From assembly GCA_950097015.1 (NCBI GenBank), contig CATNEN010000029.1:682001-746000 (forward strand): DNA of 64,000 nucleotides, in the 5' to 3' direction. The position numbers and the translations under genes were made by a program. Under the pieces are notes generated by a model. That model was given only the letters and a program-made list of their open reading frames with translations, was not told the DNA's origin and searched no databases. Positions 1 through 64,000 of the stretch are shown here, piece after piece (positions within the stretch are counted from its first letter, which is position 1; every line of letters begins with the position of its first letter). The stretch is from Macrostomum hystrix. Taxonomy: Eukaryota; Animalia; Platyhelminthes.

Positions 1-355
1 ACTCATTGAAGCGATAAAATCTTAGCAGACAGAAATTAATTGACAAGGATAAACTCTGCAGTCAGCGATGAGATTGCTGATTTCTGACTGGCTTTGTCGA
101 TTTCTCTTAGCTTAATTGTGTACTAACATTGCGCGATTCCATTTTTTACCGAGATGCCTGCATTGTTGTTCAGTTTTATTTTCTTCCACCCCAAAATCTG
201 ATGAAAATGTCAAATCTGCTGCTCAATTCATTGTTTATTATCTGTTTGACCAAGTACCCTCATTTTTTTAGCTTTTTCTCCTAACATTCTGTGTCTTGTT
301 CCAACAAAGTTCCTATGTCCAAATTTTTTGCGGCCTCCTAAATACCCTTAGTTAC

Positions 356-785
356 CCGATTCCATCGCCTAAATCCTCACTAAGATTCCCAATCCCATCT
401 CCAAAATCCTCACCAAGATCCTAATCCCATCTCCTAAATCCTCACCAAGATTCCCAATCCCATTTCCTAAATCCTCACCAAGATCCTAATCCCATTTCCT
501 AAATTCTCACTAAGATTCCTAATCCCATTTCCTAAATCCTCACCAAGATCCTAATCCCATTTCCTAAATTATTACTAAGATTCCTAATCCCATTTCCTAA
601 ATCCTCACCAAGATCCTAATCCGATTTCCTAAATCCTCACCAAGATCCTAATCCCATCTCCAAAATCCTCACCAAGATTCCCAATCCCATTTCCTAAATC
701 CTCACCAAGATCCTAATCCCATTTCCTAAATCCTCACCAAGATTCCTAATCCCATCTCCTAAATCCTCACCAAGATCCCAAATCC
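356..785 (+). repeat. About 32-33 bp minisatellite (aatcccatttcctaaatcctcaccaagatcct) in the last intron of the zinc-finger gene
   Basis: About 13 tandem degenerate copies visible. Confidence 0.9.
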
Positions 786-855
786 TATTTTCTACCTCCA
801 CACTGACGTTCCCCGCTCCTTCTAAATCCCCAATTACATTCCCATCTCCCCGCAG

Positions 856-1057
856 GTCGGACCACCTGACTACGCACCATCGCACGCACACAGGCGTGAA
901 GCCGTACTCATGTCCACACTGCAGCTACTCCGCCTGTCGCAAGGACATGATTAATCGGCACATGAAGGTGCACGCTGACACCTCTGCATCAGCGGCACCT
1001 ACTATTAGTAGCAGCTCCGGTACAGGCACCGCCAGCCTTTCGGTTGCCTCTTCATGA
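856..1057 (+). CDS. klu: Terminal coding exon of a klumpfuss-like (EGR/WT1-related) C2H2 zinc-finger transcription factor; upstream exons lie 5' of the window
   Basis: Acceptor ccccgcag|856. Translation (R)SDHLTTHHRTHTGVKPYSCPHCSYSACRKDMINRHMKVH..., then an S/A/T-rich tail and TGA at 1055-1057. RSDHLxTH and the ACRxDMIxRH last finger match my recollection of the klumpfuss family. Not in the ORF track. Confidence 0.8.
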
Positions 1058-1157
1058 AGCATCAAAGCATCAATGCGGGTTGCACTCCACAGCTGCGCGA
1101 TTTTGCACATCTGCATTAGTTAACTACTTATCATTCTAAATCAAAACTGTTAGTGGC

Positions 1158-1712
1158 CAGTCTAATGACTCAAGGAATGATCGGGAAATGACCAGTTTAA
1201 TGACTCTGGATTAACTGAGAAATGACCAGTCTAATGACTCGGGAGTGATCAGGAAATGACAAGTCTAATGACTCGAGGAGTGATCGGGAAATTACCTGTC
1301 TAATGACTCGGGAGTAACTGGGTAATGACCAGTCTAATGACTCGGGAGTAACTGGGTAATGACCAGTCTAATGACTCGGGAGTAACTGGGAAATGACCAG
1401 TCTAATGACTCAGGAGTGATCGGGAAATTACCTGTCTAATGACTCGGGAGTAACTGGGAAATGGCCAGTCTAATGACTCTGGAGTAACTGGGAAATGACC
1501 AGTCTAATGACTCAGGAGTGATCGGGAAATTACCTGTCTAATGACTCGGGAGTAACTGGGAAATGGCCAGTCTAATGACTCGGGAGTAACTGGGTAATGA
1601 CCAGTCTAATGACTCGGGAGTAACTGGGTAATGACCAGTCTAATGACTCGGGAGTAACTGGGAAATGGCCAGTCTAATGACTCAGGAGTAACTGGGAAAT
1701 GACCAGTCTAAG
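1158..1712 (+). repeat. 34 bp minisatellite (agtctaatgactcgggagtaactgggaaatgacc) downstream of the zinc-finger stop
   Basis: About 16 tandem copies. Confidence 0.92.
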
Positions 1713-2413
1713 GATTCGTGAAATTCGAATTACATGTTGATTTTCGCCTACTTCTTTGAATCGTTTTTTTTAGTAAACCATGGGCTTCGGCCTCTTTAAG
1801 CAAAATGTGTTCATTAATGTAAAAGAAAATCTAAGCATTGATATGTTCATACTTTTAAGATTTTTTCTTTTATTCTCCCAATGGATATTTTTGTTGAACC
1901 TGTTTTATTTTTGTTGTATATTGGCTTCATTCTGCGCCCTTGATCATTACCTAAACTTGCCTGCCTTGTGCTTATGGAATGATGGCAATTGATTGACATC
2001 AAAGAAACTTTAATCTTGGCAATTAATTTATGAGAGATGGCTGGAACATCTCTCTTGCTAATTATCGTACATATGCTTTGTTTTCTCATTTGTTATTTAA
2101 TTAGTCTTCTCATTGTCAATCTGTTGTCGATTCGCTTTGATGTATATGGCCCCTCCAAGAATTCTGGCTAAAAGTGTTCTGTTTTTTTATCGAATATTTG
2201 AAATTGAATTTCACCATCTTTACCTGAAATGGGCGTTGGCATCATTGTGACTAATTATTGTATTTTATTGTATAGATCAAATATAACAAAAAAACGTTGA
2301 CAGACTGTCTTCTTTGACTTCCATTCTTTTAATTAGGCTCATGTCCTTTCACTGTCCTTATGTCTTGTTATATAACAAGGTTTTATTACCTGTATCAATC
2401 TAGAAGCTATACT

Positions 2414-3512
2414 AACAGGCATCTGATACAGTCCGTATCCAGCTAACAGGCATATGATACAGTCCGTATCCAGCTAACAGGCATCTGATACAGTCCGTAT
2501 CCAGCTAACAGGCATCTGATACAGTCCGTATCCTGCTAACAGGCATCTGATACAGTCCGTATCTAGCTAACAGGCATATGATACAGTCCGTATCCTGCTA
2601 ACAGGCATCTGATACAGTCCGTATCCAGCTAACAGGCATATGATACAGTCCGTATCCAGCTAACAGGCATCTGATACAGTCCGTATCCAGCTAACAGGCA
2701 TCTGATACAGTCCGTATCCTGCTAACAGGCATCTGATACAGTCCGTATCCAGCTAACAGGCATATGATACAGTCCGTATCCAGCTAACAGGCATCTGATA
2801 CAGTCCGTATCCAGCTAACAGGCATATGATACAGTCCGTATCCAGCTAACAGGCATCTGATACAGTCCGTATCCAGCTAACAGGCATCTGATACAGTCCG
2901 TATCCAGCTAACAGGCATATGATACAGTCCGTATCCAACTAACATGCATCTGATACAGTCCGTATCCAACTAACAGGCATCTGATACAGTCCGTATCCAA
3001 CTAACAGGCATCTGATACAGTCCGTATCCAACTAACAGGCATCTGATACAGTCCGTATCTAGCTAACAGGCATATGATACAGTCCGTATCCTGCTAACAG
3101 GCATCTGATACAGTCCGTATCCAGCTAACAGGCATCTGATACAGTCCGTATCCAACTAACAGGCATCTGATACAGTCCGTATCCAACTAACAGGCATCTG
3201 ATACAGTCCGTATCCAGCTAACAGGTATCTGATACAGTCCGTATCCTGCTAACAGGCATCTGATACAGTCCGTATCCAGCTAACAGGCATCTGATACAGT
3301 CCGTATCCAACTAACAGGCATCTGATACAGTCCGTATCCTGCTAACAGGCATCTGATACAGTCCGTATCCTGCTAACAGGCATCTGATACAGTCCGTATC
3401 CTGCTAACAGGCATCTGATACAGTCCGTATCCTGCTAACAGGCATCTGATACAGTCCGTATCCTGCTAACAGGCATCTGATACAGTCCGTATCCAACTAA
3501 CAGGCATCTGAT
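2414..3512 (+). repeat. 31 bp minisatellite (agctaacaggcatctgatacagtccgtatcc)
   Basis: About 35 near-identical copies; internal GATAC-n5-GTATC dyad. Confidence 0.95.
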
Positions 3513-4466
3513 ACTTGTATGGGCATGATACAGTTATTTGTATCTAACACAAATGACTGCTGATTGTCCAGAAAAGCAGTGCCGTCCATACCGCTGACTT
3601 CTGAACACACGCACGCACACAGATACGGTACACACGCACACAAAAACTGACGTTAAAATTGTCAGGCAGTGCACGTTACCACTGGCCCTCATCGGTGTAT
3701 ATAGCATGACAATACCCCAAGCTTTCTCTCCGCCGCTGCGCCCAAAATGCAAGTGGCTTTACTGCGGAATCGAGCTCGGGCGCAGACGCTTGAACCGATC
3801 TGCCACTTACCCGTACTACCTAGACACTGTCTAATTTTTTTTGGCTTTTAATGATTTTTTTCCAAGCTTTCTCTAGTGTTTTGCAGCGCTAATCAAAGCG
3901 AGATTTACTGCTTTTCAGTTAGTCAGTTATAGCTGTATTATTTAGTATTTGCTTTCATAAGCAGCGCCTTCGCACTTGCTTCAAGTGGGTTATTAAGTGC
4001 TGCTCGAAGAACAAATGTCGGATTACAGTGCATACTCGTAGCTGCTGACTGATTAAAAAAGCTGCTTCCAATAGAGTGCGGCAGTTTTTAAACCTAATTT
4101 TTTTCTTGGATAGGAATGTCCAATCTGCACAGACTGCTGCATTTACGAGCAATGCCTATTGTCGCAAACACTTCAAATCAAAATTTTCTGTTGCCTTTTG
4201 TCATGAAATGTGAGACCCTGGAAACAGCGAGTACTTTTATCATCGAAATCGGTAATTAAACTAATTTCTCACCTCTCTATGACACCTTTGGTTTCCGTGA
4301 TCTGCGGAATCTAATTTTCGAATTTATTTTTAAGGGTCCTGAGTTCGAATCCTCGGTGAGGACGCATGAACCTTAGACGCAGTGTTAAAGATGGAGCTAG
4401 TAAAATAACTATAAATATTTACTATGAACTATCGAAGGCGCATCCATGGCTACACCCTAGATTAAT

Positions 4467-4532
4467 GTGGCCTCGCCGCGGATTTGAGCTCAGGACTGAG
4501 GTGCAAGAGTCGGGTGTGTTACGGCTGCGCCA
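4467..4532 (-). mobile_element. tRNA-like (probable SINE) fragment
   Basis: Reverse complement gtggcgcagccgtaac...gagctcaaatccgc has A-box and B-box-like motifs. Similar fragments at about 3745-3815 (-) and 4333-4365 (+, gagttcgaatcc). No complete cloverleaf. Confidence 0.4.
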
Positions 4533-4773
4533 CTTATAACTAGTGCATATGTACACCTCTGTGTGGGTGTGTACCCAAGTACAACATGTAACTATTCTTG
4601 TGCGCTGTACTTAGAATTACGAGTATTAATGATCGGTTTAATAAAATTTCAGCGTTTAACTAAGAGAACGCCCGGCCCTGACTGTGGCCTCACTAACCAG
4701 CAGTAAGCCCATTTTGGCAGGTTATTAATTGCGCAAACTGTTACCTGCGCTATTGCTATTCCACAGCGTCATC

Positions 4774-10532
<5,759 letters not shown>

Positions 10533-10689
10533 GTGCTGCGTCTTGCCGCTGCCAAAACATTTCTGACTTATTGCTGTTTCTTTTTGCCTTTGCTGTTTGT
10601 TAACTCGCGAGGCTCGCTGCGCTGTTTGTTTTATATGCTGACGCATTCGTTACAAAAACTAATCATTTAAGAAACTTTTTAGCGCATCA

Positions 10690-13155
10690 GAATCTGACAA
10701 TCTACCAACTCTGACAGAATCTACCAAGCCTGACAGAATCTACCAACTCTGACAAAATCTACCAAATCTGACAGAATCTACCAAATCTGACAGAATCCAC
10801 CAAATCTGACAGAATCGACCAAATCAAACAGAATCTACCATACCTGACAGAATCTACCATACCTGACAGAATCTACCATACCTGACAGAATCTACCATAC
10901 CTGACAGAATCTACCATACCTGACAGAATCTACCATACCTGACAGAATCTACCATACCTGACAGAATCTACCATACCTGACAGAATCTACCATACCTGAC
11001 AGAATCTACCATACCTGACAGAATCTACCATACCTGACAGAATCTACCATACCTGACAGAATCTACCATACCTGACAGAATCTACCATACCTGACAGAAT
11101 CTACCATAACTGACAGAATCTACCATACCTGACAGAATCTACCATACCTGACAGAATCTACCATACCTGACAGAATCTACCATACCTGACAGAATCTACC
11201 ATACCTGACAGAATCTACCATACCTGACAGAATCTACCATACCTGACAGAATCTACCATACCTGACAGAATCTACCATACCTGACAGAATCTACCATACC
11301 TGACAGAATCTACCATACCTGACAGAATCTACCATACCTGACAGAATCTACCAACTCTGACAGAATCTACCAAGCCTGACAGAATCTACCAAGCCTGACA
11401 GAATCTACCAACTCTGACAAAATCTACCAAATCTGACAGAATCCACCAAATCTGACAGAATCTACCAAATCTGACAGAATCCACCAAATCTGACAGAATC
11501 CACCAAATCTGACAGAATCCACCAAATCTGACAGAATCCACCAAATCTGACAGAATCCACCAAATCTGACAGAATCTACCATAACTGACAGAATCTACCA
11601 TACCTGACAGAATCTACCATACCTGACAGAATCTACCATACCTGACAGAATCTACCATACCTGACAGAATCTACCATACCTGACAGAATCTACCATACCT
11701 GACAGAATCTACCATAACTGACAGAATCCACCAAATTTGACAGAATCCACCAAATCTGACAGAATCCACCAAATCTGACAGAATCCACCAAATCTGACAG
11801 AATCCACCAAATCTGACAGAATCCACCAAATCTGACAGAATCTACCAAATCTGACAGAATCTACCAAATCTGACAGAATCCACCAAATCTGACAGAATCC
11901 ACCAAATCTGACAGAATCCACCAAGTCTGACAAAATCTACCAAATCTGACAGAATCCACCAAATCTGACAGAATCCACCAAATCTGACAGAATCCACCAA
12001 ATCTGACAGAATCCACCAAATCTGACAGAATCCACCAAATCTGACAGAATCCACCAAATTTGACAGAATCCACCAAATCTGACAGAATCCACCAAATCTG
12101 ACAGAATCCACCAAATCTGACAGAATCCACCAAATCTGACAGAATCCACCAAATCTGACAGAATCCACCAAATCTGACAGAATCCACCAAATCTGACAGA
12201 ATCCACCAAATCTGACAGAATCCACCAAATCTGACAGAATCCACCAAATCTGACAGAATCTACCAAATCTGACAGAATCCACCAAATCTGACAGAATCCA
12301 CCAAATCTGACAGAATCCACCAAATCTGACAGAATCCACCAAATCTGACAGAATCCACCAAATCTGACAGAATCCACCAAATCTGACAGAATCCACCAAA
12401 TCTGACAGAATCTACCAAATCTGACAGAATCCACCAAATCTGACAGAATCCACCAAATCGTACAGAATCCACCAAATCTGACAGAATCCACCAAATCTGA
12501 CAGAATCCACCAAATCTGACAGAATCCACCAAATCTGACAGAATCCACCAAATCTGACAGAATCCACCAAATCTGACAGAATCTACCAAATCTGACAGAA
12601 TCTACCAAATCTGACAGAACAAGCCCTAATCTGACAGAATCCACCAAATCTGACAGAATCCACCAAATCTGACAGAACAAGCCCTAATCTGACAGAATCC
12701 ACCAAATCTGACAGAATCTACCAAATCTGACAGAACAAGCCCTAATCTGACAGAATCTACCAAATCTGACAGAATCCACCAAATCTGACAGAATCCACCA
12801 AATCTGACAGAGCAAGCCCTAATCTGACAGAATCCACCAAATCTGACAGAATCTACCAAATCTGACAGAATCCACCAAATCTGACAGAATCCACCAAATC
12901 TGACAGAATCCACCAAATCTGACAGAATCTACCAAATCTGACAGAACAAGCCCTAATCTGACAGAATCCACCAAATCTGACAGAATCCACCAAATCTGAC
13001 AGAACAAGCCCAAATCTGACAGAATCCACCAAATCTGACAGAACAAGCCCAAATCTGACAGAATCCACCAAATCTGACAGAATCCACCAAATCTGACAGA
13101 ATCCACCAAATCTGACAGAACAAGCCCTAATCTGACAGAACAAGCCCTAATCTGA
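10690..13155 (+). repeat. 19 bp minisatellite (ctgacagaatccaccaaat / ctgacagaatctaccatac) downstream of AMPK
   Basis: About 130 copies arranged in homogenised variant blocks. Confidence 0.95.
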
Positions 13156-14009
13156 AAGAGGCTGAAAGAAATATTTTAATTTAGCCAGCGCTAATCCAAA
13201 AGCAATGCGAGACTCGTCCACCATTGTTATAAACCTGTATTTTCAAGTATTGGTGTCATAGTCTATCGGTAAAGTCACGGAATTATTGCTCTGGGCACTT
13301 TCGCATACTATACTATTGTGAAACCACTTTCACTTTGCAAGTTTTTACCCTTCACTTAAAACAGATTATACTACCTTGTATAAGTACTTAGGTGTAGTAC
13401 TGCAAGTAGTTGATTCATATTAGATTTTTTACTATCAATCAAAGTTTCCACATGCTTGGCCGGTAATTGTGAATGAAATGACGAGCAATTGTTGCGATTT
13501 GTTTTATTCCTCCTAGCTGTTGCAACTCTGATCCTTGATATTTCAAGTAAGAATTTAGATTTTGTCTCATTAACCATTTTTCGCTTCGTATTTTTGGAAA
13601 TATCGTTTTTTCATTCGATCGTCTCCACTGCTTCAGGAAGGCTTTTTTTTGCATTATAAATAATCATTATTTTTTTAGTTTCGAGCTCATTAGCGTCATC
13701 CAGGGAGTATAGATTATGTTATTAATTAGTGAAACACCTTGCGTACTAGCTCTATTTTTTAACCTACTATAGCAGTAGTATGTGCAGCTGCATGCATTTC
13801 GGCCTTACTTTGCTATCGCTATTAATATCGCTTAAATATCTCTGATATAAATTGCAGATCTCTGTTTTTCTTGAGCAGTACATTCACCATTTTTGAGCAA
13901 TTTTTTATGTGATAAATTATCATTGTTGGCAAAGCAGCTCTTGGCTGCACAATCCAGCACCCTGTGGCTAACGAACCCGGGTATGCCGGGCCGACAAGGG
14001 GTAAACATT

Positions 14010-14335
14010 ATGATCCCCTATCCTTATGACCCCCACTGTCCTCATTACCCCAGATCCTTATTACCCCTGACTTATTACCCTCACTGACCTCATTACCCCA
14101 GATCCTTATGACCCCCACTGTCCTCATTACCCCAGATCCTTATTACCCCTGACTTATTACCCCCACTGACCTCATTACCCCAGATCCTTATTACCCCTGA
14201 CTTATGACCCCCACTGACCTCATTACCCCAGATCCTTATGACCCCCCACTGACCTCATTACCCCAGATCCTTATGACCCCCACTGTCCTCATTACCCCAC
14301 GATCCTTATCATCCCTTTCTTCGTTATTACCCCAA
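14010..14335 (+). repeat. C-rich minisatellite (ccccactgtcctcattaccccagatccttat); short extra copy at about 14800-14860
   Basis: Tandem degenerate copies. Confidence 0.85.
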
Positions 14336-15177
14336 GATGCGCCACTGCGTACACATTGCAGCCCTACAGAATGGCTGGCACCTCAGTTTCTCATTTAAAA
14401 CAGTTCCTTCTAAAAAACTATATGTTTTCGGTAATTAAATCCGTTATTTTCTGTTCGTTGATTAGCATTTTCCTGTAGTTTAGATTGTAATTTTTTACCA
14501 TCGCTGTGTCGTTCGTTAAAAAAACTTTTAATGCAGTTATTTGGTTGAAAAAAAATCAATTTTGCTCTTTCGATACTACTTTTTTATATTTTTGCAAGTA
14601 GTGCTGTGCTTTACTAGTTAGTTTATTACTGTCTAAGACTTGATTAATTTTGTCAACGCCGTTCTGTTTATTTCAACGAACTGTACAAAAATGTACACCT
14701 TGCCTTAAAGCATTGACTTCTAGCACAATTCTATTATTGTAGAGTTCTTAGATTATATTTTATCATCAAAACTACGAGTATGTCCTTTTTGTCACTTAAG
14801 TGACCCCAGATCCTTATTACCCCCACTGTCCTCATTACCCCTAATCCTTATTACCCCCCAATGTTAATTAAAACAGCATGGCTTTAGTTTAATTTGCTAT
14901 AATAAATAAATATCCAAAGTAACATTACATTACATTTTATATTATACAGCAAGTAATTGCCAGCGAAATTCATTTAGAATGGATTCTAGCTGATGCCATT
15001 AAAATACTTTCGTTAGATTTGCTACTAAATATATTCTCTGCTTGGTTTTTTTCCTCCTAATACTAATGTGAAAGTTTATATGTAGCATATGTAGCTCAAT
15101 TAACGTATTACATCCCTCAAAATCTCCTTCGATGAGAATCTCATTCGTGGAATTGAGATTCGTATAAAAATGCCTAC

Positions 15178-17292
15178 AAAATCCCCTCCTAACTGAAAAT
15201 CAATCCCCAGACAATCCCCTTCTAACTGAAAATCAATCCCCAGATAATCCCCCTCCTAACTGAAAATCGATCCCCAGATAATCCCCTCCTAACTGAGAGT
15301 CGATCCCCAGACAATCCCCTTCTAACTGAAAATCAATCCCCAGATAATCCCCTCCTAACTGAGAATCAATCCCCAGACAATCCCCTTCTAACTGAAAATC
15401 AATCCCCAGATAATCCCCTCCTAACTGAAAATCAATCCCCAGATAATCCCCTCCTAACTGAGAATCAATCCCCAGATAATTCCCTCCTAACTGAAAATCA
15501 ATCCCCAGATAATCGCCCTCCTAACTGAAAATCAAGCCCCAGATAATCCCCTCCTAACTGAAAATCAATCCCCAGATAATCCCCTCCTAACTGAGAGTCA
15601 AGCCCCAGATAATCCCCTTCTAACTGAAAATCAATCCCCAGATAATCCCCTCCTAACTGAGAGTCAAGCCCCAGACAATCCCCTTCTAACTGAAAATCAA
15701 TCCCCAGATAATCCCCTCCTGCCTGAGAATCAATCCCCAGATAATCCCCTCCTAACTGAAAATCAATCCCCAGAAAATCCCCTCCTAACTGAGAGTCAAG
15801 CCCCAGATAATCCCCTCCTAACTGAGAGTCAAGCCCCAGACAATCCCCTTCTAACTGAAAATTAATCCCCAGACAATCCCCTCCTAACTGAGAATCAATC
15901 CCCAGACAATCCCCTTCTAACTGAAAATCAATCCCCAGACAATCCCCTTCTAACTGAAAATCAATCCCCAGACAATCCCCTTCTAACTGAAAATCAATCC
16001 ACAGATAATCCCCTCCTAACTGAAAATCAATCCCCAGATAATCGCCCTCCTAACTGAGAGTCAATCCCCAGATAATCCCCTCCTAACTGAAAATCAATCC
16101 CCAGATAATCCCCTCCTAACTGAGAGTCAATCCCCAGATAATCCCCTTCTAACTGAAAATCAAACCCCAGATAATCCCCTCCTAACTGAGAGTCAAGCCC
16201 TAGACAATCCCCTTCTTACTGAAAATCAATCCCCAGATAATCCCCTCCTGCCTGAGAATCAATCCCCAGATAATCCCCTTCTAACTGAGAGTCAAGCCCG
16301 AGATAATCCCCTCCTAACTGAGAGTCAATCCCCAGATAATCCCCTTCTAACTGAGAGTCAAGCCCCAGATAATCCCCTTCTAACTGAAAATCAATCCCCA
16401 GATAATCCCCTCCTAACTGAGAGTCAAGCCCCAGAAAATCCCCTTCTAACTGAAAATCAATCCCCAGATAATCCCCTCCTAACTGAAAATCAATCCCCAG
16501 ATAATCCCCTTCTAACTGAGAGTCAATCCCCAGATAATCCCCTTCTAACTGAGAGTCAAGCCCCAGACAATCCCCTTCTAACTGAAAATCAATCCCCAGA
16601 TAATCCCCTCCTAACTGAGAGTCAATCCCCAGATAATCCCTCCTAACTGAGAGTCAATCCCCAGATAATCCCCTTCTAACTGAGAGTCAAGCCCCAGACA
16701 ATCCCCTTCTAACTGAAAATCAATCCCCAGATAATCCCCTCCTAACTGAGAGTCAATCCCCAGATAATCCCCTTCTAATTGAGAGTCAAGCCCCATACAA
16801 TCCCCTTCTAACTGAAAATCAATCCCCAGAAAATCCCCTCCTAACTGAGAGTCAAGCCCCAGATAATCCCCTCCTAACTGAGAGTCAAGCCCCAGACAAT
16901 CCCCTTCTAACTGAAAATTAATCCCCAGACAATCCCCTCCTAACTGAGAATCAATCCCCAGACAATCCCCTTCTAACTGAAAATCAATCCCCAGACAATC
17001 CCCTTCTAACTGAAAATCAATCCCCAGACAATCCCCTTCTAACTGAAAATCAATCCACAGATAATCCCCTCCTAACTGAAAATCAATCCCCAGATAATCG
17101 CCCTCCTAACTGAGAGTCAATCCCCAGATAATCCCCTCCTAACTGAAAATCAATCCCCAGATAATCCCCTCCTAACTGAGAATCAATCCCCAGATAATCC
17201 CCTCCTAACTGAGAATCAATCCCCAGATAATCCCCTCCTAACTGAGAATCAATCCCCAGATAATCCCCTCCTAACTGAGAATCAATCCCCAG
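15178..17292 (+). repeat. 33 bp minisatellite (ccccagataatcccctcctaactgaaaatcaat), left flank of the Cys-protein gene pair
   Basis: About 64 copies; a distinctive block recurs at an offset of 1056 bp (15771 and 16827). Confidence 0.95.
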
Positions 17293-17524
17293 ACTCACTC
17301 TGATTGAATGATCTAACGGATCATTCTGAAGTGACAGCACATGCTAGTTCTGAAATCACATGCTAGTTATAGACATGCAGCAAAGCATTATGCCAAAAAT
17401 TAAAAGTTTTTGCGATAGGTTTCCACCGTTTATTGAAGCAGCAAGGAAGAGGACTAAAACACAAGGCAGAATATTCAGACCGATAAGCAAATCCCAGAGT
17501 CAAATGACGGTAGCTCAGCAGCTC

Positions 17525-19963
17525 TCACACAACAGTATTGTTCCTGCACTGCATGTGGTACAGGGTGAACGAGTCCATCAGGGTGGGGTCGCTGCCCTCC
17601 ACGCACTTGCAGCTGAGGCTGTCATCGATCACGAAGTCGCCGGGCTCGAAGAACTCTCCATCACGCTCGCAGCCGTTCAGACGGCAGACCCACTCCAGGT
17701 CTTTGCCCCTTCTGCCAAGAAAGTAGTTGTAGCCGCACCTGCACAGATTGTTGCCAACGGTTTTCTCTTCGCCAATCTTGCTGCAGCTATCTGAGCTGTT
17801 GGCAGCGGCGGAGAGGCTGCAATCAAAGGGGAAGCGGTGTCAGGGCTTGGCGGATGTTGCAGAGGCTGCAGTGAGAGGGGAAGCGGGGTCTGGGGTTTTA
17901 TGGATGTTGAGGAAGCTGCAGTGCGAGGGGAAGCGGTGTCTGGGGCTAGGCGGATGTTGCAGAGGCTGCAATCAAAGGGGAAGCGGTGTCAGGGCTTGGC
18001 GGATGTTGCAGAGGCTGCAGTGAGAGGGGAAGCGGGGTCTGGGGTTTTATGGATGTTGAGGAAGCTGCAGTGCGAGGGGAAGCGGTGTCTGGGGCTAGGC
18101 GGATGTTGCAGAGGCTGCAGTGAGAGGGGAAGCGGTGTCTGGGACTTGGCGGATGTTGCAGAGGCTGCAGTGAGAGGGGAAGCGGTGTCTGGGGCTTGGC
18201 GGATGTTGCAGAGGCTGCAATGAAAGGGGAAGCGGTGTCTGTGGCTTGATGGATGTTGCAGAGGCTGCAGTGAGAGGGGAAGCGGTGTCTGTGGCTTGAT
18301 GGATGTTGCAGAGGCTGCAGTGAGAGGGGAAGCGGTGTCTGGGGCTAGGCGGATGTTGCAGAGGCTGCAGTGAGAGGGGAAGCGGTGTCTGGGGCTAGGC
18401 GGATGTTGCAGAGGCTGCAGTGAGAGGGGAAGCGGTGTCTGGGACTTGGCGGATGTTGCAGAGGCTGCAGTGAGAGGGGAAGCGGTGTCTGGGGCTTGGC
18501 GGATGTTGCAGAGGCTGCAATGAAATTGGAAGCGGTGTCTGTGGCTTGATGGATGTTGCAGAGGCTGCAGTGAGAGGGGAAGCGGTGTCTGTGGCTTGAT
18601 GGATGTTGCAGAGGCTGCAGTGAGAGGGGAAGCGGTGTCTGGGGCTAGGCGGATGTTGCAGAGGCTGCAGTGAGAGGGGAAGCGGTGTCTGGGGCTAGGC
18701 GGATGTTGCAGAGGCTGCAGTGAGAGGGGAAGCGGTGTCTGGGACTTGGCGGATGTTGCAGAGGCTGCAGTGAGAGGGGAAGCGGAGTCAGGGGCTTGGC
18801 GGATGTTGCAGAGGCTGCAGTGAGAGGGGAAGCGGTGTCTGTGGCTTGATGGATGTTGCAGAGGCTGCAGTGAGAGGGGAAGCGGTGTCTGTGGCTTGAT
18901 GGATGTTGCAGAGGCTGCAGTGAGAGGGGAAGCGGTGTCTGGGGCTAGGCGGATGTTGCAGAGGCTGCAGTGAGAGGGGAAGCGGTGTCAGGGCTTGGCG
19001 GATGTTGCAGAGGCTGCAGTGAGAGGGGAAGCGGTGTCTGTGGCTTGATGGATGTTGCAGAGGCTGCAGTGAGAGGGGAAGCGGTGTCTGTGGCTTGATG
19101 GATGTTGCAGAGGCTGCAGTGAGAGGGGAAGCGGTGTCTGGGGCTAGGCGGATGTTGCAGAGGCTGCAGTGAGAGGGGAAGCGGTGTCTGGGGCTAGGCG
19201 GATGTTGCAGAGGCTGCAGTGAGAGGGGAAGCGGTGTCTGGGACTTGGCGGATGTTGCAGAGGCTGCAGTGAGAGGGGAAGCGGTGTCTGGGGCTTGGCG
19301 GATGTTGCAGAGGCTGCAATGAAAGGGGAAGCGGTGTCTGTGGCTTGATGGATGTTGCAGAGGCTGCAGTGAGAGGGGAAGCGGTGTCTGGGGCTAGTCG
19401 AATGTTGCAGTGGCTGCAATGAAAGGGGAAGCGGTGTCTGTGGCTTGATGGATGTTGCAGAGGCTGCAGTGAGAGGGGAAGCGGTGTCTGGGACTTGGCG
19501 GATGTTGCAGAGGCTGCAGTGAGAGGGGAAGCGGTGTCTGGGACTTGGCGGATGTTGCAGAGGCTGCAGTGAGAGGGGAAGCGGAGTCAGGGGCTTGGCG
19601 GATGTTGCAGAGGCTGCAGTGAGAGGGGAAGCGGTGTCTGTGGCTTGATGGATGTTGCAGAGGCTGCAGTGAGAGGGGAAGCGGTGTCTGGGGCTAGGCG
19701 GATGTTGCAGAGGCTGCAGTGAGAGGGGAAGCGGTGTCTGGGGCTTTTGCATTTTGCGAGGCCTTCTAAACATGGATATGATAATAGAGATTGCGGCAAA
19801 CCGAATCATCTGTTCTACATACTTAACGCACCTACCCTGGAATCTGAGTCCCCGGCGCTAAACAATGTCTAGAATCGCCAGTGTCCGAGGGCAAGCTACA
19901 GCAGAGCTGACGGACTTACCAAGCAGCCAGGATGGCGGCAGTCAGGAGCGCAGTCGAGTTCAT
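17525..19963 (-). CDS. Orphan secreted cysteine-rich protein A (111 aa; signal peptide plus 8-Cys FnI/VWC-like double module)
   Basis: Exon 1 19963-19920 (MNSTALLTAAILAAC; donor gtaagt) and exon 2 17816-17525 (acceptor ttgattgcag; TGA). Mature part SSDSCSKIGEEKTVGNNLCRCGYNYFLGRRGKDLEWVCRLNGCERDGEFFEPGDFVIDDSLSCKCVEGSDPTLMDSFTLYHMQCRNNTVV. Cys spacing, phase-2 junction and upstream TATA are conserved with the paralog at 21065. Confidence 0.85.
17811..19745 (-). repeat. 50 bp minisatellite whose unit is the 3' splice site (cttcccctctcactgcag|cctct); intron of gene A
   Basis: About 39 copies; same unit as the 5 copies in the intron of gene B. Confidence 0.95.
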
Positions 19964-21290
19964 CCTGCAGTCGCTGTGGAAAGTGTCGGATGTCGATCAA
20001 AGCCTGTGAGAGATGTGCTGCGAATATCGGAAGACTTTGTGAATGTGTTCAGTCTCTTCAGTGAGGCCTCTATATACTGGTTAGGGCACGTTGCTGTGAT
20101 TCTTCCGTCTGTCTGCACGTTACCTCGTAATTAGTTTTCTGTTTTCCTAAAATAATTGCGTCTTTTGGGCTGAGTTGCGCAATCGCTCACAGTTTAGACA
20201 CAGAATAATTTCTCAGCAGTATCGTCTAAGCTGGAACTGTCAGTAGCGGTCCCACGTAATTGGGAAATACGAGTAATTGGGAACTGATCAGTGATCAACT
20301 GCAGTGTGAAAGTGGAGCTTGTACCGATCCCGCTGTACCGAGCCTCGCTGGATGCTGGGGTTGGATGTGCAAGTTTCAGTTGCTATGCAAATTTATGGGC
20401 AGGTCCCGTATATTTTTCTCACCTCACTTTAGTTCATAGCATTTACTTCCCCCATGACTCACAAGTTTTCATCCTGCAGACACATCTCACTGATAATAGA
20501 CAATTCTGAGGCATCGGTGAGCAAACTGCTCAGCAAATCACGCGACTCTATTCTCCAGGTTTGAGAAGGCACTAAAATTTCAGCATTACCCCACACCCCA
20601 CAACTAAGCACCTCACACTATACATGTTAAGACCTGGGAAGCAGGAGACAGGAACAACTTTAACTTTCCTACTGCAGTTGAGCACTGATCCTAATTATTT
20701 TGTGAAAGACAAGATTCAGTGACTTTCAAAAAAGCTTCAGACCATGCTTTAAAATGCTCTGAAAAAAGGTTGTTGGTTACGTGGGACCGCTACTGACAGT
20801 TCCAGCTTAGACGATATACTGAGAAATTATTCTGTGTCTAAACTGTGAGCGATTGCGCAACTCAGCGCAACTGACCAATTAATCTCACGAAAACAGGAAA
20901 ATAATTAACGTGCAGACAGACGGAAGTATCACAGCAACGTGCCCTAACCAGTATATAGAGGCCTCACTGAAGAGACTGAACACATTCACAAAGTCTTCCG
21001 ACATTCGCAGCACATCTCTCACAGGCTTTGATCGACATCAGATACTTTCCACAGCGACTGCAGAATGAACTCGACTGCGCACCTGACTGCCGCCATCCTG
21101 GCTGCTTGGTGAGTCCGTCAGCTCTGCTGTAGCTTGCCCTCGGACACTGGCGATTCTAGACATTGTTTAGCGCCGGGGACTCAGATTCCAGGGTAGGTGC
21201 GCTAAGTATGTAGATCAGATGATTCGGTTTGCCGCAATCTCTATTACCATATCCATGTTTAGAAGGCCTCGCAAAATGCAAAAGCCCCAG
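19740..21290. repeat. Inverted duplication: arms of about 19740-20259 and 20777-21290 around a 517 bp unique spacer (shared divergent promoter region)
   Basis: Direct reverse-complement reading shows near identity except one ~45 bp patch; homology continues through the intron arrays into exon 2. Confidence 0.93.
20850..20960 (+). promoter_or_regulatory. Promoter of gene B: TATA-like tatatag (about 20952) and C/EBP-type ATTGCGCAA (about 20852); mirrored at about 20070-20185 for gene A
   Basis: Motifs read directly; TATA lies about 110 bp upstream of the ATG in both copies. Confidence 0.55.
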
Positions 21291-21818
21291 ACACCGCTTC
21301 CCCTTTCATTGCAGCTTCCTCAACATCCGCCTAGCCCCAGACACCGCTTCCCCTCTCACTGCAGCCTCTGCAACATCCATCAAGCCACAGACACCGCTTC
21401 CCCTCTCACTGCAGCCTCTGCAACATCCATCAAGCCACAGACACCGCTTCCCCTCTCACTGCAGCCTCTGCAACATCCGCCTAGCCCCTGACTCCGCTTC
21501 CCCTCTCACTGCAGCCTCTTCGCCGCTGCCAACTGCTCAGAGAGCTGCAGCACGTTTGGCGAAGAGAAAATTGCGGGCAACAAGCTGTGCAGGTGCAGCT
21601 ACAACTACATTCGCGGCCGCAGGAGCAAAGACCTGCAGTGGGTCTGCCGTCTGTACGGCTGCGAGCGCTACAGCAAAACCGAGGGTCGGAATGTGTTCTA
21701 CCAACCTGGCGACTTCGTGATCGAGGACGGTCTCAGATGCGACTGCGTGGAGGGCACGGACCGCAGGCTGATGGACGGGTACACTTTCTACCACATGCGG
21801 TGCATTAAAACTGAGTGA
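21065..21818 (+). CDS. Orphan secreted cysteine-rich protein B (115 aa), paralog of A
   Basis: Exon 1 21065-21108 (MNSTAHLTAAILAAC; donor gtgagt) and exon 2 21515-21818. LFAAANC then SESCSTFGEEKIAGNKLCRCSYNYIRGRRSKDLQWVCRLYGCERYSKTEGRNVFYQPGDFVIEDGLRCDCVEGTDRRLMDGYTFYHMRCIKTE*. Confidence 0.87.
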
Positions 21819-21977
21819 ACTGGCTCATGTCACGTGACCTGTGCTGACTGACTGCCCTCTTGGTGTCTGGGCTATGAAATGCTGTCTTTTTTATGTTGCC
21901 ACATCCTCGACTTTGGCAAATATACTTTGCTGTTTCAATACTTGGTGCGGTGCAGGGTAGAGTACAATTTGACTTTT

Positions 21978-23075
21978 TGAAGAATCAATCCCCTGATAAT
22001 CAATTTCTAACTAAGAATCAATGCCTAGATAATCCACCCCTAAAAGAGAATCAATCCCCTGATAATCCACCCCTAAAAGAGAATCAATCCCTAGATAATC
22101 CCATCCTAAAAGAGAATCAATCCCCAGATAATCCCATCCTAAAAGAGAATCAATCCCTAGATAATCCCATCCTAAAAGAGAATCAATCCCTAGATAATCC
22201 CATCCTAAAAGAGAATCAATCCCCAGATAATCGCATCCTAAAAGAGAATCAATCCCCAGATAATCCACCCCTAAAAGAGAATCAGTCCCCAGATAATCGC
22301 ATCCTAAAAAAGAATCAATCCCCAGATAATCCCATCCTAAAAGAGAATCAATCCCCAGATAATCCCATCCTAAAAGAGAATCAATCCCCAGATAATCGCA
22401 TCCTAACAGAGAATCAATCCCTAGATAATCCACCCCTAAAAGAGAATCAATCCGCAGATAATCCCATCCTAAAAGAGAATCAATCCCTAGATAATCCACC
22501 CCTAAAAGAGAATCAATCCCCAGATTATCCCATCCTAAAAGAGAATCAATCCCCTGATAATCCACCCCTAGAAAAGAATCAATCCCTAGATAATCCACCC
22601 CTAAAAGAGAATCAATCCCCAGATAATCCCATCCTAAAAGAGAATCAATCCCCAGATAATCCACCCCTAGAAAAGAATCAATCCCCAGATAATCCACCCC
22701 TAAAAGAGAATCAATCCCCAGATAATCCCATCCTAAAAGAGAATCAATCCCCAGATAATCCACCCCTAGAGAAGAATCAATCCCCAGATAATCCTATCCT
22801 AAAAGAGAATCAATCCCCAGATAATCCACCCCTAAAAGAGAATCAATCCCCAGATAATCCCATCCTAAAAGAGAATCAATCCCCAGATAATCCACCCCTA
22901 GAGAAGAATCAATCCCCAGATAATCCACCCCTAAAAGAGAATCAATCCCCAGATAATCCCATCCTAAAAGAGAATCAATCCCCAGATAATCCACCCCTAA
23001 AAGAGAATCAATCCCCAGATAATCCACCCCTAAAAGAGAATCAATCCCCAGATAATCCACCCCTAAAAGAGATCA
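21978..23075 (+). repeat. 33 bp minisatellite (ccccagataatccacccctaaaagagaatcaat), right flank of the gene pair; same family and orientation as 15178-17292
   Basis: About 33 copies with no visible indels. Confidence 0.95.
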
Positions 23076-23659
23076 ATCTTGCTCGAGATAATCCTATTGG
23101 AGAATTAACTCCGACAAAGAATGTATAATCCTGAAATCAATAATCAGTTCATCCATAAAATCCTTAAGTCTAGAGCAAATTTAACCTGAAAATAATTAAA
23201 TCAATCAATCTTTTAGAAGCTATACTAAAAGACTGTCTATTGGCCAGCTAGCACAGTTAGTTACAGCGATTCCAATTGAGACAGACACGCATGCTGTGGG
23301 CCAATGATAGTTAGTTTCCCACTGTCGCGATCCCCCAGCCAACTTAATGGCATTGTAAGACAGGATTCGTTTTTTGATTCCTTAATTTGCAAGTTTCTCA
23401 GCCGTACCGTACTGTAGCTGAGCATAGTCGGGCGTTTAAATTATTGAATTAATCTAAATGTGTATGCGCCCATGCATATATTAGTTTTTACTGACACTAA
23501 GAGGGCCTTGTTAGTACATTTGATTGTATTCCACTGCTCACAAGCTTGAAATATTGCAGCTGAAAGTACATCAAAGTGCGATTAAGGTGAGCATGCAAAG
23601 AAAATTTAATACTCCTTATCAGAAGCTGATAACAACTGTTAAACTATCATGCGATTATT

Positions 23660-24860
23660 TTCCATGATTACCCACCTGTTATTCAGTACCTTCCATGATT
23701 ACCCACCTGTTATTCAGTACCTTCCATGATTACCCACCTGTTATTCAGTACCTTCCATGATTACCCACCTGTTATTCAGTACCTTCCATGATTACCCACA
23801 TGTTATTCAGTACCTTCCATGATTACCCACCTGTTATTCAGTACCGTCCATGATTACCCACCTGTTATTCAGTACCTGTTATTCAGTACCTTCCATGATT
23901 ACCCACCTGTTATTCAGTACCTTCCATGATTACCCACCTGTTATTCAGTACCGTCCATGATTACTCACCTGTTATTCAGTACACCTTCCATGATTACCCA
24001 CCTGTTATTCAGTACCTTCCATGATTACCCACCTGTTATTCAGTACCGTCCATGATTACTCACCTGTTATTCAGTACACCTTCCATGATTACCCACCTGT
24101 TATTCAGTACCTTCCATGATTACCCACCTGTTATTCAGTACCTTCCATGATTACCCACCTGTTATTCAGTACCGTCCATGATTACTCACCTGTTATTCAG
24201 TACACCTTCCATGATTACCCACCTGTTATTCAGTACCTTCCATGATTACCCACCTGTTATTCAGTACCTTCCATGATTACCCACCTGTTATTCATTACCT
24301 TCCATGATTACCCACCTGTTATTCAGTACCTTCCATGATTACCCACCTGTTATTCAGTACCTTCCATGATTACTCACCTGTTATTCAGTACCTTCCATGA
24401 TTACCCACCTGTTATTCAGAACCTTCCATGATTGCCCACCTGTTATTCAGTATCTTCCATGATTGCCCACCTGTTATTCAGTATCTTCCATGATTACCCA
24501 CCTGTTATTCAGTACCTTCCATGATTACTCACCTGTTATTCAGTATCTTCCATGATTACCCACCTGTTATTCAGTACCTTCCATGATTACTCACCTGTTA
24601 TTCAGTATCTTCCATGATTACCCACCTGTTATTCAGTACCTTCCATGATTACTAACCTGTTATTCAGTACCTTCCATGATTACTCACCTGTTATTCAGTA
24701 TCTTCCATGATTACTCACCTGTTATTCAGTACCTTCCATGATTACTCACCTGTTATTCAGTACCTTCCATGATTACTCACCTGTTATTCAGTACCTTCCA
24801 TGATTACTCACCTGTTATTCAGTATCTTCCATGATTACTCACCTGTTATTCAGTACCTTC
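23660..24860 (+). repeat. 31 bp minisatellite (ttccatgattacccacctgttattcagtacc)
   Basis: About 38 copies. Confidence 0.95.
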
Positions 24861-25974
24861 TGTACTCTGTTGCCTTCATCATTATTTTATTACTCGACGA
24901 ATTTCCGTGTTCGCAGTAAAAGAAGCGAATTTCTTTCGAGCAAGCAATCCCATCTCAGGTGTGAAGTGTCTCATGGGCATTCAGTCTAAGTAACTCAAGA
25001 CTTACGTTGACGTTGACTCTCAGTTAAAAACAAGAGCTGTCAATCAAAGAAGCCAAGACTCATATTTCCATTACCCCGAGATGGCAACTGTTCCAATTTC
25101 AATTGTCAATTTTTGGACAATCGATTTTTTAACGTCTTTCGTTGATTTTTCTACGATTTGTCATTTGATATTTATGAGCCGTTCTTAAATGATACAGCCT
25201 ATTCACAGAAAGCAAAGCAGAAAAAACGCTATTTGAATTACGATCTAAAATGGTTTCTAGGAAATACACCAAAAGCTAGTCCCATTCGGCTGCCTGTCCA
25301 TTTGCTCTAGGAATTTGGCACTGGATCGGGCCAAAAAAGCTGCTCTTGCGTCTCGCACCACCCACCCCACCTCAATCCGCTTTGATCAGCCTTGGTTGGG
25401 CAATAAAAAAAATTGTAAAAAATGAGCTGACGCTTTACGTAGTCAGTGTGAGCACGCCAGTTGAGTGCCCCTCTGTGTCTCCGCTTCTCTCCGCGTTTCC
25501 CTCGATCGATCTGGACGATCCGGATCTGCTTGACCAGAAATTGATTGTTTCACTTTTTGTCTTTCGGCGCTTTTTTCTAAATCCAGGGTTTTTTTATCCG
25601 CCAATAATAATTTTGACAAGCCGAGTAAATAATTATTATAATTGATGTTCTTTATCGATTTCAATGGTCCGGTTATGCAAAATTAAAATAGCATTGAATT
25701 TATTTTGCACAAATTAACTTCGCTTGAGGGCCTGGGGTGGGTGGCAGGTTCCAAACTCTCCAGCCAATCCGAGTGCGAGAGGTGGGGCAAAGGGTGAGTG
25801 ATATTAAAAATTGTCTAGCCAATCACAACCCGGCAATGAGAGAAGGGGCCTCACAGATCACTGATCTCACTTTATCTTGGTGCAATTACCGCGTTTTCTG
25901 CCTCAGTAGTCGCAACACACAATGAGTTAATTTTATATGATTTTCCTAAATTTCTCAGATTTCTACGCTAACAG

Positions 25975-28900
25975 ATGAGACTAGCCGATCATGTATTCTC
26001 ATTCCTCCGAATGACCTGCTGTCTGCTGTCATCGTTGCTAGTGCTGCCGCCGGCAGCCCTGGCAACTGGGCTGAACTGCTCCAGCTTCAATGAAGGTGTC
26101 ATTGTCGACATCTCCATGAAATATGAAGGCAAGCAGAATTTTATTGGCTATGAACCGGAACTTCCAACTGTGTCTGGTCCAGAGTTTATTAGCTCGAACC
26201 ACACAAACTTCAAAATTATCTATATCAATATCAAACATAGCACGAAGTAAAAAAAACCCGAAATTCAGAAACCCACAATCCCAAAATTTCACGAAACTCA
26301 CATTTTCGCAAATACAGAAACCCTAAACCCGAAACCTCATAAACCCGAAACCTCATAAACCCGAAACCTCATAAACCCGAAACCTCATAGACCCGAAACT
26401 TCATAAACCAGAAACTTCAAAGACCCGAAACTTCATAGAACCCGAAACTTTATAGACACGAAACTTCATAAACCAGAAACTTCAAAGACCCGAAACTTCA
26501 TAGACCCGAAACTTCATAGACCCGAAACTTTATAGACACGAAACTTCATAGACCCGAAACTTTATAGACACGAAACTTCATAAACCAGAAACTTCATAAA
26601 CCAGAAACTTCAAAGACCCGAAACTTCATAGACCCGAAACTTTATAGACACGAAACTTCATAAACCAGAAACTTCATAAACCAGAAACTTCATAAACCAG
26701 AAACTTCATAAACCAGAAACTTCATAGACCCGAAACTTTATAGACACGAAACTTCATGAACCAGAAACTTCATAAACCAGAAACTTCATAAACCAGAAAC
26801 TTCATAAACCAGAAACTTCAAAGACCCGAAACTTCATAGACGCGAAACTTCATAGACCCGAAACTTCTGTCATTCCGGAACATTCATTAAATTTCCGTAA
26901 GATTCTCAAGCCCTATTTCTGTTAAAACTTTTCGTTCCGTGACCAATTTTCAATAGTCTGTGCGACTATGCTGTCTGTCTGATGATGTCTGTATGACGCA
27001 GTGCTGCGTCGATAAATTATTTACAATAGTTGTAAAATTGACAATACTGTATAGCTGTGAGGCTAGTTAATGAAACGACGCCCATACAACTAATTCCCTT
27101 CACACAGTTCCAGCACCTACAATGAGTTCCTAATGTGCTATAATGAGATCAAAACATTCTGGATCATTTTCCACAGCCGTGGCCTCGTCAATCATCAGCT
27201 TCACGGGCGGCCGACTCAGCCCTGCTAACCTCAGCGTTGCCAACTACTCCGGCGTCAACGGAGCAGCCAGCTTCCTGCTGCTGCATCCGGCATCCGGACT
27301 GCCGGCCTGCACCTGCGGAGCCGCCAATCAGAGCCTGGCCCACAATGCCAGCTGGAGACTCAGCTGCACTGCGTAAGATGAAGCTGGAACACCCTGGTCT
27401 CATTGTCTGAGACTAGATTAGCTGGGCCTATCCGTTCTACTCAATCATCTTAGAATAGACTAGCAATACAGTACATTCCTCCATCTGAGAATAGTCTAGA
27501 AATCTAGTACATTCCTCCATCTGAGAATAGACTAGCAATCCAGTACATTCCTCCATCTGAGAATAGACTAGCAATCCAGTACATTCCTCCATCTGAGAAT
27601 AGACTAGCAATCCAGTACATTCCTCCATCTGAGAATAGACTAGAAATCTAGTACATTCCTCCATCTGAGAATAGACTAGCAATCCAGTACATTCCTCCAT
27701 CTGAGAATAGACTAGCAATCGAGTACATTCCTCCATCTGAGAATAGACTAGCAATCTAGTACATTCCTCCATCTGAGAATAGACTAGCAATCCAGTACAT
27801 TCCTCCAGCTTCCAGGCTCCGCAGCCTCCGTGGCCAACATTCGCGGGCTGTCGGTGGCACGTGACTGCTAACGGGCTGCTATTCGAGGTGGACTCGACTA
27901 ACAGCAGCCTGGTGTGCCTGAACTCGGCCACAATGACCGTTGTGCCAGCCTTGTTTCGTCAGAACTGGTCCGCCAGAGTCACACCCGGCCAGACCAACGT
28001 GGTGTTCAACACGTACCAGTACACACTGACTGAGGGTTAGCCAACACTCATTGTGCTCATTGTGCTATAACTTCGAGACCAGAGGGTAGTTCAAATTCAA
28101 ACCTCCATATTGGTTCAAAAATGAAAAAAAAGCAAATGACTCAATCCAAATTAGTCAATAATGATAGCTGACTTGGTTACATGATGAAATTTTTCCAACA
28201 GTAGTTTTGCCAACAGTCACCCCAACGAGAATCATTGATCAATGTCTTTGTGATTCTGGAAGTTGTTTAAAAAAATTGAGTGCTTAACTAAAAAGGCTGA
28301 AAAATACTGCCGCAGATTTCAACTCCAAGCAGTACATCGGCTTCTTGGCCGACTTACTGATCAATCAACTCCGGCCTGTGAGGTCTTTGCTGATTGGCTG
28401 GCAAAGCAACCAATCAGAGCTGAGGTATCGGCCCTACCTGGGCTGGTCCGAGCGCTGCCTACACGAATGCCTGGCTACTTACAAGGCCAACTCGGTGTAC
28501 GAGACAATTCAACAGGATTGCTACAGGTAAATTACAGGTGCTGCTTGCTCAGTGCGTGATTTTTTTCACACCTGGTTTTCATACTTTAAGTAGTAGTTGC
28601 TGCTTCTAAAAATGTTATTTTGAACACTAAATATTTTTTACAAGAGTTCCTCCGCCGCCGGTGTTGGCGTCAGGCGTCCTTGGCAACAACTGCGTCTGGA
28701 CATTTGCCATCGACTGCTCACCGATTCTGGTGCAGCGTGACAACAGGACCCTGCCCTGCACTGACATGTGAGCTGCTTGTTGACTCTGAGTGGGCTGATC
28801 ACCCAAGCATTCACCCATCCCACTCTAGCATTCACCCTTTCCACCAACGCATTCACCCATCCCGCCCAAGCATTCACCCATCCCGCCCAAGCATTCACCC

Positions 28901-29520
28901 ATCCCACTCTAGCATTCACCCATCCCACTCTAGCATTCACCCATCCCACTCTAGCATTCACCCATCCCACTCTAGCATTCACCCATCCCACCATAGCATT
29001 CACCCATCCCACTCTAGCATTCACCCATCCCACTCTAGCATTCACCCATCCCACCATAGCATTCACCATTTCCACCAAAGCATTCACCCATCCCGCCCAA
29101 GCATTCACCCATCCCGCCCAAGCATTCACCCATCCCACTCTAGCATTCACCCATCCCACCATAGCATTCACCCTTTCCACCAAAGCATTCACCCATCCCG
29201 CCCAAGCATTCACCGGAATCTCTACTAGATGGAGTTATTGAATTCACCTTGAGCACACTACTCCAGTCACAAACCTGTTCACCAGCGCTGAATCCACAGT
29301 CCAAGCGGCCAGCTCTACGCCAGGAAAAAGGGACGCAACCACACCAAATCCGGAGGCGCCTACTTGCAGTAGTACAACCGACACGCTGACAAAAGGCAGC
29401 ACGCGCAGGCCGGCTGACTCTTTGGCTAGGTCCTCCCAGCCGGTGGCTTCTACCGGATCTGCGGGCCGGTTGATGAAGGTACTGCTACTGAGCTATCTTG
29501 CTGTGCTCAAATTAGTGTGA
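25975..29520 (+). CDS. Orphan GPI-anchored surface glycoprotein (about 381 aa), 6 exons
   Basis: Exons 25975-26128 (GC donor), 27177-27372, 27809-28035, 28316-28526, 28645-28767, 29286-29520 sum to 1146 nt in one open frame. Features: signal peptide (MTCCLLSSLLVLPPAALA), many NxS/T sequons, several Cys, an S/T-rich stalk and a hydrophobic C-terminus ASTGSAGRLMKVLLLSYLAVLKLV* with no cytosolic tail. The exon 1 donor is the least certain junction. Confidence 0.72.
26325..26867 (+). repeat. 16 bp minisatellite (aaacccgaaacttcat) in intron 1 of the GPI gene
   Basis: About 33 copies. Confidence 0.9.
27455..27808 (+). repeat. 36 bp minisatellite (agtacattcctccatctgagaatagactagcaatcc) in intron 2 of the GPI gene, ending at the acceptor
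   Basis: About 10 copies; last unit reads cattcctccAG. Confidence 0.92.
28800..29214 (+). repeat. 21 bp minisatellite (cattcacccatcccactctag) in intron 5 of the GPI gene
   Basis: About 20 copies. Confidence 0.92.
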
Positions 29521-29984
29521 TCTCTTATTATCTGACAACTAATCAGTGCTCAAATCTCAAGAATCTTCATCTCGGTAGGATTATTCGGTTAGATGGTAAT
29601 CGCAGAAACTAAAGTTGCAACCCATCTGTCTTTTCTTTCTAATCCAGCGTACTTTCAACTGGTTTTCATCATTAAAAGAGATTTTTTTCATTCACCGGAA
29701 ATAGTTATTACTGCATTACAGTTAATATCTACCTCCCATATTTGCACTTATCTGACATTCTCATCTGGCCTTATGTTAGTAGACAGCCATGATACTATTA
29801 AACCTTGTTCAGATTCCACCGCTTGCCAGATATATTCCAATTCGTCTCCGTGATTTTAAAATATACGAGCTATAAAGAATACTTTCATTGGTTATTGAGT
29901 TGTTCATTGTTTTTTTGTTAAAGGAAGACTTTTAACTTACTCTCGCTTTTATTGTTCATTTTTAACCAGCCAAAACTTCATTCC

Positions 29985-30548
29985 TTTGATGTGCCGCTAC
30001 AACTCCATTCCTTTGATGAGTGGCCACCACAGAATATTTATATATATTTTGTGCCGTACCCACTAATAATTCCTTTGATAAGCCGCCACTACCTTATTCC
30101 GTTGATGAGCCGCCACTACCTTATTCCTTTGATGAGCCGCCACTACTCCATTCCTTTGATGAGCCGCCACTACTTTAATCTTTTGATGAGCCGCCACTAC
30201 TCCATTCCTTTGATGAGCCGCCACTACTTTAATCTTTTGATGAGCCGCCACTACTCCATTCCTTTGATGAGCCGCCACTACTCCATTACTTTGATGAGCC
30301 GCCACTAATCATTCCTTTGATGAGCCGCCACTACTCCATTCCTTTGATGAGCCGCCACTACTTTAATCCTTTGATGAGCCGCCACTACTTCATTCCTTTG
30401 ATGAGCCGCCACTACTTCAATCCTTTGATGAGCCGCCACTACTCCATTCCTTTGATGAGCCGCCACTACTTTAACCCTTTGATAAGCCGCCACTACTTCA
30501 TTCCTTTGATGAGCCGCAGCTACTTCAATACTTTGATTAGCCGCTACT
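29985..30548 (+). repeat. 27 bp minisatellite (ttcctttgatgagccgccactactcca)
   Basis: About 20 copies. Confidence 0.92.
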
Positions 30549-30974
30549 AGTTCACGATCTTAAAGGAATGTATTATCTACCTTAAGGTACAAGCGTACAT
30601 TTCTACAGATTGCTGTTTAATGAATTATTTAAGGCTTGTTGTCAAAGCCATTTTCTTTAACTTTATCTGCAGCTTAGCTCAATCTCTTGCACAGTTCATT
30701 GCACGCAACCTACAGACTATTCTGGCCACGTAATTTCATGGTATGATTTATTGAACACCGTTTCTGCAACATCGGAATCGGAAATCCTAGGCCCAACAAT
30801 AGCAACTCAGAGCGGCTCCAATCGATTCGGTGTCACGAAATACAGCAGTGGGCGGATGAGAATAAAGATAAATAATTTATATCCTTCCGGTTTTCTGTTG
30901 ACCATTGGCAGTTCTTGTACTTTTTTACATATGTGGTGGTTAATACAACCAATAGTTTATACTTACTCTCTCCA

Positions 30975-32287
30975 GAAGGACTGGAAGATGGGTAGGGACT
31001 GTCTCCTGAAGGATTGGATGATGGGTAGGGACTGTGTCCTGAAGGATTGGATGATGGGTAGGGACTGTGTCCTGAAGGATTGGATGATGGGTAGGGACTG
31101 TGTCCTGAAGGATTGGATGATGGGTAGGGACTGTCTCCTGAAGGATTGGATGATGGGTAGGGACTGTGTCCTGAAGGATTGGATGATGGGTAGGGACTGT
31201 GTCCTGAAGGATTGGATGATGGGTAGGGACTGTGTCCTGAAGGATTGGATGATGGGTAGGGACTGTCTCCTGAAGGATTGGATGATGGGTAGGGACTGTG
31301 TCCTGAAGGATTGGATGATGGATAGGGACTGTCTCCTAAAGGATTGGATGATGGGTAGGGACTGTGTCCTGAAGGATTGGATGATGGGTAGGGACTGTGT
31401 CCTGAAGGATTGGATGATGGGTAGGGACTGTGTCCTGAAGGATTGGATGATGGGTAGGGACTGTGTCCTGAAGGATTGGATGATGGGTAGGGACTGTGTC
31501 CTGAAGGATTGGATGATGGGTAGGGACTGTGTCCTGAAGGATTGGATGATGGATAGGGACTGTCTCCTAAAGGATTGGATGATGGGTAGGGACTGTGTCC
31601 TGAAGGATTGGATGATGGATAGGGACTGTGTCCTGAAGGATTGGATGATGGGTAGGGACTGTGTCCTGAAGGATTGGATGATGGATAGGGACTGTCTCCT
31701 AAAGGATTGGATGATGGGTAGGGACTGTGTCCTGAAGGATTGGATGATGGGTAGGGACTGTGTCCTGAAGGATTGGATGATGGGTAGGGACTGTGTCCTG
31801 AAGGATTGGATGATGGGTAGGGACTGTGTCCTGAAGGATTGGATGATGGGTAGGGACTGTGTCCTGAAGGATTGGATGATGGGTAGGGACTGTGTCCTGA
31901 AGGATTGGATGATGGGTAGGGACTGTGTCCTGAAGGATTGGATGATGGGTAGGGACTGTGTCCTGAAGGATTGGATGATGGGTAGGGACTGTGTCCTGAA
32001 GGATTGGATGATGGGTAGGGACTGTGTCCTGAAGGATTGGATGATGGGTAGGGACTGTCTCCTAAAGGATTGGATGATGGGTAGGGACTGTGTCCTGAAG
32101 GATTGGATGATGGGTAGGGACTGTCTCCTGAAGGATTGGATGATGGGTAGGGACTGTCTCCTGAAGGATTGGATGATGGGTAGGGACTGTGTCCTGAAGG
32201 ATTGGATGATGGGTAGGGACTGTGTCCTGAAGGATTGGATGATGGGTAGGGACTGTGTCCTGAAGGATTGGATGATGGATAGGGATG
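30975..32287 (+). repeat. 33 bp minisatellite (gaaggattggatgatgggtagggactgtgtcct)
   Basis: About 40 copies; source of the spurious 513-aa and 487-aa ORFs. Confidence 0.95.
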
Positions 32288-32867
32288 GGTAGTCATAAAA
32301 TCTCGATAAGCACTTTACATTTTTCTTTATCTCTTGGAAAGCTTTTCTGATTTTTGGATTTGTTTATACTTGTCGTGGAAAAGTTGCACACAGAACATTC
32401 TTAAATCCAAAGCAATCACAGACTATTTGAGTCTAGCTGGGTCCACAGGGTTCTTATTTGCTCAAGGTGTTCCCTCGGCGGAGCCAGGATGAGTTGGCCT
32501 GTCAGTTTGATTGACAGGCCACAGTGGCACTGGCAGTTCTGCGGCTGTGCCTGTAGTTACGCAGGTTGGATTAACTAAGAAATTGTGAGAGCGAGTTTGA
32601 GTCATTCCTTTTGGCACACATACTATAGCTGCTTTTGAGACGGCCTCATTCCGCTCACTCTAGACTGAGTTTTTGTAGACTCCACTTTAAAGTGCTGAGG
32701 AAGTTCATTATTACACAATGTCTACTTGCTTAACTTTGAACAATCCGAATATTGTCTATTGTTCTCATAGATTTTATACGAAAATATTGTATTTACTTCT
32801 CTCTCAACAAAGATTGAAAAATCAGCAAATTTCATTAAAATTGCTACTACGCCGTATAGACCCAGAT

Positions 32868-33150
32868 CTGCACATTCCCAGAACTGCACATTCCCAGAAC
32901 TGCACATTCCCAGAACTGCACATTCCAGAACTGCACATTCCAGAACTGCACATTCCCAGAACTACACATTCCCAGAACTGCACATTCCAGAACTGCACAT
33001 TCCAGAACTGCACATTCCCAGAACTGCACATTCCCAGAACTGCACATTCCCAGAACTGCACATTCCCAGAACTGCACATTCCCAGAACAACACATTCCCT
33101 GATCTTTGCATTCCCAGAACTACACATTCCCAGAACTACAAATTCCCAAA
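32868..33150 (+). repeat. 15-16 bp minisatellite (ctgcacattcccagaa)
   Basis: About 17 copies. Confidence 0.9.
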
Positions 33151-33965
33151 ACTAGACTCCCCAGAAAAGTACACTTCTAGATTCCCAGTAATTTCTGGGT
33201 TCTCAGAATTTAGATTTCCAGTTCGTTAGAACTATTTAAATGATTAGTTCGTTGCGAAGTAATACAGAAGTAGCAGCTACTGCCGCTAATATAGTTCGAA
33301 CGGTATTAACTGCGTAGAACACTTTATTTCTAGCTGCTTTCGTCGAAGCATGTTGTGAAACGGTAGAGAGCTCGTATGGGAAATCTGTTCTGAAGCAAGC
33401 AGTGCAGCCCGATGGAGTGAGAGGGTGAGATTTCGGATAGAGAACGCGGTCATGGCTAGCTAGAGCATCGGTTACTGGAAATGTGACCGAATATAGCTAT
33501 GCGGCAAGCGACTGAATATTAACAATGCTTTTGGCCACCTACCCCCATCAGCCTTACCTTGTCGCACGGCACAGCTGTAGCGGAGGCCCCACCCAGTCGC
33601 ATCACTCACAGCCGCAGTTATTCGAAGCCCTCACCGCCATTGTGTTTGTACTCGGAAATGGAAAGAAGTTGAGCCATCAAGCAGCTGGAGAGACTGGGTG
33701 AGACTGGGTGATGAAGCTGAGAGAGAAATAGAAGCAAGAAGATAAAATAAGTGGCACAAGGGCGTTGTGCCATGATTGCAATTCAGTTTGTCTTCTAGAA
33801 GCAAAATCCACGCTGACTATCGGGATTTGAAACTCAAACTCGCATCCCCTGAACCCGGCGAATCCCATTAGCTGCCGCCCCCTGCCCCACCTCTGACCCA
33901 ATAGGGATCGGAGCCGGCTGCTGAGTCCAAATCGATTGAGTCTTATCAACTCGCAATTTGATCCG

Positions 33966-36900
33966 ATGGAGCGAGAATCTGCGACAACACCGGCAGCGGC
34001 TGCTGACACAGGACTCACCCAGGGCGACATGAACTCTGGCTTCGTGTGCATTGGCGACTACATCGGGCTCTTCTGCGAGGACACGGATGGTCACGTGTTC
34101 TCGCAGAACTCCTGGTAACTATGACAACGGAGCTGTCTTGTTGTATTATCCATGAGTCTAATCTTATAGTCTGTTTTCATATATATATAATAGATTAAAT
34201 TACACCTAGCACATTTGGGCCACATGTACAGTCACTGTTCAGTCCATGGACTGGGGAGGCTGCAACACCTACTAATTGCTAGTCCAGCTAATGCTAGCAC
34301 GCATTTTACAATTAGTTAAACTGAAGCACTAAAGAAACAAGTGTCTTGCTGTAAATGATACAATTTATTTCCTTAGGCTCAGGTTTGAACCCGTGAGCTT
34401 TTGAGTCAGATGTCCGAAGCTTTAAAAACCGGACTGCAAAATGTTTCTGATTGTCAAACTTTCGATCATAATATGTCTTTTCTCATGGTCTCACTCTTAT
34501 AGTCTCACTCTCATAGTCTCACTCTCATAGTCTCACATTAATAGTCTCACTCTCATAGTCTCACTTTAATAGTCTCACTCTCATAGTCTCACTCTAATCG
34601 TCTCACTCTCATAGTCTAACTCTCATAGTCTCACTCTCATAGTCTCACTCTCATAGTCTCACTCTCATAGTCTCACATTAATAGTCTCACTCTCATAGTC
34701 TCACTCTCATAGTCTCACTCTCATAGTCTCACTCTCATAGTCTCACTTTAATAGTCTCACTCTCATAGTCTCACTCTCATAGTCTCACTCTCATAGTCTC
34801 ACTCTCATAGTCTCACTCTCATAGTCTCACATTAATAGTCTCACTCTCATAGTCTCACTTTAATAGTCTCACTCTCATAGTCTCACTTTAATAGTCTCAC
34901 TCTCATAGTCTCACTCTCATAGTCTCACTCTCATAGTCTCACTCTCATAGTCTCACTCTCATGGTCTCACTCTTATAGTCTCACTCTCATAGTCTCACTC
35001 TCATAGTCTCACATTAATAGTCTCACTCTCATAGTCTCACTCTCATAGTCTCACTCTCATAGTCTAACTCTCATAGTCTCACATTAATAGTCTCACTCTC
35101 ATAGTCTCACTTTAATAGTCTCACTCTCATAGTCTCACTCTCAATCTCAAAATCTTGTCGCCTAGTGTTATTTATACTTCAGCCCGACCCGGAATTCAGC
35201 GCCGCTTCCTTCCACACCTTCAGTGCGGCATTCAACGGCCTGTTTGTGTACCACAACAGCGACCGCGACAGGCCAACCAATGTGCCGGATCCGCAGGGTG
35301 AGAATTTTCAGCATGTATTTGAGAGCTTTGATCTCTTCTAATAAAAGTACATTCCTAGGGTGGCAATAAAACTGTAGCACTAAACGTTCATCAATTTGCG
35401 GGATGCAATCATATACTGCATGAGAATTCGATAGCGGTTGTCAGTTTAAGCAATTATTACTCAAATTTCCGCGTGGAGAATTGGCTATCAAATTGGCAAC
35501 TATTTTCGAACCACCCCTAAATCGAGCAGTGCTGCTGTTTCAAGTTTGCATTCAAAACCGGTACAAGCTGGACAAGAAATACCGCAAGATATCCTCTAGC
35601 GAGCCCGCTGGACCGCGGCAGCCACAGCAGCAACAGCAGCAGCAGCCGCAGCAGCTGGACTCAGGAGAAGCGTCACCCCTGACACAGCCAGAGGCCGAGC
35701 AGCAGCAGCAGCAGCCGCAGCAGCAGCAGCAGCAGACGGCGGAGACTGACTTTGACACGCGGCTACACTTGGAGCAGGCAAGAAATGCTGCTGCAGCAGA
35801 GAATGTTGACAACATGGCCGAACAGAGGAGAAACTTAGGCAAGCGAGTTCGCTACGGTGAAATTATACAGGTGAGCATTTGAGACAGCATTGTTAGCCAA
35901 TGGTACCAATTTCTCAAATTCAAGCCTTACAATGCGACTCTCCCGCGCAATTTCAGTTGAAGCACATTTTCACGGACAAGTTCATTCACGTGAACACTAA
36001 TCACACCAGCCAGCAGGACAAGAACAATATGCTGGTGAGTTTTTTCCTTGCTCAAAGACCAGGGCTGAGATTCGAACTCCCGACCTCTTGGATATGAGTC
36101 CGAAACTTTAACCATAGAGGTACAAACTCTGTTTAAATTGCATATTTCAATCCAAGTTACAATTTTAAAAGAATGATTTTCACCAACTCACTGCAGCTCT
36201 CGCTACACGAGTACAACTCAAACAATGCTCAGTTTAGAATTCTGCCGCGCTACAAAGTGAAATCTGAAGGCGAATTTGTGAGTAGGATGATTGCTGTGAG
36301 CGCTTTCCGTATGTTTCAAATCCCAGTGTCTATAACGAAAATCAATTGATTATGAACAGGTGCAACTATTGGATCAGATATCGCTGGAATCGATCAAGAG
36401 TCCAGGACATTATTTCCATGCAAGCCAGGGATTTAACACTGGCCCCGAGTCCCGGAGATACTTCGTGTGAGCTAAGCTTGACGATTCCAGTTCTTGTTTT
36501 AGGAAAAAGCTGTTTATTTTTTAACAAAACTGAGAAAACTGTTGATTTTTTCTCTCCTCCAGATCGGAATTGAACCTGGGTGTCGAGCAGACCGGTTTCA
36601 CCATCATCAAGTCGCACGGATGCAGCGAACAGCCTGAGGCATTTGCGAGGGTGCGTAGCTGTTTGATTCTGATTGGCTGTAAATTCATTGCAGCAGTTTG
36701 AGTGAGGCTAGAATCTGATTGGCTGTGTCTTCACTGCAGCAGTTTGTGTGAGGCTAGAATCTGATTGGCTGTGTCTTCACTGCAGCAGTTTGAGTGAGGC
36801 TAGAATCTGATTGGCTGTGTCTTCACTGCAGCAGTTTGTGTGAGGCTAGAATCTGATTGGCTGTGTCTTCACTGCAGCAGTTTGTGTGAGGCTAGAATCT

Positions 36901-39900
36901 GATTGGCTGTGTCTTCACTGCAGCAGTTTGAGTGAGGCTAGAATCTGATTGGCTGTGTCTTCACTGCAGCAGTTTGAGTGAGGCTAGAATCTGATTGGCT
37001 GTCTTCACTGCAGCAGTTTGAGTGAGGCTAGAATCTGATTGGCTGTGTCTTCACTGCAGCAGTTTGAGTGAGGCTAGAATCTGATTGGCTGTGTCTTCAC
37101 TGCAGCAGTTTGTGTGAGGCTAGAATCTGATTGGCTGTGTCTTCACTGCAGCAGTTTGAGTGAGGCTAGAATCTGATTGGCTGTGTCTTCACTGCAGCAG
37201 TTTGAGTGAGGCTAGAATCTGATTGGCTGTGTCTTCACTGCAGCAGTTTGAGTGAGGCTAGAATCTGATTGGCTGTGTCTTCACTGCAGCAGTTTGAGTG
37301 AGGCTAGAATCTGATTGGCTGTGTCTTCACTGCAGCAGTTTGTGTGAGGCTAGAATCTGATTGGCTGTGTCTTCACTGCAGCAGTTTGTGTGAGGCTAGA
37401 ATCTGATTGGCTGTGTCTTCACTGCAGCTGTTTGAGTGATGCTTTAATCTGATTGGCTGTATCTTCACTGCAGCAGTTTGAGTGAGGCTAGAATCTGATT
37501 GGCTGTGTCTTCACTGCAGCAGTTTGTGTGAGGCTAGAATCTGATTGGCTGTGTCTTCACTGCAGCTGTTTGAGTGATGCTTTAATCTGATTGGCTGTAT
37601 CTTCACTGCAGCAGTTTGAGTGAGGCTAGAATCTGATTGGCTGTGTCTTCACTGCAGCAGTTTGAGTGAGGCTAGAATCTGATTGGCTGTGTCTTCACTA
37701 CAGCTGTTTGAGTGATGCTTTAATCTGATTGGCTGTGGACCTGATTTCTTTCTATGCTGACAAAATTTTTTTTTTCAATTAAATGATTTAAACAGGGTGG
37801 GCAGTTTGTTCAACTGTTTCACAAGGAGCTAGAAGCCTATGTCGTCGCCGAGGGACTATTCGATCAGGATGTCACAGAGGACGGTAAGCCTGATTAAACA
37901 GTTTTGTATTATAACTCTGCTGATCCGTGTGGGGTATTTCGATTTGACTAAATATGGCATTTCATTTCCGCAGTGCACCTGAGAATCCGAGAGATCGACC
38001 AGTTGAATCCGCGTACTCTGCATTCGTCAACCTCGGCCGTCACCTACTGGCAGATGGAACCGGAGAGCACAGTGCTGAATGGCGAAGTGCTGACCTGGGA
38101 CCAGCAGTTCAGGTTCCGGCACGCCACAACTCGCAAATACCTGAGCGTCAGGCATGCCAGCGAGACCTACTCGGTGACTCTCTCGGACGATCCAACTGAT
38201 CCGCGCACCGTGTTCAAGATGCACCCGGTGCTGCAGGACTCACCTGAGCTCAAGTTTGAGAGCTACGCTAGGATTGAGCACGTCATCACGGGCTGCTGGT
38301 TGCATGCTATTAAGGGTCAGCAGCGAAGGCGCTCATGTGTTGCGAGGCTTTGGGTGGTTGCGAGGTTTTAGATAAGGGGGTGTCTAACCCACAAAATTGG
38401 TGTGTAACCCACAAGATTGGGTGTCTAACCCACAAGATTGGGTGTGTAACCCACAAGATTGGGTGTGTAACCCACAAGATTGGGTGTCTAACCCACAAGA
38501 TTGGGTGTGTAACCCACAAGATTGGGTGTGTAACCCACAAGATCAGGTGCCTAACCCACAAGATTGGGTGTCTAGCCCACAAGATTGGGTGTCTAACCCA
38601 CAAGATTGAGTGTCTAACCCACAAGATTGAGTGTCTAACCCAGAAGATTGGGTGTCTAGCCCACACGATTGGGTGTCTAACCCACAAGATTGGGTGTCTA
38701 ACCCACAAGATTGGGTGTCTAGCCCACAAGATTGGGTGTCTAACCCACAAGATTGGGTGTCTAACCCACAAGATTGGGTGTCTAACCCACAAGATTGGGT
38801 GTCTAACCCACAAGATTGAGTGTCTAACCCACAAGATTGAGTGTCTAACCCACAAGATTGGGTGTCTAGCCCACAAGATTGGGTGTCTAACCCACAAGAT
38901 TGAGTGTCTAACCCACAAGATTGGGTGTCTAACCCACAAGATTGAGTGTCTAACCCACAAGATTGAGTGCCTAACCCACAATATTGGGTGTCTAACCCAC
39001 AAGATCAGGCGTCTAACCGACAGAGACGTCAAACAGAGGCCTCAAATCCAGAGAAACTTTGCGCATAGTTTCTGGCGAAAATTGTCCTATGTTGTTCCCA
39101 CCGGTTACTTTTCAGACAAGTCCTACCAGAGGAAGGAGTTTCTGAACATGGAAGACGAAAAATCGATGCAAGCTTTGCGCTGGGATGGTGGAGAGCTGAG
39201 AGAGGTGTGTTTTCGAGTTGAGAGATTGATTTTGTGCCATAGAATGCATTCATTGAATCTCATTCTCCTCAGATTACGTGCTGCTTCGATCGCCGCTATG
39301 ACGACGCCTACACAATTCAGAAGGTGGAGCCGGAGCACGTGATGAGCTTTAATTTTGTAGCCGGCGTTGTGCCCACCCTTCTGGACCTTATCAATGCTGT
39401 AAGTACACTCGAATTTGAGTACATTTGAGTTTTGAGTACAGTTAAAATTGAGTACAGTTAAAATTGAGTACAGTTAAAATTAAGTACAGTTAAAATTGAG
39501 TACAGTTAAAATTGAGTACAGTTAAAATTGAGTACAGTTAAAATTGAGTACAGTTAAAATTGAGTACAGTTAAATTTGAGTACAGTTAAATTTGAGTACA
39601 GTTAAAATTGAGTACAGTTAAATTTGAGTACAGTTAAATTTGAGTACAGTTAAATTTGAGTACAGTTAAATTTGAGTACAGTTAAATTTTAAGTATAGTT
39701 AAATTTGAGTACAGTTAAATTTGAGTACAGTTAAATTTGAGTACAGTTAAATTTGAGTAAAATTGAGTAAATTTGGATTTGAATTAGATTATATTTGAGT
39801 TTGAATTTGAGTTTGGTTACACTTGATTTTGAGTGAGTTTGAGTTTGATCCCATTCGAATTTTGGTACTATCGAGTTTATGAACTGTAAGTACTTTCCCT

Positions 39901-42900
39901 TTTCAAGTAAAACTAGTTAAAACACATTAATTGGTTGCCGACAGACTAAAGTCGAAAGCTCCAGAATGCTGTTTTATTATTACGCAAGCTTCAATATTGC
40001 AGAGACAGACAGGGAAGCCCCTATCCAGCAAGGAGACATTCCGGATCTGTCACGCTCTCAGGGAGCTGCGCGGCTTCATGCTGGTTAACGGAGAGCCGTG
40101 CAAGGCGAAACAGAAACTGCTGCGCAACCTGAGGGTGAGGCTCATGGGCTATAACTGTCTGGGTCATTGTGCTCATGGACTATAACTGTCTGGGTCATTG
40201 TGCTCATGGACTATAACTGTCTGGGTCATTGTGCTCATGGGCTATAACTGTCTGGGTCATTGTGCTCATGGGCTATAACTGTCTGGGTCATTGTGCTCAT
40301 GGACTATAACTGTCTGGGTCATTGTGCTCATGGGCTATAACTGTCTGGGTCATTGTGCTCATGGGCTATAACTGTCTGGGTCATTGTGCTCATGAATTCT
40401 AACTGTCTGGGTCATTGTGCTCATGGACTATAACTGTCTGGGTCATTGTGCTCATGGGCTATAACTGTCTGGGTCATTGTGCTCATGGATTCTAACTGTC
40501 TGGGTCATTGTGCTCATGGGCTATAACTGGCTGGGTCATTGTGCTCATGGGCTATAACTGTCTGGGTCATTGTGCTCATGGATTCTAACTGTCTGGGTCA
40601 TTGTGCTCATGGACTATAACTGTCTGGGTCATTGTGCTCATGGACTATAACTGTCTGGGTCATTGTGCTCATGGGCTATAACTGTCTGGGTCATTGTGCT
40701 CATGGATTCTAACTGTCTGGGTCATTGTGCTCATGGGCTATAACTGGCTGGGTCATTGTGCTCATGGGCTATAACTGTCTGGGTCATTGTGCTCATGGAT
40801 TCTAACTGTCTGGGTCATTGTGCTCATGGACTATAACTGTCTGGGTCATTGTGCTCATGGACTATAACTGTCTGGGTCATTGTGCTCATGGGCTATAACT
40901 GTCTGGGTCATTGTGCTCATGGGCTATAACTGTCTGGGTCATTGTGCTCATGGATTCTAACTGTCTGGGTCATTGTGCTCATGGATTCTAACTGTCTGGG
41001 TCGTGGAGGTTACGGAGTTGCACGTACTCACGTACGTTAATATGTACTGTAGGTACTTTGAAGTACATATGAATGTATTTAAGAATCTTAGATCATCAGT
41101 GTCATTGAATATAACTGTTTAGGTCATGGGGATCTAATGGTCAAGAGCTACATGCAAGTCTAAAAGTGATTTCCAAAAATATCTTTTGTGCTATTTTAAA
41201 CTAATGGTATCATGGGTTATAGCGTCTGTTCAGAGCTTTGTAGCCTAAGCGAATTTATTGAATGCATATTCCCACAGGTGATTGACCTCCTGGTCATGCT
41301 ACTCAAGTTTCCACTGAAAGGTGCTCAAGATGAGCACAACCTGACGAAGGTATTTAGCGAGGCTTATGACATTCTTCACACCTACATGATGGGCAACAGT
41401 CGCAAGAATGCTCTGTACTTTGCTAAGTACATTGAGTTCTTTCAAACTCAAATGGTCGACAAGGTGAGCAGCACGTGAGCATCATGCCAGAGACACAGGT
41501 GATAGTGCCAGACACACAGGTGATAGTGCCAGACACACAGGTGATAGTGCCAGACACACAGGTGATAGTGCCAGACACACAGGTGATAGTGCCAGACACA
41601 CAGGTGATAGTGCCAGACACACAGGTTATAGTGCCAGACACACAGGTGATAGTGCCAGACACACAGGTGATAGTGCCTGAGACGCAGGCGATAATAGCCG
41701 CACACAGCACAGGATATAGCAGCACAGACACAGGTAACATGGTAGACGCAGTGTAGGTGCTAATTGAAGCACGCTGTCAATGAAAATGAAATGAAAACTT
41801 ACAATAGCATTCGCCGCCTCGTGACAAATAACCGCAATAATAATTGTACGTTTTGACATACGTTTTGAGTAGGTACTTAAGCAAAAAGTTCGACTGAGTC
41901 GACAGTTTTATGCGAAAATTGCTTAGAGTGTGGTGTGCAAGATAAATACGAAAATGCGGAAAATTAATTTCAGGTCCTGCCAAGCAACGAGAGTAATGAT
42001 GAGAGCAATGATGACGAGCAAAAGAGTGTGGGTTGCTATGCTGCTATTTTGAGTAGTTTTACCCAGTTTTCTAACACTTTGCAGCCTCATGCAACATCGT
42101 GAGCGCAGTTGCAGTGACATGCATTTTTAAGGAGAGCATAGATCTAACGCACCGACTCTTGTTTTCCATCACTTTTAATGAAAGCATTCTAGCTTAAATT
42201 TCTATGAATTGCACGCTTAAAAACCTGGGAGCTCAAATTATTAGCTCGACTGCCTTTATATTTTATTAATTAAAAACACTTCAAATATTTATTAAAGTAC
42301 TCACGTACTAAAGTACTCACGTACTAAAGTACTCACGTACTAAAGTACTCACGTACTAAAGTACTCACGTACTAAAGTACTCACGTACTAAAGTACTCAC
42401 GTACTAAAGTACTCACGTACTAAAGTACTCACGTACTAAAGTACTCACGTACTAAAGTACTCACGTACTAAAGTACTCACGTACTAAAGTACTCACGTAC
42501 TAAAGTACTCACGTACTAAAGTACTCACGTACTAAAGTACTCACGTACTAAAGTACCCAAGTACTAAAGTACATAATTGTTAGTGTACTCAGGTACTAAA
42601 TTACTCCCCCACTAAAGTACTTAAGTAGTACAGTATTCACGTACTAACTGAACACGGGTACCGGTAGTGAAATGCTTAGGGTACAAGAGTACTTAAAATT
42701 TCGAAGTAATAAGGCGGTTGGTGCTGAGATATTGAGATTTTTCAATATGTTTACTGTATATGCTGGCATACGACACAAAAATGAACCTGGAAGTTTACAT
42801 TGCCCATTCGCACTTAAGAAATTCAAGCAAAATCTAATACTCGTTGAATCTAGGATAATGGAGCTTTAAACAGAGAATTCGTGTCTCATTTAATTCCAGT

Positions 42901-45900
42901 CCGAGCTAGCTCTAAAGGTAACCAAGATGCTGGTCGAGCTGATGAAGGACAACAGGAAGATTGTGGATCGGATTAGCCACGCGCAGATCGAAGTGTTCGT
43001 TGAACTTCTGCGAAGGAATGAGGTGATGTCGTCTGCTTTGAAAAATGAAACAAATGCAACAACAATGCACCCTTGTTGATTTGGCCCTTCATTTGAAATG
43101 GCGATGGCAAGTTAAAAGTTAAAACTCTCAATAAAAATGGCAACAATTGCAGCATCACAGCTACCTGGAGCTGCTCAAGGTGCTCTGCGTCTGCAATGGT
43201 GTGGCTATCACCGAGAATCAGAACTTCATAGCCCAGAAGTGGCTTCTGGAGGATACAGTAAGCGAAAATTTCTCATAGAACTGTGTTCCACTCAAACATT
43301 CTGCTTCTCCGACTTACCTGAAAACCCATTATGCGCAGACTGTGATTTTTCTGCTAGGCACAATATGTCAGCCAAACAAATGAATAATTAGCCTTTTAAT
43401 TCTCGTCTCAGCCAATAATAGTCAAGTTAAACAGCCATATCAAACCAAATCCACGTCAGCGCGGCGTCTGCATGACCAACCGAGGCCAGAACATAGACAG
43501 GAAGCCCAATGAGACATACGTGAGCTGCGATCAACAGCGAAGCTGGCAGCCACTTGTGGACTTTGTGCAGCCAGACGAGTGCGATACCGAAGGCATCGAG
43601 CGCTGTTTCTTTCTGCGGACTCAACTCGACCTGTTCATTGCTCTGTGCCATGTAAGTCTCAATTCTAAGAAAGTTTTGCTCCTTCTGATATTATCGTCGA
43701 GATATTGTAACAAGGAAGCAGTTTGGACATTGTTCCATGATGACTGTATCATGGATTTCTTGGGTACCAAAAATCGTTGGGACAGCTTAGTAAGAATGAA
43801 AGTACGAGGATAAATTACCAGTACACGTCAAGAGTACGTGATTTCTTTAGTACGTGAGTACTTTAGTACGTGAGTACTTTAGTACGTGAGTACTTTAGTA
43901 CGTGAGTACTTTAGTACGTGAGTACTTTAGTAAGTGAGTACTTTAGTACGTGAGTACTTTCTTAAATTTCAAATCGATCATTCCAATTCAGGGACGTAAC
44001 GAGGACTGCATTCGCCTAATCACCAAAGACCTGTCCTACCTCACCTGGGAGGAGGCCTACCTAGGCCTGTCATCTGAAAGTTTGCCGCACGAGTTTCGCG
44101 CCAAGTATTGCGAGATCGTCATTGGTAAGCGCTGATTGTCCCTGATCTGCTAAAATTGACAGTGCAATATGTATAAAACTATAAATTTAATCTGGGAATT
44201 TGTTCTAATTATATGCCTCACACCCAACCTAGGCTTATTCGTGAACGTCGGCAACAATTACTCAGTAGTGGAGAGCCCCCAGCTGTGCTTCATATACGAA
44301 TATGTAGGCACTAAAGACTTCGGGCTGCAGGCCAGCTCAGCCGAGCATTACGTGAGTATAGTGTGGTGCGGTGAATCGCTCTTTTTTTCAATTAGCTATC
44401 GATTTTGATTGCTTTTGAGCCACTATTTGCACAGTGGGCATCGCGTGGTGGCAGCGGTGCGTTGCGAATGCCGCCGTTAAAAATCTTTGGAGTGTGCGGG
44501 AACTGTGCGGGAATAGATCGATGAATCGATCCGCATATATTGACTGGCCGCCCCATCGATTTGAATCATCTTTCAGCAGCAACATGGCAGAAAAGTTGAA
44601 GGGCCAACGCGTCAAGAGTCTCGGGTATTTAAAGCTGGTTGCGTCTGGCAAGATGTTTCTTTCATTTTTAGCATAGCTTAAGTCGCTGGTTCGACTGTAC
44701 ACCTTCGTTCAATCTGCAGCGCTTACAAAAGAGCGCCCATCAATATACTAAATTCTGGGGAGATTGTGGTTATTCTTCCCCACAGTGTACGGACTATACT
44801 GCTGTCATTTCAGTCTCAATTTGTGATTAAAAACTGCCTAGTACGAGCCGTAATCCAATTAAATGTTGCATATCATGTCAAGGGTGCTGCTCAGTTCTGG
44901 GACCATTGCTACCTGAAGGAGCTAAACCTATATCACATGTTCCCGCGCATAGTGTAACCTAATAACAAAAAAATTCTGCTCGGCACAATCTGCATCGCAA
45001 TGCGCGCTTTAGTTGCTAGGCGAATATGGCGCTATTAGAGAAAAATAAAACTCCAAGTATTAAATAACAGACAATAATAATTGTACTATAAATTAGCAAT
45101 GCGAAATCAGAGCCTCTCTAAATATGTGCAGAAGAGTTTTATGATTTCTGAAATTTTTCTCTTAAGGCCGCCAAGGATCTCGTCACGATCTTCCCGGTGA
45201 TACGCGACTGGATCGCTGAGTTCTTGGACCAGAACCGCATGATGGTGGCCTCCCAGATAGCCAACAACATCCTCATAGAGCAGGTGCTCAAGCTTCTCCA
45301 CTACCTGGTCAAGTTTGGCTACTACGGCGACGTGCACGACCTGGCGCGCCTGCTGCCCTCGCTGAGGAACCTGCTGGATGGGCAGAACGACATCCCGTTC
45401 GCATATGACCGTCTGCCCGTCAGGGGTGAGTTTCTCTTCTTAATCCGAATCCAAATAAAATATAACATTCAAAACTGATCAAGACTGAATCAAAACAAAT
45501 CTCAGAATTCTCCAAAGAGCGCAAGAAGGTTGTCCAGCGCTTCAAGCAGACCGAGCGCTTCCGGCGAAGCCCGGAGACGCAGGCTATTGTGCGGGCCAAG
45601 CACGCCGCCTTGCAGGTGTTGGACCTCGTCATGACTTTCCAGGAAAATGCCAGGCTTGCAGTGAGTTTAAAAGAGCTGTCATATTTTAATAACTTTCCAG
45701 GTCTCAAATTTCAATGTATTTATTGGGCATGAAACTTTCCAACCCGCAGTCCTTCATAAAAAAGTTTAAAGACTGCGAAATGAGCGAAGGAGCCACTCGA
45801 AGGAAGAATGTTCACCCGCTGGTGCCAGCTCTCTACGATTCCTTTGATCCATTTGACACCAGAAAGTGAGTTCGGTTCTTTTACATACTCATTTAGTGCC

Positions 45901-48900
45901 CTAAAAATTCACCTGTGAATCCAAAATTAAAAGTTTTTCTTGCTGCGCCTTTGCACAGGAGCGCATTGCAGCTGCAGAAGAAAATGAAAAAGGAGCTGAG
46001 AATCATGTTCGAAGAGTCGTCGCGCTATGTGGACAGTGTCGCACTGACCTCGATTCTGATTGTAAGACATTTATTCCGGATAATTTAGTTCTTTCTCATT
46101 TATATTAACCTTGTAAATAAGGTTCTATTTTCATCAAATGCACTTCCTCTTCGTCTTACTATGGTTTTTATGCGAAGCTTCTTTGTATTGTTTTTTTTTG
46201 CATATGAAGCTTCTCTTTTTTCTTTTTCAGCACGGGGAGTTTCTCCTCTTTATTCTATTTTAGCACGTGGAGTTTCTCCGCTTAATTCTATTTTTAGCAC
46301 GCGGAGTTACTCCACTTAATTCTATTTTTAGAATGCGGCATTTCTCCTCTTGATCCAATTTTTAGCACGGAGATGTTCACCGCTTAATTCTATTTTTAGC
46401 ATGCGGAGTTTCTCTTCTGTAATTGTGTCATTTTTATATTCTAAGGAATTTAATTCGGGAGATTTCCATTTTGGCAAACATAATTAAACGCCCACAGGAC
46501 CTGGCTCACTACGAGTATGATCCTATGGTGCAGTTGTCTCTTCAGCTGCTTAACAAGCTGCATTCAGCCAAAAGTAGCATGTTCAACCTTGCGGTGAGTT
46601 CTCTTGTACTAATCACGCCGGACTCGTGCCGCGTTCACCGGGAGGTCGGCAAACAGGTGCCACTGCTCAAAATGATGGTGCGCAGCAAGTGGACCTCCGA
46701 TCAGGCTATGAAGATTGAGAACATTCTCAGCGAACTCAGCGAGCTCTGCCACCTGCCCAAGGCAGAGGAAGAGCCGCATCCCATGAATCAGAGGCTGATG
46801 CTCAGCCACAGTGAGTTCCTAAACCTTCTCTGAGACCTAGATTTCCTGTCTCATCTTGGCTTGAAGAAATAGCTTCAGATATCATATAGCACTCTCTCCC
46901 AACCCCATCTGTAAGTCTCCACCTCACTCCTACACCCCCTCACTCCAACATCCACCTCACTCCGATATCCACCTCACTCCTACATCCCCTAACTCCTACA
47001 TCCACCTCACTCCTGCACCCACCTCACTCCTGCACCCACCTCACTCCTGTATTCACCTCACTCCGACATCCACCTCACTCCTGCATCCACCTCACTCCTG
47101 TATTCACCTCACTCCTGCATCCACCTCACTCCTGTATTCACCTCACTCCGACATCCACCTCACTCCTGCATCCACCTCACTCCGACATCCACCTCACTCC
47201 GATGTCCACCTCACTCCTGCATCACCTTGAGGCATCACCTGCATCACCTTACTCCAGAAATCGGTTCATTCTTTATCCAATTTTCTCCTCAACCCACAAT
47301 AAATGAAAAAATGTTTTTATTAAGCACGCATTCGTCTATATTTCCAATGCCACTCGTCCTCAGCGTTGTATTCGACATCCTGTCAACTGAGACGGACGTC
47401 AAACAGCTTCAAATATCATATAGCTCTCTCTCCTTATCCCATCTGTAAGTCTCAGTCCCCATTACAATCTCATACCTGACTCTCCCTCACAGTCCCACTA
47501 CACTATAATTTATTTGACCGTCCTTCTGCAACATGTCTCGCCTACCTTGACCGAATGTTAGACTCTTACGCCAAGTGTTTGCCGGTCCTCTGTCCCTTAT
47601 CATTTTTCTGATTGTTTCGTCGCGCCGCAGAGATTAGCAAACATTTGCCAAGCAGCGCAGACGTCTGAGCAATCAGAAGCGCGAACAAGAGTGCGGCGGT
47701 ATTTTTCGTAAAAAAGGCTTACATAGTCTTACATTTTTCAAGGCTTGGCCGCTATGGAGCTGAGTGCAGTTATTATTTTATGCTGTCTTGCAAATTTCTA
47801 GGCAAGAAATGTCTTCAATCTTAAGATTTCGAACTAGTCAATTACGCTCGTATATGACTAATCCTCGGCATGGAAATTAGATGTCAAATTCTTGTCGGAG
47901 ACCCTATATTCCATGCAATATAATCAAGAACAATAGCCAACATCGTTAATAAATGAAATTTTGTGAGCAGAAAAACTATGCCTATATTGGGTTGGCCACC
48001 GGGAACCCCGATGAGAATCGTAGAATATCTTGACGATGCCGATGTTCTGTGATTCTGGTAGTCCTTTCATCGGATAGAGCAGAAAAGTTTAGCCCGTGTT
48101 CTGGATTTTCAAGGCGATTGGTTGAATATTTTAAGAGATACGAGCTAAAGGAAAAAAACAAAATGTGGGCACTCCACCCACCTCACTCCAGTATCGACCC
48201 ACTCGGACATCCACCTCACTCCGATATCCACCTCACTCCGACATCCACCTCACTCCGACATCCACCTCACTCCGACATCCACCTCACTCCGACATACACC
48301 TCACTCCGACATACACGTCACTCCGACATCCACCTCACTCCGACATCCACCTCACTCCGACATCCACCTTACTCCGACATCCACCTCACTCCGACATCCA
48401 CCTCACTCCGACATCCACCTCACTCCGACATCCACCTCACTCCGACATCCACCTCACTCCGATATCAACCTCACTCCTGCATCCCTTTGAGGAGTGAGTT
48501 AAATATAGATTTCACCTTGCTGCAAAAACCGTTTTATTCTTTATCCAATTTTTTCCTTAACCCACAAGAAATGAACAAATATTTATATATAGCACGTATT
48601 CACCGATATTTCCAATACCACGATTCTGCAATTCTCAGACGTCCTCAGCGTTGTATTCGACATCCTGTCAACTGAGACGGACGTCCAGCTGACTGAAAAG
48701 TATCACGAAACGGTGGGCGTACTCCGTAAAGCTGTCAGGCTGATGAAAGCGCTGACGATGCGCTATGAGGATGTGCAGAACCAGGTGTTTAACAACCTGG
48801 ACAACCTGCTGCGAGTTCGCCTTGTTGAGCCAGACCTGGCCCTGGCGCTCAAGGAGGTGTTCGTCAACAACCAGGAGCTCTGTTTGAAGATCCTTCCCAA

Positions 48901-51900
48901 GCAGATTTCGCGCATTGTTGGCCTGGTGGCGGAGAACCAGGAGCGGGCGCCCGAGTTCTTGGAGCTGCTTTCCGCTATCGTCAAGGTGGAGGGCCCAGGC
49001 CTTGCGCTGAAGCGCAATCAGACGCTGGTTATGAAGTACATCATGCAGAACTACAGCAAGGTTGGCTACGTACTGGAGCAGTGCACGACTAGGGACAGGT
49101 GAGCGAAATCTTGTGGGACTGGGAAACCTAGGAAATGTTTTTTACAAGATAGCTTTGGTGCAGCATTGAGAGATTGCAGCTTGAAGATTGAGCGTGCGTG
49201 TGATAATGTGCACAAGCAAATGTGGAGTCTAAGTCCTATCGAAGTGGGTGTAGGAGTGATGTGGGTTTTGGAGTAATGCGGGTGTAGGAGTGAGGTGGGT
49301 TTTGGAGTAATGCGGGTGTAGGAGTGAGGTGGGTTTTGGAGTAATGCGGGTGTAGGAGTGAGGTGGGTTTTGGAGTAATGCGGGTGTAGGAGTGAGGTGG
49401 GTGTTGGAGTGATGTGGGCGTTGGAGTGATGTGGGCGTTGGAGTGAGGTGGGTGTTGGAGTGATGTGGGTGTTGGAGTGAGGTGGGTGTTGGAGTAATGC
49501 GGGTGTAGGAGTGAGGTGGGTTTTGGAGTAATGCGGGTGTAGGAGTGAGGTGGGTGTTGGAGTGATGTGGGCGTTGGAGTGATGTGGGCGTTGGAGTGAG
49601 GTGGGTGTTGGAGTGATGTGGGTGTTGGAGTGAGGTGGGTGTTGGAGTGAGGTGGGTGTTGGAGTGAGGTGGGTGTAGGAGTGAGGTGGATGTTGGAGTG
49701 ATGTGGGTGTTGGAGTGAGGTGAGTGTTGGAGTGAGGTGGGTGTTGGAGTGAGGTGGGTGTTGGAGTGAGGTGGGTGTTGGAGTGAGGTGGGTGTTGGAG
49801 TGATGTGGGTGTAGGAGTCAGGTGGGTGTAGGAATGAGGTGGTTTTTAAAACTCTAGCACCATTTTGAAGGATGCCACGTCGACATTAGTTGATCTCGCC
49901 TAACCCTTAGGATGGATGTCCTTAACGGCAATCGAGGCGCAAGTCACTGCCAATACTTGATCAGCTTGGTGGACCTTCTGGCCACATGTGCCGAAGGCGA
50001 GAACCGCTACATTGAATCGCTCTGCCAGACAATCATCAGCGTAGAGGAAATCCTGTCGATCCTTAACGATCCCAACGTCGAGAATCACCTGAAGAAGCCG
50101 TTCCTGCGCTACATGTTCTTTGCCTACATGAAAACTAGCGGAAGCACCGCTGAAAACCGGTCGCCAGACATCATTCAGGACAGGTAGGAAAGCCAAATAA
50201 ACGATAAAGCGGAAATCTACTTTCTTGGAAATAGCAGCAGATTTTTCTGTCTTTTAATGGAGCCTGTAGTAGGTGACCATAATTAATTTAAATGAATTCG
50301 CTCGAAGAACAGTGACTAGAGTTTCGGACTTTTGAAGGAGAGGTCGGGAGTTCGAATCCCAGCGTTCCAAATCCCAAAAGACAATAATTAGCGAGAAGGA
50401 GTGAGCTGGGTGGAGGTGAAGGAGTGAGGTGGGTGGTGGGTCGATAAAAACATGCTCATCGTATGTACGAGGGACCCTAAAAATCAATTAAAGAAGGAAT
50501 ACTAAACATAACTTTACCCAAGTTCGATCTTTAGTTTCTAACAATGTACACTATGAATTCATGCTCACAACCTTGATTGCAGATTATTTAGGTCTACAGT
50601 ATTTGAGTGCGCCTGAATAATCAGAAGGTACAATTATAAAATGCACCTAGTAAATAGTAAACGGCTCGTACTTTACTGAATACTTGACAATAAAGTTTAG
50701 ATGTAGCTATTATTAGAAAAGCTTTTGATGTGACCCCCTCCTTAGCTCAAGCACGTGACTTACCTCAGCCAATCAAACGGGGCCATCTCCTAGATCAGCA
50801 GCAGCAGGCGGACTGAGCAAGAGTTACCAGCTGCAGAAGGGCAATCGCAGCAGATTGAAGGACTTGCCAGCACTGGCAATGTCTGCAGCCGGAGCGCCGC
50901 TAGTGGACCGCGCGTTTAAGAGGCGGTATAAAACCCTGCTGAGCTGGGATTGGCTGGGGCGCTTGCCATGCTCGCATTTTCAGCACGGTATGCTTAGATA
51001 AGAGGACGCAATGCTCAAGTTTGATTGGCCACCGAGGTCGAGTCTTTGCTATTTATAGAATATTATCTGGGGGATCCCCTTTAACCCACAGCACGTGGCA
51101 TGACTTGACCTCAGCCAATCAAGTTTCGACCTTGTGTTGCGTGCTCCTACTTTAAGTAGTACTTGATGCAAGAGTCGCCCGCTTGCAATTATGTAGCCGT
51201 GCTTTTTGCTAGAATGCCGGATAGTCGCTCAGAGCACTTTATTTATCCACCGCAAGGCTCGCTTACATAAAAAACAACTAGCAGAATTCTCCCTTCAAAG
51301 CTATAAAGAATTAACCAAAACCTCATAATATATATATGATCAATGTATTCGCATCTAATTGTTGGCCTTTCGGAATATTATTTGGCACTGCAAATTATAT
51401 TAGTGATTTAGCTTTTCAATCATATCAATCATTCAATCATGCATTCCAGTATTCTAATGATTTAATTTACTCATATTTGCTCGCACCCATTTCCCAGGTA
51501 TCAAAGGTAAGTTGATTAAGGTCTATGCGGCACGCAACCTTTTTACCATTATATTCTACTGTTTACATGAATCTAAATTAGTGTACCAGCCAAATTCTAA
51601 TATCGTGTTTGTTTTATCTGTGGGTTTACTACGAGAGAAAATATTTTACCACCCACTCTGATCCCAATCCACTTCACCCCTCTATCCACCTCACTCCACT
51701 ATCCACCTCACTCCACTATCCACCTCACTTCACTATCCACCTCACTCCACTATCCACCTCACTCAACTATCCACCTCACTCCACTATCCACCTCACTCCA
51801 CTATCCACCTCACTCCACTATCCACCTCACTCCACTATCCACCTCATTCAACTATCCACCTCACTCCTCTATCCACCTCACTCCACTATCCACCTCACTC

Positions 51901-54900
51901 CACTATCCACCTCACTCCACTATCCACCTCACTCAACTATCCACCTTACTCAACTATCCACCTCACTCCACTATCCACCTCACTCCACTATCCACCTCAC
52001 TCCACTTTCCACCTCACTCCACTATCCACCTCACTCCACTATCCACCTCACTCCACTATCCACCTCACTCCACTATCCACCTCACTCCACTATCCACCTC
52101 ACTCCACTATCCACCTCACTCCACTTTCCACCTCACTCCACTATCCACCTCACTCCACTTTCCACCTCACTCCACTATCCACCTCACTCCACTTTCCACC
52201 TCACTCCACTTTCCACCTCACTCCACTTTCCACCTCACTCCACTATCCACCTCACTCCACTTTCCACCTCATTCTAAACTTGCCTCGCTGGCTCAGCTGC
52301 CACCTCATACACGAGCAAACTTTTAGATTTTACCATTGTCCTAGTCAGGTGTCCATCTATTGTACATGTGTCTCTGTATATGATTGTCTATATAGTCCGA
52401 AGTATTGATTGATGAACTTTTTGTTTAAAATAATACTGGCAAAAGTGGCAGCGCAGAATTCTTTAAATAGAAATAAACCAGTCAATAAAAACAGGTCATA
52501 TTGCAGATTGCCTATTTTTGCGCACTAATATGAGAGTCTATGAAAGAATGCATGACGATATCAGTGTTGGTGTCGGCTAACACACACCTGAGCAGGTGAC
52601 AATTATCACTGAGGGTTGTGGATCAACTGTCAAGTGGCTTTTGTTGCTAGGCAAGCTCGCAGGTTCTCGGGCTTGCCTTGTGAATTTCCTTATTCGCCGT
52701 TAACTCGACTAAAAACACTTTCATTCGACTCTTGAACAGGCTGATCTGGGAGTACGTCAAGCACTTGACCCTCGAATTTGAGGGCCTCACCAGGTGGATC
52801 AGGAACGACGCCTCGAGGGACACAGTTTATTTCATGTCCATGCGGCTTTTTCCCAAGATGTGAGTTGGCACTTTTTGCTGCGCTTGGTGGGACTCGAGCG
52901 GCTAAAAATAGAATTAGATTCGCTGTTCTAAAAATAGCATTCGGCCGGTTATCCTAACTCATTTTCAATTGTGATGCTGGCGCATTGCAGAATGCGACTG
53001 CACGACACCTGCCCGCTGTGCTCCTCACTGGTGGCTGAGGACGAGAGCAAGCCGCTGAAACTCAATTTGGAAAAGTGCGAATTCGTGTTTTATCACATTC
53101 ATTGTGAACACACCTGTGTCTAATGTGGAGTAGTCACAGTGTCCACAATAACCTTCACTGTGGAGTAGTCACAGTCTCCACAGTAGCCCACACTGTGGGG
53201 TAGTCACAGTGTCCACAATAACCTTCATTGTGGAGTAGTCACAGTCTCCACCGCAGCCCACACTGTGGAGTAGTCACAGTCTCCACCGCAGCCCACACTG
53301 TGGAGTAGTCACAGTCTCCACCGCAGCCCACACTGTGGAATAGTCACAGTCTCCACAATAGTCCACACTGTGGAGTAGTCACAGTCTCCACAATAGTCCA
53401 CACTGTGGGGTAGTCACAGTGTCCACAATAACCTTCATTGTGGAGTAGTCACAGTCTCCACCGCAGCCCACACTGTGGAGTAGTCACAGTCTCCACCGCA
53501 GCCCACACTGTGGAGTAGTCACAGTCTCCACAATAGTCCACACTGTGGAGTAGTCAGTCTCCACAATAGTCCACACTGTAGAGTAGTCACAGTCTCCACA
53601 ATAGTCCACACTGTGGAGTAGTCACAGTCTCCACAATAGTCCACACTGTGGAGTAGTCAGTCTCCACAGTAGTCCACACTGTGGAGTAGTCAGTCTCCAC
53701 AGTAGTCCACACTGTGGAGCACTCTCATCGCCTCGACCGCAACCCGCAGCGCGGTGGTGAAGATGCGGGAAGACGACTTCCGCGGCCACGCCTCGTTGCA
53801 CTACGTCTTCGACGCTGTGCTGCCATTCCTGCAGGCATTCGCTGGCAAATTCTACCAGACAGAGGAAGACAAAGATTCTCATTCCGAGCGGGAATTGTTT
53901 GACCGGCTGACCCTGGCCACTGTCGGGCTGTGCAGCGAGCTGGCCTCGATCGTTGTGGAGCCCCGCATCCTCACCCAGATGGTCACCTGCCTCAGCACCC
54001 TGGTGCGCAGGAGCTCGCACAGGCCCGCGGTGAGCTGCCTTCAATAGTTTTCTATTCGATTTCTTGATTTTCACATATACCTTCTTCTTATGACAATTGA
54101 TCTGTAGGTCATGGAACCTGTTGTTGAGAATATTGGCAAAGGAACAAAGCTGCAGGATACAGTTTCCCAAATGAAATCTGTAAGTTTAGTGCTGAAATGT
54201 TATCGACCCCTTTATTCATGATAAACATTCTAGCATCTCTCACCCAACACCAACCTCACTCCACAACAACCTAACCCAACACCAACCTCACTCCACACTA
54301 ACCTCACTCCACACCAACCTCTGTTCTAGATTCATTTTATTCAAAGAATTCGTGGTTATAACTCCCAACCAACTCACCCCATAGCAACCTCACTCGACTG
54401 CACTAGCCTCACTCAGCACCCACCTCACTCCTTTACACCTCTCTCTACACCAACTTCACCCCACCGCACTACACACTCACCTTACTCCCTGCCCAGCTTA
54501 CTCCTTGCCCAAGTCATCGTCCGCCCTCACTCCCCGCCAACTCAAACCACACCAACCCCACTCCAAATCGATTTCAATAACGTGTGCCGCCAATTTCAGG
54601 GCAACAAGGAGTACTACGAGCAGGAGATCACACTGAACTCCAAGCTGAAGACTCTGGTATTGAACATGAGCATGCTTTGGGGCGGCCAGAATACGGTTAG
54701 GGCCCAGCTAAAGTACAATTCGGACAGAGGTGAGCACTTTTTGTAGCTAATTTAATGAGCCTTTCGAAAAAAAAGTCACCGCCACGTTCACCGAATTCCA
54801 GAGTACACTGTGATCGGCGGAGACGAGGTCCTGCCCTTGGACGAAGAGTTTCAGGAACACGTGCGCTGCTTCATCAATGCGGCTAGTCGCAAACCGGAGG

Positions 54901-57900
54901 CTCGCTATCGATTGGCTGGCCTGCTTGTGAACGGGCTGCGGTAAGGACGGGAACAAAGCTGGAAAAGCTCGAGATTATTCAATGGCTCTGGCCGAAGGTC
55001 AGATTTTTCCCATAAGCGTACACCCCTATAAACGAATTTGCACTGCGCCTCAGTGCGGCCTTGCCAAGCCTTCAATATGTATCAGCATGTCACCCGAATG
55101 TGCCTGCATCATCTCCGTCTTCGGTGGTCACCTACCTTTATCTAGACGGACTGCTGGACCTTCAAGGGCTACAATTGGACTACAGGTGGAACTAGGCCAC
55201 TATGGACACATTGACGCGAATTTCTCCAATTTCACTGATCAAGACTAAATATTAGGCGCAGCTCAACAGGACACCATCGCCTAGTCTGTAAACCAATCAG
55301 TCACCACCCAAATGCTGTTAGCATTCAGACGCTGCCAAAAAGACCTTTAACAGTTGGACTACCAAGCCATTTTGCCGCCCGTTTTTATACCTAGTATGGG
55401 AATTACCCCCCACCCCAAAACCAACCAACAACCAACCTCATTTCTCACCAACTTCATATCAACCTCGGTTCTAGATTCATGTTATTCAAAGAATAAACCT
55501 GCTTTTGCTTTCAAAAGCAGGTTAAAAAAGCTGGAAGATTCAAAAGCTAGAAGGTAAAAAAAAAGTTGGAAGATTCAAAAGCTGGAAGGTTAAAAAAGCT
55601 GGAATGTTAAAAAAGCTGGAAGGTTAAAAAAAGTTGGAAGATTCAAAAGCTGGAAGATTCAAAAGCTGGAAGGTTAAAAAAGCTGGAAGGTTAAAAAAGC
55701 TGGAAGGTTAAAAAAGCTGGAAGGTTAAAAAAGCTGGAAGGTTAAAAAAGCTGGAAGGTTAAAAAAAGTTGGAAGGTTAAAAAAGCTGGAAGGTTAAAAA
55801 GCTGGAAGGTTAAAAAAGGTTAAAAAAAGCTGGAAGGTTAAAAAAGCTGGAAGGTTAAAAAAGCTGGAAGGTTAAAAAAGCTGGAAGGTTAAAAAAGCTG
55901 GAAGATTCAAAAGCTAGAAGGTTTGAAAGCAAGGAAGCTGAACTTATGAAAAGTTATATCCTAAAAACAAAACTGTCAAAATTTGTGAATTTTGAATTCT
56001 GTTCTTTCAAAGGTTAACCTTTTCAAATTGGGATAATTTTTAAAGTTAGAAAGATTTTAACTTTCTTAAACTTTTAAGACAGTCTGAAAAGATGAAAATC
56101 TTAACGATTTGTCCGCAGCTACTAAACTCTCGCGTTAAGGAACTATTTTTAGCTCGCAGATCGCCTTATCTATGGTCCAAACTTCCTGGTCAGGCTAATC
56201 CATGTTCTAAATATTGTAAAATAGAGAACTTTTAAATTGACACTGCCGGTCTCCAAGTCTCAGTGTTTAAAAATGAATATTCATGACTAAATCAGTTGTG
56301 TAGATATATGCAGCATTGACGCCGAATAAAAGGAGGCTTCAATGCCCGTCGATCTGTTAAAGGCGTCGGAGGACGCGCCGCGGAAGAAGATCCAAGTGTT
56401 CGCTCCGGAGTCGCCACTGACGGATCTGGTCTGCTGCGCCAGCCTTCAAGTTCAAATGGCTGCGCGCATCTACTCCAAGTTAGTGGGTAACGCCATAGAC
56501 ATCTTCGACCTGGCCAAAGTCGGTCCGGCACCGGGACTGCAGCACGAATACGAAGAGGAGCAGCGTGATGTTGTGCCCGACGTCATGTTCGACTGTTCGG
56601 AGAGTCTCAGCGATGACTCGTCGATTGGCTTAGATGTCGGCACCGATTGTGGGCCCGTCTGGACGGAGCTTGCCATCGTGGCCGAGCTCGACGACTCCAG
56701 TCAGGAAGATGACGGCACGACTATCTCGGTGGGCTCCTTGCTGGCCGACCACAAGAGTCGGGCTACTGGCTTGTCGGCAGACACCCGCACGCTGTCGCCG
56801 CGAGAAACCTGTGCCCAGGACATTGACCTGACAGCCGAGATTGGGAAGGCCGTGTATGTCAGCATGCTGAAGTCAATCAGCAGTACGGCTGTGTTGACAC
56901 TGCATTCAAAGAAGCAGACAATGCTAGGCGCCAGCAGGGTTGCAAACTCTTTTCTTAATTTCGACAGCCAGCTCTGTGACGACGCCGTACTTCAGGAGCT
57001 GTTGAATTTAAACATCTGAGCCTTACCAAAGCACTTTGACGAGTAATTTAATTTCTGCTGCTGCATTTTCGCTATTTAAACAAATATAGGCTGGACTCGA
57101 CGACACAGCATATTTGAGAATTACCTGCTTAGCCACAGGATGTGTTCGGGCTAGATTAGCAATCCACTCTATTCATTTCTCTATTGATAGAGAATAGATT
57201 AGCAATCCAGGTAAAGTTGCTCGCTTTGCAAGTAGAATAAAGAGAAATGCGAAAATCAACATACAATATTCTATTTAATTAAAAAAACGACGCGTTTCGC
57301 ACAACAGTGTGCATCTTCAGGTTTATTTAGAACGAAAGTGAACGAGTAGAGATTGCGAGTGAATAACAATTCCTAAATTCCTAAGTGAATAACAAGTGGC
57401 CTGCGCAACTGGTTTTGAGGTAAATGTACTTTTGCAGCCCGTCTGTTTGTTAGATTTGCGTTTGAGCGAGGTGGTGTTCGTCTGAGAGTCACGGGCGAAT
57501 CGACCCTGTTTTTCTATCCCCTTGCACCCACCCCTATCGATCGATTGCATGCGTACATTTAAACATTTAAAATCAGACCCCACACACGTCAAGCTGAAGG
57601 CTAAATATAATACTATTGCCTTGGAGTTAAGTGTTGAGGTTGGGGGTATGAGCTTTAATGTACCAGGCTTCAAGAATCAAGGGCGAATTGATCATTGACT
57701 TTGAAGCGAACTTCCTGGTTTGCAGTTGGAGCAACTATTGCATCCTAAGAGATGGCTTTGGATAGCCGACGGTTTCAGCCAGTGCTCCCTGATTCTAGTG
57801 TACAGGTGCCTTTTAGTTTTGCATTATGCTCTACACACTCTACTGTCAGTAGGCGCAAAGCATGCGCTCGACACGAATCGCGCGCCACTTTTCAACCGAA

Positions 57901-60900
57901 TAAGACCCGGGTATTCCCGCAGCATCACGTCGGTGTCCAGCGCCGCTGGCGCCACCCGCAGTCCGTCCAGCTCCGCGTCCGAAGCCGGCCCTGGAGGCCA
58001 TGGCGAATCGGAGCGCCTGGCCATCCGCATCCTTCAAATTCTGCGCGCGTTTATTCACAACGAGGAGCGACGGCTGCCAGAGGACTGGGAGGTGCGCATG
58101 TCCGAGTTACGGGTCAAACGGTGAGCTGCGGGTGCCTTTCTGTGCTGGGATTTGAGGGCTGGGATTTGAGGGTTTGGGATTTGAGGGTTGGGATTCGAGG
58201 GTTTGGATTTGAGGGTTTGGATTTGAGGGTTGGGATTTGAGGGTTTGGATTTGAGGGTTGGGATTCGAGGGTTTGGATTTGAGGGTTGAGATTCGAGGGT
58301 TGGGATTTGAGGGTTGAGATTTGAGGGTTGGGATTTGAGGGTCGGGATTTGAGGCACGGGATTTGAGGCACGGGATTTGAGGCACGGGATTTGAGGCACG
58401 GGATTTGAGGGTTGGGATTTGAGGGTTGGGATTCGAGGGTTGGGTTTTGAGGAATGGGTTTTGAGGGTTGGGATTTGAGGGTCGGGATTTGAGGGTTGGG
58501 ATTTGAGGGTTGGGATTTGAGGGTTGGGTTTCGGGGAATATCTTTTGTCGAATGGTTTTTATAATTGTTTTAAAAATATGGGTTTTAAAGAATGGGTTTT
58601 GTGGGATTGTTTTGAGAAATGGGTTTTGAAGGATGGGTTTTGAGGGATGGGTTTTGAGGAATGGGGTTGGAGTGGTGGGTTGGTAGGACTGATTTTTAGA
58701 GACACATGTCTTGTCGGGTTGTGTGTGGAGGCTGTACAGGCTGCATATGCTTGAGTCTCAGCCCACAGTCTCAAAGCCAACTATTTCTCATTCAATTTTC
58801 CATTTCTCAGCGGTCTGAGAAACATCGCCGAGATTCAAAACACGCTGAACTCATTCGATTTGATGAAGCACGCTCTGCCTCACCTGGCCTCCACTAGCGG
58901 CCTGGTTGCCAAGGAGGTCCTGTCCTTGCTGGCCATTATGCTGTTCAACGCTAATGAGAAAGTTCAGGTGACTAAAAAGTCTATAATTTGACAATAGCCT
59001 TTCACCCAAACCCTGAAACTAAGCATTTTCTGAATAATTTCGCTTCGACCACTGCAGGAAAGCATGCTAAAGTACTTCCTGCACACCAAAGAAGAGGTCT
59101 TCTTCTTTGCCGTCCGCAACCGACTTCAGATGTCAACGGCGAATATCAAAGAGAAGCGCCTGCTCATCTCGCAGCAGCGGGCGAGGCAGATGGACGCCTG
59201 CAGCCAAGCTGACAACCTGCGGACCACCATGACTCTGGGAGTGAAGGCGCTGCAGGTGAGTGAGCATGAGTGAGCAGTTGAGCGAGTACATGAGTGAGTG
59301 CATGAGTGAGTACATGAGTGAGTACATGAGTGAGTACATGAGTGAGTACATGAGTGAGTACATGAGTGAGTACATGAGTGAGTACATGAGTGAGTGCATG
59401 AGTGAGTACATTAGTGAGTACATGAGTGAGTACATGAGTGAGTACATGAGTGAGTACATGAGTGAGTACATGAGTGAGTACATGAGTGAGTACATGAGTG
59501 AGTACATGAGTGAGTACATTAGTGGGTACATGAGTGAGTGCATGAGTGAGTACATGAGTGAGTGCATGAGTGAGTGCATGAGTGAGTACATTAGTGAGTA
59601 CATAAGTGAGTGCATGAGTGAGTACATGAGTGAGTGCATGAGTGAGTACATGAGTGAGTGCATGAGTGAGTACATGAGTGAGTGCATGAGTGAGTACATT
59701 AGTGAGTACATAAGTGAGTGCATGAGTGAGTACATGAGTGAGTACATGAGTGAGTGCATGAGTGAGTACATGAGTGAGTACATGACCAATTCGATGAAAC
59801 CAGGCCTCTTTAAACAAATCAGAAAGCAATTATCTAAAATTGCAGCAAATCCAGCAGTACCACATTGAGATGAAGATTGATCAAGCTAACAGCGATCTTA
59901 CTGTGAGTATTTCTTGTGTTATTTTAATATAAAATACCAATGCTGCAATAGCAAATGAAACTGTTGAATTAAAACAAATATTTAACTTCATTTGAATCAA
60001 CTGACAGCAAGCAATGGTAATATTGCGTGTTTAAAATACAATAAATTTATTTTCATTATTTATAAGTTTGTACCGTTATATACGACCTGACTTAAAAACT
60101 CATGTTTATTACGTCACGCCATGAATAACAATTTGTTCACTGTCTGAAAATAATTTTCGTGCATTTTCGTAGTCACAATTAATTATTTAAAATACTATTA
60201 TAAAAACATCATCACGTGTACTTAAATTTATAAGTTTATTGATTTGCTGTTAGTTCGATTTTTCTAAGAACAAAAGTTGATTCTGATTTATTTCTTCAGA
60301 GCAATGGAAAACTGATGGTAAATGGTCCTTAGTATTGCATGTTGCTTTTCCAAAGCAGAACGAAGTAGAACACTTAGCAACTTACCCATTAAACTCTGCT
60401 TAAGTTAAGCAATATTAACAAATAATTAGTTCCTTAGCATTAGCCATAACCTGTTTTTTTCCAGTAGCAAATTAAAAAGCTTTCCCATGAATATTCCTAT
60501 TTAGAATTTCGCGAATGGGAAGTGTACAATGCTCAATAAGCGTACGCAATCTAATACACTACTGATATATCTCGTATAAATTTTTGCCCCGATTTGCACC
60601 TATTCGTTCACTACTATTGAGCTACCAAAGCATCATCTGTTTGCGGGAAACTGTTTTATGCAAAAAATGCTCTACTCGCCTACTCGTCAGTAGTGTAGTT
60701 CGCGCGCAAAGCCTGATTAAATAAGTTATTCCGCTTTTAAAACAAAATGTCCAACGCAGCGCCGAGTCAGCCTCACCCAGATGCAATCGGCCTCCATCAC
60801 CAAGAAGAAGAAGAACGGCAACGGCAGATCGGACAACGACGGCGTCCATGGCAACAAAAACTCGACAGTCTCCAAGGGGCCCGTCGGTGCCGACCTTGGC

Positions 60901-63451
60901 CGGCGGGTGGCCCTCGCCAACGGAGTCGCACGTGGCGAGAAGGACGCCTCCAGCGGCTTGTTAAAAGGCGGCGAAGACGTTGGCAGAGATGTGAGAATCG
61001 AGTGTCTAGCACAATTAATTGAACTCTCACTCTCTGACACCCCGAATCTCTCACTTTTTGACACATTTTGTTTCGCCTCAGAACCTGACTCTGACACCCT
61101 GACTCTGACACCCTGACTCTGACACCCTGAATCTGACACCCTGAATCTGACACCCTGAATCTGACATCCTGAATCTGACACCCTGACTCTAACACCCTGA
61201 ATCTGACACCCTGAATCTGACACCCTGAATCTGACATCCTGAATCTGACACCCTGAATCTAACACCCTGAATCTAAAACCCTAAATCTGACATCCTAAAT
61301 CTGACACCCTGACTCTGACACCCTGAATCTGAAACCCTGAATCTGACACCCTGAATCTGACACCCTGACTCTGACACCCTGAATCTGAAACCCTGAATCT
61401 GAAACCCTGAATCTGACACCCTGAATCTGACACCCTGAATCTGACACCCTGAATCTGACACCCTGAATCTGACACCCTGAATCTGACACCCTGAATCTGA
61501 AACCCTGAATCTGAAACCCTAAATCTGACATCCTGAATCTGACACCCTGACTCTGACACCCTGAATCTGACACCCTGACTCTAACACCCAGAATCTGACA
61601 CCCTGACTCTGACACCCTGACTCTAACACCCAGAATCTGACACCCTGACTCTGACACCCTGAATCTGACACCCTGAATCTGACATCCTGAATCTGACATC
61701 CTGAATCTGACACCCTGAATCTGGCATCCTGAATCTGACACCCTGACTCTGACACCCTGAATCTGACACCCTGACTCTAACATCCTGAATCTGACACCCT
61801 GAATCTGACACCCTGACTCTAACATCCTGAGTCTGAAACCCTGAATCTGAAACCCTAAATCTGACATCCTTAATCTGACACCCTGACTCTGACACCCTGA
61901 ATCTGACACCCTGACACTGACACCCTGAATCTGACACCCTGACTCTGACACCCTGAATCTGACACCCTGACACTGACACCCTGAATCTGACACCCTGACT
62001 CTGACACCCTGAATCTGACACCCTGAATCTGACACCCTGAATCTGACACCCTGAATCTGACACCCTGACTCTGACACCCTGAATCTGACACCCTGACTCT
62101 AACATCCTGAATCTGACACCCTGAATCTGACACTCTGACTCTAACATCCTGAATCTGACACCCTGAATCTGACACCCTGACTCTGACACCCTGAATCTGA
62201 CATCTAGTACCAAACCACGAACTAGCAGGACAGAGACCACACAGACGGTTACGAGCAGGAGCTTGAGAAGATCTCAATGAAAGACGACGGCTACATCGGC
62301 CTGGTGCTGAAGGTTCTGGCTCGAATCTGCGACGGTCAGCACAAGGGCCTGCAGAATTACCTTCGCGAACAGCCGGACAACATCAAGTCTTTCAATCTAG
62401 TTGCCGAAGTCTCACAGTTTATCAATGTGGCTTATTCCAACATCAATAGCGATACCATTGAGCTGCTCATACAGCTGTTCTCCTCCGTCAATGAGTTCTG
62501 CGCTGTGAGTTCATACATGGCTATGTAATATAAATATCACCTATTGAACATTGCAAACAAACAACTGGATTCTGTCATTCAATATTCCATTTAGGGCAAC
62601 CAAGAAAACAGGGCGACAGTCTACGATAACAAAATCATCGACTACATCAATTTCATTTTGCGGACGTCTGATTTTGATAACTGCGAGCTGGAACAGATTC
62701 TTAGCATGCGCCAGGCCATAGCCAACTTGCTGATGTCACTCATTGAGGAGAACTCGCCTGAGGCTGTCGTGATTGGTCGAGAGGTCAAGGACACTCTGGA
62801 CAAAGAGGCTCTGTACAGGGTCATGACAGAGTGCTACGAGTATTACCAGAGAGACAATTCTGGCAAGGACGGCTGGCTGAGACGGCTCATGGTGAGCTGC
62901 TGGCTGATATCTGTGGACTGTGCAGTCTGATATCTGTGGATTGTGCAGTCTGATATCTGTGGACTGTGCAGTCTGATATCTGTGGACTGTGCAGTCTGAT
63001 ATCTGTGGATTGTGCAGTCTGATATCTGTGGACTGTGCTGTCTGATATCTGTGGACTGTGCAGTCTGATATCTGTGGACTGTGCTGTCTGATATCTGTGG
63101 ACTGTGCTGTCTGATATCTGTGGACTGTGCAGTCTGATATCTGTGGACTGTGCTGTCTGATATCTGTGGACTGTGCAGTCTGATATCTGTGGACTGTGCA
63201 GTCTGATATCTGTGGACTGTGCAGTCTGATATCTGTGGACTGTGCAGTCTGATATCTGTGGACTGTATGCAGTCTGATATCTGTGGACTGTGCAGTCGGA
63301 TATCTGTGGACTGTGTTCACGCATTCCTCACGCACTTTGTAGAAGAATGACGACAACAAGGAACTGAGAGAGGCAATTTTTGATGTTGGCTTCTCATTTT
63401 ACACCATTCTGGCCCGGCTTTACGATATTGATCCCACAATGGGAAAGAAGG
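33966..63451 (+). CDS. ITPR: Divergent inositol 1,4,5-trisphosphate receptor-family Ca2+ release channel (IP3R-like); 3' part with the channel domain lies beyond the window
   Basis: Phase-consistent exons: 33966-34114, 35224-35297, 35530-35870, 35957-36034, 36197-36277, 36360-36466, 36563-36650, 37796-37883, 37974-38315, 39116-39204, 39273-39398, 40003-40134, 41278-41463, 42900-43022, 43153-43257, 43460-43651, 43992-44124, 44233-44351, 45167-45425, 45506-45660, 45750-45865, 45959-46061, 46498-46810, 48639-49098, 49911-50183, 52740-52859, 52991-53074, 53750-54029, 54108-54179, 54600-54729, 54802-54940, [junction unresolved], 57850-58120, 58811-58967, 59058-59255, 59846-59902, (60300-60317), 60760-60990, 62229-62504, 62595-62891, 63343-63451. 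IP3R hallmarks: GFVCIGDYIGLF, GKRVRYGEIIQLKH, MIR repeats (TWDQQFRFRHATTRKYL, ARIEHVITGCWLH), KQKLLRNL, SRKNALYF, RIH (LVDLLATCAEGEN) and RIH-associated (RICDGQHKGLQNYLREQPDNIKSFNLVAE) segments. Confidence 0.9.
34485..35143 (+). repeat. 14 bp minisatellite (tagtctcactctca) in ITPR intron 1
   Basis: About 47 copies. Confidence 0.93.
36058..36122 (-). mobile_element. tRNA-derived SINE-like fragment in a short ITPR intron; related copy at about 50310-50365 (+)
   Basis: Reverse complement tacctctatggttaaagtttcggactcatatccaagaggtcgggagttcgaatctcagcc has a B-box. The 50310 copy shares agtttcggact...gaggtcgggagttcgaatc. No acceptor stem. Confidence 0.55.
36664..37735 (+). repeat. 46 bp minisatellite (gaatctgattggctgtgtcttcactgcagcagtttgagtgaggcta) in ITPR intron 7
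   Basis: About 23 copies starting about 14 nt after the donor. Confidence 0.95.
38380..39000 (+). repeat. 21 bp minisatellite (aacccacaagattgggtgtct) in ITPR intron 9
   Basis: About 29 copies with an ACCCA-n6-TGGGT dyad. Confidence 0.93.
39430..39760 (+). repeat. 16 bp minisatellite (aaattgagtacagtta) in ITPR intron 11
   Basis: About 20 copies. Confidence 0.9.
40140..41000 (+). repeat. 31 bp minisatellite (gctcatgggctataactgtctgggtcattgt) in ITPR intron 12
   Basis: About 28 copies starting 5 nt after the donor. Confidence 0.95.
41490..41680 (+). repeat. 21 bp minisatellite (cacaggtgatagtgccagaca) in ITPR intron 13
   Basis: About 9 copies. Confidence 0.9.
42294..43960. repeat. Inverted pair of a 16 bp minisatellite: (gtactcacgtactaaa)n at about 42294-42555 and its reverse complement (tttagtacgtgagtac)n at about 43846-43960
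   Basis: Units are exact reverse complements; they bracket ITPR exons 42900-43651. Confidence 0.9.
46920..52272. repeat. Dispersed 17 bp CCACCTCACTCC-core minisatellite family: C-rich arrays at 46920-47222, 48172-48480 and 51672-52272; G-rich (inverted) array at 49245-49842; degenerate copies at about 50400 and 54240-54560
   Basis: Shared core ccacctcactcc / ggagtgaggtgg read directly. Confidence 0.9.
47355..47444 (+). pseudogene. Duplicated fragment of the ITPR exon that starts at 48639 (46 nt identical) fused to intronic sequence; possible cryptic exon 47364-47444
   Basis: cgtcctcagcgttgtattcgacatcctgtcaactgagacggacgtc occurs at both 47355 and 48640. Upstream introns are homologous but diverged. 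Confidence 0.75.
53120..53720 (+). repeat. 35 bp palindromic minisatellite (cacactgtggagtagtcacagtctccacaatagtc) in an ITPR intron
   Basis: About 17 copies; TGTGGAG-n10-CTCCACA stem; no spacers. Confidence 0.92.
55525..55920 (+). repeat. About 18 bp A-rich minisatellite (aaaaaagctggaaggtta)
   Basis: About 22 copies. Confidence 0.88.
56342..57019 (+). CDS. Uninterrupted 225-aa acidic ORF of unknown function inside the ITPR locus (nested gene or unannotated ITPR exon)
   Basis: True ATG to TGA; GC-rich and non-repetitive, with the C/G-ending codon bias of the real exons; TATA-like tatat at about 56305; aataaa at about 57235. No recognisable domain. Confidence 0.45.
   Translation: MPVDLLKASEDAPRKKIQVFAPESPLTDLVCCASLQVQMAARIYSKLVGNAIDIFDLAKVGPAPGLQHEYEEEQRDVVPDVMFDCSESLSDDSSIGLDVGTDCGPVWTELAIVAELDDSSQEDDGTTISVGSLLADHKSRATGLSADTRTLSPRETCAQDIDLTAEIGKAVYVSMLKSISSTAVLTLHSKKQTMLGASRVANSFLNFDSQLCDDAVLQELLNLNI
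58145..58530 (+). repeat. 14 bp minisatellite (gggatttgagggtt)
   Basis: About 27 copies. Confidence 0.9.
59256..59783 (+). repeat. 12 bp minisatellite (gagtgagtacat) beginning at the ITPR 5' splice site
   Basis: About 43 copies, nearly all containing GTGAGT. Confidence 0.94.
61085..62205 (+). repeat. 14 bp minisatellite (ctgaatctgacacc)
   Basis: About 80 copies ending about 20 nt before the acceptor. Confidence 0.94.
62905..63315 (+). repeat. 23 bp minisatellite (tgatatctgtggactgtgcagtc)
   Basis: About 18 copies occupying almost the whole intron. Confidence 0.93.
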
Positions 63452-63704
63452 GTGAGCGAATTGATCTGATGACAAATTTAAGTAGTTTTTATTGGACCGT
63501 TGATTATCCATTCACTAATCACAAACTTATTTTTGTTGCTAGTACTAAGCACCATTATTAAGCGATAACAAGACAGCCGTTGGTTACTCGACCAATTTTG
63601 ATTTCCAGACACAGAACAATATGGACGAGGTAGGCAAGCCTCTTCCCTTCATCATCTGCTCTGCCTACTTCGTTGTTTTTTTTTAAAAAACTCAAACAGT
63701 TCAG

Positions 63705-64000
63705 AGACCTGTCAAACAGGTTAGGGGACTTGTCTAACAGGTTAGGGGACTTGTCTAACAGGTTAGGGGACTTGTCTAACAGGTTAGGGGACTTGTCTAA
63801 CAGGTTAGGGGACTTGTCTAACAGGTTAGGGGACTTGTCTAACAGGTTAGGGGACTTGTCTAACAGGTTAGGGGACTTGTCTAACAGGTTAGGGGACTTG
63901 TCTAACAGGTTAGGGGACTTGTCTAACAGGTTAGGGGACTTGTCTAACAGGTTAAGGGACTTGTCTAACAGGTTAGGGACTTGTCTAACAGGTTAGGGGA
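63705..64000 (+). repeat. 21 bp minisatellite (aacaggttaggggacttgtct) running off the window end
   Basis: About 14 identical copies. Confidence 0.93.

What the first reader, a model, noticed from the sequence alone, without database searches (positions are those of the whole stretch)
17525..21818. Head-to-head pair of orphan secreted 8-Cys proteins: nearly identical promoters and signal exons, strongly diverged and charge-shifted mature domains
Seen: two divergently transcribed 2-exon genes, both missed by the ORF track, share the spacing C-x13-C-x-C-x16-C-x4-C-x19/25-C-x-C-x18-C. Promoter, 5'UTR, signal-peptide exon and intron start are almost base-identical (one ~45 bp patch differs). The mature proteins are only about 65% identical by hand alignment, with a 6-aa indel and net charge of about -5 (A) versus +2 (B). 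Knowledge: the second half (CERDGEFFEPGD...CxC...C) resembles an FnI/VWC-type finger; non-coding DNA normally diverges faster than coding DNA. Inference: either gene conversion homogenises the inner arms of the palindrome to keep the genes co-regulated while the payload diversifies, or exon 2 is under positive selection. That fits a co-secreted effector pair (defence, toxin, adhesive or seminal-fluid protein), possibly a heterodimer. I recognise no family for these proteins.
Basis: partly seen in the sequence, partly recalled or inferred. Interest (0 to 1): 0.8.

Follow-up and report, generated by a model that had tools for sequence, protein, structure and literature searches.

The report
Palindromic pair of FnI-like secreted genes
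Two back-to-back flatworm genes for small secreted cysteine-rich proteins keep almost identical promoters and signal exons, most likely by copying sequence between the two arms of a palindrome, while their protein-coding ends have drifted apart; it is a tidy example of known processes, and the proteins are not orphans.

Summary
Two divergent two-exon genes (A, minus strand, 19963-17525; B, plus strand, 21065-21818) have canonical GT/AG introns. Their exon-2 proteins are 63% identical with a 6-aa indel and net charges of -5 and +2.

The inner arms (promoter, 5'UTR, 44-nt signal exon, proximal intron) are about 97% identical. Exon 2 is 82% identical and the 3' flanks barely align.

Synonymous divergence in exon 2 (dS 0.30) is about 11 times the non-coding inner-arm divergence (0.027; Fisher p = 1.6e-7). 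Divergence rises outward: 0.17 in the N-module, then 0.44 in the C-module. Positive selection alone cannot explain this. Arm-to-arm gene conversion fading across the intron minisatellite can. dN/dS is 0.70, not distinguishable from 1, although all eight core cysteines are kept.

"Orphan" is wrong. The genome, very probably Macrostomum hystrix, holds eight loci. M. lignano has an orthologue of one paralogue and its own palindromic pair with identical exon 2. Weaker relatives occur in an annelid and a nemertean.

No Pfam family matches. The predicted fold is FnI-like.

No RNA runs were listed, so expression and splicing are untested. The complex prediction gave no answer on a heterodimer.

The scan noted this same stretch separately (s1-363653) for its intron minisatellite.

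The parts
17429..17434 (-). AATAAA polyadenylation-like signal of gene A, about 95 nt after its stop codon
   Evidence: Read; inferred, no transcript data.
17525..17816 (-). Gene A exon 2: the last base of the junction Cys codon plus 96 codons and a TGA stop (17527-17525). Mature domain has 8 Cys, the short loop and net charge -5.
17817..19919 (-). Gene A intron (GT at 19919-19918, AG at 17818-17817). It contains a 50-bp minisatellite, 38.8 copies, at 17812-19746; each unit carries a pyrimidine tract plus CAG.
19920..19963 (-). Gene A exon 1 coding part, 44 nt, MNSTALLTAAILAA plus TG: the signal-peptide exon.
   Evidence: 43/44 identical to B.
19964..20122 (-). Gene A 5'UTR and core promoter, with TATATA at 20076-20071, 113 nt upstream of the ATG.
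   Evidence: 154/159 identical to B.
20123..20168 (-). Divergent patch on the A side (46 nt), not homogenised.
   Evidence: B's patch resembles the outgroup copy C; A's is derived.
20169..20259 (-). Distal inner arm on the A side; high identity to B 20777-20866 resumes here.
20260..20776 (.). Unique spacer of the palindrome. Its core (20378-20580) is homologous, in inverted orientation, to the spacer of the second pair at C29:5.998 Mb.
20777..20866 (+). Distal inner arm on the B side.
20867..20905 (+). Divergent patch on the B side (39 nt).
20906..21064 (+). Gene B core promoter (TATATA at 20952-20957) and 5'UTR.
21065..21108 (+). Gene B exon 1 coding part, 44 nt, MNSTAHLTAAILAA plus TG.
21109..21514 (+). 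Gene B intron, with 4.8 copies of the same 50-bp unit at 21282-21519.
21515..21818 (+). Gene B exon 2: 100 codons plus a TGA stop. Mature domain has 9 Cys, the long (ancestral) loop and net charge +2.
21919..21924 (+). AATATA variant polyadenylation-like signal of gene B, about 100 nt after its stop codon.
   Evidence: Read; inferred.
15180..17293 (.). 33-bp satellite flanking the pair on the A side (64 copies).
   Evidence: Same family and same orientation as the array at 21981-23078.
21981..23078 (.). 33-bp satellite flanking the pair on the B side (33 copies). It is in direct, not inverted, orientation relative to the left array, so it lies outside the palindrome.

Best explanation
The locus is an old palindromic (head-to-head) pair of two-exon genes. 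The genes belong to a small family of secreted proteins of about 95 aa, found in Macrostomum and more widely in spiralians. Each protein is built of two four-cysteine beta modules with an FnI-like fold.

Non-reciprocal sequence transfer between the arms (arm-to-arm gene conversion, with occasional crossover) keeps the spacer-proximal parts nearly identical: promoter, 5'UTR, signal exon and proximal intron. The two genes therefore share regulation and a secretion signal.

Conversion becomes rarer outward, across the length-variable 50-bp intron minisatellite. Exon 2 has therefore escaped homogenisation, partly in its 5' half and fully in its 3' half and 3'UTR. It has diverged under weak constraint that still preserves the disulfide scaffold.

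Shown: the anatomy, the divergence gradient, the existence of the family, and scaffold conservation.

Inferred: conversion as the process, the minisatellite as the barrier, secretion, expression, and ligand binding by the FnI-like modules.
For: 1. Divergence contrast. Non-coding inner arms differ at 9/328 sites (0.027). Exon-2 synonymous sites differ at 14/57 (dS 0.30), Fisher p = 1.6e-7.

2. Outward gradient.
- Exon-2 nucleotide identity per 45 nt falls 0.89, 0.87, 0.84, 0.73, 0.82, 0.78, 0.42.
- dS is 0.165 in the N-module and 0.44 in the C-module.
- The 3' flank does not align.

3. Outgroup control. The promoter, exon 1 and intron of copy C (C29:5.998 Mb) are about 20% diverged from both A and B. 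A-B is 2.7% there, so those sites are not frozen by selection. Relative to C, the A/B inner arms are about 4 times younger than exon 2.

4. Old split of the two gene types.
- A, C29b and C12b share the same 18-nt loop deletion, while B keeps the ancestral long loop.
- N-module sites group A+B (35 against 9 and 3), whereas the C-module is unresolved (13, 11, 8).

5. A 39-46-nt unconverted patch sits inside the identical region, giving a mosaic pattern.

6. The same architecture occurs in M. lignano: a head-to-head pair, a 44-nt exon 1, an intron minisatellite, and exon 2 identical over all 309 nt.

7. These are real genes of a real family.
- Eight loci lie in this genome.
- The C5 paralogue against its M. 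lignano orthologue gives dN/dS 0.09.
- Exon 1 length and intron phase are conserved across four paralogues.
- All 8 core Cys are retained in A and B (P = 0.017 under random placement).

8. Fold. The AF2 model has pLDDT 81.9.
- Residues 46-100 superpose on FnI modules at rmsd 1.3-1.6 A over 37-40 residues, Z 3.7-4.5.
- The whole chain against the 8-9FnI pair gives Z 4.7.
- The Atlas hit to MIG-18-like Fn1_2 has TM 0.50.
Against: - No transcript evidence. No sequencing run was listed, so expression, splice junctions and co-regulation are untested.
- With one genome, repeated gene conversion cannot be told apart from a single recent re-copying of the inner arm.
- dN/dS of 0.70 is not distinguishable from neutrality (Fisher p = 0.35). 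Both copies have changed residues that are invariant in their relatives, so one or both may be decaying.
- The FnI assignment rests on modest Z scores (below 5) and non-significant Foldseek E-values. No Pfam model matches.
- Orthology of the M. lignano pair is unresolved.
- The role of the minisatellite as a conversion barrier is inferred from position alone.
Confidence: 0.7

Rival explanations
1. There was one recent event rather than ongoing conversion. The inner part of one arm (promoter to proximal intron) was copied once over the other, for example by repair of a break in the palindrome or in the minisatellite. The 3% divergence simply dates that event.
For: The sharp contrast between inner arms and exon 2 fits a single tract ending in the minisatellite. 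Only one genome is available.
Against: - The graded decline through exon 2 suggests several tracts of different length.
- So does the unconverted patch flanked by identical sequence on both sides.
- M. lignano shows a fully homogenised pair, so homogenisation recurs in this gene family.
Confidence: 0.15
2. Selection alone explains the pattern. Strong purifying selection freezes the promoter, signal exon and intron start, while positive selection drives exon 2 apart. No sequence is exchanged between the arms.
For: - dN/dS of 0.70 is far above the 0.09 of the single-copy paralogue.
- There is a charge shift from -5 to +2.
Against: - Synonymous sites are 11 times more diverged than the non-coding arms.
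- 169 nt of intron are 97.6% identical.
- The same positions differ by about 20% in copy C.
- dN/dS is not above 1.
Confidence: 0.04
3. One or both genes are unexpressed or decaying duplicates evolving almost neutrally. The pattern is then a by-product of palindrome dynamics with no functional payload diversification.
For: - dN/dS of 0.70 does not differ from 1.
- A and B differ at 9 of 35 columns that are invariant in four relatives.
- Sister copies C29b, D, C12b and C39b are visibly broken.
- No RNA evidence exists.
Against: - Both reading frames are intact.
- Splice sites, TATA boxes and poly(A)-like signals are present.
- All eight scaffold cysteines are kept (P = 0.017).
Confidence: 0.15
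4. The palindrome is an assembly artefact, such as a fold-back chimera of long reads.
For: Long-read assemblies can create false inverted duplications. No reads could be laid on the locus.
Against: - The arms differ in exon 2, in 3' flank and in array length (38.8 against 4.8 copies), and are separated by a unique 517-nt spacer.
- The locus lies 700 kb inside an 8.7-Mb contig.
- A second pair in this genome and a pair in M. lignano show the same layout. The M. lignano pair is also visible in an independent UniRef gene model.
Confidence: 0.03

Closest known systems
Fibronectin type I (FnI) modules, including tandem FnI pairs and nematode MIG-18-like Fn1_2 (PF23003)
   Same: - Small disulfide-rich all-beta modules with four cysteines in a C...CxC...C pattern; there are two in tandem here.
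- The C-module has the C-x-[DE]-x-G-x-[FY]-x-x-G-[DE] start typical of FnI.
- It superposes on FnI modules at 1.3-1.6 A.
- FnI pairs are the top Foldseek rows.
- Fn1_2 is the best Atlas hit by features (0.75) and by shape (TM 0.50).
   Different: - No Pfam fn1 or Fn1_2 hit even at E <= 10.
- The last loop is twice as long (16-18 against about 9 residues).
- It carries a family-specific motif, G-x-D-P-x-L-x-D-x-x-T-L-Y-H-x-x-C.
- Scores are modest (Z < 5, Foldseek E about 0.1).
- Disulfide connectivity is untested.
VWC and single-VWC (SVWC, Vago-type) domains
   Same: Secreted proteins with 8-10 Cys. The VWC N-terminal subdomain is FnI-like, and VWF C4/C6, collagen IIA and CCN3 VWC domains appear among the structural matches (Z 3.1-4.9).
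   Different: The C-x-x-C-x-C and C-C-x-x-C motifs of VWC are absent from the sequences. There is no PF00093 or PF15430 hit.
Beta-microseminoprotein (MSMB/PSP94)
   Same: A secreted, cysteine-rich, two-domain beta protein of about 90 aa. The N-terminal domain of chicken MSMB3 superposes on residues 46-100 (Z 4.5, rmsd 1.3 A over 37 residues).
   Different: Only one domain aligns, the cysteine number and spacing differ, and there is no sequence or Pfam match.
DUF4789 (PF16033)
   Same: UniRef names a 68-aa M. lignano fragment of this family (P0013) 'DUF4789 domain-containing protein'.
   Different: PF16033 gives no hit at E <= 10 to A, B, the paralogues, P0001 or P0013. It also finds nothing in a six-frame scan of the genome.
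Arm-to-arm gene conversion in palindromes, such as the human Y-chromosome ampliconic palindromes (from my own knowledge)
   Same: Inverted gene copies around a short unique spacer are kept near-identical by intrachromosomal conversion. Spacer inversion by inter-arm crossover is a known by-product, and here the spacer core is inverted between the two loci on contig C29.
   Different: This locus is tiny (about 4.7 kb). Homogenisation covers only the inner part in this species, so the coding ends diverge.
Secreted peptide families with conserved signal or 5' regions and fast-evolving mature regions, such as conotoxins and snake-venom PLA2 (from my own knowledge)
   Same: A nearly invariant signal exon and flanking non-coding DNA go with a rapidly diverging mature domain on a fixed cysteine scaffold.
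   Different: Here synonymous sites diverged as well and dN/dS is below 1. The contrast is therefore explained by homogenisation of the 5' part, not by accelerated protein evolution.

Membership tests
Fibronectin type I domain (PF00039) / Fn1_2 (PF23003) | Match to the family profile HMM | tested here: not met
   hmmscan against Pfam-A at E <= 10 returned no family for A, B, paralogue C12a or the foreign homologues P0001, P0004, P0006, P0009, P0010, P0012 and P0013, and no fn1, Fn1_2, VWC, SVWC, MSMB or DUF4789 hit for any query. The only rows were sub-threshold hits to unrelated families: Sha_B_N for the C5 paralogue (E 0.38) and DUF6011 for P0008 and P0018 (E 0.002).
Fibronectin type I domain (PF00039) / Fn1_2 (PF23003) | FnI fold: a small two-sheet beta module of about 40-45 residues | tested here: inconclusive
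   The AF2 model has pLDDT 81.9. Residues 46-100 superpose on many FnI modules (rmsd 1.3-1.6 A, 37-40 residues, Z 3.7-4.5, 20-29% identity), and the 8-9FnI pair gives Z 4.7 over 74 residues. Foldseek E is about 0.08-0.3 and Atlas Fn1_2 TM is 0.50. The direction is consistent but the scores are middling. The N-module was not tested alone.
Fibronectin type I domain (PF00039) / Fn1_2 (PF23003) | Four cysteines per module, paired 1-3 and 2-4 | not testable with these tools
   The spacing C...CxC...C occurs twice.
VWC (PF00093) / SVWC (PF15430) | C-x-x-C-x-C and C-C-x-x-C motifs, and a profile match | tested here: not met
   The motifs are absent from both translations and there is no Pfam hit.
DUF4789 (PF16033) | Match to the PF16033 profile | tested here: not met
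   There is no hit for any family member, including the UniRef-labelled P0013, and no six-frame hit in the genome.
Macrostomum/spiralian family defined here (alignment A2) | N-terminal signal-like segment, two 4-Cys modules, and the C-terminal motif C-x-C-[VI]-x-G-x-D-P-x-L-x-D-x-x-T-L-Y-H-x-x-C | tested here: met
   A keeps the full motif. B keeps it with P>R and L>F. Nine columns are invariant across the 12 sequences, including six Cys. The profile of the six copies from this genome (alignment A1) retrieved P0001 at E = 8.5e-39, P0002 at 6.9e-32 and P0004, P0006, P0008, P0009 and P0010 at 7e-11 to 7e-5.
Palindrome under arm-to-arm gene conversion | Inverted arms far more similar than expected from the age of the duplication | tested here: met
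   Inner arms diverge by 0.027, against exon-2 dS of 0.30 and an unalignable 3'UTR. The outgroup copy is about 20% diverged at the same positions. The A-type deletion shared with two dispersed copies shows the A/B split is older than those copies.
Palindrome under arm-to-arm gene conversion | Direct observation of conversion tracts (shared derived variants moving between arms in populations or sister species) | not testable with these tools
   There is only one genome of this species, and no reads were obtainable.

The most novel reading that the evidence does not exclude
The palindrome together with a length-unstable intron minisatellite may act as a built-in 'conversion insulator'. Arm-to-arm exchange would keep the two promoters and signal exons locked together, giving strict co-expression and co-secretion. 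The array would stop tracts from reaching exon 2, letting a pair of FnI-like secreted proteins diversify in charge, loop length and a free cysteine. The proteins might be reproduction- or defence-related in a hypodermically inseminating flatworm. The extent of insulation would differ between species: complete homogenisation in M. lignano, partial in M. hystrix.
Probability: 0.15. Interest if true: 0.6.

Novelty: new member of a known kind. Interest (0 to 1): 0.42.

Why it matters
The locus is a compact, fully readable case of partial concerted evolution, with regulatory and signal parts homogenised and the payload free to diverge. Natural comparators are already in hand:
- a fully homogenised pair in M. 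lignano
- a decayed, non-homogenised second pair on the same chromosome
- a strongly constrained single-copy paralogue

It also defines a small, unnamed, FnI-like secreted protein family in flatworms, with relatives in an annelid and a nemertean, that no Pfam model captures. Macrostomum has positional RNA-seq, in situ hybridisation, about 100 transcriptomes and (in M. lignano) transgenesis. Both the conversion model and the function of the proteins are therefore directly testable. None of this overturns current understanding.

Tried and rejected
- Pfam scans at E <= 10 gave no family for A, B or paralogue C12a, and only sub-threshold hits to unrelated families for C5, P0008 and P0018.
- A PF16033 six-frame scan of the genome found nothing.
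- The word-index protein search found nothing with B alone and only P0006 with the 12-sequence profile.
- PDB sequence searches with both profiles gave nothing meaningful.
- The first AF2 model from 6 sequences was poor (pLDDT 60) and was replaced by the 12-sequence model.
- The look-up of sequencing runs listed no run. Read laying could therefore not be used, and splicing and expression remain untested.
- Complex prediction on mature A with mature B gave no answer (score 0.11, mark 0.34). This is evidence neither for nor against a heterodimer.
- A protein tree with the distant homologues, and nucleotide trees of the Macrostomum copies, left A, B and C29b unresolved. They did not settle orthology with the M. 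lignano pair.
- Synteny with the M. lignano pair was not found: its PH-domain neighbour has no match in the window.
- Searches for Mlig010735 and Mlig033688 in the papers and in the supplements of PMC10468722 found nothing. Only one unrelated paper mentions DUF4789.
- Positive selection as the sole explanation was rejected on the dS evidence.
- VWC, SVWC, MSMB and DUF4789 membership were rejected on motif and profile tests.
- Signal-peptide cleavage is therefore judged by eye only.

Full report
**What is there**

The window is G000:C29:682001-746000 of a 220,453,370-base, 42-contig assembly. These figures match the published Macrostomum hystrix assembly, described as about 220 Mb in 42 contigs (PMC10468722 abstract). 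One paralogue is 79% identical to a Macrostomum lignano protein. I therefore take the genome to be M. hystrix; this is an inference.

Direct reading and exon-wise translation confirm two divergent two-exon genes.
- A (minus strand): exon 1 at 19963-19920, intron 19919-17817, exon 2 at 17816-17525.
- B (plus strand): exon 1 at 21065-21108, intron 21109-21514, exon 2 at 21515-21818.

Both have GT..AG introns and a 44-nt coding exon 1 that ends in phase 2. Each has a TATATA box 113 nt upstream of the ATG and an AATAAA or AATATA signal about 95-100 nt after the stop.

Exon 1 plus the first residues of exon 2 form an uncharged hydrophobic stretch followed by AAA. This looks like a signal peptide; I judged it by eye and ran no predictor.

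The exon-2 proteins are 63% identical with one 6-aa gap. Their net charges are -5 and +2, and they carry 8 (A) and 9 (B) cysteines.

**The palindrome**

The repeat finder reports arms 19509-20122 and 20906-21519, 614 nt long and 96% complementary. Identity by segment:
- promoter plus 5'UTR: 154/159
- exon 1: 43/44
- unique intron part: 165/169
- exon 2: 81.8%
- 3' flank: about 45%, not really alignable

A divergent patch (A 20123-20168, B 20867-20905) interrupts the identity. Identity then resumes out to A 20259 and B 20777, leaving a 517-nt unique spacer.

Each intron holds the same 50-bp minisatellite, with 38.8 copies in A and 4.8 in B. Each unit carries a pyrimidine tract plus CAG. That feature is the subject of a separate note on this same stretch (s1-363653).

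The whole 4.7-kb unit sits between two arrays of one 33-bp satellite. These arrays lie in direct orientation, so they are outside the palindrome.

**Gene conversion or positive selection**

Nei-Gojobori estimates for A against B give dS 0.30 (14.0 of 57.0 sites), dN 0.21 and dN/dS 0.70. The non-coding inner arm differs at 9 of 328 sites. The contrast with synonymous sites is significant (Fisher p = 1.6e-7).

Selection on the protein therefore cannot be the cause of the contrast. The inner arms are simply much younger than exon 2.

Divergence rises with distance from the centre.
- Exon-2 identity per 45 nt runs 0.89, 0.87, 0.84, 0.73, 0.82, 0.78, 0.42.
- dS is 0.165 in the N-terminal module and 0.44 in the C-terminal module.

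A third copy, C, at C29:5.998 Mb serves as a control for constraint. Its promoter, exon 1 and proximal intron align to both A and B at about 78-80% identity. Those positions are therefore free to change.

Three copies (A, C29b and the fragment C12b) share an 18-nt deletion at the same place. B keeps the long loop found in all other Macrostomum members. The split between the A type and the B type is thus older than the dispersal of those copies.

Site patterns agree. In the N-module, sites group A+B 35 times against 9 and 3. In the C-module the counts are 13, 11 and 8.

The simplest account is arm-to-arm conversion whose tracts usually end in or near the minisatellite and only sometimes reach into exon 2. 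The unconverted patch, in which B resembles C and A is derived, points to a mosaic of tracts rather than one block. A single recent event cannot be excluded with only one genome.

dN/dS of 0.70 is not different from 1 (p = 0.35), so positive selection is not shown. It is still far above the 0.09 measured for the single-copy C5 paralogue against its M. lignano orthologue.

All eight scaffold cysteines survive 41 non-synonymous differences (P = 0.017 under random placement). Yet A and B differ at 9 of 35 columns that are invariant in four relatives. This is a conserved scaffold with a fast-changing surface. It is compatible with either diversification or relaxation.

**Not orphans**

Six-frame searches of the genome find eight loci.
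- A and B.
- Intact genes on C5 and C12. Each has its own 44-nt, phase-2 signal exon, and the C12 intron is only about 65 nt.
- C29b, which is frameshifted relative to its exon 1.
- A half-copy on C39.
- Two pseudogenes, C12b and C39b.

C29b belongs to a second head-to-head pair. Its partner D keeps exon 1 and an 18-copy 50-bp array but loses homology about 30 nt into exon 2. C12b begins inside the array and has no exon 1. The arrays therefore look like rearrangement breakpoints.

The word-index search found nothing. The exhaustive profile search found relatives:
- M. lignano PAA68186.1 (P0001, E = 8.5e-39)
- a chimeric M. lignano UniRef model (P0002)
- proteins from Owenia fusiformis (P0008) and Tubulanus polymorphus (P0010)
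- unnamed metagenome and Logan proteins (P0004, P0006, P0009)

All of these share the C-terminal motif C-x-C-x-x-G-x-D-P-x-L-x-D-x-x-T-L-Y-H-x-x-C. The full-length homologues start with signal-like hydrophobic segments.

At the M. lignano locus L033 there is again a head-to-head pair. It has a 44-nt exon 1, a 41-bp intron minisatellite in both arms, arms 98-99% identical, and exon 2 identical at all 309 nt. The UniRef model P0002, a separately predicted gene model, translates one copy antisense and the other sense. This supports the layout independently.

Trees place C5 with P0001 (support 100/99). A, B and C29b group together, nested with C12a and the M. lignano pair. The trees do not resolve orthology, as expected under concerted evolution.

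**What the protein is**

No Pfam family matches A or B, and no relative gives more than a sub-threshold hit to an unrelated family, at E <= 10. UniRef labels one fragment DUF4789, but PF16033 does not match it here.

With the 12-sequence alignment, AlphaFold2 gives an all-beta model with pLDDT 81.9. The structural matches point one way:
- The exhaustive structural search is dominated by FnI modules, VWC N-terminal subdomains and the N-domain of MSMB3, all on residues 46-100 (Z 3.7-4.9, rmsd 1.3-2.4 A).
- The 8-9FnI pair matches the whole chain (Z 4.7, 74 residues).
- Foldseek's top rows are FnI pairs at non-significant E-values.
- The ESM Atlas returns MIG-18-like Fn1_2 both by features (0.75, below the reliable range) and by shape (TM 0.50).

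Both halves show the C...CxC...C pattern. I therefore read the protein as two FnI-like four-cysteine modules.

By analogy with FnI modules, a role in binding an extracellular protein is plausible. That is pure inference. The tissue and the binding partner are unknown.

**Limits**

- The A:B complex prediction gave no answer.
- All searches used exon references.

**Verdict**

'Orphan', positive selection and heterodimer are not supported.

This is a neat but not surprising example: a palindromic gene pair under partial concerted evolution, in an unnamed FnI-like secreted family.

Noticed in passing
window 15180-17293 and 21981-23078: The gene pair is embedded between two arrays of the same 33-bp satellite (64 and 33 copies). 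The arrays lie in direct orientation, so the palindrome ends between the 3'UTRs and the satellite. The 4.7-kb unit looks as if it was inserted into, or was flanked by expansion of, one array.
   Followed up: partly
L018 (G000:C29:5994000-6003900) 4550-7230: A second head-to-head pair lies on the same contig. Gene C (minus strand) has a 12-nt deletion in exon 1 and a 1-nt shift, so exon 2 is out of frame. Gene D (plus strand) keeps exon 1 (6154-6197) and an 18-copy 50-bp array, but homology ends about 30 nt into exon 2. Its arms are not homogenised: no inverted repeat of 40 nt or more was found.
   Followed up: partly
window 20378-20580 vs L018 5458-5659: The spacer core is 78% identical between the two pairs but inverted relative to the flanking genes. 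C's patch also resembles B's, although C shares A's loop deletion. One inter-arm crossover that flipped the centre of one palindrome would explain all three observations. An inverted duplication of the whole locus plus a parallel deletion is the alternative.
   Followed up: partly
L019 (G000:C12:1865000-1874900) 5635-6990: Pseudogene fragment C12b starts abruptly inside a 21.6-copy array of the same 50-bp unit, with no exon 1 or promoter upstream. It carries an in-frame TGA. Together with D, this suggests the minisatellite is a breakpoint hotspot.
   Followed up: partly
L033 (M. lignano NIVC01001271.1) 4787-8222: The M. lignano palindromic pair has a 41-bp intron minisatellite (18 and 22 copies). 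That unit shares only an 8-nt core (CAGACACC) with the 50-bp unit here. Exon 2 of the two copies is identical at all 309 nt. The M. lignano protein records recovered here include no separate model for either copy.
   Followed up: partly
P0002 / P0017 (UniRef A0A1I8H5Q8, A0A1I8ITQ0): These M. lignano gene models are chimeras. They read through the antisense strand of one family copy, the sense strand of the other, and a neighbouring PH-domain gene.
   Followed up: partly
window 21534-21536 (Cys 7 of B exon 2) vs 17797-17795 in A: B, the C5 and C12 paralogues and the M. lignano proteins have a ninth cysteine (C-x3-C at the mature N-terminus), which A has replaced by Ser. An odd cysteine count could mean an intermolecular disulfide in all members except A.
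   Followed up: no
window 17812-19746 and 21282-21519: Each 50-bp intron unit carries a strong acceptor-like motif (pyrimidine tract plus CAG). Variant units with TTTCATTGCAG or TTTGATTGCAG are interspersed, and the unit next to exon 2 of A is such a variant. The scan noted this separately as s1-363653.
   Followed up: no
window 8628-9293 (+) and 30751-32292 (+): Neighbouring coding pieces include an AMPK alpha autoinhibitory-domain exon (PF21147, E = 2e-17). There is also a repeat-rich ORF with weak teneurin-EGF-like hits. Several further minisatellites lie nearby, for example 31/93-bp units at 23660-24860.
   Followed up: no
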